A stretch of DNA of 64,000 nt. Origin: an uncultured Nitrospiraceae bacterium. GTDB taxonomy: Bacteria > Nitrospirota > Thermodesulfovibrionia > Thermodesulfovibrionales > Dissulfurispiraceae. The position numbers and the translations under genes were made by a program. The notes under the pieces were generated by a model that was not told the origin of the DNA, made no database searches, and saw only the letters and a program-made list of their open reading frames with translations. Position 1 is the first letter of the stretch, and every line of letters begins with the position of its first letter. Below, in pieces: positions 1 through 64,000 of this stretch. The stretch is taken from assembly GCA_963705105.1 (NCBI GenBank), contig CAVPIW010000017.1, positions 53,821 through 117,820 of the forward strand, read 5' to 3'.

Positions 1-76
1 AGTGCGTCCCAGCCTTCTCACACAAGGAGAGCGCCTGCGCACAGAAGTAACAGTCCGGCATCAGGCCGCACAGATC

Positions 77-114
77 AAAAGAGGAGGGGCCGCGTGAGCG
101 GCCCCTCCTCTTTT
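77..114. terminator. Rho-independent terminator, bidirectional-looking
   Basis: AAAAGAGGAGGGGCCGC-GTGA-GCGGCCCCTCCTCTTTT: a perfect stem with A and T tails. Confidence 0.85.
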
Positions 115-156
115 CGTTTTCTCGTTTCTTTGCGCGCGTTGCGACTTTGATAGTAT

Positions 157-362
157 ACTTGTTCGTTGCATGGAAAGGAAGGGCGAAGCATTCCGAAAAC
201 AGTGTCAGTGTCAGTGTGAGTGTCAGTGTCGGAAAAGATGTCCAATTCTCCTGACATCCGCGTATGCCTCGTCTTTCGTTTTGATACAGGTGTCGCCGCA
301 GCAAGGTTTTCGGCGCATACACCCTTCCTTTCCAAAAAACGTATGCACCGATCGATAAGGTC
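157..362. repeat. Modular intergenic inverted-repeat element (GTGTCA-array left arm, GGTGTCGCCGCAGCAAGG right arm)
   Basis: Shares its end motifs with more than 15 other intergenic loci in the window. Confidence 0.8.
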
Positions 363-379
363 AACAAAGGAGGAACGGC

Positions 380-778
380 ATGAAGACACATCCCGTTGTC
401 TGGAGCATCGTTTTGAGCATTTTCATCCTGTTATTGCATCAGCCCGCCTTTGCCGAGGACCCGGCAAAGGATGCCAAGGCGGTTTTTGTGAAGCTCGTCA
501 ATGCGGCAAAGGCGAAAAACACGGCGGAGTTCAAGTCATACATCGCCAGAGAGGACCTCAAGGAGATGGAGAAGGAGGGCTTCGTCGACATGATGATGGA
601 CGTGATGGCCGAGGAAAACCCGGACCTTTTCAAGGCCGGCGTGAAAGAAAACCAGGTCATTTTTACGAAAGAAATCCAGAGGACGTCTCCGGAAGGGACC
701 TCGTCGGAAAAAACGACAGTCCGCATGCTCAAGGAAAACGGGCAGTGGAAGTTCGGAAAACCACGGGCCTCCGAATAG
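380..778 (+). CDS. Exported hypothetical protein, possibly NTF2-like/DUF4878-like
   Basis: AGGAGG RBS, signal peptide ending AFA, C-terminal MLKENGQWKF motif. Confidence 0.75.
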   Translation: MKTHPVVWSIVLSIFILLLHQPAFAEDPAKDAKAVFVKLVNAAKAKNTAEFKSYIAREDLKEMEKEGFVDMMMDVMAEENPDLFKAGVKENQVIFTKEIQRTSPEGTSSEKTTVRMLKENGQWKFGKPRASE

Positions 779-798
779 GGTCCCATCCCCGCGGAGGT

Positions 799-1163
799 TA
801 CTTTGTCGTTGCATAGAAGGGCGGGGAGAAGCTCTCTGAAAGACAGTGTCAGTGTGAGTGACAGTGTCGGTGTCACTACTGCTTCCTCCGGGAAGGCAGA
901 TATGGGTCAAAGCCTTTCCAATGCGATGATGAGACATCTCAAGGCGTTCAATGCCCGTTGCCTCACGGGCATTTGGTATCGACAGACACGGCAAAGGGTG
1001 GTCTGGGGACAGATAAGGTATCTTAGCGGAATGGCTTTTCACCACATCAGCCTCCCCGTCAGTTGGTCGTGGCCTTTTTCCGACTACTGATTACTGCCTA
1101 TGGTCTACTGTTCAGTGGCGCATACGCCCCGCCCTTCCCGGAAGTGTATTGCAGCGATAAGGG
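799..1163. repeat. Composite intergenic repeat: GTGTCA arm, about 170-bp module B, partial right arm
   Basis: Module B (CCGGGAAGGCAGATATGGGTCAAAGCC...GGCTTTTCACCACATCAGCC) recurs at 33184-33358 (-) and 49378-49552 (+). Confidence 0.8.
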
Positions 1164-1202
1164 TTACATGGCGGCCAAGACAACATTCCATCCGGAGGGT
1201 TT

Positions 1203-2009
1203 ATGAAAACACGTTTGGCAGTGATGGTGATTTGCGCGATGGTCTGGGCCGTGTCCGCCGGTGCGGCGACGGGGGCCGGTCATGACGCCGGCTCTTCCTG
1301 CGCAGGATCGACGATCCCTGATCAGCCCGGATCGATCCTGCTCGCGCAGGGAAAACCCCTGAGCGGGAGTGTTCTCGAACAGGCCTGCAGGGCCTATGCG
1401 GACCAGGGAATGAAGGACTCGCAGCAATGGGAACAGCGCAGGTGTCGCGAAAAGCTCAATATCGCGCCCCAGCTCTTCACGACGGAATACAAATCCCACT
1501 ACACGCGGTGCATGTCATCGGTTGGCACATCGATCGAGAGCGACAACGCCACGCGGCAGGACTATCTCAGGCGGTGCGGTGCGGGCTCGACGTCCGACCG
1601 TCCCACAGCCGTTCCCCCGCCGTCCACGTCCACTCCAACCGCAAAGCCCCCGACCCCTCCCCCTGCGACGGGGACCACGCCGGGAACGAGAACGCCCGGC
1701 GCCGACATCGGAAAGCCCGGCGCATGGGAGATAACGCTTCTCGACCTGAAGACCCTCAAGACCTACCGCTACGCATACTCGTTGACCTTCCGCGGGAACA
1801 ATTTCGAGGGGGTCTATCTCGATCCGGGAAACAACAAAAGCTCCTTCAGCGGCTTCATATCCCCGGACGGGTCCCGGATCGAGTACAGGCAGCAGGACAA
1901 CGACTACCAGGCGAACTTTGCCGGCAGAAAAACGGGGACGGGCAGGTTTGAAGGGGCGGTCTGCGATTCCAGGGGTAACCTCTTCACCTTTACGCTCAGG
2001 AAGAAATAG
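1203..2009 (+). CDS. Secreted hypothetical protein (Cys-containing helical domain, Pro/Thr linker, beta-rich C-terminal domain)
   Basis: GGAGG RBS, signal peptide, PPPSTSTPTAKPPTPPP linker. Confidence 0.75.
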   Translation: MKTRLAVMVICAMVWAVSAGAATGAGHDAGSSCAGSTIPDQPGSILLAQGKPLSGSVLEQACRAYADQGMKDSQQWEQRRCREKLNIAPQLFTTEYKSHYTRCMSSVGTSIESDNATRQDYLRRCGAGSTSDRPTAVPPPSTSTPTAKPPTPPPATGTTPGTRTPGADIGKPGAWEITLLDLKTLKTYRYAYSLTFRGNNFEGVYLDPGNNKSSFSGFISPDGSRIEYRQQDNDYQANFAGRKTGTGRFEGAVCDSRGNLFTFTLRKK

Positions 2010-3615
2010 GGGATTTCAGGAAACAGAAGGGATCGCGGTCGCTGAAGGCGTCGAGGCCGCAGCTTGACGTGACGGCAATGCAGCCGCCGCAGACGGGGCG
2101 GATCGCGCAGGAGCGGCATGCCGACGAACCGGAGCGGTAGCGCCGGGCGATCTCAGAATCGTAGATCTCGGTGAGACTCTGCTGAAAGGCGTTGCCGATC
2201 AGGGAAGGGAATTTCCTGCAGGCATGGACTTCGCCGTCCGGCAGGAGGGCGAAGAAGTTGAAGGCGGCGCCGCAGCCGTATCCCGTGCACCCCCCAAAAG
2301 GTTCCATGCCCCTTTCATGATACTTGATCCCGATGAGGTTGTCCTTGATCCCGAGAACGGGCAAGCGCCGGCGAGCCTCGAGATACTCGTCAAGAAAAGC
2401 GGAAAAACGCTCCTGTGACGGCAGGCTGAGCCGTGCGCCTTCTCCGACGAGGGCAAGGCGGTTGAAGGTGAAGAGGTCCGTCAGTCCCTGGAGCCGCTCA
2501 GCGAGCGAAATGACCTGGTCGATGTTATCCCTCGTCAGGGTCAGCATCACCATGGAGTATATGCCGAGCTCACGCAGGACCGGGAGAAACTCCATGACGC
2601 GGCGGTAGTGTCCCCGGCCCCTGATGAGGTCGTTCTGTTCCTCAAGTCCCTCGAGGCTCACCTGATAGTAGACGGGCCGGCGTATCGCGATGAGCGGCTC
2701 AATCTTCTCGCGGGGAGCGGGATTGCCGAGGATGGCGATCTCGAAGCCGAAGTCGGAGGCGGCCCTGTACACGTCGGTGAAATGGGGATACAGAAGGGGA
2801 TTGCCGCCTGTAAAGGAAACCTGCGCCCAGACATGCTTGCTCTCGCAGAAAGAGCGGAGGTCGCCGAGGATGCGCAGCGCCGCATCCCTGCTGAGGGGAG
2901 AGCGGTTGCTCCTGTCATAACAATGCCTGCAATGGAGATCGCAAGCCTGGGTGATGTGCCACTGCAGCGTGAAGGAGGGGGATGTCATAAATTCATCGTA
3001 TTGAGGCCCGAATCCGGAAAAGACGGCAGGGTCCCTCTGAATGAGGGACGGTGACGAGATGAGAATGGCCCTGCCTGCCGCCCGCTGAATGACAGCATCT
3101 ATATGACCGACGGGAATGCCAGCTTCCCGCGCAACATCCCCGGCATCGATGCCCTCGACAACCATTTTAACCGCCAGGAGATCCTCTTCAGTGGCGGCGC
3201 GGACAACGACGTCCCCTCCCGGGGTTTTCCAGACCATGACAAATTCTTCGCCGGCTTCAGGAACCCTGTCAATCCCCGTTGGAGCGACCAGCTCTGCCAG
3301 ATGTTTCCAGGGCAATGTAAGGAGCCTGAGCGTCGGGTTCACATCGGTCTGACTGAGCCGGTCCGGAGGCGGAGATGCCTGCCTCACCGACGCAACGGTC
3401 CATTCCAGGCGGGCGAGACCGGCGAGATAGGCCGGAATTTTCCGGTCGTCCGGAAATTTCGCGAGAAAAGCGATCAGTTCTTCAGCATCCGCTCCGGCAG
3501 GACAGGTCAGAATTGTGTCTGACCGTATCGCAGCGGGTAGGAGGGAGAGAAGAACGGGGTAGACGGACTCGAGTGGCACGTCTGTGTTCGATGCCTGAGC
3601 GCATTGCCCTGTCAT
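1996..3615 (-). CDS. sbtM: Radical SAM/SPASM peptide maturase, selenobiotic / thio(seleno)oxazole SbtM type
   Basis: CDLHCRHC radical SAM motif, SPASM cysteines (GGCTGYGCGAA...CRSCAIRPVCGGC), long N-terminal extension, adjacent Sec-containing precursor. Confidence 0.85.
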   Translation of the reverse strand: MTGQCAQASNTDVPLESVYPVLLSLLPAAIRSDTILTCPAGADAEELIAFLAKFPDDRKIPAYLAGLARLEWTVASVRQASPPPDRLSQTDVNPTLRLLTLPWKHLAELVAPTGIDRVPEAGEEFVMVWKTPGGDVVVRAATEEDLLAVKMVVEGIDAGDVAREAGIPVGHIDAVIQRAAGRAILISSPSLIQRDPAVFSGFGPQYDEFMTSPSFTLQWHITQACDLHCRHCYDRSNRSPLSRDAALRILGDLRSFCESKHVWAQVSFTGGNPLLYPHFTDVYRAASDFGFEIAILGNPAPREKIEPLIAIRRPVYYQVSLEGLEEQNDLIRGRGHYRRVMEFLPVLRELGIYSMVMLTLTRDNIDQVISLAERLQGLTDLFTFNRLALVGEGARLSLPSQERFSAFLDEYLEARRRLPVLGIKDNLIGIKYHERGMEPFGGCTGYGCGAAFNFFALLPDGEVHACRKFPSLIGNAFQQSLTEIYDSEIARRYRSGSSACRSCAIRPVCGGCIAVTSSCGLDAFSDRDPFCFLKSPISS

Positions 3616-3626
3616 TGTTATGAATA

Positions 3627-3843
3627 TACCCTGTAGTTGTATAAAAAGGCGGGGCGAAACGCCTCAAAGCCTTGCTGAAGGCGACGATACGCCTCGTCAG
3701 CTTCGTGTTTCAGGATTCCACTCTTTGTGTCATCGACCATTGGCGTATAGTTCATCTCTCGTTTTGATATAGGTGTCGCCGCATCAAGGTTTTCGGCGCA
3801 TACACCCCGCCTTTCCTGGGAGTGTGTTGCAACGATAAGGTAT
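3627..3843. repeat. MITE-like intergenic element, module A
   Basis: Imperfect terminal inverted repeats AAAGGCGGGG...CCTTGCTG and CAAGG...CCCCGCCTTTCC. Close copies at 6111, 31127 and 49575. Confidence 0.85.
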
Positions 3844-3956
3844 ACCTATGCCCGGACGATTTGTTTCGGGCGATGCCGCGGGCGGAATTCACCGGCGGCA
3901 TCGCCCTCTTTTCCGTCTAAGACCCCCGTCTTTATCGATTGCAGAACGAAACGAAT

Positions 3957-3973
3957 CCGTGCTTCCAGCACGG
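3957..3973 (-). promoter_or_regulatory. SECIS-like hairpin 3, lying just 3' of the precursor's TAA
   Basis: CCGTGCT-GGA-AGCACGG starts 15 nt after the UGA at 3991-3989. Confidence 0.75.
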
Positions 3974-4213
3974 TTACTTGGCGCCGCCTCAACCACTCTT
4001 GGCAGGCGGTTTCTCTTCGGTGGTGCCTCCAGCACCTTCCTTTTTCGCGCCTCAACCACTCTGGGCCGGTTTCTTCTCTTCAGTGGCGCTTCCAGCGCCG
4101 TCTTTCTTGCCCGCTCAGGCCGACGAGCAGCCGTAGAGCCCGAGGGTCGTGCCGGCCAGAAGACTGGCAATGCCGATTCCGGCGAGGACCTTCTTGAGAT
4201 GCTCCTTGTCCAT
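3974..4213 (-). CDS. sbtA: SbtA-family RiPP precursor with three selenocysteines (79 aa)
   Basis: AGGAAGGAGG RBS, then MDKEHLKKVLAGIGIASLLAGTTLGLYGCSSAUAGKKDGAGSATEEKKPAQSGUGAKKEGAGGTTEEKPPAKSGUGGAK-TAA. In-frame TGA at 4117-4115, 4054-4052 and 3991-3989. Directly upstream of the radical SAM gene. Confidence 0.85.
4022..4036 (-). promoter_or_regulatory. SECIS-like hairpin 2
   Basis: GGTGCT-GGA-GGCACC starts 15 nt after the UGA at 4054-4052. Confidence 0.75.
4085..4099 (-). promoter_or_regulatory. SECIS-like hairpin 1
   Basis: GGCGCT-GGA-AGCGCC starts 15 nt after the UGA at 4117-4115. Confidence 0.75.
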
Positions 4214-4356
4214 GTTGTCACCTCCTTCCTGTGGAGCGACGTGACTGCGATTTCGTTGAGAAGCGCAGGGCCTGTCCCTGCAATTTGTACTATAGATATT
4301 AACTATAAGATATTCATTATCTATAGCTCATTCTATCAACCATGGGGGAGATTGTC

Positions 4357-4627
4357 AACCTTATCGCTGCAATAGGACATCCGGAAAGGCGGGGCGAAGA
4401 TGCCGAAAAGCCCTGGTGCTGAGAAACCACGAAAAGGCCTATCCTCGCGCCAAGACGCCAAGGTCGCCAAGAACGGCAAATGCACAAGTGCATAAAATCT
4501 TTTTTTAGGATGAAGGTCTTTATCTTTCTTTGCGCTCTTTGCGGTTTTGCGTGAGAATAAACAATCATGCTCCCTATCAGCAAGGCTTTGAGGCACTTTG
4601 TTCCGCCTTTGCATGCACCGGAAGGTC
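4357..4627. repeat. Intergenic inverted-repeat element with a nested CGCCAAG / CTTTGCG short-unit repeat
   Basis: Left arm CCTTATCGCTGCA...GGAAAGGCGGGGCGAAGATGCCG; right arm CAGCAAGGCTTTGAGGCAC...CCGCCTTT. Confidence 0.75.
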
Positions 4628-4735
4628 AGCCTTGGGCGGGGAAGCGCGCGTGACGGGATATCGGAGGTTTAGAATGGCGGTGCGATCTCATCGGGGGGCA
4701 GGGGCGCGGCATGCCGCACCCCTGCCTGCATAAGC

Positions 4736-6028
4736 CTAATGCTTGAAGGCCCTCTGGCCGGTGAAGACCATGGTCACTTTCGGGTCCGCCTCGTTGCAGG
4801 CCTCGATGCACTCGAAATCCCTGTCCGACCCGCCGGGCTGGACGATCGCCGTAATGCCCTCCTTGATGCCCACGTCGACACCGTCCCTGAAGGGGAAGAA
4901 GGCATCCGAAACCATGGAGGAGCCGATCAGTCCGCCTCTCTGGTCCCGCGTTTCGTCATCGATCTCGGAAAGCGCCTCCTGGTCCCTCTTGCCGAGGATG
5001 ACCTCCAGTTCATAGGTCTTGTAGGGGATACCGTATTTCTTAAAGCAAAGGGCGTCGGCGTATTTTGTGTAGGCCTTGAACACTGCGATCTCCGCAACGC
5101 CGACACGGTCCTGCTCTCCTGTGCCGATGCCGGCGGTGACACCGTCTTTCACAAAAATGACCGAATTCGACGTGACTCCCTGTTCAACGCTCCAGCCGAA
5201 GATCATGTCATCGTATTCCCTTTCCGTCGGGGTCCTTTCGATGACATAGTCCTTGCCCTTGAAGGTCGCCTTTGCGGGCAGGAAATCCTCTTTGGACCGG
5301 ATCCTGTTCAGCGGAGACTGCTGGACGACGAAGCCGCCGTCGATGAGGGATTTGAAGTCGACGAACCTGAGTGTGCGGTACTTTTCGAGATCATATATCT
5401 TCTTCAGACGTATGATCCTGAGGTTCTTGCGCTGGGCCAGGATATTGACCGTCCCCTCCTCGTACTCCGGTGCCGCGACGACCTCGAGGTAGTTGGCGCT
5501 CACCATTTCGGCCGTTTCCTTGTCCATCGCCCGGTTGACGACGAGACAGCCTCCGAAGGCGGCGATCCGGTCGGCGTAATTGGCCTTGTAGTATGCGTCG
5601 GAGACCGATGTTCCGCAAGCGACGCCGCAGGGGTTGGTGTGTTTCATAATCGCGGCGGCAGGCCGGTCTGTCAGAAACTTCAGGATGTTCAGCGCGTTGT
5701 CCAGGTCGGTGAAGTTTATCTTGCCGGGGTGTTTACCGGCCTGGAGCATGTCGTCTTCGGTAATGCCGCTGACGAGGCCGTTGCCGGGGCTGATATACTC
5801 GCACTGTTTCAGAACGAGGCCGCCCTTGACGAGCTCGTAGATGGCGGCCTGCTGGTCGGGATTCTCACCGTAGCGGAGCCCTTTTTCGATGAGATCACCT
5901 GTCTTGTCATCCGGGATTTTCCAGGTCCTCTTCTTGTAGACAAGGGTCTGCTCTCCAAATGTCACGGTGATCTCGTCAGGGAAATCATCATCCATGATCG
6001 TCTTGTACATCTTCTTCAGTTCAGCCAT
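4736..6028 (-). CDS. purH: PurH-family AICAR transformylase / IMP cyclohydrolase-like protein lacking the classical N-terminal MGS-like domain
   Basis: LRYGENPDQ, KHTNPCG, SDAFFPFRDG, QPGGS and FTGQRAFKH motifs; AGGAGG RBS. Confidence 0.85.
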   Translation of the reverse strand: MAELKKMYKTIMDDDFPDEITVTFGEQTLVYKKRTWKIPDDKTGDLIEKGLRYGENPDQQAAIYELVKGGLVLKQCEYISPGNGLVSGITEDDMLQAGKHPGKINFTDLDNALNILKFLTDRPAAAIMKHTNPCGVACGTSVSDAYYKANYADRIAAFGGCLVVNRAMDKETAEMVSANYLEVVAAPEYEEGTVNILAQRKNLRIIRLKKIYDLEKYRTLRFVDFKSLIDGGFVVQQSPLNRIRSKEDFLPAKATFKGKDYVIERTPTEREYDDMIFGWSVEQGVTSNSVIFVKDGVTAGIGTGEQDRVGVAEIAVFKAYTKYADALCFKKYGIPYKTYELEVILGKRDQEALSEIDDETRDQRGGLIGSSMVSDAFFPFRDGVDVGIKEGITAIVQPGGSDRDFECIEACNEADPKVTMVFTGQRAFKH

Positions 6029-6110
6029 GGCTCCTCCTTGCACATGAATTAGCTGCGGTGAATAGCGTCCCTAATCATACCAGAGGGGAAAGAGGCGATG
6101 GAAGAGAATA

Positions 6111-6326
6111 TACCTTGTGTTGCACAGAAAGGCGGGGCGAAGCGCCTCAAAGCCTTGCTGAAGGCGACGATAAGCCTCGTCAGGTTTGTTTTTCAGGATT
6201 CCACTCTTTATGTGATCAACCATTAGCTTGAAAGGTTGTCTTTAGTGAAGGTTAAGGTGTCGCCGCATCAAGGTTTTCGGCGCATACACCCCGCCTTTCC
6301 GGAGACCCTATTGCAACGATAAGATA
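6111..6326. repeat. MITE-like intergenic element, module A
   Basis: Close copy of 3627-3843 and 31127-31342. Confidence 0.85.
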
Positions 6327-6358
6327 TAGTATCAGTGTGAGTGTCGGTGAAAGGAGGA

Positions 6359-6493
6359 TTATTTGTACAGCAGGGGATGGACGAGCCTCTCGTAGACCCT
6401 TGCGAGCCTGAAGGCCATGGTCTTCGGCATGAAGTTGCACATGCGGCAGTAGACATGCACGGAGTTCAGGCGGTGCTGCAGTCGATGCCTCAT
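6359..6493 (-). CDS. Small basic hypothetical protein (44 aa; 49 aa if it starts at TTG 6508)
   Basis: MRHRLQHRLNSVHVYCRMCNFMPKTMAFRLARVYERLVHPLLYK; high GC3 codon usage; below the ORF-track cutoff. Confidence 0.55.
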   Translation of the reverse strand: MRHRLQHRLNSVHVYCRMCNFMPKTMAFRLARVYERLVHPLLYK

Positions 6494-6644
6494 TTTTTGT
6501 CTCGTCAAGGCACATGCCCCCTTCTGCGGGCGATTAGCGGGCTCGGAAGTCCGGCTGATCGTGACCGCTATGTTATGCGGAGGGGGAGAGAAAAGGCAAT
6601 TTTAAAAATCTGATGAAAATATAAGATTTATTTATCATCACCGG

Positions 6645-7105
6645 CATCCAAAATAACCTGACACGAGCATAGGGCGCATGCAACGGTGGCTTTTCACCAC
6701 ATCAGCCTTCCCGTCAGGGTATTTGTCGTCTGGTTTCTATCATTGCCTACTGTCTATTGCCCACTCACCCCTGTCCAAAATATTGTGCAGCCGGACTTTG
6801 AAAACGAGGATGGGGTGTGGTTTCTGAAGCATAATTCACGGGTACCGTGAACGGCGGCGGGAGACGAAGGCGCAAGCCGCAGCGGGAGCCGCACAGTGTA
6901 CCTGTGAAGACATATGTTTTCATAACAAAGACATGTCCTTGAGGGAGGTAGTTTATTTTGCGAAGAAATCATGCCCTATCCTCGAGTCACATTATTTTGG
7001 ACACCAATGCTGGCTTCTGATTCGTCTTTCCTTTTGATACAGGTGTCGCCGCACCAAGGCTTTTCGGCATCTTCGCCCCGCCTTTCGGTCGGGCGTATGC
7101 AATGT
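6645..7105. repeat. Cluster of repeat modules (D fragment, B end, module C, module D, right arm)
   Basis: 6770-6923 closely matches the reverse complement of 31345-31501; 6941-7005 closely matches the reverse complement of 31048-31112. Confidence 0.8.
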
Positions 7106-7132
7106 TACGATAATTGTGGCATTATGTATAAC

Positions 7133-7300
7133 AGTTGACGGATTCGTAAAAAGTCGTCATACCCGCGAAGCTTGTCCTCGCGGATAGTAAGCGGGGAGCG
7201 GGTATCCAGATTACAAATAACTGCATGAAAGGACTGGATTCCCGTCTGCACGGGAATGACGGATAAGCCCCGCACAGGACTTTTTTCGAGGCCGACACAG
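7133..7300. repeat. REP-like palindromic element (CGTAAAAAGTC...GACTTTTT ends, inner GTCATACCCGCG / CGGGAATGAC palindromes)
   Basis: Visible inverted ends and a GGATTCCCG...CGGGAATGAC hairpin. Confidence 0.65.
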
Positions 7301-7334
7301 TTGTCTGCGATAGAGGGACTGGTTTCCGGAAGAC

Positions 7335-7904
7335 ATGGCGCGATCAAAGGACAGACAGGGTAAGAAGGGGAAAGGGACGGCGCCTGCCGGCGCTGCGAGG
7401 AGGTCCGGCGTTGCCCGGTTTGCCATTACCTACGTCATCCTTATGGGCATCTTCTTCCTGCTCATCGGTCTGAAACCGGTCCAGGATATTGTTGATCTGA
7501 ACGGTCTTTACACACAGGCCGTCGTTGCGGTCACATCGAAGGTGCTCGGCGTCCTTTCCGTCCCATGCGAGACCCTCGGGTCGGTGATCCGGCTTGAGTC
7601 GATCTCTCTCGACGTGCGTTTCGGCTGCAACGGGCTCGAGGCCGTTATGATCTATTCCGTGGCCGTGCTGGCCTATCCGGCGTCATGGCGGAAAAAACTG
7701 GCGGGCATCGCGGCCGGCTTTCTCGTGATCCAGATCATCAACATCCTTCGAATCGCTTCACTCGTCTATGCGGGAATTCACTTCAAGAGGTTCTTTGAAA
7801 TTATTCATCTCTATGTGGCCCAGGGCATCATGATCGCCGTGGCCCTCGCCGTTTTCTTCCTCTATCTTCATTATTTGCGGGAAAAAGGGACAGTCGATGC
7901 TTAG
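7335..7904 (+). CDS. xrtH: Exosortase H (IPTL-CTERM-specific)
   Basis: Short multi-TM protein with catalytic Cys (GCNG), Arg (NILRI) and His (IHLY), next to an IPTL-CTERM protein. Confidence 0.85.
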   Translation: MARSKDRQGKKGKGTAPAGAARRSGVARFAITYVILMGIFFLLIGLKPVQDIVDLNGLYTQAVVAVTSKVLGVLSVPCETLGSVIRLESISLDVRFGCNGLEAVMIYSVAVLAYPASWRKKLAGIAAGFLVIQIINILRIASLVYAGIHFKRFFEIIHLYVAQGIMIAVALAVFFLYLHYLREKGTVDA

Positions 7905-8448
7905 ATCGCCGGTCATCAGGACGGCCCTCGTGTTTGTCCTCGCCTATATACTGTCTCTCCTATGCTGGATACAGGTGAAGGACCATTACGGATATGCCGT
8001 CACCTTTGTCTCGTCCAAGTTCGTCGCGGGCCTCAAGAATGCGCGGATGACGGAGATAACCGGAAAGGGGGACACGATCGAGGCAACCTTTGCGCCGTCC
8101 GGAAAAACGGGAGGTATGCTCGTCGATATCCCCTTCAAGACCTCCAATTACACATTCAATGTCCCCCTGACCATTGCGATCATGGCCGCCTTCTGGCCGC
8201 ACCTTGCCAGGAGAGGCAGGGCGTATACAGAGGCGTGCCTTCTTCTGATGACGGTGCATCTGCTCTACGTGTTTTCCTACGGCGCCCAGCAGATGACTGC
8301 CGTTCTCATCGACCGCGGCATGGAGCAGGCCAATGTCCCGAAAGAGTTCTTCTATGAGTTTCTCTGGACCTTCACCGACAACATGATCATCCGGTTCGAG
8401 CCCTTCCTTATCGGCAGCTACCTGTTTTTCCGGTTCAGGCGCCGCTAA
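7897..8448 (+). CDS. Exosortase H-associated membrane protein
   Basis: Overlaps the xrtH stop; multi-TM; NYTFNVPL motif. Confidence 0.7.
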   Translation: MLRSPVIRTALVFVLAYILSLLCWIQVKDHYGYAVTFVSSKFVAGLKNARMTEITGKGDTIEATFAPSGKTGGMLVDIPFKTSNYTFNVPLTIAIMAAFWPHLARRGRAYTEACLLLMTVHLLYVFSYGAQQMTAVLIDRGMEQANVPKEFFYEFLWTFTDNMIIRFEPFLIGSYLFFRFRRR

Positions 8449-11400
8449 GGAACTGCGCACTCTGCCTTCTCAGCCTGTACGCGCTGATCCCTCCGGCGAT
8501 CAGGAAAAACAGCATCATCCCCCACTCCGTCATGGTGGGTACCGGCACGGCCCCTCCCTGCACATCTCCGAAGACTGCCGTCGCGGCGCCCTGAGGCGTC
8601 ACGGTTACAGATACAACCGTGTTTGTCGTACCCACGAAGCCCGGCGGCACGGTTTGAGAAACCGTATACTGCCCCGGCAGCAGGTTCACGAACACGTAGT
8701 TGCCGTTGCCGTCCGTCGTTGTCGTCGCAATGACGGCATTGGCGTTGTCCAGGAGGTTGATCGTCACGCCGGGCAGTGCCGGCTCCCCCTCATCCTGAAC
8801 GCCGTTGCCGTTGATGTCATTGAAAACCCTTCCCGTTACGGACCCTGTTGCCGGCGCGGTCTGTGCATCTCCGAAATCGGCTGGCGCCGTTCCACCTGCC
8901 GTCACATTCACCGCAACCGTATTAGGGGTCGTGCTGACAAACCCGGCGGGGTCCGTCTCGACGACGGTATAGTTTCCTGTGACGATGCCGGCAAACACGT
9001 AGGTGCCGTCCGCCGCGGAAGCCGTCGTCGCGATGACGGCATTGGTGTTATCCAGAAGGTTGATCGTCACGCCGGGCAGTCCCGGCTCACCGGCATCCTG
9101 GACTCCGTTCCCGTTGATGTCGCTGAAAACGACTCCTGATATGCCGCCGGTCGGCAAGGCTGTGATGGTTGTGCTCCCTGCGGCGCTGTTGTTCGTGAGG
9201 TTAGGGTCCGTGGTTGTTGTCGAGATGACCGCCTGCACCGTCACAGATCCCGAAGCCGGGGCCGTGTAGCTCAGCGTGAAGAGAACGCTCTGTCCGCTGG
9301 TGAGCGTGGGAGGGAGTCCTGACAACGTCGCGATGCCGGTCACCGGGTCATAGACGCATGAGACCCCGCTGCCGACGCATGAAACACCGCCGAGACCAGG
9401 GTTGAGAGTCAAAGTGTAACTCATCCCCGCGGCCGCAGACGGCCCAAGGTTGCTGCATGTAATTTGGACGTTTACCGTACTGCCTGCGGCGGCGTTAACA
9501 GGACCCACCATGGCGGTTGCAGCGTCAGCCAGCGCCGTCACGGTCGTCGGATCGCTCGCCGTATTGTTGCCGGCATTCAGCTCGCCTCCCCCGGACACAG
9601 AGGCAGAGTTCGTCACGATCGGCGCAGCGTTGCCGGCCACATCCACGGTCACGGTGATGGCTGGGTAGCTCAGTCCCGACGCAATCACATCGCTCCGTGT
9701 GCAGGTGAGCGTCGCAAGGACGCACGACCAGCCCGTGCCGCTCAAGCCGGTCACCGTCAGTCCTGCCGGCGGCGTCTCGGTCACCGTTACGAGCCCGGTT
9801 GTCGACCCCGCTCCGCTGTTCGTCACCGTGATGCTGTATGTCGCCCCCGTCTGTCCCTGCGTGAAGTTCCCCGTATGGGTTTTTGCGATCGTCAGGTCAG
9901 CCAGGGCGGTAATCGTCGTGGTGCTGCTCGCCGTATTGTTGCCGGGGTTGGAGTCGGTCGTAGCGGTGCTGATCGCGCTGCCGATCGTCACCGCACCATT
10001 GGCAGGTGCCGTATAGCTCAGGGTGATGGATATCGTCTGACCGCTCGTAAGTGTCACCGGCAACCCACTGATCGTCACCGCTCCCGTGATATTGTCGTAA
10101 GCGCAGGTCAGTCCGGCCGGCCCGCTGCAACTGACCGCTCCCACACCCAGACCGGCAGGCATCGTCACTCCGTACGTCACACCCGATGCCGTCGCGGGAC
10201 CGTTGTTGGTGAAGGTGATGGGAACATTCACAGTGCTCCCTCCGATGGCGCTGGCCGGTGGCGCGACGGTGGTCGATACGTCCGCCGTCGCCGCCGCCGC
10301 AGTGATGCCCGTCGTTCCCGTTGCGGAGTCAGGACCGATGTTCGATCCCTGACCGGTACTCGTGCCTATCGTCGATGTAATTGATACGGTGCCGGGAACT
10401 CCCGGCGCCGTATAGCTCAGCGTAATGGTTTCCGCCTGTCCGCTGATGAGTGTCGCTGGCAGCCCCGAAATGGCGACCGCACCCGTGACGTTGTCATAGG
10501 CGCAGGATAGTCCGACGGGCCCGCTGCAGCTCACCGCTCCCACACCCAGACCCGCAGGCAGCGTTGCTCCATAGGTAACCCCCGCCGCTGTTGCGGGACC
10601 AAGGTTCGTAAAGCTCACCGGCACATTGACGGTACTCCCGACGACGGCCGTGGCAGGAGGGGTTAACGACGTCGTCACATCGGCCGATGTTGCCCCTGCA
10701 TTGACGGTGGTAGTACCGCTCGCACTGTCAGGCGCCGCGTTCACTCCCTGGTTCGTCGTCGTCGTGATGGCGCTCCCGACAACGACCGATCCTGACGCGG
10801 GCGCAGTGTACGAGAGGGTGACGATCACCGTCTGCCCGCTGCTGAGACTTCCCGGAAGTCCGCTGATGTCCACCGCTCCGGTGAGGCCGTTGTAACTGCA
10901 CGTCGCTCCGGCGCAACTCACGCCGCTCAACCCCGGCGGCAATGAAGCGCCGTACGTCACCCCCGCCGCCGGCAACTGTCCTACATTGCCGAAACTGACA
11001 GGCACGTTCACCGTGCCTCCGGGCAGCGCTTCAGCCGGCGCCGTGACGGTGGTGGTAACGTCTGCGACCAAAACCACCGTCGTACCCGTCGACGTGTTGT
11101 TCGCACCGTTGGCGTCCGAGGATGTCGTCGTAATCAAAGCGTTCACCGGCACCGATCCCGCTATTGGAGCGGTATAGGTGAATCCGAAGAAGTAACTCTG
11201 ACCGCTTGCGAGTGTGGCAGGAAGCCCAGGCGATCCGCCGAAAGTTACAGCACCGGTCGTGTTGTCGTAGCTTGCGGTTACGCTGAAGGGCAGCGTCGTG
11301 AAGCTCACCGCCGAGGGGAAATTGCCCGGACTTCCTATTGTCACGGCGTATGTCACGCCCGCTGCCAGCCCTGCCCCATTGTTAGCAAAGGTGAAAGTCC

Positions 11401-13576
11401 CGGCCACCGTATCTCCGGCGGCGGCGCCTGCGGGTACGCTCACAGCCGCGATGACATCAACCTCGCCGATACCCGTGCTGATAAAGGCTGTATTGTTACC
11501 CGGATAATCGTCGACGGATGCCGTGCTGATACCTGTCGTTACGGTAATCGTTCCCGAGGCCGGCGCTGTGTAGCTGTATGTCATCGGCGCCGCCGGATTC
11601 GCTCCAAGCACAGTCTGTCCCGGCGTGAGCGTGGTCGTCAGAGGGGTTCCGCCGAAGGTCACGACACCGGTAATGTTGTCGTATGAGGCGGTGGTTCCCG
11701 TCGGCAAATTGCCGAAAGTTACCGTGCCCAACCCGGGAGACAGTGACATGCTGTACGTCACGTTGAGGGCCGATCCCGTCCCGTTGTTCTCAAATCTGAA
11801 GGCGCCCTGCACGGTGCTGCCCGGCGCCGCAGTGCCGGGTCCGCCGACTGATGTCGCCGCATCGATGACCACGGGGATGATCGTTAACGTTTCGACCGGG
11901 GGAGTCACGGAGTAGAACGTCCAGAGGTCGACACCCTTGGCGTCTCCCCAATCGTTCTTCGTTGACGTGGCGGTGCAGTCGTTGTTCTGCGTCGCGCCGC
12001 CGGTGCCGCTCTGGACTCCCCATGTACGGTAGGCCGTTGAAGAATCTACGCCATTCAGGCTGAGGTCAAGAACAGGAGGCGCCGGAACGGCGATCGGACA
12101 GAGGAGTCCGTTGAGAGTACCGACGAGAATGCCGCTCCTCGTCAGGTAGCCGCGGTCGTCATAGTAGACCGTTGTGTCTGGCGCCCCGACGCCGTTCAGG
12201 CGAGTGACTTCGGGGCCGCCGAAGAAGTTGTTCTCCGAATCGATGATGGGGAAGTGCGTCTCTCCGTTTCTCCCGGAAACGCTGAACGGGTAGGGGCCGC
12301 CGGCCGGGAAGTTGACGGCGTTGTTGTTCTTGCCGTCCCACGTAACGGTGTGGCTGCCGGTCCGCGCAACACCCGTGAGGGTGCGGTTGTTGATATTTTC
12401 CGGGTTGAAGTCGATTCCGTCGACGCTGATGACGATCTGGTAGGTAATGGTGTCCGTCGTATCGAACCTGAAGACCCCACCCGCGCCCACGGTGGACCGG
12501 GAGCCCGTGATATTACCGACGAAGGACATGTTTGACACCACCGGCGACGGCGGCACGAGAGGAATGCCGAGTGCTGTGAGCACCCGGGTTATCTCCGCCG
12601 CGTTCGCTCCGCCTGCGCTGGCGTCGCTGAAGAAGATCGGGTACTGGGCGATCTGGGAGGTGACTCCGACCGGAAGCGTGGTCACGGCCTGCTGGTTGCC
12701 TCGCAGGTCCTTGTAGAGAGGGTTGCCGTTGTCGAGGAACCCCAGTGAGTTGGCATACAGAGCATATTGATTAGGGTCCAGGCCGGTGAGCCGCTGTTTG
12801 TACCGGTAGCCGTCCTGGGTTATGTAATAGAGGGTCGAGTAGAGCGAGCAGCTGTTGCAGCCGGTGTATCCGGCAAAAGCGTATGTGAACAACCGTCCGT
12901 TCAGGTCGACGACGGACGTTGCATCAGCCCGTACGGTTACATCCCATGCAGAAACGGTGCTGGTGGACGTTGCGGGAGGGTCTACTGATCCGTTGGGACC
13001 ACCGCCGGCGCCCGCAACCGTGAAAACCACGCCGTAGACGCCCGTCTGGGGCGCCTGGTAGGCGCAGGGCCTGAAGCCGCCCGAAACGAGAACCGAATTG
13101 TCGGCGCTGTTCGGTCCCGCCAGTTCCTGGGCTCGATCGGCGATCAAGCCGGTCGTTGTCGCGCCGGTGCCGCCGGAGAAATGGACACCCGATTGCGTAC
13201 TTCCGCCCGAGCAGCTGAAATCTGCGGCCCCGGGAATGGTTTCATCACCGGGAATGCCGAAGCTCTGGGGATTGTAGACACTGATATCGCCCGTCGTCGT
13301 TCCGGTGGTGGATCGGTTTCGGGAACCGAGGACGATGTATTCCCCCGCCTGCGCATAGACGTAGAGGAAGGTACTTCGTCTGACCACATTGGCGTACTTG
13401 GCGCCGGCAGAGAGGTCGAGATTCGCCCGGGCGTTGTTCGTGCCGGCATACGTCGCCGGATACAGCGATCGGCTGCCCTCTCCATGGGCATTGACGGCTA
13501 TTCCGAATAATATAGTTATCGTGCATAATAAAAGGACTGCAGGGACCATGGAACGGCAACCCCGGCGAAGTTGCAT
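8435..13576 (-). CDS. Large surface protein with DUF11-like Ig repeats, two SdrD-B-like domains and an IPTL-CTERM sorting signal
   Basis: GAGGAGG RBS, signal peptide, repeated ADV...F.N.G...A.GV.Y...YTAP units, two F.DINGNGVQD.GEP units, C-terminus VPTMTEWGMMLFFLIAGGISAYRLRR. Confidence 0.9.
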   Translation of the reverse strand: MQLRRGCRSMVPAVLLLCTITILFGIAVNAHGEGSRSLYPATYAGTNNARANLDLSAGAKYANVVRRSTFLYVYAQAGEYIVLGSRNRSTTGTTTGDISVYNPQSFGIPGDETIPGAADFSCSGGSTQSGVHFSGGTGATTTGLIADRAQELAGPNSADNSVLVSGGFRPCAYQAPQTGVYGVVFTVAGAGGGPNGSVDPPATSTSTVSAWDVTVRADATSVVDLNGRLFTYAFAGYTGCNSCSLYSTLYYITQDGYRYKQRLTGLDPNQYALYANSLGFLDNGNPLYKDLRGNQQAVTTLPVGVTSQIAQYPIFFSDASAGGANAAEITRVLTALGIPLVPPSPVVSNMSFVGNITGSRSTVGAGGVFRFDTTDTITYQIVISVDGIDFNPENINNRTLTGVARTGSHTVTWDGKNNNAVNFPAGGPYPFSVSGRNGETHFPIIDSENNFFGGPEVTRLNGVGAPDTTVYYDDRGYLTRSGILVGTLNGLLCPIAVPAPPVLDLSLNGVDSSTAYRTWGVQSGTGGATQNNDCTATSTKNDWGDAKGVDLWTFYSVTPPVETLTIIPVVIDAATSVGGPGTAAPGSTVQGAFRFENNGTGSALNVTYSMSLSPGLGTVTFGNLPTGTTASYDNITGVVTFGGTPLTTTLTPGQTVLGANPAAPMTYSYTAPASGTITVTTGISTASVDDYPGNNTAFISTGIGEVDVIAAVSVPAGAAAGDTVAGTFTFANNGAGLAAGVTYAVTIGSPGNFPSAVSFTTLPFSVTASYDNTTGAVTFGGSPGLPATLASGQSYFFGFTYTAPIAGSVPVNALITTTSSDANGANNTSTGTTVVLVADVTTTVTAPAEALPGGTVNVPVSFGNVGQLPAAGVTYGASLPPGLSGVSCAGATCSYNGLTGAVDISGLPGSLSSGQTVIVTLSYTAPASGSVVVGSAITTTTNQGVNAAPDSASGTTTVNAGATSADVTTSLTPPATAVVGSTVNVPVSFTNLGPATAAGVTYGATLPAGLGVGAVSCSGPVGLSCAYDNVTGAVAISGLPATLISGQAETITLSYTAPGVPGTVSITSTIGTSTGQGSNIGPDSATGTTGITAAAATADVSTTVAPPASAIGGSTVNVPITFTNNGPATASGVTYGVTMPAGLGVGAVSCSGPAGLTCAYDNITGAVTISGLPVTLTSGQTISITLSYTAPANGAVTIGSAISTATTDSNPGNNTASSTTTITALADLTIAKTHTGNFTQGQTGATYSITVTNSGAGSTTGLVTVTETPPAGLTVTGLSGTGWSCVLATLTCTRSDVIASGLSYPAITVTVDVAGNAAPIVTNSASVSGGGELNAGNNTASDPTTVTALADAATAMVGPVNAAAGSTVNVQITCSNLGPSAAAGMSYTLTLNPGLGGVSCVGSGVSCVYDPVTGIATLSGLPPTLTSGQSVLFTLSYTAPASGSVTVQAVISTTTTDPNLTNNSAAGSTTITALPTGGISGVVFSDINGNGVQDAGEPGLPGVTINLLDNTNAVIATTASAADGTYVFAGIVTGNYTVVETDPAGFVSTTPNTVAVNVTAGGTAPADFGDAQTAPATGSVTGRVFNDINGNGVQDEGEPALPGVTINLLDNANAVIATTTTDGNGNYVFVNLLPGQYTVSQTVPPGFVGTTNTVVSVTVTPQGAATAVFGDVQGGAVPVPTMTEWGMMLFFLIAGGISAYRLRRQSAQFLSGA

Positions 13577-13849
13577 GTGCCTCCTCCTCAAATGTAATGG
13601 ATTCGTTATAAACAAGTGTCCAACCACAGATTTAATGGACGTTAATGGTACATGAAACAGTAAGAGAAAAAGCTATAATTCTCTGTGTTTTTCGAGAACT
13701 GCCGATGACACTGTTACCTGCGAAAACGTACCTATAAATAAGGGTCTCTTTGAAGGGTCGCTAAGCAGGGCGCTGCCATCATAGGATAGTATCGGGAATT
13801 AAGAAATAAAGTTTACAGTATTAAGTATGGTGGTGCATACAAAGGGAGG

Positions 13850-16060
13850 ATGTCCTTGCCGATGTCAGTGTCATATCCCCTTCTCTGTCTCATGGCTGCT
13901 CTGTTCACGATGATTCTCGCCCGTCCCGCAGCGTCGGAAAAGCCCGGGGGCCTCCCCGTCCGGCATGTCCTGTCCGTCTCCCTTGTCCCTGACGAACACC
14001 GCATCACGGCTGAGGACACCATAACGGTGCCTGATGACTTTCCGTCGGCCTCGGTGATCTATCTTCACAGGGGCCTCAATCCGATGACCCCGACAGAGGG
14101 CGTCTCTCTCGCCAGAGTCGAGACTGAGAAGAAGGGGTCCATTTTCGAGGTCTATCGTGTGAAGCTGCCTGCAGGACGGCGCACCTTCGTGCTCCGCTAC
14201 GGCGGGACGATTTACCATGACATCCGGCCTGTCGGCAGGGAGCATGCAAGGGGATTCGGCACGACGGCAGGGATGATCGGCAGCGAGGGCGTCTATCTCT
14301 CCGGCAGCTCTTTCTGGTATCCCCGGTTTGAACGCGACATCGTCACATTTTCCCTCACCGTTACACTACCGGGGGGATGGCTCGCCGTGAGCCAGGGGGA
14401 GCGGACGGCCATCGAACAGTCGAACATGTCCTCCCTTGTTCGATGGAATTCTCAGGAGCCTCAGGACGAAATTCATCTCGTTGCGGCTGCTTTCACTGAG
14501 CATGTCAGGCCCTTCCGGTCGGCGCGGGGCGAGGTGCAGGCGATGGTCTTTCTCCGCTCTCCCGACCGTGAACTTGCCGGCAGGTATCTCGACGCGACTG
14601 TCCGGTACATCACGATGTATGAGCGGCTGATCGGACCTTATCCCTACGGCAAGTTCGCCCTCGTGGAGAACTTCTGGGAGACGGGCTACGGCATGCCGTC
14701 CTTCACGCTCCTGGGACCGAAAGTGATCCGGTTCCCCTTCATTATCGTCTCCTCCTATCCCCACGAGATCCTCCACAACTGGTGGGGGAACAGCGTCTAT
14801 GCCGATTACGGCAAGGGGAACTGGACGGAGGGTCTGACGGCATACCTGTCGGACCATCTCCTCAAGGAGCAGCAGGGCGCAGGCGCCGAGTACCGGCTCA
14901 CGACCCTCCAGAAATATGCGGATTACGTGGTGGCGGAGCGGGACTTCCCTCTCAGCGGGTTCCTTTCGCGCCACAGCTCGCCCAGCGAAGCCGTCGGGTA
15001 CGGGAAATCCCTCATGTTTTTCCACATGCTGCGGCTGAGGCTCGGCGACGAAAAGCTTATCTCCGGCCTGAGGGATTTCTATCTCCGGAACCGCTTCCGG
15101 ACGGCCTCTTTCGACGACCTGAGAGAGAGTTTCGAGAAGGTGTCGGACATGGACCTTGCACATGAATTCGAACAGTGGGTCCATCGTCCCGGTGCGCCGC
15201 AGGTCCGCATCCACAGTGCGCAAAGCAGGAAGACGGAGAAAGGCTACAGGCTGGAGGCGGTCGTCGAGCAGGCGCAGCCCGGGCAGTCCTTCAAACTGCG
15301 GCTCCCCCTCGCGATCACCCTGGATGGACGAAAACAGGCCTATCAGGCGGTCATTGTCATGGACGGGCCGAAGACGGAGATTTCCCTTGACCTGCCGGGG
15401 CGGCCGATCAGGATCGACGGGGACCCTGAATTCGACGTCTTCCGCAGGCTGGACCGGGGCGAAATCCCCCCGGCCCTCTCGCAGGCCCTGGGCTCCCGGA
15501 AAATGCTCATCATCGTTCCATCTGGTGCGAAAGAGGCGATGATCCGTTCCTACCGGGATCTGGCAAAAGCCATCGAAGGATCAGGCCCCGACGAGGTGGA
15601 GGTGAAAGGGGACAACGAAATCGACATGCTTCCGTCAGACAGGGCGATTGCCGTCCTGGGCTGGGAAAACCGCTTTCTGACGGCCTTCCTCTCGACTCTT
15701 GAAGGGTACGACGTCACACCAGGAGATGTCGATCTCCGCATCGGGAAGGCGAACGTTCCGAAAAAGAACCACTCCTTTGTCCTTTCCTCCCGCCTCGCCG
15801 GCGCTGACAGGCACCCCCTCCTCCTTATCGCGTCAGATACCCCGGCATCGGCCCAGGGACTGGGAAAGAAGCTCCCTCATTATCACCGCTACAGCTACCT
15901 CGTCTTCAGGGGAGATGAACCGGAGAACATTGTGAAGGGACGATGGCCCGTCGTCAACTCCCCCATGACCATCCCTGTCCCGGATGAGACGGGCACGGTC
16001 CTGAAGGCGGACATGGGCGGCCTCGCCCCGAGGGAGCCGCTGATTACGATGCCGCAGTGA
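13850..16060 (+). CDS. M1-family (gluzincin) aminopeptidase, exported
   Basis: GYGMPS motif and HEILHNWWGN...WTEGL (HExxH...E). Confidence 0.9.
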   Translation: MSLPMSVSYPLLCLMAALFTMILARPAASEKPGGLPVRHVLSVSLVPDEHRITAEDTITVPDDFPSASVIYLHRGLNPMTPTEGVSLARVETEKKGSIFEVYRVKLPAGRRTFVLRYGGTIYHDIRPVGREHARGFGTTAGMIGSEGVYLSGSSFWYPRFERDIVTFSLTVTLPGGWLAVSQGERTAIEQSNMSSLVRWNSQEPQDEIHLVAAAFTEHVRPFRSARGEVQAMVFLRSPDRELAGRYLDATVRYITMYERLIGPYPYGKFALVENFWETGYGMPSFTLLGPKVIRFPFIIVSSYPHEILHNWWGNSVYADYGKGNWTEGLTAYLSDHLLKEQQGAGAEYRLTTLQKYADYVVAERDFPLSGFLSRHSSPSEAVGYGKSLMFFHMLRLRLGDEKLISGLRDFYLRNRFRTASFDDLRESFEKVSDMDLAHEFEQWVHRPGAPQVRIHSAQSRKTEKGYRLEAVVEQAQPGQSFKLRLPLAITLDGRKQAYQAVIVMDGPKTEISLDLPGRPIRIDGDPEFDVFRRLDRGEIPPALSQALGSRKMLIIVPSGAKEAMIRSYRDLAKAIEGSGPDEVEVKGDNEIDMLPSDRAIAVLGWENRFLTAFLSTLEGYDVTPGDVDLRIGKANVPKKNHSFVLSSRLAGADRHPLLLIASDTPASAQGLGKKLPHYHRYSYLVFRGDEPENIVKGRWPVVNSPMTIPVPDETGTVLKADMGGLAPREPLITMPQ

Positions 16061-16112
16061 CCGGGAAGGGCCCGTGACGATCATAATCACTGGCGTCCGG
16101 AATAACCCGGCC

Positions 16113-16360
16113 CCGGGGATAGGACATGATTTCTTCGCAAAATAGACCTTACCGCGACCATGCGCTTTCCGGAAAGGCGGGGCTGGGGTGAATGCGGCGA
16201 CAAGCCTTGCTGCGGCGACACCTTAACCGTCACAAAGGACGGCGTTTCAAGCCATTGTGTGAAAAAGCGCGCCTTCCACTGACACTCACACTGTCACTGA
16301 TACTGTTTTTCAGAGCGCATGCACCCCGCCTTTCCCGTCGGGCGTATGCAGCCATAGGGT
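16113..16360. repeat. Composite intergenic repeat (module D fragment plus inverted-repeat element with GTGTCA arm)
   Basis: GGAAAGGCGGGG...CCTTGCTGCGGCGACACC and CACTGACACTCACAC...CCCCGCCTTTCC. Confidence 0.75.
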
Positions 16361-16373
16361 TGCTCGAAAGGGG

Positions 16374-16811
16374 CTACTCGTTCTTCACCTCAAAACTATA
16401 GGTAATCTTTGCGACACCCCGGATCGTGGCGGCGACGGAGCAGTATTTGTTCTGTGAGAGCTCGATAGCCTTTTCCACCTTCTTGTCGGACATGTCCTTT
16501 CCCGTGACCACGTAATGCAGGTGGATGTCGGTGAACTGCCAGGGAGGCTCCTCGGCCTGTTTGGCGTCGGCGGTGACGGTAAGGCCCGTCAGACGCTGGC
16601 GCTGTTTCGTGATGAATTCGACGACGTCCCAGCCCGAGCATGAGCAGAGGCTGACGACCAGCAGATCCGACGGCTTGAGCCCCTTCCATTCCGTCCATTG
16701 CTCGTCTTTTCCCTTCTGCCACGACCCGGCGACGACCGTGCCGCCGTGGCTGTCCCGGCCGACAAACATCCTGCTGTCTTCTCCGCACCATTGAAGTGAA
16801 ATCTGTCCCAT
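16374..16811 (-). CDS. OsmC family protein
   Basis: KPSDLL...SLCSC and KYCSVAAT motifs; GGAGG RBS. Confidence 0.9.
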
Positions 16812-16896
16812 AATACCTCCTTCCCGTTTGTTCAAGTCCGCCCCACGCACCTGATACTGATGGGTTCATTTGTAGAGCCACGGTCAATATAAGATT

Positions 16897-17155
16897 CTGT
16901 CATTCCGGCTCTTGTCCTCGCTCAGTCGAGGATCACTCCGGAATCTTTCTCTTTTCAGAAGGATTCCCGACGCCCCCGCATCAAGTGCGGGGTTGCGGGA
17001 ATGACAAATTGTGCGGTTTTGCTCCTGACATTCCTGGTATGTCTCATCGTCGCATTGAAAAGTCGTTGACCCATATCTGCCTTCCCGGAGGCAGCGTCGC
17101 TATCAGCGAGGCTGCGAGGCGCTTCGCCCCTCCTTTTCATGCAACGACAAGGTCA
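16897..17155. repeat. REP-like GTCATTCC palindrome followed by partial module B and an inverted-repeat arm
   Basis: GTCATTCCGGC...GGATTCCCGACGCCCCCGCATCAAGTGCGGGGTTGCGGGAATGAC; inverted copy at 35993-36073. Confidence 0.75.
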
Positions 17156-17170
17156 ACTGCCGACAGTCTC

Positions 17171-18421
17171 TCAAACGAAATAGTAAACGACGAAGGCGCT
17201 TGCCATGACGATGGACCCTGCCGGGATGATCTTCCTGTATATCCCCCAGATGTCGGCCTTGAAGTACTCCCTCGTCAGGACGAGACAAAGATGAACTGGC
17301 GAGAGGAGCACGCCGAGGAAACCCGAAGCGAAGGCAAGGGTCATCTCGTTCAGGTGAGCGCCCCCTGCGAGGCTGATGAGAAGAGGAAAGGTGCTCCCCA
17401 CGAAGCCGACGGTGATGCCGGTGAGGATCCCGCTCAGAAAGGGCAGCAGGACGATCACAGGCAGTGCCGGTATCCCCAGGTCCGCCAGGTATCTGCTCAG
17501 GGCTGATACGGCGCCGGAACTCTCCATCGTCGTTTTAAAAAGCATGACGCCGAAGATGAGGACCACGACATCGAGGGTGAAGCCGTACCGCAGCGTTCTG
17601 CCGATGTCCCTGAGTCCGACCCTGTAGAAAAGGAAAAGCGCCACGATCGTCAACGCCAGGGCGATGTGGAGCTCGATGCGAAGCGCTATGACGAGCAAGA
17701 GCACGAGGCTGACGGGCAGAAAACTCCAGAGGGGATTTGAAAACGCGCCCCCTTCCGCCCGGCCCTTGCCTTGCACTTCAGAAGCCTCACCGTCCTGCCT
17801 CCCGGTATCATGACGCCCCGGCGTGAAGGCTCCCCTTACGTTCCTCATGCTGAAGAGGAACCCCGTCAGAAAGATGAGGAGGGCGTAGGTGAGATTGGCG
17901 AGGATGAAGCTTCTCAGCTCGATGCCGGAGATCGCCGAGGCGAGGAGGATGCCCGGGTAGAGGGGTAGGACATACTCCCAGGGATGGCGGAACCAGTAAT
18001 TGACAAACCCCTTTTCCTCCGATGTCATCTTCAGTCCCTTTGTCGATTCTTCGACCATGGGAGCGGAAAAGTAGGCGCCTCCCAGGGACGGCAGCAGCCC
18101 GATCAGCATGGGCATCGAGACAATCACCGCCTTTTTGCGCTTCAGCAGGCGGCGCGATGCTTCGGTCATCCGCGCCAGCACCTGCTGTTCCCGGAGGACC
18201 ATTTCGAGGACCCTGATCAGGGTGAGGGCGAAGAACAGCTTCACGGTCGTGACATCGGTGACGGTGGCCGTCACCGTCGACAGGACGGCTCCGGGCGACA
18301 TCATGTAGAGGAGCCAGAGGAGCAGGGATGCCGCTGCCAGCACATACCCGACATTCCACTTCAGTCTCAGGAGGACAAGAATGGCCGCGAAAACAACGGA
18401 TATCCTGATGAGGTCGATCAT
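17171..18421 (-). CDS. DUF401 family membrane protein
   Basis: GLLPSLGGAYFSAPMV, NYWFRHPWEY and LSPVHLCL motifs. Confidence 0.85.
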   Translation of the reverse strand: MIDLIRISVVFAAILVLLRLKWNVGYVLAAASLLLWLLYMMSPGAVLSTVTATVTDVTTVKLFFALTLIRVLEMVLREQQVLARMTEASRRLLKRKKAVIVSMPMLIGLLPSLGGAYFSAPMVEESTKGLKMTSEEKGFVNYWFRHPWEYVLPLYPGILLASAISGIELRSFILANLTYALLIFLTGFLFSMRNVRGAFTPGRHDTGRQDGEASEVQGKGRAEGGAFSNPLWSFLPVSLVLLLVIALRIELHIALALTIVALFLFYRVGLRDIGRTLRYGFTLDVVVLIFGVMLFKTTMESSGAVSALSRYLADLGIPALPVIVLLPFLSGILTGITVGFVGSTFPLLISLAGGAHLNEMTLAFASGFLGVLLSPVHLCLVLTREYFKADIWGIYRKIIPAGSIVMASAFVVYYFV

Positions 18422-18483
18422 GCTGCATTATAGCATCTCCCGATACGTTGACTCCCCTTTCCGCGACTCCCTATACTTAACAC

Positions 18484-18900
18484 ATGAAAAAGATCGCTGT
18501 CATCGACGGCCAGGGAGGCGGCATCGGCAGCCTCATCATCAAGCGTGTCCGTGAGGAATGCGGCGAAACCGTCGAGATCATCGCCCTGGGGACGAATTCG
18601 ACGGCCACGTTCGCCATGATGAAAGCGAGGGCGAACAAGGGCGCGACGGGGGAAAACGCCATCGTCTGGAATGCGGGCAGGGCGGATGTGATTCTCGGCC
18701 CCCTCAGCATCATCCTATCCAACAGCATGTATGGTGAGCTGACATCGGCAATGGCGGAGGCCATCGCATCGTCGCCGGCGAGGAAGATTCTCCTTCCACT
18801 GAACCAGGAAGGAGTCGAGGTGATCGGCGTCGTCAGGGAGCCGCTCCTTCATGTCATCGATCATCTCATAGAACGCCTAAAGGAGGTCATTCATGTGTGA
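18484..18900 (+). CDS. DUF3842 family protein
   Basis: IAVIDGQGGGIG, ALGTNS.AT..M and GATGENA motifs. Confidence 0.85.
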   Translation: MKKIAVIDGQGGGIGSLIIKRVREECGETVEIIALGTNSTATFAMMKARANKGATGENAIVWNAGRADVILGPLSIILSNSMYGELTSAMAEAIASSPARKILLPLNQEGVEVIGVVREPLLHVIDHLIERLKEVIHV

Positions 18901-19081
18901 GGCGAATGTGTACGTCTATGCAAACGGCAGGGAGGAGCTCTTTCTCGAAAATGTGGATTTACTCATTCCGGAAGGAAGCCAGATCTACCTGAAGAACCTC
19001 TTCGGGGAGCAGAAGACCTTCAAGGGTCACCTGAAAGAGATCTCTCTCCTCAAGCACCGGATCGTTCTGGAAGCATCATAG
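18893..19081 (+). CDS. CooT family nickel-binding protein
   Basis: MCEANVY N-terminus, NLFGE, HRIVL; 62 aa; AAGGAGG RBS. Confidence 0.85.
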   Translation: MCEANVYVYANGREELFLENVDLLIPEGSQIYLKNLFGEQKTFKGHLKEISLLKHRIVLEAS

Positions 19082-19094
19082 CTTCAACAACAGC

Positions 19095-19883
19095 ATGACC
19101 CTCTGGCGGCTGATCGATTCGGGCCCCTGCGCCGCCTCCTTCAACATGGCCCTCGACGATGCGATCGCGGCCGCGGTCAGGGAGGGCGCGGAGCCGCCTA
19201 CCCTGAGGTTCTACGGCTGGCAATGCCCTTCCGTCAGCATCGGTCACTTCCAGAGGATAGCGGACGTAGACCCCGATTATTGCAGCCGTGAAAACATCCC
19301 CGTTGTGCAGAGGCCGACAGGGGGCAGGGCGGTCTTCCACGGTCATGAATTGACATACAGTTTTTCCTCCCCCAATGACGGCATCTTTTCAGGGGGACTT
19401 TTCGAAACCTATCGTCTCCTGGGCCGGGCACTGGAAGAGGCCTTTAGGCTTGCCGGGCTGACCGTGACGGTCCAAAGAAGCCGGAAAGCAGACGATGTCC
19501 GGGCCCGGAGTCCCCTCTGCTTCGAGTCGACTTCCTTCGGCGAAATCTCCTGCAGGGGGATAAAACTGGCGGGATCGGCTCAGCGAAGGTACAGGAACGG
19601 TTTTCTGCAGCAGGGGTCCATTCCCTTTTCCGTCGATTCCTCCAGGCTGGCGAGGGTCTTCAGGCGGCCCGCCGGAAGCGCAGGTCCCGGCATGGTGGCC
19701 GGCCTCGCCGATTTCCTGCCCGGGCTCCGGCCTGACGTCCTCCGTCTCCACGTCATCGAATCCTTCGAAAGACTCTTTTCCGTCACTCTTGAACGGTCTC
19801 ATCCGTCTCCGCGGGAGCAGGAGCGGGCTCTTCAACTGGCTGAACGGACGTATCGGAATCTGTGCCTTCCTCAGGCGGGCTGA
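19095..19883 (+). CDS. Lipoate-protein ligase / octanoyltransferase (LipM-like) family
   Basis: NMALD, PTLRFYGW, RPTGGRAV.H and KLAGSAQRR motifs. Confidence 0.9.
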   Translation: MTLWRLIDSGPCAASFNMALDDAIAAAVREGAEPPTLRFYGWQCPSVSIGHFQRIADVDPDYCSRENIPVVQRPTGGRAVFHGHELTYSFSSPNDGIFSGGLFETYRLLGRALEEAFRLAGLTVTVQRSRKADDVRARSPLCFESTSFGEISCRGIKLAGSAQRRYRNGFLQQGSIPFSVDSSRLARVFRRPAGSAGPGMVAGLADFLPGLRPDVLRLHVIESFERLFSVTLERSHPSPREQERALQLAERTYRNLCLPQAG

Positions 19884-20787
19884 CACGGTATCCTGTCTCG
19901 CGGAAATAGTAGAAGACCGATGCGAGCACGACGAGTCCGAGGTATCCCTGCACCAGGGAGATGAAGACCTGGAAGGGGAGCGAGAGGATGGATCCGACGA
20001 TCGGGATCAGCGCAAGGGGGGACACGAGAAAGATGACAAGGAGATTGGCGATCATGTAGCCGACGATCAGGAGGCTGTAAAATCCCGTGGCTGCCGGAAA
20101 CCTGAAGATATAGCTCAGCGTTTCACGCAGGGCGCCGATCGGGCCGGTCCCGTTGAAGGTGATGTCGGCCATGCCATACACGGTCACGGAGAGGGTGACG
20201 AGTATCATCATGCACCCTGCCGACAGCAGGATCAGGGAGAAGAATATGCCGAGAAAGAGTGCCAGCGTGGCCTCCTGTGACTGGGCATATTCGATGACCG
20301 CCGAGACCCCCCCGCCGAGGACGCCGAGAATGAAGGCGATCATGATCACGATGACACCGATGAGGAGGGAGAAAAGAAACAGGGGGATGAAGTACCGCCT
20401 TCCCTGCTCGAAGAACGACCTGAGGGTCGACCTGTCCGTCCTCCCGAGAATCAGGTCCGTGAGGGAGCCGACGGTGCCCCCGACGACGAAGACCCAGAGG
20501 AGGGCGATGAAGGAGATGTAGATGAGCAGGCTCAGGATCAGCACGATGGCCATGGCGAAATAACGCTGGAGCAGCTCGGCTGAACTCCTCAGGGCGCTGA
20601 AGAAATTGTCGAATTTCAGGATTTCCGTCAGATCGAGGCCGAAGAGGATAAATGCGATGGCGACAGGCAGACCGACGATGAAAAAGAAGCTGAAGAAGCT
20701 CAGGATCATGGCGAAAAGCTGGACGATCACCAGGTGCCAGTTCCTGTTGACGATGCGGATGCCTTCCCTGATAGCCGTCGTAAACAT
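19783..20787 (-). CDS. Hypothetical polytopic membrane protein
   Basis: About six hydrophobic segments, long ORF. Confidence 0.75.
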   Translation of the reverse strand: MFTTAIREGIRIVNRNWHLVIVQLFAMILSFFSFFFIVGLPVAIAFILFGLDLTEILKFDNFFSALRSSAELLQRYFAMAIVLILSLLIYISFIALLWVFVVGGTVGSLTDLILGRTDRSTLRSFFEQGRRYFIPLFLFSLLIGVIVIMIAFILGVLGGGVSAVIEYAQSQEATLALFLGIFFSLILLSAGCMMILVTLSVTVYGMADITFNGTGPIGALRETLSYIFRFPAATGFYSLLIVGYMIANLLVIFLVSPLALIPIVGSILSLPFQVFISLVQGYLGLVVLASVFYYFRETGYRVSPPEEGTDSDTSVQPVEEPAPAPAETDETVQE

Positions 20788-20799
20788 TCAGTGCGGTTG

Positions 20800-21004
20800 A
20801 CCTAATCGTTGCAGCAGGGCATTCGGAAAGGCGGGCCGCATATGCCGAAAAGCCTTGGTGCTGCGAAACCTATGCCTTCCCATACGGATTATTTCAAGCT
20901 TATGGTTGATCGCATAAAAGATGGGATCCCGAATTTCCAATTTCAAATGATTATGCTCGCTATCAGCAAGGCTTTGAGGCACTTCGTCCCGCCTTTTCAT
21001 GCGT
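20800..21004. repeat. MITE-like intergenic element, module F
   Basis: Similar to 23194-23405 and, inverted, to 51975-52180. Confidence 0.8.
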
Positions 21005-21075
21005 GAGACGTCTGTGGCGGGTAAGGCGTGGCGCTGTCTCTTTTCACAATCCCCGTTCCGGCGTCTCTGCGGACT

Positions 21076-21900
21076 TCAGTGATGTTCTGAACGGTCATGA
21101 GAGATGCCCACAAGGCAGATCCCCGCCTCATCGGCCCGGTCTATCATCCTCTGCCTGTCGATCATAATGCTCCTCGCCGCTTCGAGGGCGAGCACCCCTG
21201 CCCTGACTTCGATCATCGTCCCGATGGTGCTCAGACCGACGGCCGGGACGTCCAGATTCATGTCCTGCTGGGGCTTGCTCATCTTGACGACGACGGCGCC
21301 CTTACCTGCCCATCGTCCGCCCCTCAGGATCGCTTCGTCCGTTCCTTCGATCGCCTCGACGGCCGTGACGGCCCTGTCTTTTATGACGACGGTCTGCCCG
21401 ATGTCGAGCCTCCCGATTTCCCTGGCGATCCTGCTTCCATATTCGATGTCGCTCCATTCTTCCTTTGTGGGAGCCCTTTTTGTCATGACGCCGTCCGGCG
21501 TCAGGAGGTGGGGGCTGAAGGAGGTCGTGTCAACGACGTGTATGCCCTCTTTCTCAAATTCAGCGGCAAGGGCCCGCAGAATGACGTCGTCGCCCCGGTT
21601 CTTGAGGGAAAAGAGGAGCTTCATCGCCCTCAGGTCCGGAACGGTTGCGGACTTGTAGATGAGGGACTTGGAGACCTTTCCGACCATGATCGCCCGGTCC
21701 ACGCGGCCTCTTTTCAGCGTGTCGATGAGATCTCCAAGCTTTCCGACATTCACCCAGGCCAGTTCGTCGGAGCACCCTGTCAATTCGGGAGATGCGATCT
21801 GTTCAAGGGCGGCCGTCACGACCACGAATCCCCGTTCCCGGGCATCCCTGGCGACGATGAGGGGAAGATCACCCGCGCCTGCGATGATCCCTATCCGCAC
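21076..21900 (-). CDS. lpxI: UDP-2,3-diacylglucosamine diphosphatase LpxI
   Basis: IGIIAG.G.LP, LDIGQTVV, AVEAIEGTD and KPQQD motifs; follows lpxA. Start uncertain; the ORF is open to 21993. Confidence 0.9.
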   Translation of the reverse strand: MRIGIIAGAGDLPLIVARDARERGFVVVTAALEQIASPELTGCSDELAWVNVGKLGDLIDTLKRGRVDRAIMVGKVSKSLIYKSATVPDLRAMKLLFSLKNRGDDVILRALAAEFEKEGIHVVDTTSFSPHLLTPDGVMTKRAPTKEEWSDIEYGSRIAREIGRLDIGQTVVIKDRAVTAVEAIEGTDEAILRGGRWAGKGAVVVKMSKPQQDMNLDVPAVGLSTIGTMIEVRAGVLALEAARSIMIDRQRMIDRADEAGICLVGISHDRSEHH

Positions 21901-21952
21901 GTTTCCCGGTTCGAGAATGCCGGTGACGAGGGCCGGCGATTGCCGGGGGCGA

Positions 21953-22732
21953 TCATCTGCATATGCCCCGCTTGTTCTGCTCGATGAATTCAACGAGATG
22001 CCTGACCTCTTTCGACTCGGGCAATTCGCTTTTGATCTTTTTCAGCGCGTCCCTGAGCGTTCTCTTTTCCCTGAAGAGGATTTTGTAGGCCTTCTTGAGA
22101 AGATTGATCGTCTCTTCGGAAAAGCCATGCCTCTTGAGTCCGATGACGTTGAGACCATAGAGCTTCGACCGTGCGCCCGACGCCATCATGTAGGGGGGGA
22201 CATCCTGGCCGATACCGCTGAAACCGCCGACCATCGCGTAGGCGCCGATCCTCGTGAACTGATGGATCGCCACGAGGCCGCCGATAACGCAGTGGCTTTC
22301 GACGAGGACATGCCCTGCCAGGGTCGCCACATTGGCCATGACGACGTAGTTGCCGATCCTGCAGTCGTGGGCAATATGCACGTAGGCCATCAGGAAATTC
22401 GAGTCGCCGATCTCCGTGTATCCTTCACCGCCGACTGATCCCCTGTGGATGGTCGTGTACTCCCGGATGACGTTGTTTTTGCCGATCTTCAGGCCCGTTT
22501 TCTCGTTTCTGTACTTGAGATCCTGCGGAGGAAGCCCGATGGAAGAAAACGGGTACACCGTGCAGTTTTCGCCGATCACCGTCTCCCCCTCGATCAGGAC
22601 ATGAGATTTCAGCTCCGTTCCTTTCCGGATCACCGCATCATCGCCGATGATGCAGAAAGGCCCGATCACGACGTCATCGTCGATCTCCGCCTTCCTGCTC
22701 ACAATGGCCGTTTTATGAATGCCCTTCGCCAT
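21953..22732 (-). CDS. lpxA: Acyl-ACP--UDP-GlcNAc O-acyltransferase
   Basis: Hexapeptide repeats; PQDLKY, HIAHDC and HQF motifs. Confidence 0.97.
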   Translation of the reverse strand: MAKGIHKTAIVSRKAEIDDDVVIGPFCIIGDDAVIRKGTELKSHVLIEGETVIGENCTVYPFSSIGLPPQDLKYRNEKTGLKIGKNNVIREYTTIHRGSVGGEGYTEIGDSNFLMAYVHIAHDCRIGNYVVMANVATLAGHVLVESHCVIGGLVAIHQFTRIGAYAMVGGFSGIGQDVPPYMMASGARSKLYGLNVIGLKRHGFSEETINLLKKAYKILFREKRTLRDALKKIKSELPESKEVRHLVEFIEQNKRGICR

Positions 22733-22740
22733 TCGACCTC

Positions 22741-23172
22741 CTACAGTTCCTTGTCGGTGACCATCGCCGTGAACTCACCCTCCGACGTCAGCTTGTCCTC
22801 TACATAGGCGTGTCCCGAGACTTTCCAGACGTTTCCCCTTGTATGGATGACATCGATGACGAGCATCAGGATATCGCCGGGAAAAACGGGCCTCCGGAAT
22901 TTGACCTTGTCGATGCTCATGAAGTAGACCGACTTCCCCTGCAAGCCCGATTTGAACGCGAGGATCGCCGCCACCTGGGCCATCGCCTCCACGATGAGCA
23001 CCCCGGGCATGACGGGGTTGCCGGGAAAGTGGCCCTGGAAAAAGGGTTCGTTGATCGTGACGTTCTTGATCCCCACGGCTTTGACATTCGGAATGAGCTC
23101 CGTTACCCTGTCAAGAAGCAGAAAGGGATAGCGGTGCGGGAGAATCGACTGTATTTCCCGTATATCAATCAT
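22741..23172 (-). CDS. fabZ: 3-hydroxyacyl-ACP dehydratase
   Basis: LPHRYPFLL and [22 protein letters not shown] motifs. Confidence 0.97.
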
Positions 23173-23193
23173 GAGACCTCCCTGATGGAATAT

Positions 23194-23405
23194 ACCTTAA
23201 TCGATGCAAAAGGGCCGCCGGGAAGGCGGGGCGAAGACGCCGAAAAGCCTTGGTGCTGCGAACCCTTTGCCTTCCCATGCTGATTCTGTCAGGCCGACGG
23301 TTCATGACAGGTCGGATGGAATCCCGACTTCCCATAATAATATGATCGTCCTCGCTGTCAGCAAGGCTTTGAGGCACTTTGTCCCGCCTTTTCATGTAAC
23401 GTTTA
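23194..23405. repeat. MITE-like element, module F, between lpxD and fabZ
   Basis: Same arms and interior as 20800-21004. Confidence 0.8.
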
Positions 23406-23407
23406 GT

Positions 23408-24442
23408 TTACTGTTTCTCGCTGTCCCCTGAGAGGGATTGCAGCTTGTTTTCCAACTCGCGAACTCTCTTTACGAGACCCGGCAGCTTCGCGAAGGCCGC
23501 GCTCGCCTTCAACCAGTCTTTGTGCGGCATGATCGGCGCTCCGGCATATACCCCTTTCCGTACGATCCCCATGAGGCCCGACTTGGCGGCGATCATGGTG
23601 CCCGGCTCGATGACACTGTGTTCGGCGACGGCCGTCTGGCCGCCCATCATCACCCCGTCGCCGATTTCCGTACTTCCGCCGATACCGATCTGGGCCACGA
23701 GAATGACGTTTCGTCCCACCTGAACGTTATGTCCGACCTGGACAAGGTTGTCGATCTTCGTGCCCGATCCGATCACCGTGTTTCCCGTCGTCGCCCTGTC
23801 GACCGTCGTGTTCGCCCCGATCTCCACATCATCGCCGATGACGACACCACCCACCTGGGGGATCTTGTTGTGTTTCCCGCCGTCGAAGACGAAACCGAAA
23901 CCGTCGGCCCCGATGACGGCGCCGGCATGAATGATCACCCGGTGTCCGATCGTGATGCCTTCCCTGATCGTGACGTTCGGATAAATCAAGCACGACTCTC
24001 CCACGGTGCTCCCCGTGCCGATGAAAACGCCGGGATAGATCACCGTTCCGTCCCCGACCGACACGTCATCGGCGATGTAAGAGAAGGCGCCGACGGTCAC
24101 TCCCGATCCGAGGCGGGCCGCCGGCGACACGGAGGCCTGGGGGCTGAGACCGCAGCAGGGGTGAGACTGCGGATGGAAGAGGGCCAGGAGCTGCGCAAAC
24201 GCGTAAAGGGGATTCCTCACGAGGACCTGCGGTTTGTCGGTCTCCGCCAGGACCTCCCTGACGATCACGGCCGATGCCTTGCTCCTGTGGAGGTCCTTCA
24301 GCATCTTCCCTGAAGAGAGGAATGTGATGTCTCCCTCCCGGGCACTGAGGATCCCTGACACCCCGATGATCTCTATATCCTGCGCCTCAGCGGAGCCGGC
24401 TACAGCCCCCCCGATGGCATCAGCGATGTCTCCGAGACGCAT
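23408..24442 (-). CDS. lpxD: UDP-3-O-(3-hydroxyacyl)glucosamine N-acyltransferase
   Basis: IGADGFGF, KIPQ.G.V, DRAT and KIDNLVQ.GHN motifs. Confidence 0.97.
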   Translation of the reverse strand: MRLGDIADAIGGAVAGSAEAQDIEIIGVSGILSAREGDITFLSSGKMLKDLHRSKASAVIVREVLAETDKPQVLVRNPLYAFAQLLALFHPQSHPCCGLSPQASVSPAARLGSGVTVGAFSYIADDVSVGDGTVIYPGVFIGTGSTVGESCLIYPNVTIREGITIGHRVIIHAGAVIGADGFGFVFDGGKHNKIPQVGGVVIGDDVEIGANTTVDRATTGNTVIGSGTKIDNLVQVGHNVQVGRNVILVAQIGIGGSTEIGDGVMMGGQTAVAEHSVIEPGTMIAAKSGLMGIVRKGVYAGAPIMPHKDWLKASAAFAKLPGLVKRVRELENKLQSLSGDSEKQ

Positions 24443-24451
24443 GGTCGACCG

Positions 24452-25036
24452 CTATTTCTTCTTGGCTTTCGGTTCTTCTTTGGCCGGCTTTTCCCTGACT
24501 TCTCCCGTCCCCTTCGACTCATTGTACTGCTTGATGACCTTTTCCGTTATATGGAGCGCCTTGTCCGAGTAAAGCAGGAGCCCCTCGGCATCTTCAAGAA
24601 TGAGGGTGTAGCCTTCCTCCTGTCCTATCTTCCTGATGATCTCCCGCAAATCCCGCAGGATCTCGGCCGTCAGCTCCCCTTCACGCTTCTTCACCTCGGC
24701 CTGAGAATCGGTCACCATCCGCTGATAATCCCTGATGAGCCGCTCGAGTTCCTCTTCCTTGGCCTTTCTCGCGTCGGCCGAAAGGATGGATGCCTGCTTT
24801 TCCGCGTCGGACTTGATTTTCTCGATATTCTTGCCCTTCTCCTCGATGACGACCTGCTTGGACTTGATCAGGGACTCCAGTTTCGTCTTCGCCTCTTTTC
24901 CCGTCTCCGACTCGTTGAGCGCTTTCAGGAGATCGACAATGGCGATCTTCGGCGTCTGAGCCGAAACCTGCATAGCCAGCGGCCCCGCAAAGGCGATGGC
25001 TATGGCGATGAACATCACAAGAATTGTCTTTTTCAT
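24452..25036 (-). CDS. skp: OmpH/Skp periplasmic chaperone
   Basis: KIAIVD, coiled coil, ITEKVI; lies between bamA and lpxD. Confidence 0.9.
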   Translation of the reverse strand: MKKTILVMFIAIAIAFAGPLAMQVSAQTPKIAIVDLLKALNESETGKEAKTKLESLIKSKQVVIEEKGKNIEKIKSDAEKQASILSADARKAKEEELERLIRDYQRMVTDSQAEVKKREGELTAEILRDLREIIRKIGQEEGYTLILEDAEGLLLYSDKALHITEKVIKQYNESKGTGEVREKPAKEEPKAKKK

Positions 25037-25213
25037 GCTGACGTGTCCTCCTCCGTCCAAGGTCTGTCAAGACGATTGAACCGGTCGATATGCGTTGTAT
25101 CTTGTGCCGCCAATCCGGCGGTCCCTGTCAATGACGGAATTCCTTTGTCGTTCAGGATGAGTCGACCGTGGCGCCGGCCGGAAGGGCTGGACGGAGACGG
25201 AGGGGATCCATGC

Positions 25214-27469
25214 CTAAAAGACAGAGCCGAAGCTGAACTCGATCTTGCTCTGATCTTCGTCTTCTCTCCTGTCGATATTCCAGCCCCACTCGATTCTGAG
25301 GGGGCCGAAGGGCGAAAGCCATCGCACCCCGACGCCCGCCGTATACCGGAGATCGGTGCCGAGGCTCTCGTCTTTCAGATAGGCCCTGCCGACGTCGAAG
25401 AAAACGACCCCCTTGACGCGGAACTCGGCGAGAACGGGGAAGATGTATTCGAAATTGAAGATCAGCTCCTTTTCACCACCAACGGGTTCGCCGTTTATAT
25501 CCTTGGGGCCGGCCTGGCCGTATCCGAGACCGCGAACGGTATAGATGCCGCCGACGTAGTACCTCTCATAAAGCGGGAGCTCCTTCCCATAGAGGCCCTG
25601 CGCGTAGCCGAGTCTGCCGCGGACGAAGAACGCCGTCACATCGAATACGGGGAAGTACCAGCCCGAGTCCAAGAGCAGCTTGTGGAAGGCGCGAGACCCG
25701 CCGAGACCGGCGAAGGTGTAATAGACGGCATTCTTGGAGCCCCGCGTGGGATCGACGACGTTGTCCCTCGTGTCCCGGATGCCCGTCAGGGTGATGCCGC
25801 TCGTCGTGCCCGATCCTTCCTGATCCTTGATCTGCTGGGATGCGTCCTCCCTGACGTCGAAGATGGTGGCGTCTTCGAAATTGTACGCGACGGAGCCGAA
25901 GTAATACTCTCCGAAGCTCTTTCCGAGTGTGATGCCGAACCCCGTTGCTTTCCGCTCGTAGTTGCCGTAATCCCTGTTCGTGTTATAGATGCTTGCGCCA
26001 AATGATAAGGGTTTGTCCAGAAACCAGGGATCGCGGAAGGAAAGCTCATAGAACGAGCTTTCTCCGCCGAGCTCCGCCCTCAGCTTGACAAACTGGCCCC
26101 TGCCGAAAAGGTTGGACTGGGTCACGTCGACCATGCCGATCAGCTTGTCGATGGAGCTGTACCCGCCGCCGATGCTCAGGTAGCCCGTGGGCTTTTCCTT
26201 CACCTTCACGTCGAGATCGACGACTTTCTGGTCTGCCTTCGGCTTCGGCACGATGTCGATGGTCTCGAAATACTGGAGGTTGTTGAGGCGCTCGTAACTG
26301 CGCTTGAGTGACGACGCGTTGAAGAGGTCTCCTTCGTCAAGCCGTATCTCCCGGCGGATTACCTTGTCCCGGGTCTTCGTGTTGCCCGAGATTTCGATCC
26401 GGCCGATCTTGAACTTGTCTCCCTCGTCGATCTTGTAAATGACCTTCGTGTCTTTTTTCACGTCATCAGGCACGAGATCGGGAGAAACGCTGACGAGCGC
26501 GTATCCGCTGTTGGAGTAAAGGTCGGATATGGCGACGACGTCCTTTTTCAGCACTTCCCTGCTGAAGATCTTGTTCGGTGTCATTTTCACGAGACCCTGG
26601 ATCTGTTCTTTCGGGACCGCCTTGTTGCCGGTGATGTCGACGGACGACACAGTGAACTGTTCCCTCTCGATGACGGCGATAGAGATCCTCATGCCCTTTT
26701 TGTTGTCCACAAGCTCGATCTTCGGTTCCTGGACGATGACCTTGAGGTAGCCGTTGTTGTAATAGACGTCTTTAATCCGCTCGACGTCCTCCTTCATCAC
26801 GTCTTTCTTGTAATAGCCGGTGCCGGTGATGAAAGAAAAAAGGCCCCTCTCGGCGGTCTTCATCGCCTTCTTGATCGTCTTGGCGGATATGGCGCTGTTC
26901 CCCTCGATCCGGATCTCCTTGATCTTGACCTTTTCCCCCTCTTCGATCTGGTAGGTGACCGCCACTTCGCCTTCTGTGACCTTCCTGACGACCGGCACGA
27001 CCTGGGCGAGGTAATACCCCTCATCCTCATAGAAGGCCTTGAGTTTCACGGCGTTGTCATTGATGAGGGTGATGTCGGAAATGGCGCCGGGAATGATGGT
27101 GACCTTCTCCTTGAGCTTGGCCTCGTCGAACTCCTTGTTTCCCTGGAAATCGACCCTGATGATCGTCGGCTTCTCCCTGATGACGTAAATGACCTTTATG
27201 CCGCCCTCGAAGGGCTCGATCTCGACTTTGACGTCGTCAAAATATCCCATCTTGTAAATCGACTTGATGTCTTCCGACGTTTTTTCCTGGGCCAGAGGCT
27301 CGCGGATCTTCTGGGAGAGCTTCGCCCTGATGGCCGCCTCGTCGATTCTCTTGAGTCCCTTGACCTCGATGATGGTCACAATGGGCAGTTCCTGGGCAAT
27401 AGCGGTGAAGGATAGAAGAAGGCAGGCAAGGAACGTGATGCATAGGAAAGATAAAATGTTCTTTTTCAT
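25214..27469 (-). CDS. bamA: Outer membrane protein assembly factor BamA
   Basis: Five POTRA-like repeats, GNTKTRDKVIRRE, VRG.., SPFGP, terminal Phe. Confidence 0.97.
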   Translation of the reverse strand: MKKNILSFLCITFLACLLLSFTAIAQELPIVTIIEVKGLKRIDEAAIRAKLSQKIREPLAQEKTSEDIKSIYKMGYFDDVKVEIEPFEGGIKVIYVIREKPTIIRVDFQGNKEFDEAKLKEKVTIIPGAISDITLINDNAVKLKAFYEDEGYYLAQVVPVVRKVTEGEVAVTYQIEEGEKVKIKEIRIEGNSAISAKTIKKAMKTAERGLFSFITGTGYYKKDVMKEDVERIKDVYYNNGYLKVIVQEPKIELVDNKKGMRISIAVIEREQFTVSSVDITGNKAVPKEQIQGLVKMTPNKIFSREVLKKDVVAISDLYSNSGYALVSVSPDLVPDDVKKDTKVIYKIDEGDKFKIGRIEISGNTKTRDKVIRREIRLDEGDLFNASSLKRSYERLNNLQYFETIDIVPKPKADQKVVDLDVKVKEKPTGYLSIGGGYSSIDKLIGMVDVTQSNLFGRGQFVKLRAELGGESSFYELSFRDPWFLDKPLSFGASIYNTNRDYGNYERKATGFGITLGKSFGEYYFGSVAYNFEDATIFDVREDASQQIKDQEGSGTTSGITLTGIRDTRDNVVDPTRGSKNAVYYTFAGLGGSRAFHKLLLDSGWYFPVFDVTAFFVRGRLGYAQGLYGKELPLYERYYVGGIYTVRGLGYGQAGPKDINGEPVGGEKELIFNFEYIFPVLAEFRVKGVVFFDVGRAYLKDESLGTDLRYTAGVGVRWLSPFGPLRIEWGWNIDRREDEDQSKIEFSFGSVF

Positions 27470-27599
27470 GATGTTATCTCGCCGGTTGTTCAATATATTG
27501 AATATAGAAGACACAAACGAGGTTAGTATATCATAATTTGCTTTCAAGTTCCACGGAATACTTGCACGCCTTTCGTGATGTATGAACAATGCAGGCGGC

Positions 27600-27806
27600 A
27601 GCCGCCGGCCGATGCCTTGCAGCTGCATGAAAAGGCGGAGCGAAGCGCTCTGAAAAACGGTGTCAGTGTCAGCGTGAGTGTCAGCAAAAGGGTCACCTTT
27701 TTCAGCCGTTTGCCTGAAAACGTCTTCATGGGAAGGCAAAGGTGTCGCCGCAGCAAGGTTTTCGGCGCATACACCGCGCCTTTCCGGAAGCCCTATCACA
27801 ACGGTA
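27600..27806. repeat. Chimeric intergenic inverted-repeat element (GTGTCA arm, module F tail, right arm)
   Basis: Lies in the divergent bamA / lepA gap; its left part recurs at 35730-35835. Confidence 0.8.
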
Positions 27807-27897
27807 ATGTTCAATCACACTGACACGGGATCATGAGCAAGACGGGAGAACAAGCTGTTATAATAAAACTTATGCTTTTTTCGGACTATAACGAGAT

Positions 27898-29697
27898 ATG
27901 AGCAACCCTACAAAAAACATCAGGAACTTTTCGATCATCGCCCATATCGATCACGGCAAGTCCACGCTCGCCGACAGGATCCTCGAGTTCACCGGCGCGC
28001 TGACCTCGCGGGAGATGGTCGAGCAGGTGCTCGATTCGATGGACCTCGAGAGGGAGCGGGGCATCACAATCAAGGCCCATGCCGTGCGGCTTAACTACCG
28101 TGCCGACGACGGGGAGTCCTACATCCTCAACCTCATCGATACCCCCGGACACGTCGATTTTTCCTATGAGGTTTCGAGGAGTCTCGCATCATGCGAGGGG
28201 AGCCTGCTCGTCGTCGATGCCACACAGGGCGTCGAAGCACAGACCATCGCAAATACCTACCTCGCCATTGACCACAACCATGAAATCATACCGGTCATCA
28301 ACAAGATCGATCTTCCCGGCGCCGATCCGGAAGGTGTCAGGGGCCAGATCGAAGAGACGATCGGCATCGACTGCTCTGAAGCGATTATGGCGAGCGCGAA
28401 GGAGGGCATCGGGACGAAAGAGATCCTCGAAGCGATCGTCAGGAAGATCCCTCCGCCCCGGGGACAGGCGCATGACAAGGTGCGTGCGCTCATCTTCGAT
28501 TCCTGGTTCGACAACTACCAGGGTGTGATCGTCCTCGTCCGTGTCTTCGGAGGGGTGATACGCCCGGGTATGAAGATCCGCCTCATGGCGGCGCAGCGCG
28601 ATTACGAGGTGGCCAAGGTGGGAGTCTTCACGCCGAAGATGGAAGAGGTCTCTGCCCTCGCGGCGGGGGAGGCGGGCTACGTCATCGCGGGCATAAAGAA
28701 CGTGGCCGACACGAAGATCGGTGACACCGTCACCGATGCCGGTGATCCGGCCCATGCGCCGCTGCCCGGCTACCGGGAGATCAAGCCCATGGTCTTCTGC
28801 GGTCTCTACCCCGTCGAAGCGCAGCATTACGAGGACCTCAAGGCGGCCCTCGACAAGCTGCGCCTCAACGATTCCTCGTTCACCTTCGAACCCGAGACGT
28901 CGTCGGCCCTCGGTTTCGGCTTCCGGTGCGGTTTTCTCGGCCTTCTCCATATGGAGATCGTCAAGGAGCGCCTCGAAAGGGAATTCGGGCTCTCCCTCAT
29001 CAGCACCGCTCCCACAGTCGTTTACCGGGTGACGGACATGTCGGGGCAGGTGACCGAGATCGACAACCCGAGCAGGATCCCCGACCGGGTCGTGAAGATC
29101 GAAGAGCCCTTCGTGAAGGTGACCATCTTCGTGCCGAACTCTTATATCGGCCAGATGCTCGAACTCTGCCAGGAGCGCCGCGGCGTCCAGCGAGACTTCT
29201 CGTACCTCACGAAAGACAGGATCATGGTCAGCTATGACCTGCCGCTCAACGAGATCCTCTGGGATTTTTACGACAAGCTCAAGTCACTCTCGCGGGGCTA
29301 CGCGTCGATGGACTACGAGTTCCTCGGCTACCGGGAGTCGGACCTGGTGAAACTCGACATCGTCCTCAACGGCGAGCCTGTGGATGCCCTTTCCTTGATT
29401 GTTCACGAGGACAAGGCTTATTATAAGGGCAGGCTTATCGTCGAGAAGCTGAGAGAGGTCATTCCCCGGCAACTATACGAGATAGCCATCCAGGCGTCGA
29501 TCGGCGGAAAAGTCATCGCCCGCGAGTCGGTCAAGGCCCTCCGGAAAAATGTGCTGGCGAAATGCTACGGTGGAGACATAACGAGAAAGAGAAAACTCCT
29601 GGAAAAGCAGAAAGAGGGGAAGAAAAAACTGAAACAGGTCGGCAAAATCGAGCTGCCCCAGGAGGCTTTCCTCTCGGTGCTGAAAGTCAGGGAATGA
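27898..29697 (+). CDS. lepA: Translation elongation factor 4
   Basis: [31 protein letters not shown] and [10 protein letters not shown] motifs. Confidence 0.98.
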
Positions 29698-29728
29698 TCC
29701 GGGAGGAAGGGCTCTGAACAGAGTGAGC

Positions 29729-30373
29729 ATGCAGGAAAAGCAACAGGAAGAACGGTCACGTCAGCCTTTCACGCAGAGCAAGATCTGGGAATATGCCAAG
29801 GCGATCATCACCGCCCTCATCCTGGCCCTCATCATCAGGGCCTATATTGTCCAGGCCTTCAAGATCCCCTCGGGTTCCATGCTCCAGACACTCCTCATCG
29901 GCGACCACATTCTCGTCAACAAGTTTATGTACGGGACCGAAATCCCCTTCACCGACAAGCGCGTGCTCATTCTGACGAAGCCGAAACGGGGGGACATCGT
30001 CGTTTTCAAGTATCCCGAGGACCCGTCGAGGGATTTCATCAAGCGGGTCATCGGCATCGAGGGAGACATCGTCGAGGGGAAGAACAAGACGATCCACGTC
30101 AACGGCAAGCCCGTCACCGAGCCCTATGTCCAGCACACCGACAGCGCCCAGCAATACGGCGGAGTCATGCAGAGGGACAACTTCGGCCCCTATCTCGTTC
30201 CCAGGGACAAGTTCTTCGTCATGGGGGACAACAGGGATCAGAGCTATGACAGCAGGTACTGGGGATACGTCGATCTGAAGGAGGTCCGGGGGAAGGCGTT
30301 CATCATCTATTGGTCCTGGGACTCGAGCAAAACCATGCCGAGATTCGGCAGGATCGGGAAACTGATTCATTGA
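29729..30373 (+). CDS. lepB: Signal peptidase I
   Basis: IPSGSM, FIKR and GDNRDQSYDSRYWG motifs. Confidence 0.97.
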   Translation: MQEKQQEERSRQPFTQSKIWEYAKAIITALILALIIRAYIVQAFKIPSGSMLQTLLIGDHILVNKFMYGTEIPFTDKRVLILTKPKRGDIVVFKYPEDPSRDFIKRVIGIEGDIVEGKNKTIHVNGKPVTEPYVQHTDSAQQYGGVMQRDNFGPYLVPRDKFFVMGDNRDQSYDSRYWGYVDLKEVRGKAFIIYWSWDSSKTMPRFGRIGKLIH

Positions 30374-30377
30374 CGGC

Positions 30378-31016
30378 ATGTTCACGGGAATCATAACGGA
30401 GCTGGGAGAGATCGCATCCCTCGACAGGAAAGGGGAAGGCGCGCAATTGACGGTGAGGGCGCCGCAAACGACGGGTGATGCCGCCGTCGGCGACAGCATA
30501 TCCGTCAACGGCATCTGCCTGACCGTCGTGGAGATCAAGGGGAAGGAGATCTCTTTCGACGTCTCCTTTGAGACCCTGAACAGCACGAATCTGGGTTCCC
30601 TGAAGAGAGGGGACCGGGTAAACCTCGAACCGGCGCTCAAGCCGAACTCGAAGATGGGTGGTCATTTTGTGACGGGCCACATCGACGGTATCGGGAAGAT
30701 CCGGTCGAGAAGACGGATCGGCAATGCCGACAGGATAGAGATAGAGGCTCCTGCACAGGTACTCCGTTATCTCGTCGGCAAGGGGTCCGTCGCCATTGAC
30801 GGCATCAGCCTGACCGTCGTCGATGTCCTGAAGGACGCCTTTTCGATCGTCATCATTCCCCATACCGCGGACATGACGACCATCGGGTTCAAGAAGGGCG
30901 GGGACACGGTGAACCTCGAGCCTGACATCCTCGCGAAGTATGTGGCGAAATTCGTGCTCCCCGATTCGGATGCCTCCCTCATGTCCTCCCTGAAAAAATC
31001 CGGCTTCCTCTACTGA
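30378..31016 (+). CDS. ribE: Riboflavin synthase (alpha chain)
   Basis: MFTGII, NGICLTV, GGHFVTGH and DGISLTV motifs. Confidence 0.97.
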   Translation: MFTGIITELGEIASLDRKGEGAQLTVRAPQTTGDAAVGDSISVNGICLTVVEIKGKEISFDVSFETLNSTNLGSLKRGDRVNLEPALKPNSKMGGHFVTGHIDGIGKIRSRRRIGNADRIEIEAPAQVLRYLVGKGSVAIDGISLTVVDVLKDAFSIVIIPHTADMTTIGFKKGGDTVNLEPDILAKYVAKFVLPDSDASLMSSLKKSGFLY

Positions 31017-31047
31017 CGATTTCGCAAACCCTGTCGTTGCGCAGATT

Positions 31048-31560
31048 GGTGTCCAAAATAACGCGACGCGAGGATAGGGCATGCTTTCTTCGCAAAATAA
31101 ACTACCTCTCCTCATGAGCATATCGTTACCTTGCAGTTGCACAAAAAGGCGGGGCGAAGCGCCTCAAAGCCTTGCTGAAGGCGACGATACTCCTCGTCAG
31201 GTTTGTCTTTCATGATTCCACTCTTTGTGTGATCTACCATTTGTTTGTTTTCTTGTCTGCAGTGAAGGTTAAGGTGTCGCCGCAGCAAGGTTTTCGGCGC
31301 ATACACCCCGCCTTTCCGGATGGCCTATGCAACGATAAGGTTTATTTTGAAAACATATGTCTTCATACGGACACTGTGCGGCTCCCGCTGCGGCTTGCGC
31401 CTTCGTCTCCCGCCGCCGTTCACATTACCCGTGAATTTTGCTTCAGAAACCAAGCCCTATCCTCGTTTTCGAAGTCCGGCTGCAAAACATTTCGGACAGG
31501 GTTGCGTTGCAAAGGCTTGACCGAAAGGCGGGGTATCGCCCCTTTTCATGCGAAAGGTTA
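31048..31560. repeat. Stack of repeat modules D, A and C between ribE and ribBA
   Basis: D at 31048-31112, A at 31127-31342, C at 31345-31501; each has other copies in the window. Confidence 0.85.
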
Positions 31561-31730
31561 ATCCACGGCGCCGCATGCCGGGCGCCATGGAAAGATAGCC
31601 GTCCCTTTTGCTATACTTTGTACAAAGCCGGCCCACCCTCTCAGAGTTCATGCAGGTGATCGGGAATCCGGACACGCTCACGAATACCATAACCGCCGTT
31701 TTGCGGCATACCCGGAGGTTCACAGGAATT

Positions 31731-32945
31731 ATGGATAAACAGAAATTCAACACCATAGAGGAGGCCCTCGACGACATAACGAAGGGGAAAATCGTCATCC
31801 TTGTCGACGATGAAGACAGGGAGAACGAGGGCGATCTCACCATGGCCGCGGAGAAGGTCACGCCGGAGGCCATCAATTTTATGGCAAAGTACGGGCGGGG
31901 ACTCATCTGCCTTTCCCTGACCGCCCAGAGGGTCGAGGAACTCAAGCTCACCATGATGACCGACGACAACACGTCGGCCTTCGGGACGGCCTTCACCGTC
32001 TCTATCGAGGCGAAGAAGGGTGTCACCACCGGCATTTCAGCGCAGGACAGGGCCGTGACCATCCAGACGGCCATCAATCCCCTGAAAACGTCCGAGGACC
32101 TTGCCCGCCCGGGACACGTTTTTCCGCTCAGGGCGAAGCCGGGAGGCGTCCTCCAGAGGGCGGGCCAGACGGAGGGCTCCGTCGACCTCTCCAGGCTTGC
32201 GGGACTCTATCCGGCAGGCGTCATCTGCGAGATCATGAATGACGACGGCACGATGGCCCGTGTCCCCCAGCTCATGGAATTCGCGGCCCAGCACAACCTG
32301 AAGATCATCACCGTCAAGGACATCATCCAGTACAGGATGCGGACGGAGCGGCTCATCAAGAGGATCGCCAGCGTCCAGATGCCGACGAAGTACGGGGGGG
32401 AATTCCTGACAATCGCCTTTTCCAATATCGTCGACTCGAATATCCACCTGGCCCTCGTCAAGGGAGAGATCAAGCCCGAGGACAAGGTGCTCGTACGGGT
32501 CCACTCGGAGTGTCTCACCGGCGACGTCTTCGGCTCGAAGCGTTGCGACTGCGGCGATCAGCTCCACAAGGCGATGGAGATGATCAAGAGCGAGGGCAAG
32601 GGTGTCATCCTGTACATGAGACAGGAGGGAAGGGGCATCGGGCTCGCCAATAAGCTGAAGGCCTATGAACTCCAGGAAAAGGGACTCGACACCGTCGAGG
32701 CGAACATCCAGCTCGGATTCAAGCCCGACCTGAGGGATTACGGCATCGGCGCCCAGATCCTCGTCGACCTCGGCGTCAGAAAAATGCGTCTCATTACGAA
32801 CAATCCGAAAAAGATCGTTGGGCTGGAAGGGTACGGTCTCAAGGTCGTCGAACGGGTCTCGATCGAGACGGCCCCCAACGAGCGGAACCTGGTTTACCTC
32901 AAGACAAAGAAGAAAAAGCTCGGCCACATGCTGGAGAACGTATAG
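31731..32945 (+). CDS. ribBA: Bifunctional DHBP synthase / GTP cyclohydrolase II
   Basis: [28 protein letters not shown]...RCDC and QEGRGIGL motifs. Confidence 0.97.
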
Positions 32946-32959
32946 GGGAGAGGAAAGAG

Positions 32960-33033
32960 CGCGCCTGAGAGGATTCGAACCTCCGACCCTCGGCTCCGGA
33001 GGCCGATGCTCTGATCCACTGAGCTACAGGCGC
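32960..33033 (-). tRNA. tRNA-Arg(CCG)
   Basis: GCGCCTGTAGCTCAG...TCGGC CT CCG GA GCCGA...TTCGAATC cloverleaf. Confidence 0.95.
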
Positions 33034-33183
33034 ACGAGCGTCATCACTATCTTACCATTTCTCTTTTTCAAAAAGACACTTCGGGCGTCGCCATATGCCC
33101 TCCGGAAAGGTAGGGTGAATGCGCCTCCGAACAATACACAGTAGACAGCAGGCAAAGACAGGAAAAAGACGACAGACGCACCG

Positions 33184-33438
33184 CCGGGAAGGCTGATGTG
33201 GTGAAAAGCCTTCCCGCTAAGATACCCTATCCATCACCAGATCACCCTTTGCCGTGTCCATCGACACCAGCAGCCCATCAGGCAACAGGCGCTTCACACC
33301 TTGAGACGTCTCATTATCGCATTGGAAAGGCTTTGAACCATATCTGCCTTCCCGGAGACAGCGGTAGTGACACTGACACTCACACTGTCACTGACACTGT
33401 TTTCAGAGCGCTTCTCCCCGTTTTTTCGTCCAACTGCG
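33184..33438. repeat. Composite repeat (module B plus GTGTCA arm), inverted relative to 799-1060
   Basis: Reverse-complement similarity over about 250 bp. Confidence 0.85.
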
Positions 33439-33439
33439 C

Positions 33440-35590
33440 TTAATTCAACGACACGCCACCGTCCGGCGTAAGCACGTCGCGCAGCACGCCCATCGCCTCC
33501 CTCACCTGCGGGTCCTTTTCCACTTCATCCAGCCAGAGCTTCGTCCGCTCTTCTTCGGTCAGGCGTCCCGCCGATTTCTTCTTGTCGAGGTCGGTCTTTT
33601 TCGGGTCCTTCTTGCCGTCCCTGTCGGCCGCTTTCAGCTCGTCCCGCTCTTTCCGGATATTGTCGACATGAAGTGATTGGTTCGTCATCTCCCGCTTTTC
33701 CGACGCCATCCTGTTATCTTTCTCGATGCGCTGAAAGTCCTCGTTCGTCAGGATCCGCTCCTTGCTCTTTTCGCGGAGGGACGACTTCGTCTCCTGCAGG
33801 TCCTTCCACTTGCGATATTGAGCGGGACTGATCGTGTCCCAGGGAAGGGCATAATCGAGATACTGCTCTCCCGTCTTGAAAGTCTTCTGTTCGGGGACGG
33901 CGATATCGGGAATGATGCCACGGTATTGCGTCGACTCGCCGCTGATGCGGTAAAACTTCTGGATCGTCACCTTCAGGGCGCCAAAAGGCCTGTACTTGTC
34001 GAAATCGGGCACTTCGGCATTGTCGAGGTTGACGACCATCTGGACCGTGCCCTTGCCGAAGGTGTGGTCGCCTCCCATGACGAAGGCCCGTCCGTAGTCC
34101 TGGAGGGCGCCGGCGAGGATCTCCGACGCCGATGCGCTGAACGTGTTGACGAGGATCACGACGGGACCGCCGTACTCGATTTCCGGTGACGTGTCGGACA
34201 GCACCCGTGTATCTCCCTTCCGGTCTTTGATCTGCACGACGGGACCGGTCTCGATGAAGAGCCCGGCTATCTGGATCGCGTCGGTCAGCGCGCCTCCGCC
34301 GTTGTTCCGCAGGTCGAGGATCAGCCCGCTGATCTGCTCGTCTTCCAGCCTTTTCAGCTCGCTCCTCACGTCATCCGTCGAGTTCCGTCCTCCGTTTCCC
34401 TTCGTCTTTTCGAAATCGCGGTAAAAATGGGGAAGCTTGAGGTAACCGAATCGTTTCCCCGTCTTCTCGTCCTTAATGACGGCCCGTTTGGCGAAGGTGT
34501 CCTCGATGCTCACCACATCGCGGACAATGGCGATAAGGAGCCTCCTGCCATCGGTCTTTTTCACCGTCAGCCTCACTTCGCTGCCTTTCTTGCCGCGGAT
34601 GTACCTGACGGCGTCGCGCACGCGCATGTCCGTTATGTCGACGGGATCACCGCCCTTCTCGGCGACACGGAGGATGATATCCCCCGGCTCGAGCTGGCCC
34701 TGGCGGTATGCCGGTCCGCCGGGGATGATGCTCTCCACCTTGATATACCCCTCGTCCTCCCGCAGGGTCGCACCGATACCCTCGAGCGACCCCCGCATGC
34801 TGATGTCGAAATCCTCCTTGCTCATGGGCGCCATGTAGTCCGTGTGCGGATCGAAGGCCTTCGTGAAGGCCCTGAAATACCGGTCGAAGTGCTCGCTCCG
34901 CTTCTCCTGGAGCATCCGCGAAAAAGCGTCTTCGTAATTTTTTGCGACCTTCTCACGGGCGGTCTTCTTCAACTCTTCGGGTGTCTTCTTTTCTTTCTCA
35001 TCGCCTGTCTTGCCGTCCCCTTCGGGAGTCTCATCGTCGACCAGGCCGAGATAGCGGTGAATGACCTGATACTTGAGCACCTTTCGCCACCGCTCACGCA
35101 ACTCGGCCTCTGAAGAGGTGAATTCATACTTCTCGGGGTCCGTCTCGAGAGTTTCGTCCTGCCTGTAGTCGAACTCCTCGGACAGGATGTCCCTGACCAT
35201 ACCCTGGACCAGCCGTGTGCGATCGTTGAGCAGCCCCATCGCGATCATGGGGAGCCTGATGACGCCGGTATTCATCTCGTCGTCGATCTTCGTCGAGTGG
35301 GCCCTCAGCTTTTCGACGTCCTCTTTGAAAAGAAATCGCTTCTGCGGGTCCAGCAGCTTGATGTAGAGGTCGAAGGCGGCCTTCGAGAGATCGTCGTCGA
35401 TTTTTTTCTGCGCGAAATGGTTCATGCCGAGGGATTGCCGGATGAGCAGGGATATGACATTTGCCCGGTCGGCGTCATGATCCCCGGACAGTTCCAATCC
35501 CTGGGCCATCGATGCCCAGAGCAGGAAAAGGGTTACGAAAACAGAAAGAAAGCCTCTGCTGAAAGAACTGCGTAATCGTCTATCGTTCAT
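33440..35590 (-). CDS. prc: Carboxy-terminal processing (tail-specific) protease, S41A, Prc-like
   Basis: DPHTDY, GIGA PDZ, DLRNNGGG, SASASEI and GKGTVQ motifs. Confidence 0.93.
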   Translation of the reverse strand: MNDRRLRSSFSRGFLSVFVTLFLLWASMAQGLELSGDHDADRANVISLLIRQSLGMNHFAQKKIDDDLSKAAFDLYIKLLDPQKRFLFKEDVEKLRAHSTKIDDEMNTGVIRLPMIAMGLLNDRTRLVQGMVRDILSEEFDYRQDETLETDPEKYEFTSSEAELRERWRKVLKYQVIHRYLGLVDDETPEGDGKTGDEKEKKTPEELKKTAREKVAKNYEDAFSRMLQEKRSEHFDRYFRAFTKAFDPHTDYMAPMSKEDFDISMRGSLEGIGATLREDEGYIKVESIIPGGPAYRQGQLEPGDIILRVAEKGGDPVDITDMRVRDAVRYIRGKKGSEVRLTVKKTDGRRLLIAIVRDVVSIEDTFAKRAVIKDEKTGKRFGYLKLPHFYRDFEKTKGNGGRNSTDDVRSELKRLEDEQISGLILDLRNNGGGALTDAIQIAGLFIETGPVVQIKDRKGDTRVLSDTSPEIEYGGPVVILVNTFSASASEILAGALQDYGRAFVMGGDHTFGKGTVQMVVNLDNAEVPDFDKYRPFGALKVTIQKFYRISGESTQYRGIIPDIAVPEQKTFKTGEQYLDYALPWDTISPAQYRKWKDLQETKSSLREKSKERILTNEDFQRIEKDNRMASEKREMTNQSLHVDNIRKERDELKAADRDGKKDPKKTDLDKKKSAGRLTEEERTKLWLDEVEKDPQVREAMGVLRDVLTPDGGVSLN

Positions 35591-35729
35591 GTCTTTTATC
35601 CTTTTGGGGTTTATTGATTAGACTGAGGGGTTTCACCGATCGTTTACTCCTTATATTATTCTACCTATTCGACGGCTGTGCTGTCCAAAAGGGCCTGAGA
35701 CACGCATGGTACCATGGGTTTCGTCTGCC

Positions 35730-35835
35730 TGTCAGTTGAATGAAAAGGCGGGTCAAAGCGCTCTCAAAAACAGTGTCAGTGTCAGTGTGAGTGTCAGCGA
35801 AGGGTTCACCTTTTTTCAGTCGTCTGCCTGAAATC
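35730..35835. repeat. Partial inverted-repeat element (GTGTCA arm)
   Basis: Matches 27620-27725. Confidence 0.75.
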
Positions 35836-35963
35836 GCTTCATCGATGTCGGTCTGTCCGGGGAACGGCCCCTGCAAGAGTACACTTTTTTCTGTGGTGGC
35901 ATAGTGCCCTTTGTGAATCCTGACATGATTCGTCAGGGAGTGAGTTCAGGTACGATCGTTATT

Positions 35964-36110
35964 TAGAGTCTGTCCATAAAGCACCTTCATTTGTCATTCC
36001 CGCAACCCCGCACTTGATGCGGGGGCGTCGGGAATCCTTCTGAAATAACGATTCCGGACAAGCCGGAATGACAAATGTACTGCACTTCATGAGTTTGTGG
36101 ACAGACACTA
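35964..36110. repeat. Short inverted-repeat element (TAGAGTCTGTCCATAAA...TTTGTGGACAGACACTA) enclosing a GTCATTCC REP-like palindrome
   Basis: 17-bp imperfect terminal inverted repeats; the inner palindrome is shared with 16897-17006. Confidence 0.7.
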
Positions 36111-36111
36111 T

Positions 36112-37791
36112 TTATCGTAGTATCTTTTCGAGAATGGCTTTGGTTATCAAATAGGTCGGCCTGATCCCTTCGATGCCCATAGGCCCGGCAGCCAGTGTCT
36201 GCCCGCTCTTTATGGGATTGTCAGAGGCATAGTAGGCGTATCGCACCTGGACGTCTTTCGGAATGTGGCCCCTGATGATCGCCGCGCTGATGGCACGCTG
36301 GTAATGTCCGCCTTCCATTTCGAGGCCGACGGCCTTCCAGCTTGTCGTATGAAACATTTCCAATATGTCCCGGTTCTGCAGCGACGTGCCGAGCACCGTT
36401 ATGATCGGGCCCGTATAAACACCCACACTGTCGTCGAAATCCTCTTTCCGAAGGTCGTTGTTCAGGATGTAATTGTCAGCCCGGCCCTCGAGGACGTGCG
36501 CCGTCGCAAGCATTATGTCTCCCTTTTCTCCGGGCAGGATGCCGGCTTTACCCATTATGGAAACGGATTTGACATTGAGCGTTCTGGTCACATCATCCCG
36601 GTCCCAGGGCTGCAGGAGTTCGTCCATCAGTTCGAAGGCCTGAAAGCCGAAAGCATAATCCATAACGAACAGGACGGGCTTCTCATCGATGAGCCGCTGT
36701 TTGTCGATCTTCATGCCGGGATGAAATTCTATAGCGGCGAGTGCGGACGTATCTATGATCTGCACATTCGTCTGCGCCCCGCTTTTGTCTTCTATTTCGT
36801 AAAAACCGTGCTCGCCGGCAAAGCTTCTTATCTGTTCGCCTTTGTCACGTATGCCGAGGATGAAATCGCAGAGAACGCGGTCGCATTGTTTCCTCTCTTC
36901 AGCGGTCACTGCATGATACCCGTAAATGAGGTTGACCACACTGTGCAGATTCGCGCTGATTATGTGTAACGGCCGGTCCTCCAGCCCCAGTTCGCAGAGT
37001 TTGTCTTTGGCGGCGGCGGCCCACTTTTTCCCGCACATCTGGTGCATGATCTGGTCGATGAGAGAGGGCCTGAAATAGACGGTAAGAGGGTCGTTTTCTT
37101 TAATCTCCCTCTCGATGAGGCACCCGAGGCTGTGGACGATACGGAAAAGCCCGTTGTTGCTTTTCAGCTTGTCTCTTGATTCTTCGAAATAGTCGTAGGT
37201 CTCCCTGGTTTCATGATAGGTCCGACCCAGAATAATGCTCAGGTTCCATAGGGCCTTCTCCAGTTCGGTACCGCTCAGCTCCTCTTCTCTCTGGAGGTCT
37301 TTTTCGAACTGCCGCCACTCCCTGATCGTGCCTCCGGCCTCGTCCCTCGTTTTTCTGTATACGTGCTTCGCTTCTATATAGAGAAAGGTCAGGTGAGTCA
37401 GGATGTCATATATTTCGCTCAGCCCTGTCGTGACCACAAAACTCATTTCGTTTTCACTGACCCGATAGGAAGCCCTTCTCCTTTTGGGCGGGACGAGCTT
37501 TTCGAACGAAGTGCCTTCCAGGTCATCTTCCACGGTCATGACGAACCGGCTGCAGTTTTCGATCCCTTTCGGCAGCCTGTCCATGATGTACTCCAGCCCC
37601 TTCAGCTCTATCCTCTCGGGATCGTTCATGCTGCCGTAGATCTCGGGGCTGAGCTTTCTCAGCGCAGATTCCAGGGCCTGCCCGGATTCCCCTCTCATGC
37701 TGTAACGCCCTCGCAGAAGCAGCGCATGAGCTATAACCTGAAAGGCCCTGATCGCCACTCTCCCCTGATGAGCCCTGTTCATTTCATACAT
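36112..37791 (-). CDS. Conserved hypothetical protein (DUF6909-like, with nucleoside-phosphorylase-like C-terminal motifs)
   Basis: PEIYGSM, IISANLHSV, MDYAFG.QA, MGKAG, GLEMEG.HY and YYASDNP motifs. Confidence 0.75.
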   Translation of the reverse strand: MYEMNRAHQGRVAIRAFQVIAHALLLRGRYSMRGESGQALESALRKLSPEIYGSMNDPERIELKGLEYIMDRLPKGIENCSRFVMTVEDDLEGTSFEKLVPPKRRRASYRVSENEMSFVVTTGLSEIYDILTHLTFLYIEAKHVYRKTRDEAGGTIREWRQFEKDLQREEELSGTELEKALWNLSIILGRTYHETRETYDYFEESRDKLKSNNGLFRIVHSLGCLIEREIKENDPLTVYFRPSLIDQIMHQMCGKKWAAAAKDKLCELGLEDRPLHIISANLHSVVNLIYGYHAVTAEERKQCDRVLCDFILGIRDKGEQIRSFAGEHGFYEIEDKSGAQTNVQIIDTSALAAIEFHPGMKIDKQRLIDEKPVLFVMDYAFGFQAFELMDELLQPWDRDDVTRTLNVKSVSIMGKAGILPGEKGDIMLATAHVLEGRADNYILNNDLRKEDFDDSVGVYTGPIITVLGTSLQNRDILEMFHTTSWKAVGLEMEGGHYQRAISAAIIRGHIPKDVQVRYAYYASDNPIKSGQTLAAGPMGIEGIRPTYLITKAILEKILR

Positions 37792-37877
37792 CCTGCATTC
37801 TCCTTGTTTGTTTTCATTTATTCAAACTCACGATGCCTTGCACACGGCGCTGGTTCCTGAAACACGAAGCTGACAAT

Positions 37878-37940
37878 GCATATCGTCGCCTTCAGAAAGG
37901 CTTTGAGGCGCTTCGCCCCGCCTTTTCATGACTGAAAGGT
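37878..37940. repeat. Solo inverted-repeat arm
   Basis: ATCGTCGCCTTCAG.AAGGCTTTGAGGCGCTTCGCCCCGCCTTTTCATG. Confidence 0.7.
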
Positions 37941-37955
37941 TGAGACACTCCTTTC

Positions 37956-39454
37956 TCACTTCGCTGACGTGATCACCGACAGCATGTAGTTGTCCACCGG
38001 CGCGTGATCGTCGGTCAGCACCGGCATATCGAGAGGAATCCTGCGGGTCCAGCGCTGTCCGAGATAGCGGTGCAGCTCGGGGTCGCTGCTCTGAAATGAT
38101 GGAGGCGTCGTATCTTTGAACGCCACGAGCATCAAGTTCTGCACTTCATCGGGCGGAGTTCCGGCGTGCACCTGGAACAGATAGACCCGGGGAAAGACCT
38201 CCGATAAAGTCGCGTAGAAGGCACGCAGGAACTTCCCCTTGTCTCCTTCGATACCTGAGATGACGTTCACGAATACCACGCCGTCGTCCGCCAGGACGTC
38301 ACGCATCCGCATGGCCGATTCCCTGGTCGTCAGTTGGTAGGGCAGGGAATAGAGCGAATTGAAGGCGTCGCTGAACACCACGTCATAGCGGCTCTCCGTC
38401 CTGTTGAGAAACGTCCTGCCGTCTTCGTGAAAAATCGCCAGACGGGGATCATCAGACAGCCTGAAATACTTCCGGGCCAGATCGGTCACCCCGGGATCGA
38501 TCTCGACCACGTCCATGCGGGCGTCGGCGAACCGCTTTAAGAAATCCTTGGGATAGGAGTAACCCGCGCCTCCGAGCATGAGGGCATGTCGGATATCGGG
38601 CTTGAATTGGCGGACCAGGCGATAGAATTTCGTGTAGTCGAGCACCAACTCGTCATCGCGGTCAAGATACATGGCCGACTGCGCCTCGCGAGGATTCGTC
38701 ACCATGAGCCGTATCGGTCTTCCCGTGGTATCCTGCACCATCGTATAGATGAGCACCCGGTTGTACGCCGTGTCCACCTCGATAATATCCTGCTTCTTCA
38801 GGAACCGGTCGTAGGAATTGAAGAGGAACACGGAGAGGCCGAGCGAAAGGACGATAACGGATTTGGTGACCGTGATATCACGGTATGAGGCGAGCAGAGA
38901 CGTGAGCCCGAGCACGATCGCCAGCGCGAGCAGGAGGTTCGTCAAGCCCAGATAGGCTATCAGCACAAAGCCGGCAAGGAACGTTCCGGAGATGCTGCCG
39001 ACCGTTGATATGGCATAGAGGCTGCCGACGGTAGCGCCGGAACGCTTCAGGTCTTTCATCTTCAGCTTCACGGCATAGGGCGACACCATGCCGAGCAGCA
39101 CGCTCGGCCCGGTGAAGAGGAGAACCGAAGCGACGGCTGATCCGATGTAGACGTTGCTGATTCTGCCTTCGAGCAGACCGAAGATCGCCGATCTCACCAC
39201 GGGGAGGATGCCGACCGAGACGGCTGCGGCCATAATGATCGCCGAGAGCGTCCTGCAGCTCGCCTTCCTGTCGGCCAGCCGTCCTCCCCACCAGTATCCG
39301 ATGCTCAGGCTGCCGAGGACGATCCCGATCAGGCTCGTCCAGACGACGAAGGAGGTGCCGAGATGGGGGGAGAGGACGCGCGATCCCGCGATCTCGAGGA
39401 TCATGACGACGGCGCCGCAAATGAAGACAATCGCTTCGAGGATGTATTTCTCAC
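37956..39454 (-). CDS. Fused MFS-like membrane domain / spermidine synthase-like methyltransferase
   Basis: TM N-terminal domain, LGGAGY, VEIDP, DGR.FL, DAF and LTDD.APV motifs. First in-frame ATG is 39404, but protein-like sequence continues up to an out-of-frame GTG near 39454. Confidence 0.85.
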
Positions 39455-39641
39455 ACCGTCCCGTCAGGGATCGAGCACGATCGATGCGGAGAAGCGCCTC
39501 AAGCGTCGACCCTGACCGAGATGCGGTTGCGGCAGGCCGCCTCGTTCCGGTGCAGCATGGGACACCCTTGAAGGGTGGCGCTGTGACCCCGATTCTCTCC
39601 CTCCGACTGGGGAATCCAAAGGCGCTCCCCGAAAATGCTGC

Positions 39642-40652
39642 TCATTTGACGGGGAATTCCGGCCTTCTTCCCTGAGGCGTGTTAAGGAGCTGGATGACCT
39701 CGTTCAGCTTCGTCTCGATGCCGTTCAGTTTCTGTCCGAGTTCCTGCATGCACTCCGCCATCGCGTCAATCCGGTTGTCGGTTACCGCGCCGTCATTCAT
39801 CTCAAAGCCGTCAGCAATCGCTCCCATTATGTTCTCGGCGAGCCTGAACGGGATGCAGACCGCCGAGCAGTTGAAGCCGAGGGAATCCTGATTGCACCCT
39901 GAATCGCAGGCGTCCGCTGCCAGTTTGACTGCATTCGCGCCTTCGCGGATGCCCCACAGCTCCACGTCCGACAGTGTGCGGGTGCCCACGAGAACGTTCG
40001 TGCACTTGCTTGCCGGGTCACTGGACACAGCACGTACCGCGCCCGCCCGGAGTGCCGCGCTCTTTACCTTGGTGCTCGCAGCATAGAGTACTTCTGCCGT
40101 GTCGTCGAGAGTCTGCTCGATGTCATTCCCCGCAGACGGATCGAAGTCCTCCTCGTCCGCCGCACCTGGCTCCTGGTCGCAGACCCGGACGCAGACTTCC
40201 TTGTTCCCGCCCTTCATCGGGCTGCAATTGCCGTCTTCGTTGCCGATCTGGTCTCCGATGACCTCCTCGCACTGCTCGGTTTTCGGGTCACAGACGCCGT
40301 CACCGTTGCCGGAACCTTGCTTCTCCTTGAAATAGCACTTGCCTTTTTTCTTCGTGAGATTTCTGAATCCCTCAGCGGTGACCCGGTTCTTCTCGCTCTG
40401 GGTACGGCTGTGAGCGTTTCTCAGCATGGTCTGTTGCTCGGGGGAAACGACGTCGAGCCTCTCAACCTCGGTAAGCGTATCGTCGATCTGGGAATTCATC
40501 CTGTCGAACTTGCATTTGAGTCGCTCTCCGCTGTCCGTCTGACTGCAGTCCTGCGCCGTGGGCGGGAGCGCCCACACAGATGAGGCCATCACCGCGCCCA
40601 GACAAAGCAAAGCGATCGTGAAAGCAATAAAAATGCCCTGTGACCTTCTCAT
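39642..40652 (-). CDS. Secreted Cys-rich coiled-coil hypothetical protein
   Basis: GGAGG RBS, signal peptide, 14 Cys in the mature part, C-terminus LLNTPQGRRPEFPVK. Confidence 0.75.
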   Translation of the reverse strand: MRRSQGIFIAFTIALLCLGAVMASSVWALPPTAQDCSQTDSGERLKCKFDRMNSQIDDTLTEVERLDVVSPEQQTMLRNAHSRTQSEKNRVTAEGFRNLTKKKGKCYFKEKQGSGNGDGVCDPKTEQCEEVIGDQIGNEDGNCSPMKGGNKEVCVRVCDQEPGAADEEDFDPSAGNDIEQTLDDTAEVLYAASTKVKSAALRAGAVRAVSSDPASKCTNVLVGTRTLSDVELWGIREGANAVKLAADACDSGCNQDSLGFNCSAVCIPFRLAENIMGAIADGFEMNDGAVTDNRIDAMAECMQELGQKLNGIETKLNEVIQLLNTPQGRRPEFPVK

Positions 40653-41382
40653 GTCATATCCCTCCCGATGACCCCTGTCCCTCCGGAGAGTCATCACTGC
40701 ATCTGTTGGCATCCCATCGGCAGACGAAGCCTGCTTTCCCCCTGTCCTAAGCCCGCCGCGATTTTTAATGTCCCCACAATCCGTTAAGGACCGCAGCACC
40801 AACGGCCCAGCCGCGCTGCTGTGCGCTCGGCTGATCACATTATATCAGAAAAGGGCACAACCTCAGCGCCGATGCACTAACGGAATTCAGTCACGAACAT
40901 GCATCCTTGCTGTTTCTTCCGGATGACGATTTCCGTTATACTCCTGCTAAACCTTGTCTCGAACAGGGGCTGACTGAAACGCCGGTGGGGTCAGGCCCGC
41001 CCCTTACCCTCAGATCCCTATGACCTCAACAGGCTCCGCAAAACAGGGATGTTCGCCAACACCGCAAGTGACGCCACGAAGCTCCCGAGAAGGAACGTTC
41101 TCTTCCAACCGTTCGTATTTCCCTCTTTCGCTTTCCGATAAGAACGCCTGGCGCCAAATGGAAGATCTTTCAGATGTACGGCCCTGGCATATTGAACGTG
41201 ATGTCTTCCCCCTCTTCCTTGCCGGCACAGGACGGCTAATGGTTTATCTCTTCCTTTCCCGCCTGATCTAATCACACAAAGTTGCGGTTGTCCAGCGGAT
41301 AATGGCTTGCCGGTTGGGCCGTCGCTGCCGAGGAGACAGCGGCCGAAGAGTCTAACTGCCTGACTTCGTTCAGTGTCTGGAG

Positions 41383-41437
41383 GGTGATTTGGGGTGGGCG
41401 AGGGGACTTGAACCCCCAACACCTGGAGCCACAGTCC
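41383..41437 (-). repeat. att-like duplicate of the tRNA-His 3' half
   Basis: GGTGATTTGGGGTGGGCGAGGGGACTTGAACCCCCAACACCTGGAGCCACAGTCC, identical to 48752-48806. Confidence 0.92.
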
Positions 41438-41892
41438 CCGAATAGCATTTTTGCCTGATTCGAAAAGCCCTTGATAGTGTGATATTTCGTAACATTATCA
41501 GGGGCTTTATCTTTTCTCGAACTTGGCAGGAGTTGGATGGAATTGGTGGGATTCTGCTCTTTCAGGCACAAAATGGGCAAAGTGAGACTACTCCTTTAGG
41601 GCCTCAGACAGTCAACCAAATCACTCCTATGGACGGGTCGAAGAATAATCAAATTATCCTCGACGTTTCCCTTCAGAAATGGCTTCTGTGCTCAAAATCG
41701 GCTCGACAGGGCATGTTTTCTCATTCATAGTCCTCTGGCAAGGGGATAGCATTCCGTCAACCATATCGTCAAGAAAATGCTCTCTGATTATGTCCTCATT
41801 TGCAATCCCACGCAAGTCTATGGTACAGCCTCGGCATCTGTTCTTCTTCTCATGACATAACCTGCACGATTTACAGTTTCTTAACTTCTGTT

Positions 41893-42107
41893 TGTTGGGA
41901 AAGTTTACACTATATGGAACATTTTCAAACTCTGGAAATCAAAGAAACATCTCCACACAAGCTTTTGAGACATATATCTATATAATTCAATTCATTTCGT
42001 TCTTCTCACATTTCAGCACGCTTGTGTCGGAATTCTTAACACTCTTTTGTAGGGAGCCATACAAATCTCCTAATATCAACAAGTTGCATGGTGGAATGGT
42101 AATTGCT
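41893..42107 (+). promoter_or_regulatory. Putative sigma54 promoter with upstream TGT-N11-ACA enhancer boxes
   Basis: TGT-N11-ACA at 41893-41909 and 42025-42041; TGG-N10-GC (TGGAATGGTAATTGCT) at 42092-42107; lies upstream of the PEP-CTERM genes. Confidence 0.6.
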
Positions 42108-42146
42108 ATGTCAACGAGTAAATATAAATCACAGGGAGGTTAAGAA

Positions 42147-42737
42147 ATGAAAAAAATTATCACAGTGATTGTGACGTTGATCTTACTGATCTTGGGAACG
42201 AACTCTCTTTTGAACGCTGAAACTTTAACCTTTGACGACATTTGGGACTTGGGTGCATATGCGCCCGAGGTAACATTTTCATCTCCGTCTCGGCTTTGGT
42301 CGTGGTCTGGAGAAACGGTTCTGGAAAACCCAGACGGCGGAGCGTACAGCGGGACAAAAGCATTGCAGTTCGGGCCTACATCATTTTTTGGTGGAGTGTG
42401 GGGTTTTGCGTTTTTTTCAAATCCTCAAACAGAGATATCAGTATGGGTTATTTCGGGTCCAGGCCCAGACAATTTGAGCTCTGGCATCTACATAAGAGCA
42501 TTTAATTCGTCGGATGTATTGGTTGCAGAAGACCGCGCTGATTCCTCTCTTCAATTTGAACTTTTGTCTGTTTCTGGAAATGACATAGTTAAAGTTGAAT
42601 TCTTTACACCAAATATCGATCATGAGGCATGGGACAACTTGTCTTATGGAGCCACCGTACCCGAGCCCTCTTCCATTGTTCTTCTCGGCGCGGGGTTGGC
42701 AGGGCTTTTCTTTGCGAGAAGAAGACTGAGGAAATAA
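42147..42737 (+). CDS. PEP-CTERM sorting domain protein
   Basis: GGAGG RBS, signal peptide, VPEPSSIVLLGAGLAGLFFARRRLRK. Confidence 0.9.
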   Translation: MKKIITVIVTLILLILGTNSLLNAETLTFDDIWDLGAYAPEVTFSSPSRLWSWSGETVLENPDGGAYSGTKALQFGPTSFFGGVWGFAFFSNPQTEISVWVISGPGPDNLSSGIYIRAFNSSDVLVAEDRADSSLQFELLSVSGNDIVKVEFFTPNIDHEAWDNLSYGATVPEPSSIVLLGAGLAGLFFARRRLRK

Positions 42738-42944
42738 CGCGACAGGTGCTCCCATAGGAACACAACACGCCTTTCGTTCCCGCAAGGTGTGCTTTAGGAT
42801 GCATAGAGATGGTAGGGGAAAGATCTTGCAAGCTCAGGCCTTTATGGTTTCATGAGACTGACGGGTGTTCCAACTATCGGACAAATCATGTGAGACTGGC
42901 AACCCGATACACGTTGATACTTTGTAGGCCAGGAGGGAAGAGCC

Positions 42945-43882
42945 GTGAAAAAGATTCTTACATCGATAGCCCTGCTACTTGCCGGGCTGTTTCTGGCGGC
43001 CGATTTAGATGCCGCACTGATTGATCGTGGGACAGGGATGGTCTATGAGACTGATTTGGGCATTACGTGGTTGCAGGATGCTAATTATGCCATGACATCG
43101 GGGTATAGGCCGGACGGTCGCTTTTCATGGGCAGAAGCAAATACTTGGGCGAATACTCTTGTTTATGGTGGGCATAGCGACTGGAGGCTTCCATCTGCCT
43201 TGAATCCCGACGGGAGTGGACCTGTCGGTAGCTACAATGTCATTAACAGCGAAATGGGACATCTCTATTACACGGAGCTGATGAACTCGGCCGGTGGACC
43301 TCTCTCTAACACAGGGCCATTTCAGAATGTGCAAGCTGCGATGTATTGGTCTGCCACTCATCATGATAGCATTGCTGACCGTGCGTGGAGCTTCAGTTTC
43401 AGAGACGGTGGTCAGGGCGAGACGTTGGACTGGCAGCGTGACGAGTACGCCTGGGCTGTTCGTGATGGTGACACACCGGACCTTCGGTTTCCACATCCTC
43501 TCCATATGTCTCTGGTCCGCTGCTTCTCAGCGATACCATCTCCTTTGACTATTGGTGGGTAATGGGGACAGAGCCGCCCCCTTATCAGCAAGGCTACATG
43601 TTCGACGTTATGGCATTGCAGGGAGGACAGGGTTGGCAGTTTATCAACCAGATAACCGCATTCGGTTCATCAAATGGCTGGCAGACGATAACATTCGATG
43701 TCCCAGATAATCTTGTGGGAACGACAGCGCAGATCAGATTTGTGCTCACAGACTATTATCCTGACACCGCTCCAACAGTCTATCTGGACAACATTAGCAC
43801 GTCAGCAGTCCCTGAACCCTCCACCCTCTTTCTCCTCGGTGCAGGATTAGCAGGGCTTTTTTTTGCGAGAAGGAGATTATAA
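42945..43882 (+). pseudogene. DUF1566/Lcl-domain PEP-CTERM protein, frameshifted near 43470
   Basis: TWLQDAN, DWRLP, SEMGHLYY, YWS and AWAVRDG motifs. A second frame carries ...SFDYWWVMG...VPEPSTLFLLGAGLAGLFFARRRL. Confidence 0.8.
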
Positions 43883-44398
43883 TCGTCATATTTAATTGAT
43901 ATCTTGCCACTGCAGTAAACGAAATTCGTTGAGAATGTTCTGATAGTCATTTTTGCGAACGACCATTCCAAAAACGAAGGGAGCGTATCTTCCAGAGGAG
44001 AACACGATGTGTAATAAAGCCAGAACAGTTGCTTCTTTATTATTTTGCCCCATTATTGTAATCCTTCTGTCAATGGTCGGGAATGCTATTGCTTTGAATT
44101 GGACCATAACTGACATTGGCACTCTTGGAGGCCCGAATGTTCGCGGTGATTATGGTTTCGGAATAAATGATGTGGGTCAAGTAGTCGGGATTTCTTCTTC
44201 ACCGACAGAAAGGCATGCTTTCTTGTGGGACAGGGGAACAATCACAGATCTAGGCACATTGGGGGGATATGAACGGGGAACGTTCAGCCAGGCAAGTGCG
44301 ATAAATAACCAAGGGCAAGTAGTCGGCTATTCTCAGTATTATCTTCCGGACGGAAATACAACGGCAGGAAGCGGCTGAATTTGTGACCGGCAGGACGG

Positions 44399-45769
44399 GA
44401 GGTAAGATCAAAAAGTGTGTAAATGAGTAAGAAGGCGGTGTATCCTTAATCAGGTGACTTGGGATCAACACAGAGAAAGGAGACACCACCATGGACAAGA
44501 GTATCACCGAGGCAGTTGAGCCGTCAAGGGCGACATACGAGGCATTGGAAAGCATAGTTCGGCTGAAAGTACAGGAGTACATTCAGGACATACTGGAAGA
44601 AGAAGTCGAGATATTTTTGGGGAGGAAGAAATCCGAGAGGATCAAGAAGGTGGATGGCAAGCGGGGGTATTGGAACGGACACGGGAAGCGGAAGAAGTTC
44701 ACGCTGATGAACGGGACGATCACGGTCCGACGGCCCCGTGTGCGGGGAGCGGAGGAGCGATTTCAGAGCAAGGTGCTGCCGTTATTCATACGTCGGTCCA
44801 AAGAAGTGGGGCAGCTCCTGCCGGAACTGTATCTCCACGGACTGGCGCAGGGGGATTTTGATTTAGCGCTCCGGGGGTTATTGGGAGAAGGGGCGCCGCT
44901 GTCGTCCTCGTCGATCCAGCGGCTGAAGGGCAAATGGCAGTGCGAATACGACGAGTGGAAGGCTCGGGATCTTTCCGGGCTTGAGGTCGTCTATCAGTGG
45001 GCGGACGGGATATACGTGAAGGCCGGGTTGGAGAAAGACAAAGCAGCATTGCTGGTGATCATCGGGGCGTTGGTTACGGGGGAAAAGATCCTGCTGGCCT
45101 GCGAGAGCGGGTATCGGGAGAGCAAGGAATCCTGGGCAGGGGTCCTGAGGGATCTGACCGCTCGGGGACTGAAGCTGGGCACATTGACGGTTGCCGATGG
45201 TCATTTGGGGATATGGTCAGCGTTGGGAGAGCTTCATCCCGAGGGCAAGGAGCAGAGGTGTTGGAACCATAAGATAACCAACGTGCTGGATGCGATGCCC
45301 AAGAGGATACGTGCCGAGGCAGGCGAGTATCTCACCAAGATCCCCTATGCAGAGACGCAGGCAGAGTGTGAGAGGCTCAGGGACAGCTTTCTCCGCCGGT
45401 ATGAGAGGGATTTCCCGAAGGCGACGGAGACCCTGAGGAGAGATTGGGAGCGAATGGTGACGTTCTATTCATTGCCGAAAGAGCACTGGGTCCATATCAG
45501 GACGACCAATGTGGTGGAGTCACCGTTCAGTGCGGTTAGGCTGAGGACGGATGCGGCGAAGCGATATAAAAAAGTCCAAAACGCGACGGCGATGATTTGG
45601 AAGTTACTGGGTGTCGCTGAAAAGAGATTCCGCAGACTGAAGGGATATTGGTTACTGAGGGATGTCTACGAGGGGAAACACTTCACTGACGGCATTGCCG
45701 TTGGGCAGGAAGGGGCTGTCGAAAGGATCGCCGCCTAATGGCTTTTTACACACCTATTGACATGACCTC
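44399..45769 (+). mobile_element. IS256-family insertion sequence
   Basis: Terminal inverted repeats GAGGTAAGATCAAAAAGTGTGTAAA and TTTACACACCTATTGACATGACCTC; 8-bp target duplication CAGGACGG at 44391-44398 and 45770-45777. Confidence 0.93.
44491..45738 (+). CDS. IS256 (Mutator-like) DDE transposase
   Basis: WADGIY, VADG..G, QRCWNHK and RTTNVVES motifs. Confidence 0.95.
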   Translation: MDKSITEAVEPSRATYEALESIVRLKVQEYIQDILEEEVEIFLGRKKSERIKKVDGKRGYWNGHGKRKKFTLMNGTITVRRPRVRGAEERFQSKVLPLFIRRSKEVGQLLPELYLHGLAQGDFDLALRGLLGEGAPLSSSSIQRLKGKWQCEYDEWKARDLSGLEVVYQWADGIYVKAGLEKDKAALLVIIGALVTGEKILLACESGYRESKESWAGVLRDLTARGLKLGTLTVADGHLGIWSALGELHPEGKEQRCWNHKITNVLDAMPKRIRAEAGEYLTKIPYAETQAECERLRDSFLRRYERDFPKATETLRRDWERMVTFYSLPKEHWVHIRTTNVVESPFSAVRLRTDAAKRYKKVQNATAMIWKLLGVAEKRFRRLKGYWLLRDVYEGKHFTDGIAVGQEGAVERIAA

Positions 45770-46772
45770 CAGGACGGGGATGCAAGCACTACCTGGTATC
45801 TCATTCGGTAGTCGCATTGCATATGATATAAATAACCAGGGACAAGTTGTTGGGGCAATAAATGTTAACTTTGACCAGCAATCGGCCCCAACACATACCC
45901 ATGCCGCACTGTGGGGCAGTGACGGGACTGTGTGGGACCTTGGATCACCTTACGGCGGCAGTTATGCATTTGCAATCAACAACTCAGGCGTGGTGGTCGG
46001 AGCTTTTGGCATGGACTCCATTTATGACCCTCATGCATTTATTTGGGATGAGCAGGGGGGATGAGAGAACTGTCGAACTCTATCGAGTCTATAGCCTATG
46101 ACATTAACAATAGGGGCATTGTCGTGGGTGAAATGGAAACATACGATGCCGCTCGTAAACCGTATTTCGCAGCATTCATCTGGAGCGCTTCGGATGGAAT
46201 CCATAAATTAAGCACGCCAGGGGGTGCTTTCAGTAAAGCTTGGTCAATCAATGACCGCGGTCAAGTCGTGGGCATCCTCTTAGAAGATGGTGGCAGAGAC
46301 TACCAATATAATGCTGTCATGTGGGACAACGGCGAGTTGATCGACTTAAATTCCTTTCTTCCCACAAACTCTGGCTGAATTCTTCTGGAAGCAACCGATA
46401 TTAACGAGGCAGGGCAGATAGTCGGGGCAGGTCTAATCAATGGGGAACAACATGCTTTTCTGCTAACTCCTCACAATGTCCCTGAACCCTCTACCCTCTT
46501 TCTCCTCGGTGCAGGGTTTGCGGGATTGGCTTTTGCGAGAACAAGAATGAGGAGATAACGCGGTGCTGTTTCACAAATAGGAACAATTCAACTTCATCGT
46601 GATGAGGTGAGGTCTTTAGGAGGCTTAAACGGAAGAGGCCCAGTCGTGTGAGATAAGGCCTCGCAGGCTCAGCCTTTGCGTGGACTCAGTGATTCTTCAT
46701 CGCTGGTTCAACTAACAGGGGGGGAATATGATCACGTCTCTGAAAGCCAGGCCTTTGGCATAGTATTGAACA

Positions 46773-47645
46773 TCATTGTTGGTTTGGCCATTCCAAGACA
46801 ACACGACCTTTCCCCTCATGACCACTTACAACCACTCGCATCGAGATCTTCCAACTCCCTTTTTCTTTCACATATCTAATTTCTTGTGAAACCTTTCCAT
46901 TCCTTGCAAATATGTCGACCAAGTATTCCTGCTTTTCAGCGCCTTCCGGCAATTGATGACCATTTATAAAAAAACCTGTTCCCGGTGTCAGGGTTGCTAA
47001 AGCAAAAAGTATTTCCGCCTGATTTCTCAAAACATGAAATTCCTGCCATAAATCCCGTTTCCTAACCATCCGTTGCCAGTTCTCTTTTGAAATGTTTCCT
47101 TTGGGAAGCAATTTGTCAAACGGTAATTGTCCTAACATGCTTATGTTAATTATCCGTACTTGAATGTCATATACTGGATATTTGCCTTCATGAGTGAGGA
47201 AAAACCTTTGCCTACCTGACATGTCGTCAAACATCGGAAGTAGATAGCAATACGATTCACCTCCGGTAACCGATGAAAGTATAAAATCATTTAATTGTTC
47301 TATTTTTCCACTCTTCGCTACAAGCTCCCCCGTCCTTTTGTAGAGTTCAATTTTCGTCTGAGCGAGTTCCTCTTTCGTCTCAGACAATTGTTGATTCAAC
47401 ACGTTATTCTGGCGAATGATTTGTTGATTCTGCTGTTCTATATTTTTGGCTTGTTCATTGGAGCTGAAAGTCAGCCAAAATGAGCAAAGTCCGCCGAGGA
47501 CAAGGAAGACAAACAAAGCGAGACCAAATATTTTTTCTCGACGGGTTTTTGGCTGGCTGAATAAGAAATCTTTAAGTGCAGACGCAATGGCAGCCAGCAG
47601 AATAATGATTCCTGGTAGCCATAAGCTCAGATTAGAAAGCATCAT
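46773..47645 (-). CDS. Hypothetical membrane-anchored protein (2 TM, coiled coil, beta-rich domain)
   Basis: 290-aa AT-rich ORF in the island. Confidence 0.7.
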   Translation of the reverse strand: MMLSNLSLWLPGIIILLAAIASALKDFLFSQPKTRREKIFGLALFVFLVLGGLCSFWLTFSSNEQAKNIEQQNQQIIRQNNVLNQQLSETKEELAQTKIELYKRTGELVAKSGKIEQLNDFILSSVTGGESYCYLLPMFDDMSGRQRFFLTHEGKYPVYDIQVRIINISMLGQLPFDKLLPKGNISKENWQRMVRKRDLWQEFHVLRNQAEILFALATLTPGTGFFINGHQLPEGAEKQEYLVDIFARNGKVSQEIRYVKEKGSWKISMRVVVSGHEGKGRVVLEWPNQQ

Positions 47646-47775
47646 AGGTTCACCAGCACTCTACCAATTGACTTCTTAACCTTCGTGTCCAGCTTCATAT
47701 TCAGTAGTATCGCATGTCAAGAGTGCATAGGCAATCCAATGCACTCTCAGGGATTTGTATTCTCGAAACCGGACC

Positions 47776-48576
47776 TTATCTTTCAGCATCCTTCGCCACC
47801 TCCATTATTGTGAAGGCCTGTGGCAGAAGCGATCCGGGATGGTCTCGTTCGTTTTCGCCAAACGACCGGTCTTCCCAACAAATCTCTCTGGCTGATTTAA
47901 TCAGTGAAGATAGTCTCTTGCCGTCCATGAACATTAGTGGAAGATTGTGGTCAGTAATCCATTGAGCAAACGATATCGATTTCACGTGAATTGGTTCGCT
48001 GCACCAGTACCCGCTGGGGGACTTGGGGAATTGAACCGCAATGAAATGCCTTTCCCCTTCGTTATATAGAGGTGTGTCATTTGTCACTGGCATGCAGCGA
48101 AGCGTTGAGAGGTCTGGAGGATCGTAGATACTATCGATATCGAAGAACATTGGGCAGGCATAAGCAACTCTCGCACCTGAAATCGACGATAGGCGAACGA
48201 GGAGATGGTGCTGGATTGAACCAGACTCCAGCGACCTTGTCAGGTCCAGCTCGGAGCGATAGTAGTCGGCTACCATGCCAGGTGGTGTATGTTTACTCCG
48301 CCTCTTCATTATATCTACAGTTTTGAACTGTAGGAAAAACCCAAAGTAGAAAAGAGGCTTGCTCGCCGCAACTCCATGGAGAGTTTTGGATAGTTGATTA
48401 TACAGCTCCTCGTCGGAGAGGTCCGTTCGTACCCAGCCCTGGTCAAACCCTACCCAGCCCTCACGTCGCTGAGAAGGTTTGAGTATCCGAAGCACTCGGA
48501 CTCCAAATTCAGACGCGAGAAAATCTCTAATCGCCGGAAAATAATACATCTCCATCAAGGTTTCGGACATGCTCAT
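47776..48576 (-). CDS. Hypothetical protein with a possible restriction-endonuclease-like (PD-(D/E)XK) fold
   Basis: GGAGG RBS; KPS...E...GFD...FLQFK pattern. Confidence 0.65.
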   Translation of the reverse strand: MSMSETLMEMYYFPAIRDFLASEFGVRVLRILKPSQRREGWVGFDQGWVRTDLSDEELYNQLSKTLHGVAASKPLFYFGFFLQFKTVDIMKRRSKHTPPGMVADYYRSELDLTRSLESGSIQHHLLVRLSSISGARVAYACPMFFDIDSIYDPPDLSTLRCMPVTNDTPLYNEGERHFIAVQFPKSPSGYWCSEPIHVKSISFAQWITDHNLPLMFMDGKRLSSLIKSAREICWEDRSFGENERDHPGSLLPQAFTIMEVAKDAER

Positions 48577-48758
48577 CTACAGCCCTCCAAGAAAATTGAT
48601 ACAAATGTTTCATTTAAGCAAAACAAATATGAATTAATAATCATTAGCTGCCAACTGTCTTTTTTCCATAATAACGGAAGACGAGGAGGGAGTCAATCGA
48701 AACAAAGGGGGAGAAAGAGGCGGTGTTACACTGTCCGGAACGATATTGAGCGGTGATT

Positions 48759-48836
48759 TGGGGTGGGCGAGGGGACTTGAACCCCCAACACCTGGAGCCA
48801 CAGTCCAGTGCTCTAACCAATTGAGCTACGCCCACC
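48759..48836 (-). tRNA. tRNA-His(GTG)
   Basis: G-1, CTGGA CT GTG GC TCCAG anticodon arm, encoded CCA. Confidence 0.96.
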
Positions 48837-48965
48837 GGGGGACGACATCGGGGAAAAGCGTCAGTGATCAGCGACCACCGACCTGAATAGTATACTGCAA
48901 AACAGCAAAGAATTCCTACGTCACAGCGGCCGGGGAAGCCCGGTTTTCCTCTGCATGTCGTCTAA

Positions 48966-49039
<74 letters not shown>

Positions 49040-49176
49040 TCACGACATCGGGCTGCATATACGTGCCGTTTAAAACATGCTGCGCCGTAGGATGCGATCC
49101 GAGCGCACATGTCATCAAAGGCATTGTTCGGCGTGGAGCAGGACGGCGGTGGCACTCAGAAGACGCCCTGGAGGAA

Positions 49177-49253
<77 letters not shown>

Positions 49254-49304
49254 TAACATGTTAGATTACTAAACCTTTTCGCCGATTGTCAATTTTAGAA
49301 AGGT

Positions 49305-49866
49305 ATACTCAGCGTTGCCGACGTCTTCCGAAATGCGGGGCAAAGATGTCGAAAAGCCTTGCTGATATCTACGCCCCCTCCGGGAAGACAGATATGGTTC
49401 AAAGCCTTTCCAATGCGATGATGAGACATTTCAAGGTGTTCAGCGCCCGTTGCCTGACGGACATTTGGTATCGATAGACACGGCAAGTGGTGGTCTGGTG
49501 ACAGATAAAGTATCTTAGCGGAAAGGCTTTTCACCACATCAGCCTCCCCGTCGGTGTGTTTGTCGAATGTTTCCCCTTATCGTTGCAATACACTCACGGG
49601 AAAGGCGGGGAGTATGCGCCGAAAACCTTGCTGCGGCGACACCTGTATCAAAACGGGGGATGAACTATACGCCAATGATCGATGACACAAAGAGTGGAAT
49701 CCTGAAACACGAAGCCGACGAGGCGTATCGTCGCCTTCAGCAAGGCTTTGAGGCGCTTCGCCCCGCCTTTTCATGCAACAGAAAGGTTTATTGTATTCTT
49801 CTACGGTTTGTTATTACGTGCATCTTCGCCCTGCCTTTCCTGAGGGTATATGCAACGATAAGGGTA
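49305..49866. repeat. Stack of repeat modules (arm plus module B, inverted module A, solo arm)
   Basis: 49378-49552 matches 887-1060; 49575-49790 closely matches the reverse complement of 3627-3843. Confidence 0.85.
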
Positions 49867-49926
49867 TTAGACGACAGGATGAGCAGTAATGGTAAAATAG
49901 AGAAAATTGCTTTGGGGAGGTACGGC

Positions 49927-50700
49927 ATGCTCAACATGAAGGACGTCGAGAAAGTCCACCTGTCTCTGAACCATCGGTTCAAATTCAGGTGCCATAAAGG
50001 GATAGACTGTTTCACGAAATGCTGCAACAACATTAAGATCCTGCTCACACCCTACGATATCATCCGCCTGAAGAAACGCCTCGGCATCTCGTCGGGCGAA
50101 TTCCTCAGCGATTACACCTACGTCGAGGTCGAGGAGAAGACGTCCCATCCTTTCGTTTTCCTGAAGATGAAGGATGACGCGGATAACAAATGTCCCTTCG
50201 TGACGGCCGAGGGGTGCACGATCTATGAGGACAGGCCGGCCAACTGCCGTTACTATCCCGTCGGTCAGGCGTCGCTGAAGAAGCTTGACACGACCATCGA
50301 CGAGGTCATCACCCAGGAGTTCTACTTCTTCGTCAAGGAGGACCACTGTCACGGATTCCGCGAGGACACGGACTGGACGATCGCAAGCTGGCGCGACGAT
50401 CAGGGCGTGGACATCTACGACGATATGAACAGGGGATGGAAAGAGATCCTTTTCAGGCGGAACCTGCCGGGGCTCGAACTGGACGAACGGAAACAGAAGG
50501 CCTTTTACATGGCCTGTTACGACGTCGACAGGTTCAGGCGCTTCGTTTTCGAGAGCGGCTTCCTGGGCAAGTTCGACATCGACGAGGACCGGCTGAAGAA
50601 GATGAAGGAGGATGACACGGAGCTGATGAAATTCGGCGCCGATTACACCAAGTTCATCCTCATGATGGACCAGACCCTCAAGCCGAAGATGAAGCCTTAG
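49927..50700 (+). CDS. YkgJ family cysteine-cluster protein
   Basis: F.CH....CF..CC, LTPYD, CPF...GC.IY.DRP..CR.YP motifs; GGGGAGG RBS. Confidence 0.9.
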   Translation: MLNMKDVEKVHLSLNHRFKFRCHKGIDCFTKCCNNIKILLTPYDIIRLKKRLGISSGEFLSDYTYVEVEEKTSHPFVFLKMKDDADNKCPFVTAEGCTIYEDRPANCRYYPVGQASLKKLDTTIDEVITQEFYFFVKEDHCHGFREDTDWTIASWRDDQGVDIYDDMNRGWKEILFRRNLPGLELDERKQKAFYMACYDVDRFRRFVFESGFLGKFDIDEDRLKKMKEDDTELMKFGADYTKFILMMDQTLKPKMKP

Positions 50701-51742
50701 CGGTATAGTCGGCCCTCAATTGACCGCAGGCCGACAGGATATCCCGCCCCTTGCTCTTCCTGACGAGGGCCGTCACGTGCCCTCGCAGGAGGATGTCCTG
50801 AAATGCCAGGACCCGTCCGTCGTCAGGTCTGCTGAACTCCGACCCGGGAAAAGGATTGAAGGGGATGAGATTGACCTTGGACGGTATCCCTTTGAGCAGC
50901 CCGATGAGCCGCCGCGCGTCTTCGGGGCTGTCGTTCACCCCCTTCAGCATCACATACTCGAAGGTGATACGCCGTCTCGGCGGGAGGGGGAATTCCCTGC
51001 AGGCTTTGATCAGCTCGCGCAGGGGATAGGTCCTGTTGATGGGCATGATCATGCTCCGCACCTCATCGGTCGTCGCGTTGAGTGAAATCGCAAGATTCAC
51101 CATGGGGGCCCGCAGGGGAAGCTCCCGCAGCTTCGGGACGATGCCGGCCGTCGACAGGGTGATCCGCCTGGGTGAGATATGCATGAGACCGGTCATCCGT
51201 CCGAGGGCTTCGACGACATTGTCGAAGTTTGCCAAAGGTTCACCCATCCCCATGAGCACGATGTTTGTGATCTGCGCCGGTGAGACGGCCCGCCGCACCG
51301 ATATGACCTGGTCGACGATCTCGTGGGGCGGCAGGTTCCGCCTGAGGCCGAGCGTTCCCGTCAGGCAGAACCGGCACCGGAGGGCGCAGCCGACCTGAGA
51401 GGAAATGCAGAGGGTGAGCCTGTCTTCATCGGGGATGAGCACACTTTCCACCTTCTCCCCGTCCTCGAGGCCGAAGAGGAACTTGCGCGTGCCGTCGGCG
51501 GACCTCCTGGAGTCGAGAATCGGCAGGCTGCTGATGTAAGACCTCTCGCGAAGAGTGTCTCTCAACCTCTTCGACAGCTCTGTCATCTCGCCGACGGACA
51601 ATGCGTCTTTCTCGTACAGGCGGTGCAGGATCTGGCGGGTGCGGTACGGAGGAAGCCCCAGGGTGCGGACAAAGGCCTCCATTTCTGCTGCGGAGAGGGC
51701 TTTTAAATTGATCGTATCCATGAGACGCTGAACCTGATTCAT
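50678..51742 (-). CDS. rlmN: 23S rRNA (adenine-2503-C2)-methyltransferase RlmN
   Basis: CISSQVGC...C.FC.TG, MGMGEP and ACGQL motifs. Confidence 0.96.
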   Translation of the reverse strand: MNQVQRLMDTINLKALSAAEMEAFVRTLGLPPYRTRQILHRLYEKDALSVGEMTELSKRLRDTLRERSYISSLPILDSRRSADGTRKFLFGLEDGEKVESVLIPDEDRLTLCISSQVGCALRCRFCLTGTLGLRRNLPPHEIVDQVISVRRAVSPAQITNIVLMGMGEPLANFDNVVEALGRMTGLMHISPRRITLSTAGIVPKLRELPLRAPMVNLAISLNATTDEVRSMIMPINRTYPLRELIKACREFPLPPRRRITFEYVMLKGVNDSPEDARRLIGLLKGIPSKVNLIPFNPFPGSEFSRPDDGRVLAFQDILLRGHVTALVRKSKGRDILSACGQLRADYTAKASSSA

Positions 51743-51825
51743 GATACCATGACCCCTCCGGATCCGGCCAACGACGGCGTCGGTGTGAGTGACAGTGAAA
51801 AGAACACATACAACAAAGAAGATTT

Positions 51826-52208
51826 GCCACAGAGAGCACAGAGTTCACAGAGACAAACCTGATTTGACATCAAATGACGAATAGCAGCAAGTCGGGAGTT
51901 GTCCGGTCTGTGTTTCAAGCCCTCGGGATTCGTGCTCCACATGACAGTGGTATTTTTCCGTTAACAATTGCAGAATACCGACAGTAGCACGAAAATGCGG
52001 GGCCAAACGCCTCAAAGCCTCGCTGATAGAGAGTTTGATCATTCCAAGTTCGTTTTTTCAGGATTCCATTCTTTGTGGCATCGATCGTTTGTCTGAAATA
52101 GTCTGTATGGGAAGGCAAAGGTTTCGCAGCACCGATGCTTTTCGGCGCATTCGCCCCGCATTTTCTGAGGGCATGGGGTATACTCTGCGTTCTCTGTGAC
52201 CCTGTGGC
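51826..52208. repeat. Nested repeat: outer GCCACAGAG.CACAGAG / CTCTG.G..CTCTGTG..GTGGC inverted repeat enclosing a module A/F hybrid element
   Basis: Outer arms at 51826-51852 and 52183-52208; inner element at 51975-52180. Confidence 0.7.
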
Positions 52209-52277
52209 TGATCTGCTGTTCGAGTTATTTTGGACGGGAGTGCGGTACAATAGAAAAAAACCACACGGGGTGGAAAG

Positions 52278-52649
52278 ATGAAACTTTCAGAGCTCTTCAA
52301 GTCCGGCGGCAGGGGCGTGATCGCCACTGCTGACAACGGGGGCAACGTCAATACCGCTGTGTACGCCCTGCCTCACATCATAGACGAAAATACCGTCGCC
52401 TGGGGCATGACGGAGAGCAGGACATACCGGAACGTCCTGATCAACCCCCTTGCGGCCTACCTGTACATGAACCCGGGCAAGGGATATTCCGGCGTGCGGC
52501 TCAGTCTGAAGCTGAAGAACATGGAGGACTCAGGGGTGCTGCTTAATGCGATCAGGGAGCGGACGGCGGAGATCGTCAGTCCTGAGGCTGCAGCCGCCGT
52601 GAAGCACGTGGCATACTTCGAGGTCATTGAAATACGTCCCCTCATCTGA
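52278..52649 (+). CDS. Pyridoxamine 5'-phosphate oxidase-like FMN-binding protein
   Basis: VIATAD..G.VN.A.YA.P, TYRN...NP.A and RPL motifs. Confidence 0.85.
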   Translation: MKLSELFKSGGRGVIATADNGGNVNTAVYALPHIIDENTVAWGMTESRTYRNVLINPLAAYLYMNPGKGYSGVRLSLKLKNMEDSGVLLNAIRERTAEIVSPEAAAAVKHVAYFEVIEIRPLI

Positions 52650-52681
52650 CCGGCCAGATCATCGACCGGATTATAAGTGCC

Positions 52682-52975
52682 ATGGACGATGAAGTTTTCG
52701 ATCCGCCCGATGTGGTGGAACCACCTGTCAACGGGGTCCTCGATCTTCACACCTTCGCTCCCCGCGACGTGAAGGACCTCGTTCCCCATTACCTTGCCCT
52801 GTGCAGGGACAAAGGCATCCTCGAGGTCCGCATCATTCACGGCAAAGGAACAGGAGCACTCAGAGAGACGGTGCACGCCATACTCCGGAGGGACCCTTCC
52901 GTTGAGGCCTTCAGGCTTGCCGGCAGTGACAGGGGCGGCTGGGGAGCCACCGTTGTGACCCTGCGGGGACAATGA
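52682..52975 (+). CDS. Smr/MutS2-domain protein
   Basis: LDLH.F, RIIHGKGTG.LR and GGWGAT motifs. Confidence 0.92.
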   Translation: MDDEVFDPPDVVEPPVNGVLDLHTFAPRDVKDLVPHYLALCRDKGILEVRIIHGKGTGALRETVHAILRRDPSVEAFRLAGSDRGGWGATVVTLRGQ

Positions 52976-53502
52976 ATTCAGGGTTGCCCCGCTCTTTCGA
53001 TATCTCGTTCCGGAAGCTGTCCGCCGGGACCTTTCAACTCACGACCTCGCAGACGATACCGCTTTCCCCGGAACGGGCGTTCACTTTTTTTGAAGACCCC
53101 CGGAACCTCTTCGAGATCACGCCCGACTGGCTCGACTTCCGCCTTGTCAACCCCGATACAAGTGAGGTTTCCGAGGGATCAGAGTTCGACTACACGATCC
53201 GCTGGTATGGGATCAGGATGCGGTGGCGGAGCAGGATCATCGATTACCTTCCCCCGGAGCGGTTCACCGACATCCAGATCAGGGGCCCTTACAGGTCCTG
53301 GCATCATCTGCACACCTTCGGGGGCACGCCGGACGGGACGCTGCTGAATGATGTCGTGACATACAAACCTCCCCTGATCGGCGTCCCCTTTCATGACCTC
53401 ATGATCAGAGGGCAACTCACCGATATCTTCTCATACCGCGCCGTGCGCATCGCCGAATGGGCAGGTGGCGACTTCAGGCCGAAGGCCCTCCGGCGGCCAT
53501 GA
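52972..53502 (+). CDS. SRPBCC family protein
   Basis: FF.DP.NL..ITP, F.D.Q..GPY..W.H.H.F and IF.YR motifs. Confidence 0.88.
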   Translation: MNSGLPRSFDISFRKLSAGTFQLTTSQTIPLSPERAFTFFEDPRNLFEITPDWLDFRLVNPDTSEVSEGSEFDYTIRWYGIRMRWRSRIIDYLPPERFTDIQIRGPYRSWHHLHTFGGTPDGTLLNDVVTYKPPLIGVPFHDLMIRGQLTDIFSYRAVRIAEWAGGDFRPKALRRP

Positions 53503-54047
53503 GCTATCAGCGGTATAAACTCATTATCTTTGCGGCCGCGACGGAGGGATCGGTGCTCCTGCTGGCCCTGATGCTGTCACAGTGGTTATCGATTCCCCTG
53601 ACGCCCCTTACGACGGACTTCTTCAGGGATATCCTGACAGGCACCGCCGGGGCCGTTCCCCCATTCATCCTCTTCAGCTTCCTTATCTCCGACAGGGCCA
53701 CCGTCATACCGGGGATACGGGAACTGAGAGACGTCCTGAGAGGGCCGATCAGGGACCTTTTCCATGAGGCGACCGTTGTGGACCTCGTCGGCATCGCCCT
53801 GTTGGCTGGGTTCGCCGAGGAGTGCCTCTTCCGCGGAGTGCTGCAGGTCAAGTTCGGCATCGTTGCCGCGAGCATCGTTTTCGGACTTGCCCATCTCATC
53901 ACGCCGGCCTATTTCGTCATCGCCCTGGTCATGGGCGCCTACCTGGGGCTGTTCTTCCAGTATACCGGCAGCCTCCTCGCCGTTATTCACCTCCACTTCC
54001 TCTATGACCTCCTGGCCCTCGCATACTTGCGCTATCGCATGAAGTAG
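53499..54047 (+). CDS. CPBP (Abi/CAAX) family intramembrane glutamic protease
   Basis: EE..FRG, FG.AH and H..YD motifs. Confidence 0.9.
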   Translation: MSYQRYKLIIFAAATEGSVLLLALMLSQWLSIPLTPLTTDFFRDILTGTAGAVPPFILFSFLISDRATVIPGIRELRDVLRGPIRDLFHEATVVDLVGIALLAGFAEECLFRGVLQVKFGIVAASIVFGLAHLITPAYFVIALVMGAYLGLFFQYTGSLLAVIHLHFLYDLLALAYLRYRMK

Positions 54048-54345
54048 GGTTCTCCGGGAAAAGATGTGCGACAACCTGTCGCGCAGTCTTGCAGCGGCAG
54101 CCGTGCGTGTCCTTCTTTTTAATCCCGCCTTGGCCTCTGTGCGGACAATCACTGCCATTGAACCGGCGATTGGCATATCGTTAAAGCGATACTCCCTTCG
54201 CAGGAGAAATGGCATGATGAGACTGCGTGCGTTGTGTTATTCAAGAAAAAACAAGTATCCCCATCCCCTGACATCGGTAGCGGGCAATACCCGCCAGTCA
54301 TTTATCCCAGACAAAAGATACTCATTGAACCAACAGGAGTGTGCC

Positions 54346-56730
54346 ATGAAGAAAAGCTCCGTCTTGAAAGTCTGTATTTTTTCTGTTTGCATGATGTTCA
54401 CTTCCCTCCTCATATTCACCGGCATTGCCCCATGCCAAACTATGCCATTGGAAACCGGCGATGCGAGGAATGGTTATGGAAACGCATGCATCGATGCCGA
54501 CCGGGTCTTTGCGGTGAGGGATGATGGAAAGGGTGTTGACGTGATTTCGGTCTTGACCGGTGTGGTCACAGACAGCATCCTTCCGGACAATAACGTGCAC
54601 CTCTGTGCGGCGGACGGCCGGAGAGGGATTCTCTATGTCGCCGACAGCAACGGATTGATCATGGCAGTATCGACGGACTCCCTCGACATGCTCTCATCCT
54701 TTCAAATCGGCAGAAAACCTTCAGCAATAGCCGTCGAAAGTAAGAAAAACATCATGATCACAGCGGACGACAGGGGGGTGATCACCTTTGTTGATCTGGC
54801 AACCCTGAAAGTCATGAAACAGATACAGTCATTCGAAAAACCTTCTGCCATAGCGGTGGATGCCGGCCTCGGTATTGCCATTATCGTTCATGGCACATGG
54901 GGAGTGCGGGAGGACGGACAGAGAAAAGACAGTGAGTCCAGAGACAACGTCACCCTTGTCGACCTTCAGAGCCTTTCTATTCGTGCAACTGTGCAGGCGG
55001 GCAAGAATCCCCTGTCCGTTGCCGTCAATCCTTTCACGCACGAGGCAATCGTTGCGAATGAAAAAAGCGATGACATTACCGTGGTGGATCTGCATTCACT
55101 GATGAAAAGAGAGTCACTGTCGGTTGAAAAACACCCCCTGTCCTTATCATACAGCGAATGCGTGAACAGTCTGGCAGTCATCGGCGGGGAGGACAAGGGA
55201 TGGATGTGGGGCATTGACATGGACACCCTGGAGAAAGAGAGCGCGCAGGTAACCATGGACAAACCGGAAACCATTGTCGTCCACTCGCCTCTCAACAGGG
55301 CGTTCATAACGGGAAGGGATGGTGTTTCCCTGATCGACCTGCCCAATCCTGTTCCGGACATGCTTGTCCTGACACCCGCGCATGTCATGAGGGGTGAGAC
55401 GGCGGCAACACTCATGATTGAGGGGAAGGGTCTTCTGCAAAACACGGAGGTCCGTCTTGACGGCAAAACAGTAGTCTCCGCCTTCATCGAATGCGGGAAA
55501 CTGAGAGTTTCTGTTCCCGGCAGCCTCCTGCAGGGAGCAGGCCGGATTGAGATCACTGCAAACAATCCCGCTCCTTCCGGGGGAACATCAACAGCCTATC
55601 CGTTCACTGTAAAAAACCCCGTCCCCTCGATAACCTCGATAGCCCCTGCGGAAGCAAGCGCAGGCACTTCTGAAGTAGTGATAACACTTCTCGGAACGGG
55701 GTTCTTTGAAGACACGGAAGTTTTGCTCGGAGGCGCCAAGAGAGCTTTGACATATGGTGAAGGGAGAATACAGATTCACCTCACGGCAGCAGACCTGACA
55801 GCGCCGGGCACATATCAGATAACTGCCGTCAATCAGCCTCCCGGCGGCGGCGCGTCAAACAGTGTGTTCTTCGTCGTGAAGGGAAAGACATTTGACGTAA
55901 CAGTCATGTCGCCTGTTGCCAACCAGACAATCAGTCAGGGACGGACCATCGTGCAGGGAACCCTCGATTCCGCCTCCGGCGACATCGGCATTCAGGTCAA
56001 CGGGATGGCCGCTGACATCAAGGGCAATACATGGGTCGTCAGTGATGTGCCGCTCGTGCCGGGGGAAAACATCATCACTGTCACGGCGTCGGATTTGCGG
56101 GGGAATGCGGAAACGAAGACGGTCACTGTCTTTGTAGAGAATACAATGCGGCATGTCGCCTTGTCGGCAAACATCCGGAACGGCGTCGCTCCTCTGACAA
56201 CGTATTTCAACGTGATGACAGAGACGGATAACCCTATCGCCGGTTATGCAATAGATTTCGAGGGAGACGGCGTCGCCGACTTTACCGGCACTGACTTCAG
56301 TGATATCCAGTTCACCTATCCTTCGGAGGGCATCTATTATCCTGCAATCCATGTCACCGATAACAAAGGATACACATATACGGATACTATATCCATTACG
56401 GTGTTTTCGAAGCAGGAGATCGAGGGTATATTGAAGAAACGTTGGGAGGACATGAAGGTCGCCCTGTTGCGCAAGGACGTTGAAGGGGCGGTGCAGTGTT
56501 TCCTGGAGCATGCCCGTGAAAGGTATGGGCAGATCTTCACGCTCCTCATAGACGATCTTCCCCGGATCGTCTCGGACATGAAGGACATCGAGATGATTTA
56601 TCTGGAAAACGGCATTGCCAAATACCGGATACGCCGTGATCATATCATCGACGGCCGGACAGTGCAGATCACCTATTACATCTACTTCGGCAGGGGTGCA
56701 GATGGCATCTGGAGAATCGACAAGTTTTAG
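54346..56730 (+). CDS. Secreted multidomain protein: YVTN-like beta-propeller, two IPT/TIG domains, Ig, PKD and a C-terminal NTF2-like domain
   Basis: Signal peptide, P..IAV repeats, two NPVP...N..PGGG.S units, L.PGEN.ITVTA.D, APLT..F..DF.GDG, C-terminus W..MK.AL...D...A...IYF....DG.W.I..F. Confidence 0.8.
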   Translation: MKKSSVLKVCIFSVCMMFTSLLIFTGIAPCQTMPLETGDARNGYGNACIDADRVFAVRDDGKGVDVISVLTGVVTDSILPDNNVHLCAADGRRGILYVADSNGLIMAVSTDSLDMLSSFQIGRKPSAIAVESKKNIMITADDRGVITFVDLATLKVMKQIQSFEKPSAIAVDAGLGIAIIVHGTWGVREDGQRKDSESRDNVTLVDLQSLSIRATVQAGKNPLSVAVNPFTHEAIVANEKSDDITVVDLHSLMKRESLSVEKHPLSLSYSECVNSLAVIGGEDKGWMWGIDMDTLEKESAQVTMDKPETIVVHSPLNRAFITGRDGVSLIDLPNPVPDMLVLTPAHVMRGETAATLMIEGKGLLQNTEVRLDGKTVVSAFIECGKLRVSVPGSLLQGAGRIEITANNPAPSGGTSTAYPFTVKNPVPSITSIAPAEASAGTSEVVITLLGTGFFEDTEVLLGGAKRALTYGEGRIQIHLTAADLTAPGTYQITAVNQPPGGGASNSVFFVVKGKTFDVTVMSPVANQTISQGRTIVQGTLDSASGDIGIQVNGMAADIKGNTWVVSDVPLVPGENIITVTASDLRGNAETKTVTVFVENTMRHVALSANIRNGVAPLTTYFNVMTETDNPIAGYAIDFEGDGVADFTGTDFSDIQFTYPSEGIYYPAIHVTDNKGYTYTDTISITVFSKQEIEGILKKRWEDMKVALLRKDVEGAVQCFLEHARERYGQIFTLLIDDLPRIVSDMKDIEMIYLENGIAKYRIRRDHIIDGRTVQITYYIYFGRGADGIWRIDKF

Positions 56731-56763
56731 CATAAGGCAAAAGGGACACTGAGGAGGAACACT

Positions 56764-57376
56764 ATGTTCGTTATGGCCCTGCAATTTTTACTTTTGCTGG
56801 CAATGCTTGCAACAGATGTTGCTGCCGGGTCAGCAACATTCTATTACTCAGACGGACCATGGAAAGGTACAGTCGTTGACGCTGAAACGAAGCAACCCAT
56901 TGAAGGTGTCGTTGTGCTTGCCGTGTGGGAGAAGTTCTACCGCACACCGGCAGGTCGAAACGCCTACTTTTATGATGCCACAGAAGTGCTGACAAATAAG
57001 AACGGTGAATTCGTCATTCCAAAATTCAGTGCCGTTAATTTTAATCCCCTGGCAGGCATAGAAGGACCACGATTCAAAATATATAAACCTGGTTCAGCTC
57101 CATTCCCTGGAGCCTGGTAGTTATATAATCACAAACATTTCCATTCAGTCCATTGACGTGTCGATGATGATGATCTATCTAATATCCTAAAAAAAGGATT
57201 TCGGTCATTGAAATATTACGTCTGAAACGAAAGAAGAAAGATTGAAAGCTTAAACTGTTGAAGCTCAACCGTTGGGACGATGTCCCGCAGGACAATATCC
57301 AGACTTTGATTAAACGTATTGATGAAGAAAACAGAGACTCGGTTTGAAATCGATTACGCACGAATCAAGGAGATAG
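56764..57376 (+). pseudogene. Exported protein with a carboxypeptidase-regulatory-like beta-sandwich, decayed after codon 118
   Basis: GPWKGTVVDAETKQPIEGVVVLAVW; TAG at 57118. Downstream frameshifted remnants read VIEILRLK.KEERLK and VPQDNI..LIKRIDEE. Confidence 0.7.
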
Positions 57377-57380
57377 TACA

Positions 57381-59382
57381 ATGTTGAAGAAATGACGTCA
57401 CTCTATACTGAAAGTTTTATGCTTTCCTCTTTTCTTATTGCCTATTTGTAATGATATCTGGGCACTTGAGAAAATTACCCATGAAAATCTTCATACCAAT
57501 TTAGCTAACAATTCAATGCTGTCATCATTTGTCAGGAACAAACTTGGTTACAGGAATGGCATCGAAGAGATTTTCATGGAACAGAAATCGAAAAATTGCT
57601 TATGTCTGGCGGCAGGAAAGAAGATGAACCCATGTATACAAGGTCGTTCAATCATTTCCATGATCCCTTGAAGCCCTGGAATAGTGCGGGCTTCAAAGGG
57701 ACCTTCAAGTCATCTCTCGTCTGGGCACAGGATCAAGGAGCATTCGGATCCCTTTTTGGTGATGACTGGTCATGGAAGAAGGCGCGAATGGCTTTTTATC
57801 GGGGGTTGACAGCCACAAAGCAACTTGACAGAGACAGGAACTTTGCACATACATTCCGGGCCCTCGGTCAGGTCATGCATTTGGTGCAGGACTCCTCTGT
57901 CCCCTCTCATGTCAGAAACGACGCTCATATTTGGGGATTTCATTACGAATTGTGGGCGAAAGGTCGGCATGGACAGCTCAATACAATGCCGGCTGCTTTT
58001 AACAAATCCATCTTGGATCTTCCGACTGAGACGGCTGCTCCGGTTCCAATTGCAAGTGTTTTCGATACAAATACATACACTGGTTCTAATCCTCTCGTTA
58101 CCTGGGGACCCACTATCGGCATCGCCGAATTCGCCAACGCCAATTTCTTCAGCGAAGACACCATTTTCTGGAACTATCCCCATCCTTCTTACGACGAGAC
58201 GGACTACGCTTCCATTGACTGGTCAAACCCGGAAATTATGGATGCAGAGGACGGAAAACTCGATGCCAGAATCTATGTTAAGAAGACAATCGGTCCCGAC
58301 GATTATCGCCTTGCTGGGATGGGGTATCTGTCGCGTGATGCGATTGAAGGGGGACACTTGTTTTCAGTCTTAGTCTTGGATGACAGAGTTTACAGTGATT
58401 ATGCCGCCCATCTCATTCCCCGTGCCGTCGGATACTCGACCGGCCTCCTTGATTACTTCTTCAGGGGCAACATCTACATCGGTCCCACCGACAAGGGGGT
58501 CTTCTCCTTCATCCATTACAACGACGATCCAACAAAGGCTTCCGGAAACTGACACTCAGCGCATTGAACATCACCTCCTCCGGTGAAGAGATGCGGGACG
58601 GCAGTATTGAACTGGTCGTGAAATTCAAACGGGCACTTGAATATCCCTTCCGTGTCCGCACCTCATCCGTTCCCGTGACCGAAGAGTTCGAATACAAGGT
58701 CTATCCGGAGGCCCAGGGTATCCGGTCAATTCCCCGCACGGAATTCGTCACCCTCGAATTCGACCTGAGCAGCGATCCCATCCCCCTGGAAGCCGTCGAT
58801 CTGTCCATCCAGATCGTCTACAAGGGACGGCTCGGCGCAGAGTCGGAGGCGGTGGTCGTGGGGTTCAGCAACATCGGGGAACCCACCCCTTTTGATGTGT
58901 ACAACAGCATGGACCGCTTCTGCCTGTACAACAAGTGGTACATTGCGGGAAGCGACGAGATCCTGCAACAGACGGACCCTCTCGGCAGGCCCGTCACCAT
59001 GTCCGCCGATATCTTCCCCCACGATCTGAAAGATATTTACGTGAGGTTTTCCTTTTACTGGACTCCGAAGAATGTTTCTCCGACGGACTACCAGTACCAC
59101 ATTCCCCTGCTCAAGGCGGGAGAGTACAAGCGTGTCTATCTGCTGACCGAGTCCTATTTCATCGTCAGTCTCTATCCGTCAAAGATCGAGCACACCGATC
59201 CTGAGGACAACCTGTGGATGAGACCGATGCCTGTGATGACCTATGAGGAAGCGGCCGTCTGGAATCAGGAGGGGTCGGTTCCCCGGGGATGGACATTCAG
59301 GGGACTGGACACGTTTGCGAATTTCATCGTCAGCCCCTCGGCCCTTCCTGTGACATCTAAGTGTGATACGAAATATATCCCG
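57381..59382 (+). pseudogene. Secreted Zn-dependent phospholipase C / S1-P1-like protein, copy 1 (nonsense at codon 5, frameshifts near 57573 and 58535)
   Basis: AAGGAG RBS, signal-like N-terminus, NHFHDP, ALGQVMHLVQD.SVP.H..ND.H and YE motifs. Confidence 0.7.
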
Positions 59383-61269
59383 CTTAATGCCACTATCGCC
59401 CCTACTATGAATCAACATCTTGGAAAAATCGGTTTTAGGCATGGTATTCAGGAATTTATCAGTGGATCGAAAGTCATTCAATTGCTTATGTCTGGCGGCA
59501 GGAAAGAAGATGAACCCATGTATACAAGGTCGTTCAATCATTTCCATGATCCCTTGAAGCCCTGGAATAGTGCGGGCTTCAAAGGGACCTTCAAGTCATC
59601 TCTCGTCTGGGCACAGGATCAAGGAGCATTCGGATCCCTTTTTGGTGATGACTGGTCATGGAAGAAGGCGCGAATGGCTTTTTATCGGGGTTTGACAGCC
59701 ACAAAGCAACTGGACAGAGACAGGAACTTTGCAGATACATTCCGGGCCCTCGGTCAGGTCATGCATTTGGTGCAGGACTCCTCTGTCCCCTCTCATGTTA
59801 GAAACGACGCTCATATTTGGGGATTTCATTACGAATTGTGGGCGAAAGGTCGGCATGGACAGCTCAATACAATGCCGGCTGCTTTTAACAAATCCATCTT
59901 GGATCTTCCGACTGAGACGGCTGCTCCGGTTCCAATTGCAAATGTCTTCGATACAAATACATACACTGGTTCTAACCCTCTCGTTACCTGGGGAACCACT
60001 ATCGGCATCGCCGAATTCGCCAACGCCAATTTCTTCAGCGAAGACACCATTTTCTGGAACTATCCCCATCCTTCTTACGACGAGACGGACTACGCTTCCA
60101 TTGACTGGTCAAACCCGGAAATTATGGATGCAGAGGACGGAAAACTCGATGCCAGAATCTATGTTAAGAAGACAATCGGTCCCGACGATTATCGCCTTGC
60201 TGGGATGGGGTATCTGTCGCGTGATGCGATTGAAGGGGGACACTTGTTTTCAGTCTTAGTCTTGGATGACAGAGTTTACAGTGATTATGCCGCCCATCTC
60301 ATTCCCCGTGCCGTCGGATACTCAACCGGCCTCCTTGATTACTTCTTCAGGGGCAACATCTACATCGGTCCCACCGACAGAGGGGTCTTCTCCTTCATCC
60401 ACTACGACGACGATCCGGGCAAAGGGTTCCAGAAACTGACACTCAGCGCACTGAACATCACCTCCTCCGGTGAAGAGATGCGGGACGGCAGCATCGAACT
60501 GGTCGTGAAATTCAAACGGGCACTTGAATATCCCTTCCGTGTCCGCACCTCACCCGTTCCTGTGACGGAAGAGTTCGAATACAAGGTCTATCCGGAGGCC
60601 CAGGGGATCCGGACAATCCCGCGCACGGAATTCGCTATCCTCGAATTCGACCTGAGCAACGACCCCATCCCCCTGGAAGCCGTCGATCTGTCCATCCAGA
60701 TTGTCTACAAGGGACGGCTCGGCGCAGAGTCGGAGGCTGTCGTCGTGGGGTTCAGCAACATCGGGGAACCCACCCCCTTTGATGTGTACAACAGCATGGA
60801 CCGCTTCTGCCTGTACAACAAGTGGTACATTGCGGGAAGCGACGAGATCCTGCAGCAGACGGACCCTCTCGGCAGGCCCATCACCATGACTGCCGACGTC
60901 TTCTCCCATGATCTCAAAGACATTTATGTGAGGTTTTCCTTCTACTGGACGCCGAAGAATGTTTCACCGACAGACTACCAGTATCACATTCCCCTGCTCA
61001 AGGCGGGAGAGTACAAGCGGGTGTATCTGCTGACCGAGTCCTATTTCATCGTCAGTCTCTATCCGTCAAAGATCGAGCACACCGATCCTGAGGACAACCT
61101 GTGGATGAGACCGATGCCTGTGATGACCTATGAGGAAGCGGCCGTCTGGAATCAGGAGGGGTCGATTCCCCGGGGATGGACATTCAGGGGACTGGACACG
61201 TTTGCGAATTTCATCGTCAGCCCCTCGGCCCTTCCTGTGACATCTAAGTGCGATACGAAATACATCCCG
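57594..61269 (+). repeat. Tandem direct duplication of about 1.79 kb (57594-59382 and 59480-61269) with a 97-bp unique spacer
   Basis: Constant offset of 1886-1887 bp; high identity with scattered substitutions, many synonymous. Confidence 0.95.
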
Positions 61270-61272
61270 TAG
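58564..61272 (+). CDS. Continuous ORF: C-terminal half of copy 1 fused in frame to PLC-like copy 2, which has no signal peptide
   Basis: 902-codon open frame; the copy 1 stop (CCG TAG in copy 2) is replaced by CCG CTT. Confidence 0.55.
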   Translation: MNITSSGEEMRDGSIELVVKFKRALEYPFRVRTSSVPVTEEFEYKVYPEAQGIRSIPRTEFVTLEFDLSSDPIPLEAVDLSIQIVYKGRLGAESEAVVVGFSNIGEPTPFDVYNSMDRFCLYNKWYIAGSDEILQQTDPLGRPVTMSADIFPHDLKDIYVRFSFYWTPKNVSPTDYQYHIPLLKAGEYKRVYLLTESYFIVSLYPSKIEHTDPEDNLWMRPMPVMTYEEAAVWNQEGSVPRGWTFRGLDTFANFIVSPSALPVTSKCDTKYIPLNATIAPTMNQHLGKIGFRHGIQEFISGSKVIQLLMSGGRKEDEPMYTRSFNHFHDPLKPWNSAGFKGTFKSSLVWAQDQGAFGSLFGDDWSWKKARMAFYRGLTATKQLDRDRNFADTFRALGQVMHLVQDSSVPSHVRNDAHIWGFHYELWAKGRHGQLNTMPAAFNKSILDLPTETAAPVPIANVFDTNTYTGSNPLVTWGTTIGIAEFANANFFSEDTIFWNYPHPSYDETDYASIDWSNPEIMDAEDGKLDARIYVKKTIGPDDYRLAGMGYLSRDAIEGGHLFSVLVLDDRVYSDYAAHLIPRAVGYSTGLLDYFFRGNIYIGPTDRGVFSFIHYDDDPGKGFQKLTLSALNITSSGEEMRDGSIELVVKFKRALEYPFRVRTSPVPVTEEFEYKVYPEAQGIRTIPRTEFAILEFDLSNDPIPLEAVDLSIQIVYKGRLGAESEAVVVGFSNIGEPTPFDVYNSMDRFCLYNKWYIAGSDEILQQTDPLGRPITMTADVFSHDLKDIYVRFSFYWTPKNVSPTDYQYHIPLLKAGEYKRVYLLTESYFIVSLYPSKIEHTDPEDNLWMRPMPVMTYEEAAVWNQEGSIPRGWTFRGLDTFANFIVSPSALPVTSKCDTKYIP

Positions 61273-61389
61273 AGACATGAAGGCGATGTATATTTCACGG
61301 CAAGTTTGCAGGATCAATCCTTCCCTGCAGCCGGTGTATGGCCGCGGTCACGGGACAAGGAAATTTCATTAACAAATAAGGGGGAACCC

Positions 61390-62499
61390 ATGGAGCAAAC
61401 GGGGTCGTCCGTTCTGGTCCTTTCTGCAGCATCCGGCGCCGGGCACGTCAGGGCGGCAGATGCGATCGTCTCAGCCTTCGAAATGAAGGGAGTCGGTGCG
61501 CGCCACGTGGAGGTCCTGAAATACACGACACCGCTTTTCAGGAAGGTCTATTCGGACCTCTATATAGAGCTCGTCAACAAACAACCGGGAATCCTCGGAT
61601 GGTTATACGACTCCCTCGACCGGCCCTGGAAATTTCAGAAGAGACGCCTCGCCCTCGACCTGCTGAACACCGCCCCTCTCATGAAATTGCTGAAGAAAGA
61701 GCGCCCTTCCATCGCCATCTGCACGCATTTCCTGCCTGCGGAAATCCTCGTTTTTCTGAAGAAGAAAAGGTTGATCGACATCCCCATCGGTATCGTCATT
61801 ACAGATTTCGATGCCCATGCCATGTGGTTCTACCGCAATGTCGACTGGTACTTTGTCGCCTGCGACGAAACGAGAGTATACCTGGAAAAGCTCGGCATTC
61901 CGCCGGAAACGATTCATGTGACGGGCATCCCCATCGATCCCGTTTTTTCCAGGGACACGTCAAAGAGCGATGCCCGCATCCGGTATGGCCTCGATCCGGA
62001 AAGGACGACTGTCATGGTATCTGCCGGCGGCTTCGGTGTTGGACCCGTCGAGTCCCTTGTCCGTACCCTTGATGAGTCCGCTCACCCCCTCCAGACCATC
62101 GTCATATGCGGGAAGAATGCCGGCCTCAAAGAGAGCATAGAAAAGCTCGCGACGCGCAACCCTCTCGTCGTGGTGGGCTTCACAAAAGAAATGGACGGAT
62201 ATATGGCGGGATCGGATATCCTTGTCGGGAAGGCAGGCGGTTTGACGTCATCCGAAGCGCTGGCCAGAGGCCTCATATTGGTCATCATCAACCCCGTGCC
62301 GGGGCAGGAGGAAAGGAATGCCGACCACTTCCTGGAAGAGGGGGCGGCGATCCGGTGCAATAACCTGCCCACCCTCACATACAAAATCGAACGGATCCTT
62401 GCAGATCCCGAACGGTTCAGGATGATGAGGAGCAACGCCCTGCGGATAAGCCGGCCCCGTGCTGCGATGGACATCGCCGCGATCGTGACGGAAAGATGA
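61390..62499 (+). CDS. MGDG synthase / UgtP-like glycosyltransferase (GT28)
   Basis: GAGH..AA, THF, ITDF..H..W, TGIPI, KAGGLT.SEA and PGQE..N motifs. Confidence 0.92.
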   Translation: MEQTGSSVLVLSAASGAGHVRAADAIVSAFEMKGVGARHVEVLKYTTPLFRKVYSDLYIELVNKQPGILGWLYDSLDRPWKFQKRRLALDLLNTAPLMKLLKKERPSIAICTHFLPAEILVFLKKKRLIDIPIGIVITDFDAHAMWFYRNVDWYFVACDETRVYLEKLGIPPETIHVTGIPIDPVFSRDTSKSDARIRYGLDPERTTVMVSAGGFGVGPVESLVRTLDESAHPLQTIVICGKNAGLKESIEKLATRNPLVVVGFTKEMDGYMAGSDILVGKAGGLTSSEALARGLILVIINPVPGQEERNADHFLEEGAAIRCNNLPTLTYKIERILADPERFRMMRSNALRISRPRAAMDIAAIVTER

Positions 62500-62717
62500 A
62501 AATGTCTCTCATATTCTTCATTTCTGCCTTTCCTTATCTTGCTAACATTTCTTCTTGACAGCCACCTTTTTATCGGTTATAAATGAGGCATGGAAGTGCG
62601 GTGTTGAAGCACTGTGTGGCGCAAAGACGCAAAGGGACAACGAATATTGGGCAGTTTCTGTACCGAGGTGCTCTACTATATTGATTTCGAACTTTTTCCA
62701 CGAAGGAGGGCGGTGTG

Positions 62718-63302
62718 ATGAAATCTTTGTTGATCGGTCTGGCAGTAACAGTTCTTTTCGTGACCATGTGTTTCGGGGCCGCCGATGCCCAAATATCCTT
62801 CAGTCAAGGGTATGTGAACACCATCGGCAACGACTTTTTTCTGACCATACCTGAGATCAGGAGCGGATCCGTCCAGGGGTGGGTGACGTGGAAATTGAAC
62901 TTGGGCACCATAGCATGGGACCTGGTGGATGTTGGGCTCACCGTTGATGTGCCGAAACTGGGACCGCGGACGGCAAACGGAAGGTACCTGTACCATGCTC
63001 AGAAGAGTATCGTAGTGATCGACATTGAGTCCTCCAATTTCCTCGGGTGCGGCCTCGAAAGGGGCATCGAGGTGCTCGATATCTCGGGCATCACCGACAC
63101 TGCACTGAACTTCACTATCGTCGAGCCGTTGGAGGCCGGGGATCCGCTTTCGATCTTCTGCACGAGGGCCGGAGGTGCTGCGGGCGACATCGTGGGGGTC
63201 TGGTCGTGTGACCTCGGTGATGTGGGCTCACTGACTCTGGACATGAAACAGGATCGAACTGTCACCATTACCGGGGTTATGCAGAACTGCCTGCTCGACT
63301 GA
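62718..63302 (+). CDS. Secreted hypothetical protein
   Basis: AAGGAGG RBS; signal peptide ending ADA. Confidence 0.7.
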   Translation: MKSLLIGLAVTVLFVTMCFGAADAQISFSQGYVNTIGNDFFLTIPEIRSGSVQGWVTWKLNLGTIAWDLVDVGLTVDVPKLGPRTANGRYLYHAQKSIVVIDIESSNFLGCGLERGIEVLDISGITDTALNFTIVEPLEAGDPLSIFCTRAGGAAGDIVGVWSCDLGDVGSLTLDMKQDRTVTITGVMQNCLLD

Positions 63303-63401
63303 TCTCACAGTGAAGCAGCAGTTAAAGTTCACGCGTCCTGACGCCTTCCGGAGCATCCCCGGCCCCGGAAGGCGCCCCGATCAATATTCTTCCTGCCATG
63401 A

Positions 63402-64000
63402 CTAAAGGCGCAATATTCTCCACGTCTTGCCGGGAACTTTTTCTATCCTCACAGTGGAATCTCCGGGTATCCATCGATAGATCAAAGAACTGTGATATCG
63501 GGGGTTTGAGAGAATGTCAGGGCTGAACGCAACGATATTCGACCCCTCATGATAGCGCGCGGACTCAATGAGGAGGCCGCTCTGTCCTTTATCGTACAAG
63601 TATGCGCCGAGAGAGTTCGTAAAGGAGTAACTTGTCGAATCCAGCAGCTTCGGGAGCTTACGGTATTTACGCCTGAGATCCACCAGGATTCCCGCCGCGT
63701 GCACCAGGAAGACCTTTCTTTCGGAAGTAACCTCTCCGGATATTCCGGCGAGCATGTCCGAAACCCGCTTTTTGAAGTGGCAGGCCGTCTCATAAACGCT
63801 GGTGAGCAGTTCAAGACTTCCGTACCACACACCAAACCGGCTGCCGTCAGTGAACCGCGTGGGAAACAGCGCATGGGGGGCGTCACTCAGGGCGCCTCCA
63901 CAGGTAAAAGGCGTCATGATGACCTGGAAATGCAGGGCCTCCTTCTCGACACCAGATGCCAGCGCATGCCCGAAAGCCCGCTCCTGCGGGTCTGTACTCA
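63402..64000 (-). CDS. RES-domain protein (putative NAD+-degrading toxin), 5'-truncated by the window edge
   Basis: TRFTDG..FGVWYGS.....S.YE...H and SAR motifs; frame open to the window end. Confidence 0.8.
   Translation of the reverse strand, partial: STDPQERAFGHALASGVEKEALHFQVIMTPFTCGGALSDAPHALFPTRFTDGSRFGVWYGSLELLTSVYETACHFKKRVSDMLAGISGEVTSERKVFLVHAAGILVDLRRKYRKLPKLLDSTSYSFTNSLGAYLYDKGQSGLLIESARYHEGSNIVAFSPDILSNPRYHSSLIYRWIPGDSTVRIEKVPGKTWRILRL

Follow-up and report, generated by a model that had tools for sequence, protein, structure and literature searches.

A three-selenocysteine SbtA precursor with a predicted lipobox: a likely envelope-displayed, radical-SAM counterpart of bufferins and DAG-RiPPs

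The SbtA/SbtM pair is a described thio(seleno)oxazole RiPP system captured by the models TIGR04081 and TIGR04082 (PMC9204691 and PMC11002830, each in part), with Gly-Cys/Sec as the characterised substrate motif of SbtM (PMC9204691, in part). A 2022 perspective gives its natural product and function as unknown (PMC9204691, in part), and a table in a 2026 review lists TIGR04081 as 'Selenobacteriocin' (PMC13188914). Bufferins carry a thiooxazole ring, are exported by a signal peptide and bind copper, and lipoproteins are predicted for about 16% of Buf2 (PMC11626156, PMC12452194 and PMC13056109, each in part). The DAG-RiPPs DybA and NedA have a lipobox Cys behind a hydrophobic stretch, a feature predicted for the present SbtA, several repeats of the modified motif, as in SbtA, and modification in the cytoplasm before Lgt/LspA processing, an order that for SbtA is a prediction; the study describing them mined MNIO clusters and AIP-like precursors, and its main text contains none of 'radical', 'selen' or 'SbtA' (PMC13056109, in part). 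In this study, we analysed an sbtA/sbtM cassette on the minus strand of a 64,000-nucleotide window (the whole stretch of DNA that was analysed). The product is best modelled as a selenooxazole peptide that is likely lipid-anchored and displayed at the envelope, which would make it the anaerobic, radical-SAM-built counterpart of bufferins and DAG-RiPPs. Our main reading, to which we give a probability of roughly 0.6, is that the cassette encodes a three-Sec precursor that SbtM converts to selenooxazoles and that is exported and lipid-anchored at Cys29. Triple Sec and the SbtA/SbtM pairing are already known; the likely lipoprotein signal would make this SbtA a membrane-anchored selenium peptide, for which no description was found in the literature searched.

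The gene sbtA (3974..4213, minus strand) encodes a 79-aa precursor. The sequence-only reading had proposed a ribosome-binding site, an ATG at 4213 and a frame hidden from the ORF track by in-frame TGA codons, and each of these points was reproduced: AGGAAGGAGG lies at 4221..4230, 7 nt upstream of the ATG, the frame has no entry in the list of ORFs of at least 60 aa, and translation with TGA as Sec gives 79 codons closed by TAA at 3976-3974, with the motifs SSAU, QSGU and KSGU. The UGA codons specify Sec33 (4115..4117, context S-A-U-A), Sec54 (4052..4054, S-G-U-G) and Sec75 (3989..3991, S-G-U-G). They are set in a Gly/Ala/Lys/Ser/Glu-rich core of 21-codon tandem units, and a 63-nt direct repeat spans 3985-4110. 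Upstream, a candidate sigma-70-type promoter (4330..4358, minus strand; TTGACA-17-TAGAAT with an extended -10 TG) matches the consensus at 11 of 12 positions; three promoter-like sites of this type were found against 0.7 expected in shuffles. Three studies supplied RNA contigs that cover sbtA, and cover of sbtM is patchy; these contigs carry neither strand nor expression level and may include DNA carry-over. One contig from an independent study, X16, starts at 4291, near the promoter-like site, and matches 3981-4291 with 0 differences across all three TGA codons, so these codons are not assembly errors.

Every UGA of sbtA is followed exactly 15 nt downstream by a SECIS-like stem of 6-7 bp with a GGA loop. 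Hairpin 1 (4085..4099, 6 bp) also encodes G-A-G-S-A, hairpin 2 (4022..4036) has 6 bp, and hairpin 3 (3957..3973, 7 bp) lies in the 3′ UTR right behind the TAA, all on the minus strand. Such a hairpin arose in 1.6%, 1.8% and 5% of 500 shuffles for hairpins 1-3, respectively, and since spacing and loop are identical at each UGA, the three are more than chance. Across the family precursors, 250 of 309 ordinary Sec codons were followed by a hairpin that passed the test, versus 5 of 46 Cys codons in the core and 373 of 7447 codons taken as controls. An Rfam scan of positions 1-8000 returned nothing meaningful. The genome encodes selA, selB, selD and tRNA-Sec, the machinery that the sequence-only reading had asked for, and homologs keep the peptide up to a TAA or TAG end with Cys at some Sec sites, the conservation and interchange beyond the first UGA that it had also named as a check. 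Sequencing error or a genuine stop is ruled out by the homologs, the hairpin statistics and the RNA contigs, and the three in-frame TGA codons almost certainly specify selenocysteine. Bacteria usually recode multiple UGAs of a single mRNA with low efficiency, and hairpin 3 also scores as terminator-like, both of which would suit a gene that yields mainly a 32-aa or 53-aa product and acts as a selenium sink or sensor. We regard such partial read-through as very improbable, given that spacing and loop agree among the three hairpins, of which one lies beyond the coding frame, and that homologs conserve the peptide to its end, some with Cys at the same sites.

Both genes belong to the described family, as the sequence-only reading had proposed: SbtA scores 43.1 bits against TIGR04081 (cut-off 30.5) and SbtM 694.4 bits against TIGR04082 (cut-off 350), with the next family at 140 bits. 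The two-gene layout, the Sec codons with downstream hairpins and S-G-U-G are likewise shared. The host differs, being likely Nitrospirota here and Geobacter and 'Desulfbacteria' in the review (in part). Pfam gave no family for the read-through peptide, and a protein database returned 0 matches for it among 9 candidates, a result that is uninformative because low-complexity and truncated forms fall outside that search. We collected 161 leader matches, which became 142 precursors once DNA duplicates were removed; the Desulfobulbaceae-centred class is represented by the best 30 of 95 matches, those with DNA. In their cores, Sec motifs are set among low-complexity spacers whose length varies. At least three Sec occur in 55 of the 142, with a maximum of five, so the special multivalent variant that the three Sec sites had suggested is rejected; the feature is ordinary in the SbtA family and hence matters mainly for annotation. 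The residue preceding Sec is Gly at 251, Ser at 57 and Ala at 18 of 326 Sec across the family. The Gly-Cys/Sec substrate motif is present at Sec54 and Sec75 (SGUG), and Sec33 is preceded by Ala, a departure from the described system; the three modifiable sites of the sequence-only reading are thus far putative.

The next gene is indeed a radical SAM/SPASM maturase, as had been claimed, but it is not tightly adjacent: sbtM (1996..3615, minus strand; 539 aa; TIGR04082, PF04055, PF13186) is separated from sbtA by a 358-nt gap. SbtM has CxxxCxxC at 225-232 and nine Cys at 443-531. The gap holds a strong GC-rich hairpin (3868..3906, minus strand), possibly an attenuator or mRNA stabiliser, and two copies of high-copy interspersed repeats (3636..3845), which lie outside the cassette and have 303 and 439 BLAST pieces of at least 40 nt in the genome. 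A DNA run shows forms without the 3636-3845 stretch, with joints at 3624/3841 and 3627/3844. No conserved third gene, transporter, protease, immunity gene or dedicated exporter gene, and no recurring metal-resistance genes, were seen across 144 loci with flanks of 1.5-5 kb. The scanned neighbours contained no MNIO (DUF692) maturase, the neighbouring enzyme being SbtM.

The N-terminal domain of SbtM (2980..3576, minus strand) was modelled with a pLDDT of 94 and is predicted to fold like the NGO1945/HvfC/BufC/TglI partners (RRE-containing) of thiooxazole-making MNIO enzymes. The model matched 3DEE with E 4e-5 and TM 0.60 (Z 12.7, rmsd 3.5 over 160 residues) and TglHI 8HCI with Z 10.8. Kinship is at the level of fold only, because a profile of the domain against PDB sequences gave just 2 matches at E near 0.9. 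Pfam assigned no family to this domain, and among 75 N-domain members NF050145 matched four (best E 8e-4) and PF09836 and PF22106 one each, all below cut-off. An Atlas look-up returned HvfC-like names at 0.75-0.77, a lead rather than evidence. A leader from one relative, paired with the N-domain of that relative, reached a score of 0.57, whereas the best control had 0.00; this was rated as weak support for binding.

The leader of SbtA (residues 1-28; 4130..4213, minus strand) is the family leader and is built like an export signal, with a charged n-region followed by an uncharged hydrophobic h-region (residues 9-28), and it may direct export. It leads into a predicted lipobox, L26-Y27-G28-C29 (4127..4138, minus strand), with Cys29 as the predicted diacylglyceryl acceptor. 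The call follows our own pattern rules, and the tetrad fits a PROSITE-style lipoprotein pattern. Tyr is an unusual residue at -2, found in 0 of the 63 protein starts of this genome that were heuristically taken as lipoproteins and in 2 of 39 lipobox-type precursors; close strains have Gly at residue 27 (4134 T>C and 4135 A>C in X15 and X17). The genome contains lgt and lspA. The sequence-only reading had overlooked both the export-like leader and Cys29. A description of lipidated SbtA was not found in the literature searched, a set that lies apart from Lewis 2021, Haft & Basu 2011 and the supplements of PMC13056109.

The lipobox type comprises 39 of the 142 precursors (40 before one, L055, was taken out by hand because its Cys is an all-Cys core site) and about half of the precursors in the host's class. 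These counts come from relatives that are not independent: on a quick tree the type changes 11 times, and strong branches force only 3-4 of these changes. An ordinary soluble SbtA, exported and cut by signal peptidase I or otherwise processed, with Cys29 as a fourth core site forming a thiooxazole or a disulfide/selenylsulfide partner, is unlikely in our estimate, yet several observations suit it. Gly28-Cys29 also fits the Gly-Cys substrate motif of SbtM (PMC9204691, in part), which counts against a lipid acceptor role, Tyr at -2 is unusual in a lipobox, and 103 of the 142 precursors lack a lipobox, including all 30 sampled from the Geobacter-centred class. Against it, core sites are mostly Sec and swap freely with Cys, while positions 23-29 of 134 Sec-using precursors hold 42 Cys and 0 Sec, versus 4 Cys and 122 Sec at positions 32-40; among the 42 early Cys, the four at position 23 are probably part of an h-region, which counts against the lipobox reading. 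Cys29 is also placed right at the h-region end, and Gly stands at -1 in 35 of the 39. The c-region with Pro that marks the other type is missing from most lipobox-type precursors: Pro precedes the Cys in 5 of 39, versus Pro at residues 22-33 in 90 of the 103 others (windows that differ in length), a stretch in which the others resemble signal-peptidase-I signals.

In the lipid-anchored reading, SelB, steered by the hairpin 15 nt past each UGA, would insert Sec33, Sec54 and Sec75, a step for which both hairpins and machinery are in place. Cytoplasmic SbtM may then hold the conserved SbtA N-terminus through its HvfC/BufC-like domain and, as known for the family, would oxidise Gly-Sec54 and Gly-Sec75, perhaps also Ala-Sec33, to selenooxazoles with a change of -4 Da each; thio(seleno)oxazole formation is recognised by -4 Da and absorbance near 304-313 nm. 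The same N-terminus would direct the peptide to the general secretory pathway, and processing by Lgt and LspA would put a lipid on Cys29 and remove the signal, leaving a flexible envelope lipopeptide of 51 residues. The weakest step is its job, by analogy with bufferins and oxazolins soft-metal binding (e.g. copper) or redox/sulfur buffering at the envelope, a proposal we hold as possible but doubtful. An antimicrobial or signalling role for the lipid-anchored or secreted product (a 'selenobiotic/selenobacteriocin'), with no metal or redox buffering, is improbable: it agrees with the name 'Selenobacteriocin' for TIGR04081 (PMC13188914) and with a small, exported RiPP, but neither an immunity or protease gene nor a dedicated exporter recurs at the 144 loci, the Sec motifs are embedded in low-complexity spacers of varying length, a cytochrome c fusion occurs in the family, and a lipid anchor suits display more than release. 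Six relatives have the SbtA leader and one Sec fused to a CxxCH cytochrome c domain. Attachment of c-type haem requires export, and these fusions suggest that the leader is exported.

Together, the export signal, lipobox subtype, partner fold and cytochrome fusion point to a bufferin-like product at the cell envelope. With bufferins and oxazolins, SbtA shares the ring class of its family, signal-peptide precursors with secreted and lipoprotein subtypes, which for SbtA are predicted (PMC11626156 and PMC12452194, each in part), a partner domain that at fold level is predicted to resemble DUF2063/HvfC, and rare cytochrome c fusions (same sources, in part). Their maturase is an MNIO enzyme, whereas SbtA has an oxygen-independent radical SAM/SPASM enzyme with a fused partner domain; selenium is used in SbtA, the precursors lack sequence homology, and metal binding by SbtA is putative. 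At most, then, the cassette works like a bufferin without being a member of that group. A broader reading, which we advance tentatively and at slightly under even odds, takes the lipoprotein SbtA branch (39 of 142) as radical-SAM-built selenium DAG-RiPPs and SbtA/SbtM as the anaerobes' oxygen-independent bufferin/oxazolin counterpart, with the HvfC-type fold reused on another catalyst and a seleno-cytochrome c offshoot. If true, DAG-RiPPs would extend beyond MNIO enzymes and selenium use by anaerobes would be linked to metal handling. The envelope model points to a place (the membrane fraction, with a lipidated N-terminus) and a context (soft-metal or redox stress) for the product. The predicted lipobox Cys29 sets this precursor apart from the sampled Geobacter-class members, and the genome further differs from the described systems in carrying elsewhere a second, paralogous sbtA/sbtM pair, which the sequence-only reading had missed.

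The sbtA/sbtM locus in the window is genuine, and its place in the known SbtA/SbtM family is well supported. On the minus strand, a ribosome-binding site (AGGAAGGAGG) lies 7 nt ahead of the ATG at 4213, and with TGA read as selenocysteine (Sec) the precursor frame (sbtA, 4213 to 3974) gives 79 residues with U33, U54 and U75 before a TAA stop. This bears out the hidden three-Sec frame proposed in the sequence-only reading, as well as its absence from standard ORF tracks, since a plain ORF list of the window lacks it. The proposed family assignment also held: the peptide scores 43.1 bits against the SbtA model TIGR04081 (cut-off 30.5), and the 539-aa radical SAM/SPASM maturase encoded downstream (sbtM, 3615-1996, minus strand) reaches 694 bits with TIGR04082 (cut-off 350; runner-up family 140), with its CxxxCxxC motif and nine C-terminal cysteines intact. 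The expected Sec machinery is present in the host genome (99% complete), with selA, selB and selD above cut-offs and one tRNA-Sec; the SelD gene itself contains an in-frame TGA. A 96-nt tRNA called as Cys (GCA; G000:C10:176596-176691) has the length of a tRNA-Sec and is possibly a selC*-type tRNA. An array of 23 tRNAs (G000:C4:10181-12340) and a 9 kb contig (C3; 67% GC, five tRNAs) are possibly foreign or misbinned DNA.

A near-consensus sigma-70 promoter (4358-4330, minus strand) lies upstream of sbtA. The gene is covered by RNA contigs from three metatranscriptome studies, which carry neither strand nor level, one being identical to the window over 3981-4291 (zero differences). Between sbtA and sbtM lie 358 nt with a strong hairpin and two copies of repeats that are spread through the genome; these copies are missing from some contigs and so appear mobile or polymorphic. 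High-copy interspersed repeat families occur at 255-333, 1117-1167, 3636-3845, 4353-4626, 6119-6329 and 7008-7090; each genome carries their pieces by the hundred, one sediment DNA run covers them very deeply, and Rfam gave no match. A second, intergenic 31-nt repeat (1032-1062 and 6687-6717, 97% identical) has 11 genome pieces of at least 40 nt. Neighboring genes encode a PurH-like protein upstream of sbtA (4736-6043, minus strand; partial match to AICARFT/IMPCHase models, under cut-offs), exosortase H with its associated membrane protein (7335-8448, plus strand) and, beside these, a surface protein of 1730 aa that is rich in repeats and ends in a sorting-like C-terminal tail, VPVPTMTEWG (8435-13627, minus strand).

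At 15 nt downstream of each UGA in sbtA stands a GGA-looped stem of 6-7 bp, the third lying in the 3′ UTR directly behind the TAA; a comparable stem arose in 1.6-5% of shuffles (500 trials). Across the family, the hairpin test was passed by 250/309 ordinary Sec codons and by 14/15 with another Sec at most 4 codons away, compared with 5/46 core Cys codons, 1/40 lipobox Cys codons and 373/7447 control codons. Translation of this hairpin accounts for the conserved GAGST/GAVST peptide that stands a few residues past each Sec. Judged from the family, Sec is almost certainly inserted in sbtA. Ten precursors (L014, L032, L047, L074-L076 and others) end with UGA right before TAA/TAG, and the presence of a hairpin in 10/10 suggests a C-terminal selenocysteine.

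The special multivalent variant that the sequence-only reading saw in the three Sec did not stand. The comparison covered 142 distinct precursors, drawn from 28 maturase loci, 61 relatives, a host-class set (301 genomes, 46 with a match) and three sets of 151 genomes, one around a Geobacter genome (23 with a match), one around a Desulfobulbaceae genome (87; best 30 loci only) and one around an Oceanidesulfovibrio genome (7). Counted by motif rule with last-codon UGAs excluded, 8, 19, 60, 38, 12 and 5 precursors carry zero to five Sec, respectively. Three Sec are thus ordinary, as 55/142 have at least three. A 2026 review lists the family with a two-Sec RefSeq protein (PMC13188914). In some cases (L123, L124, L127, L128, L040) an all-Cys and a Sec precursor stand in tandem and share the one sbtM between them, possibly as a fallback under selenium scarcity.

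The leader reads as an export signal, and we put the probability that SbtA is exported at about 0.85. All precursors start Lys/Arg-rich and continue with 19 or more uncharged residues in a row (median 29). Type 1 leaders (n = 103) look like signal-peptidase-I substrates: 98/103 show a small-x-Ala/Gly site a short way ahead of the first Cys/Sec, and 90/103 contain Pro. Type 2 leaders (n = 39), to which the window lipobox (L26-Y27-G28-C29) belongs, have Cys at 26-29 directly behind the hydrophobic run, Gly at -1 in 35/39 and Pro in 5/39. In the 134 precursors that use Sec, Cys but never Sec occurs at positions 23-29 (42 Cys, 0 Sec) and mostly Sec at positions 32-40 (4 Cys, 122 Sec), the pattern that a lipid acceptor, rather than a core site, would give. 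The host genome encodes lgt and lspA. However, Gly28-Cys29 also matches the SbtM substrate motif, and Tyr at -2 occurs in 0/63 heuristic lipoprotein starts of the host genome; in two RNA runs, closely related strains read Gly at this position. On balance, lipidation at Cys29 is the better prediction, held less firmly than export. The lipobox type accounts for 29/60 precursors in the host's class, 3/3 titled Nitrospirota, 0/30 in the Geobacter-centred class and 4/37, 2/8 and 1/4 elsewhere, with 11 switches on a quick maturase tree (strong branches force 3-4), and some loci (L045, L066, L073) pair both types in tandem with one sbtM. Neither an exporter or protease nor metal genes recurred among the neighbors (688 ORFs of 144 loci for the former).

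Cytochromes of the c type receive haem only once exported. Six relatives (L079, L082, L083, L084, L085, L090) fuse an SbtA leader and one Sec with hairpin to a CxxCH domain, and because such proteins must be exported for haem, the fusion supports the leader as an export signal. These candidate new seleno-cytochromes c (monohaem, 133 aa; e.g., L082:2971-3369, plus strand) come from six genomes, all belonging to a single family of the host's order. Five of the loci include ~3 kb of sequence downstream, and none of these five has an sbtM there; most of the genomes have a lipobox-type pair elsewhere.

The front domain of SbtM (3576-2980), modelled on a 75-sequence alignment (pLDDT 94), best matches NGO1945 (3DEE; E 4e-5, TM 0.60, Z 12.7, rmsd 3.5 over 160 residues), followed by TglHI entries (Z 10.8) and then RRE domains; sequence HMMs back kinship with MNIO partners only faintly. 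Bufferin MNIOs need DUF2063 partners for 5-thiooxazole installation, and signal peptides direct the export of bufferins, which bind copper in the periplasm (PMC11626156). Lipoproteins are predicted for ~16% of Buf2 precursors, and cytochrome c fusions are rare but present (PMC12452194), a rarity shared with SbtA. Lipidated MNIO products (DAG-RiPPs) have been demonstrated experimentally in a paper whose main text mentions neither radical SAM, selenium nor SbtA (PMC13056109). A relative's leader modelled with its own front domain scored 0.57 (best control 0.00; runs agree on at least 85% of contacts; partner pLDDT 61). In a benchmark, 116/157 solved and 2/215 mismatched pairs reached the mark, and since just 18 of those solved pairs, and both of the mismatched ones, did so at 0.60 or below, the model lends weak support to leader binding by this domain. 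The literature searched, two primary papers lying outside its reach, contained no description of a lipoprotein SbtA subtype or of a structural link between SbtM and the partners of bufferin MNIOs.

By family analogy, SbtM would very probably form selenooxazoles at Sec54 and Sec75, site 33 being uncertain. The product might tentatively be a soft-metal or redox buffer in the envelope, a role drawn by analogy that we consider rather doubtful; metal genes do not recur nearby. A second pair in the host genome (G000:C12:184426-186380; L014, L107) has a 100-codon precursor without lipobox, with two internal UGAs and a last-codon UGA (UGA-UAG) with its own hairpin, a probable C-terminal Sec; a rubrerythrin/ferritin-like gene lies upstream.
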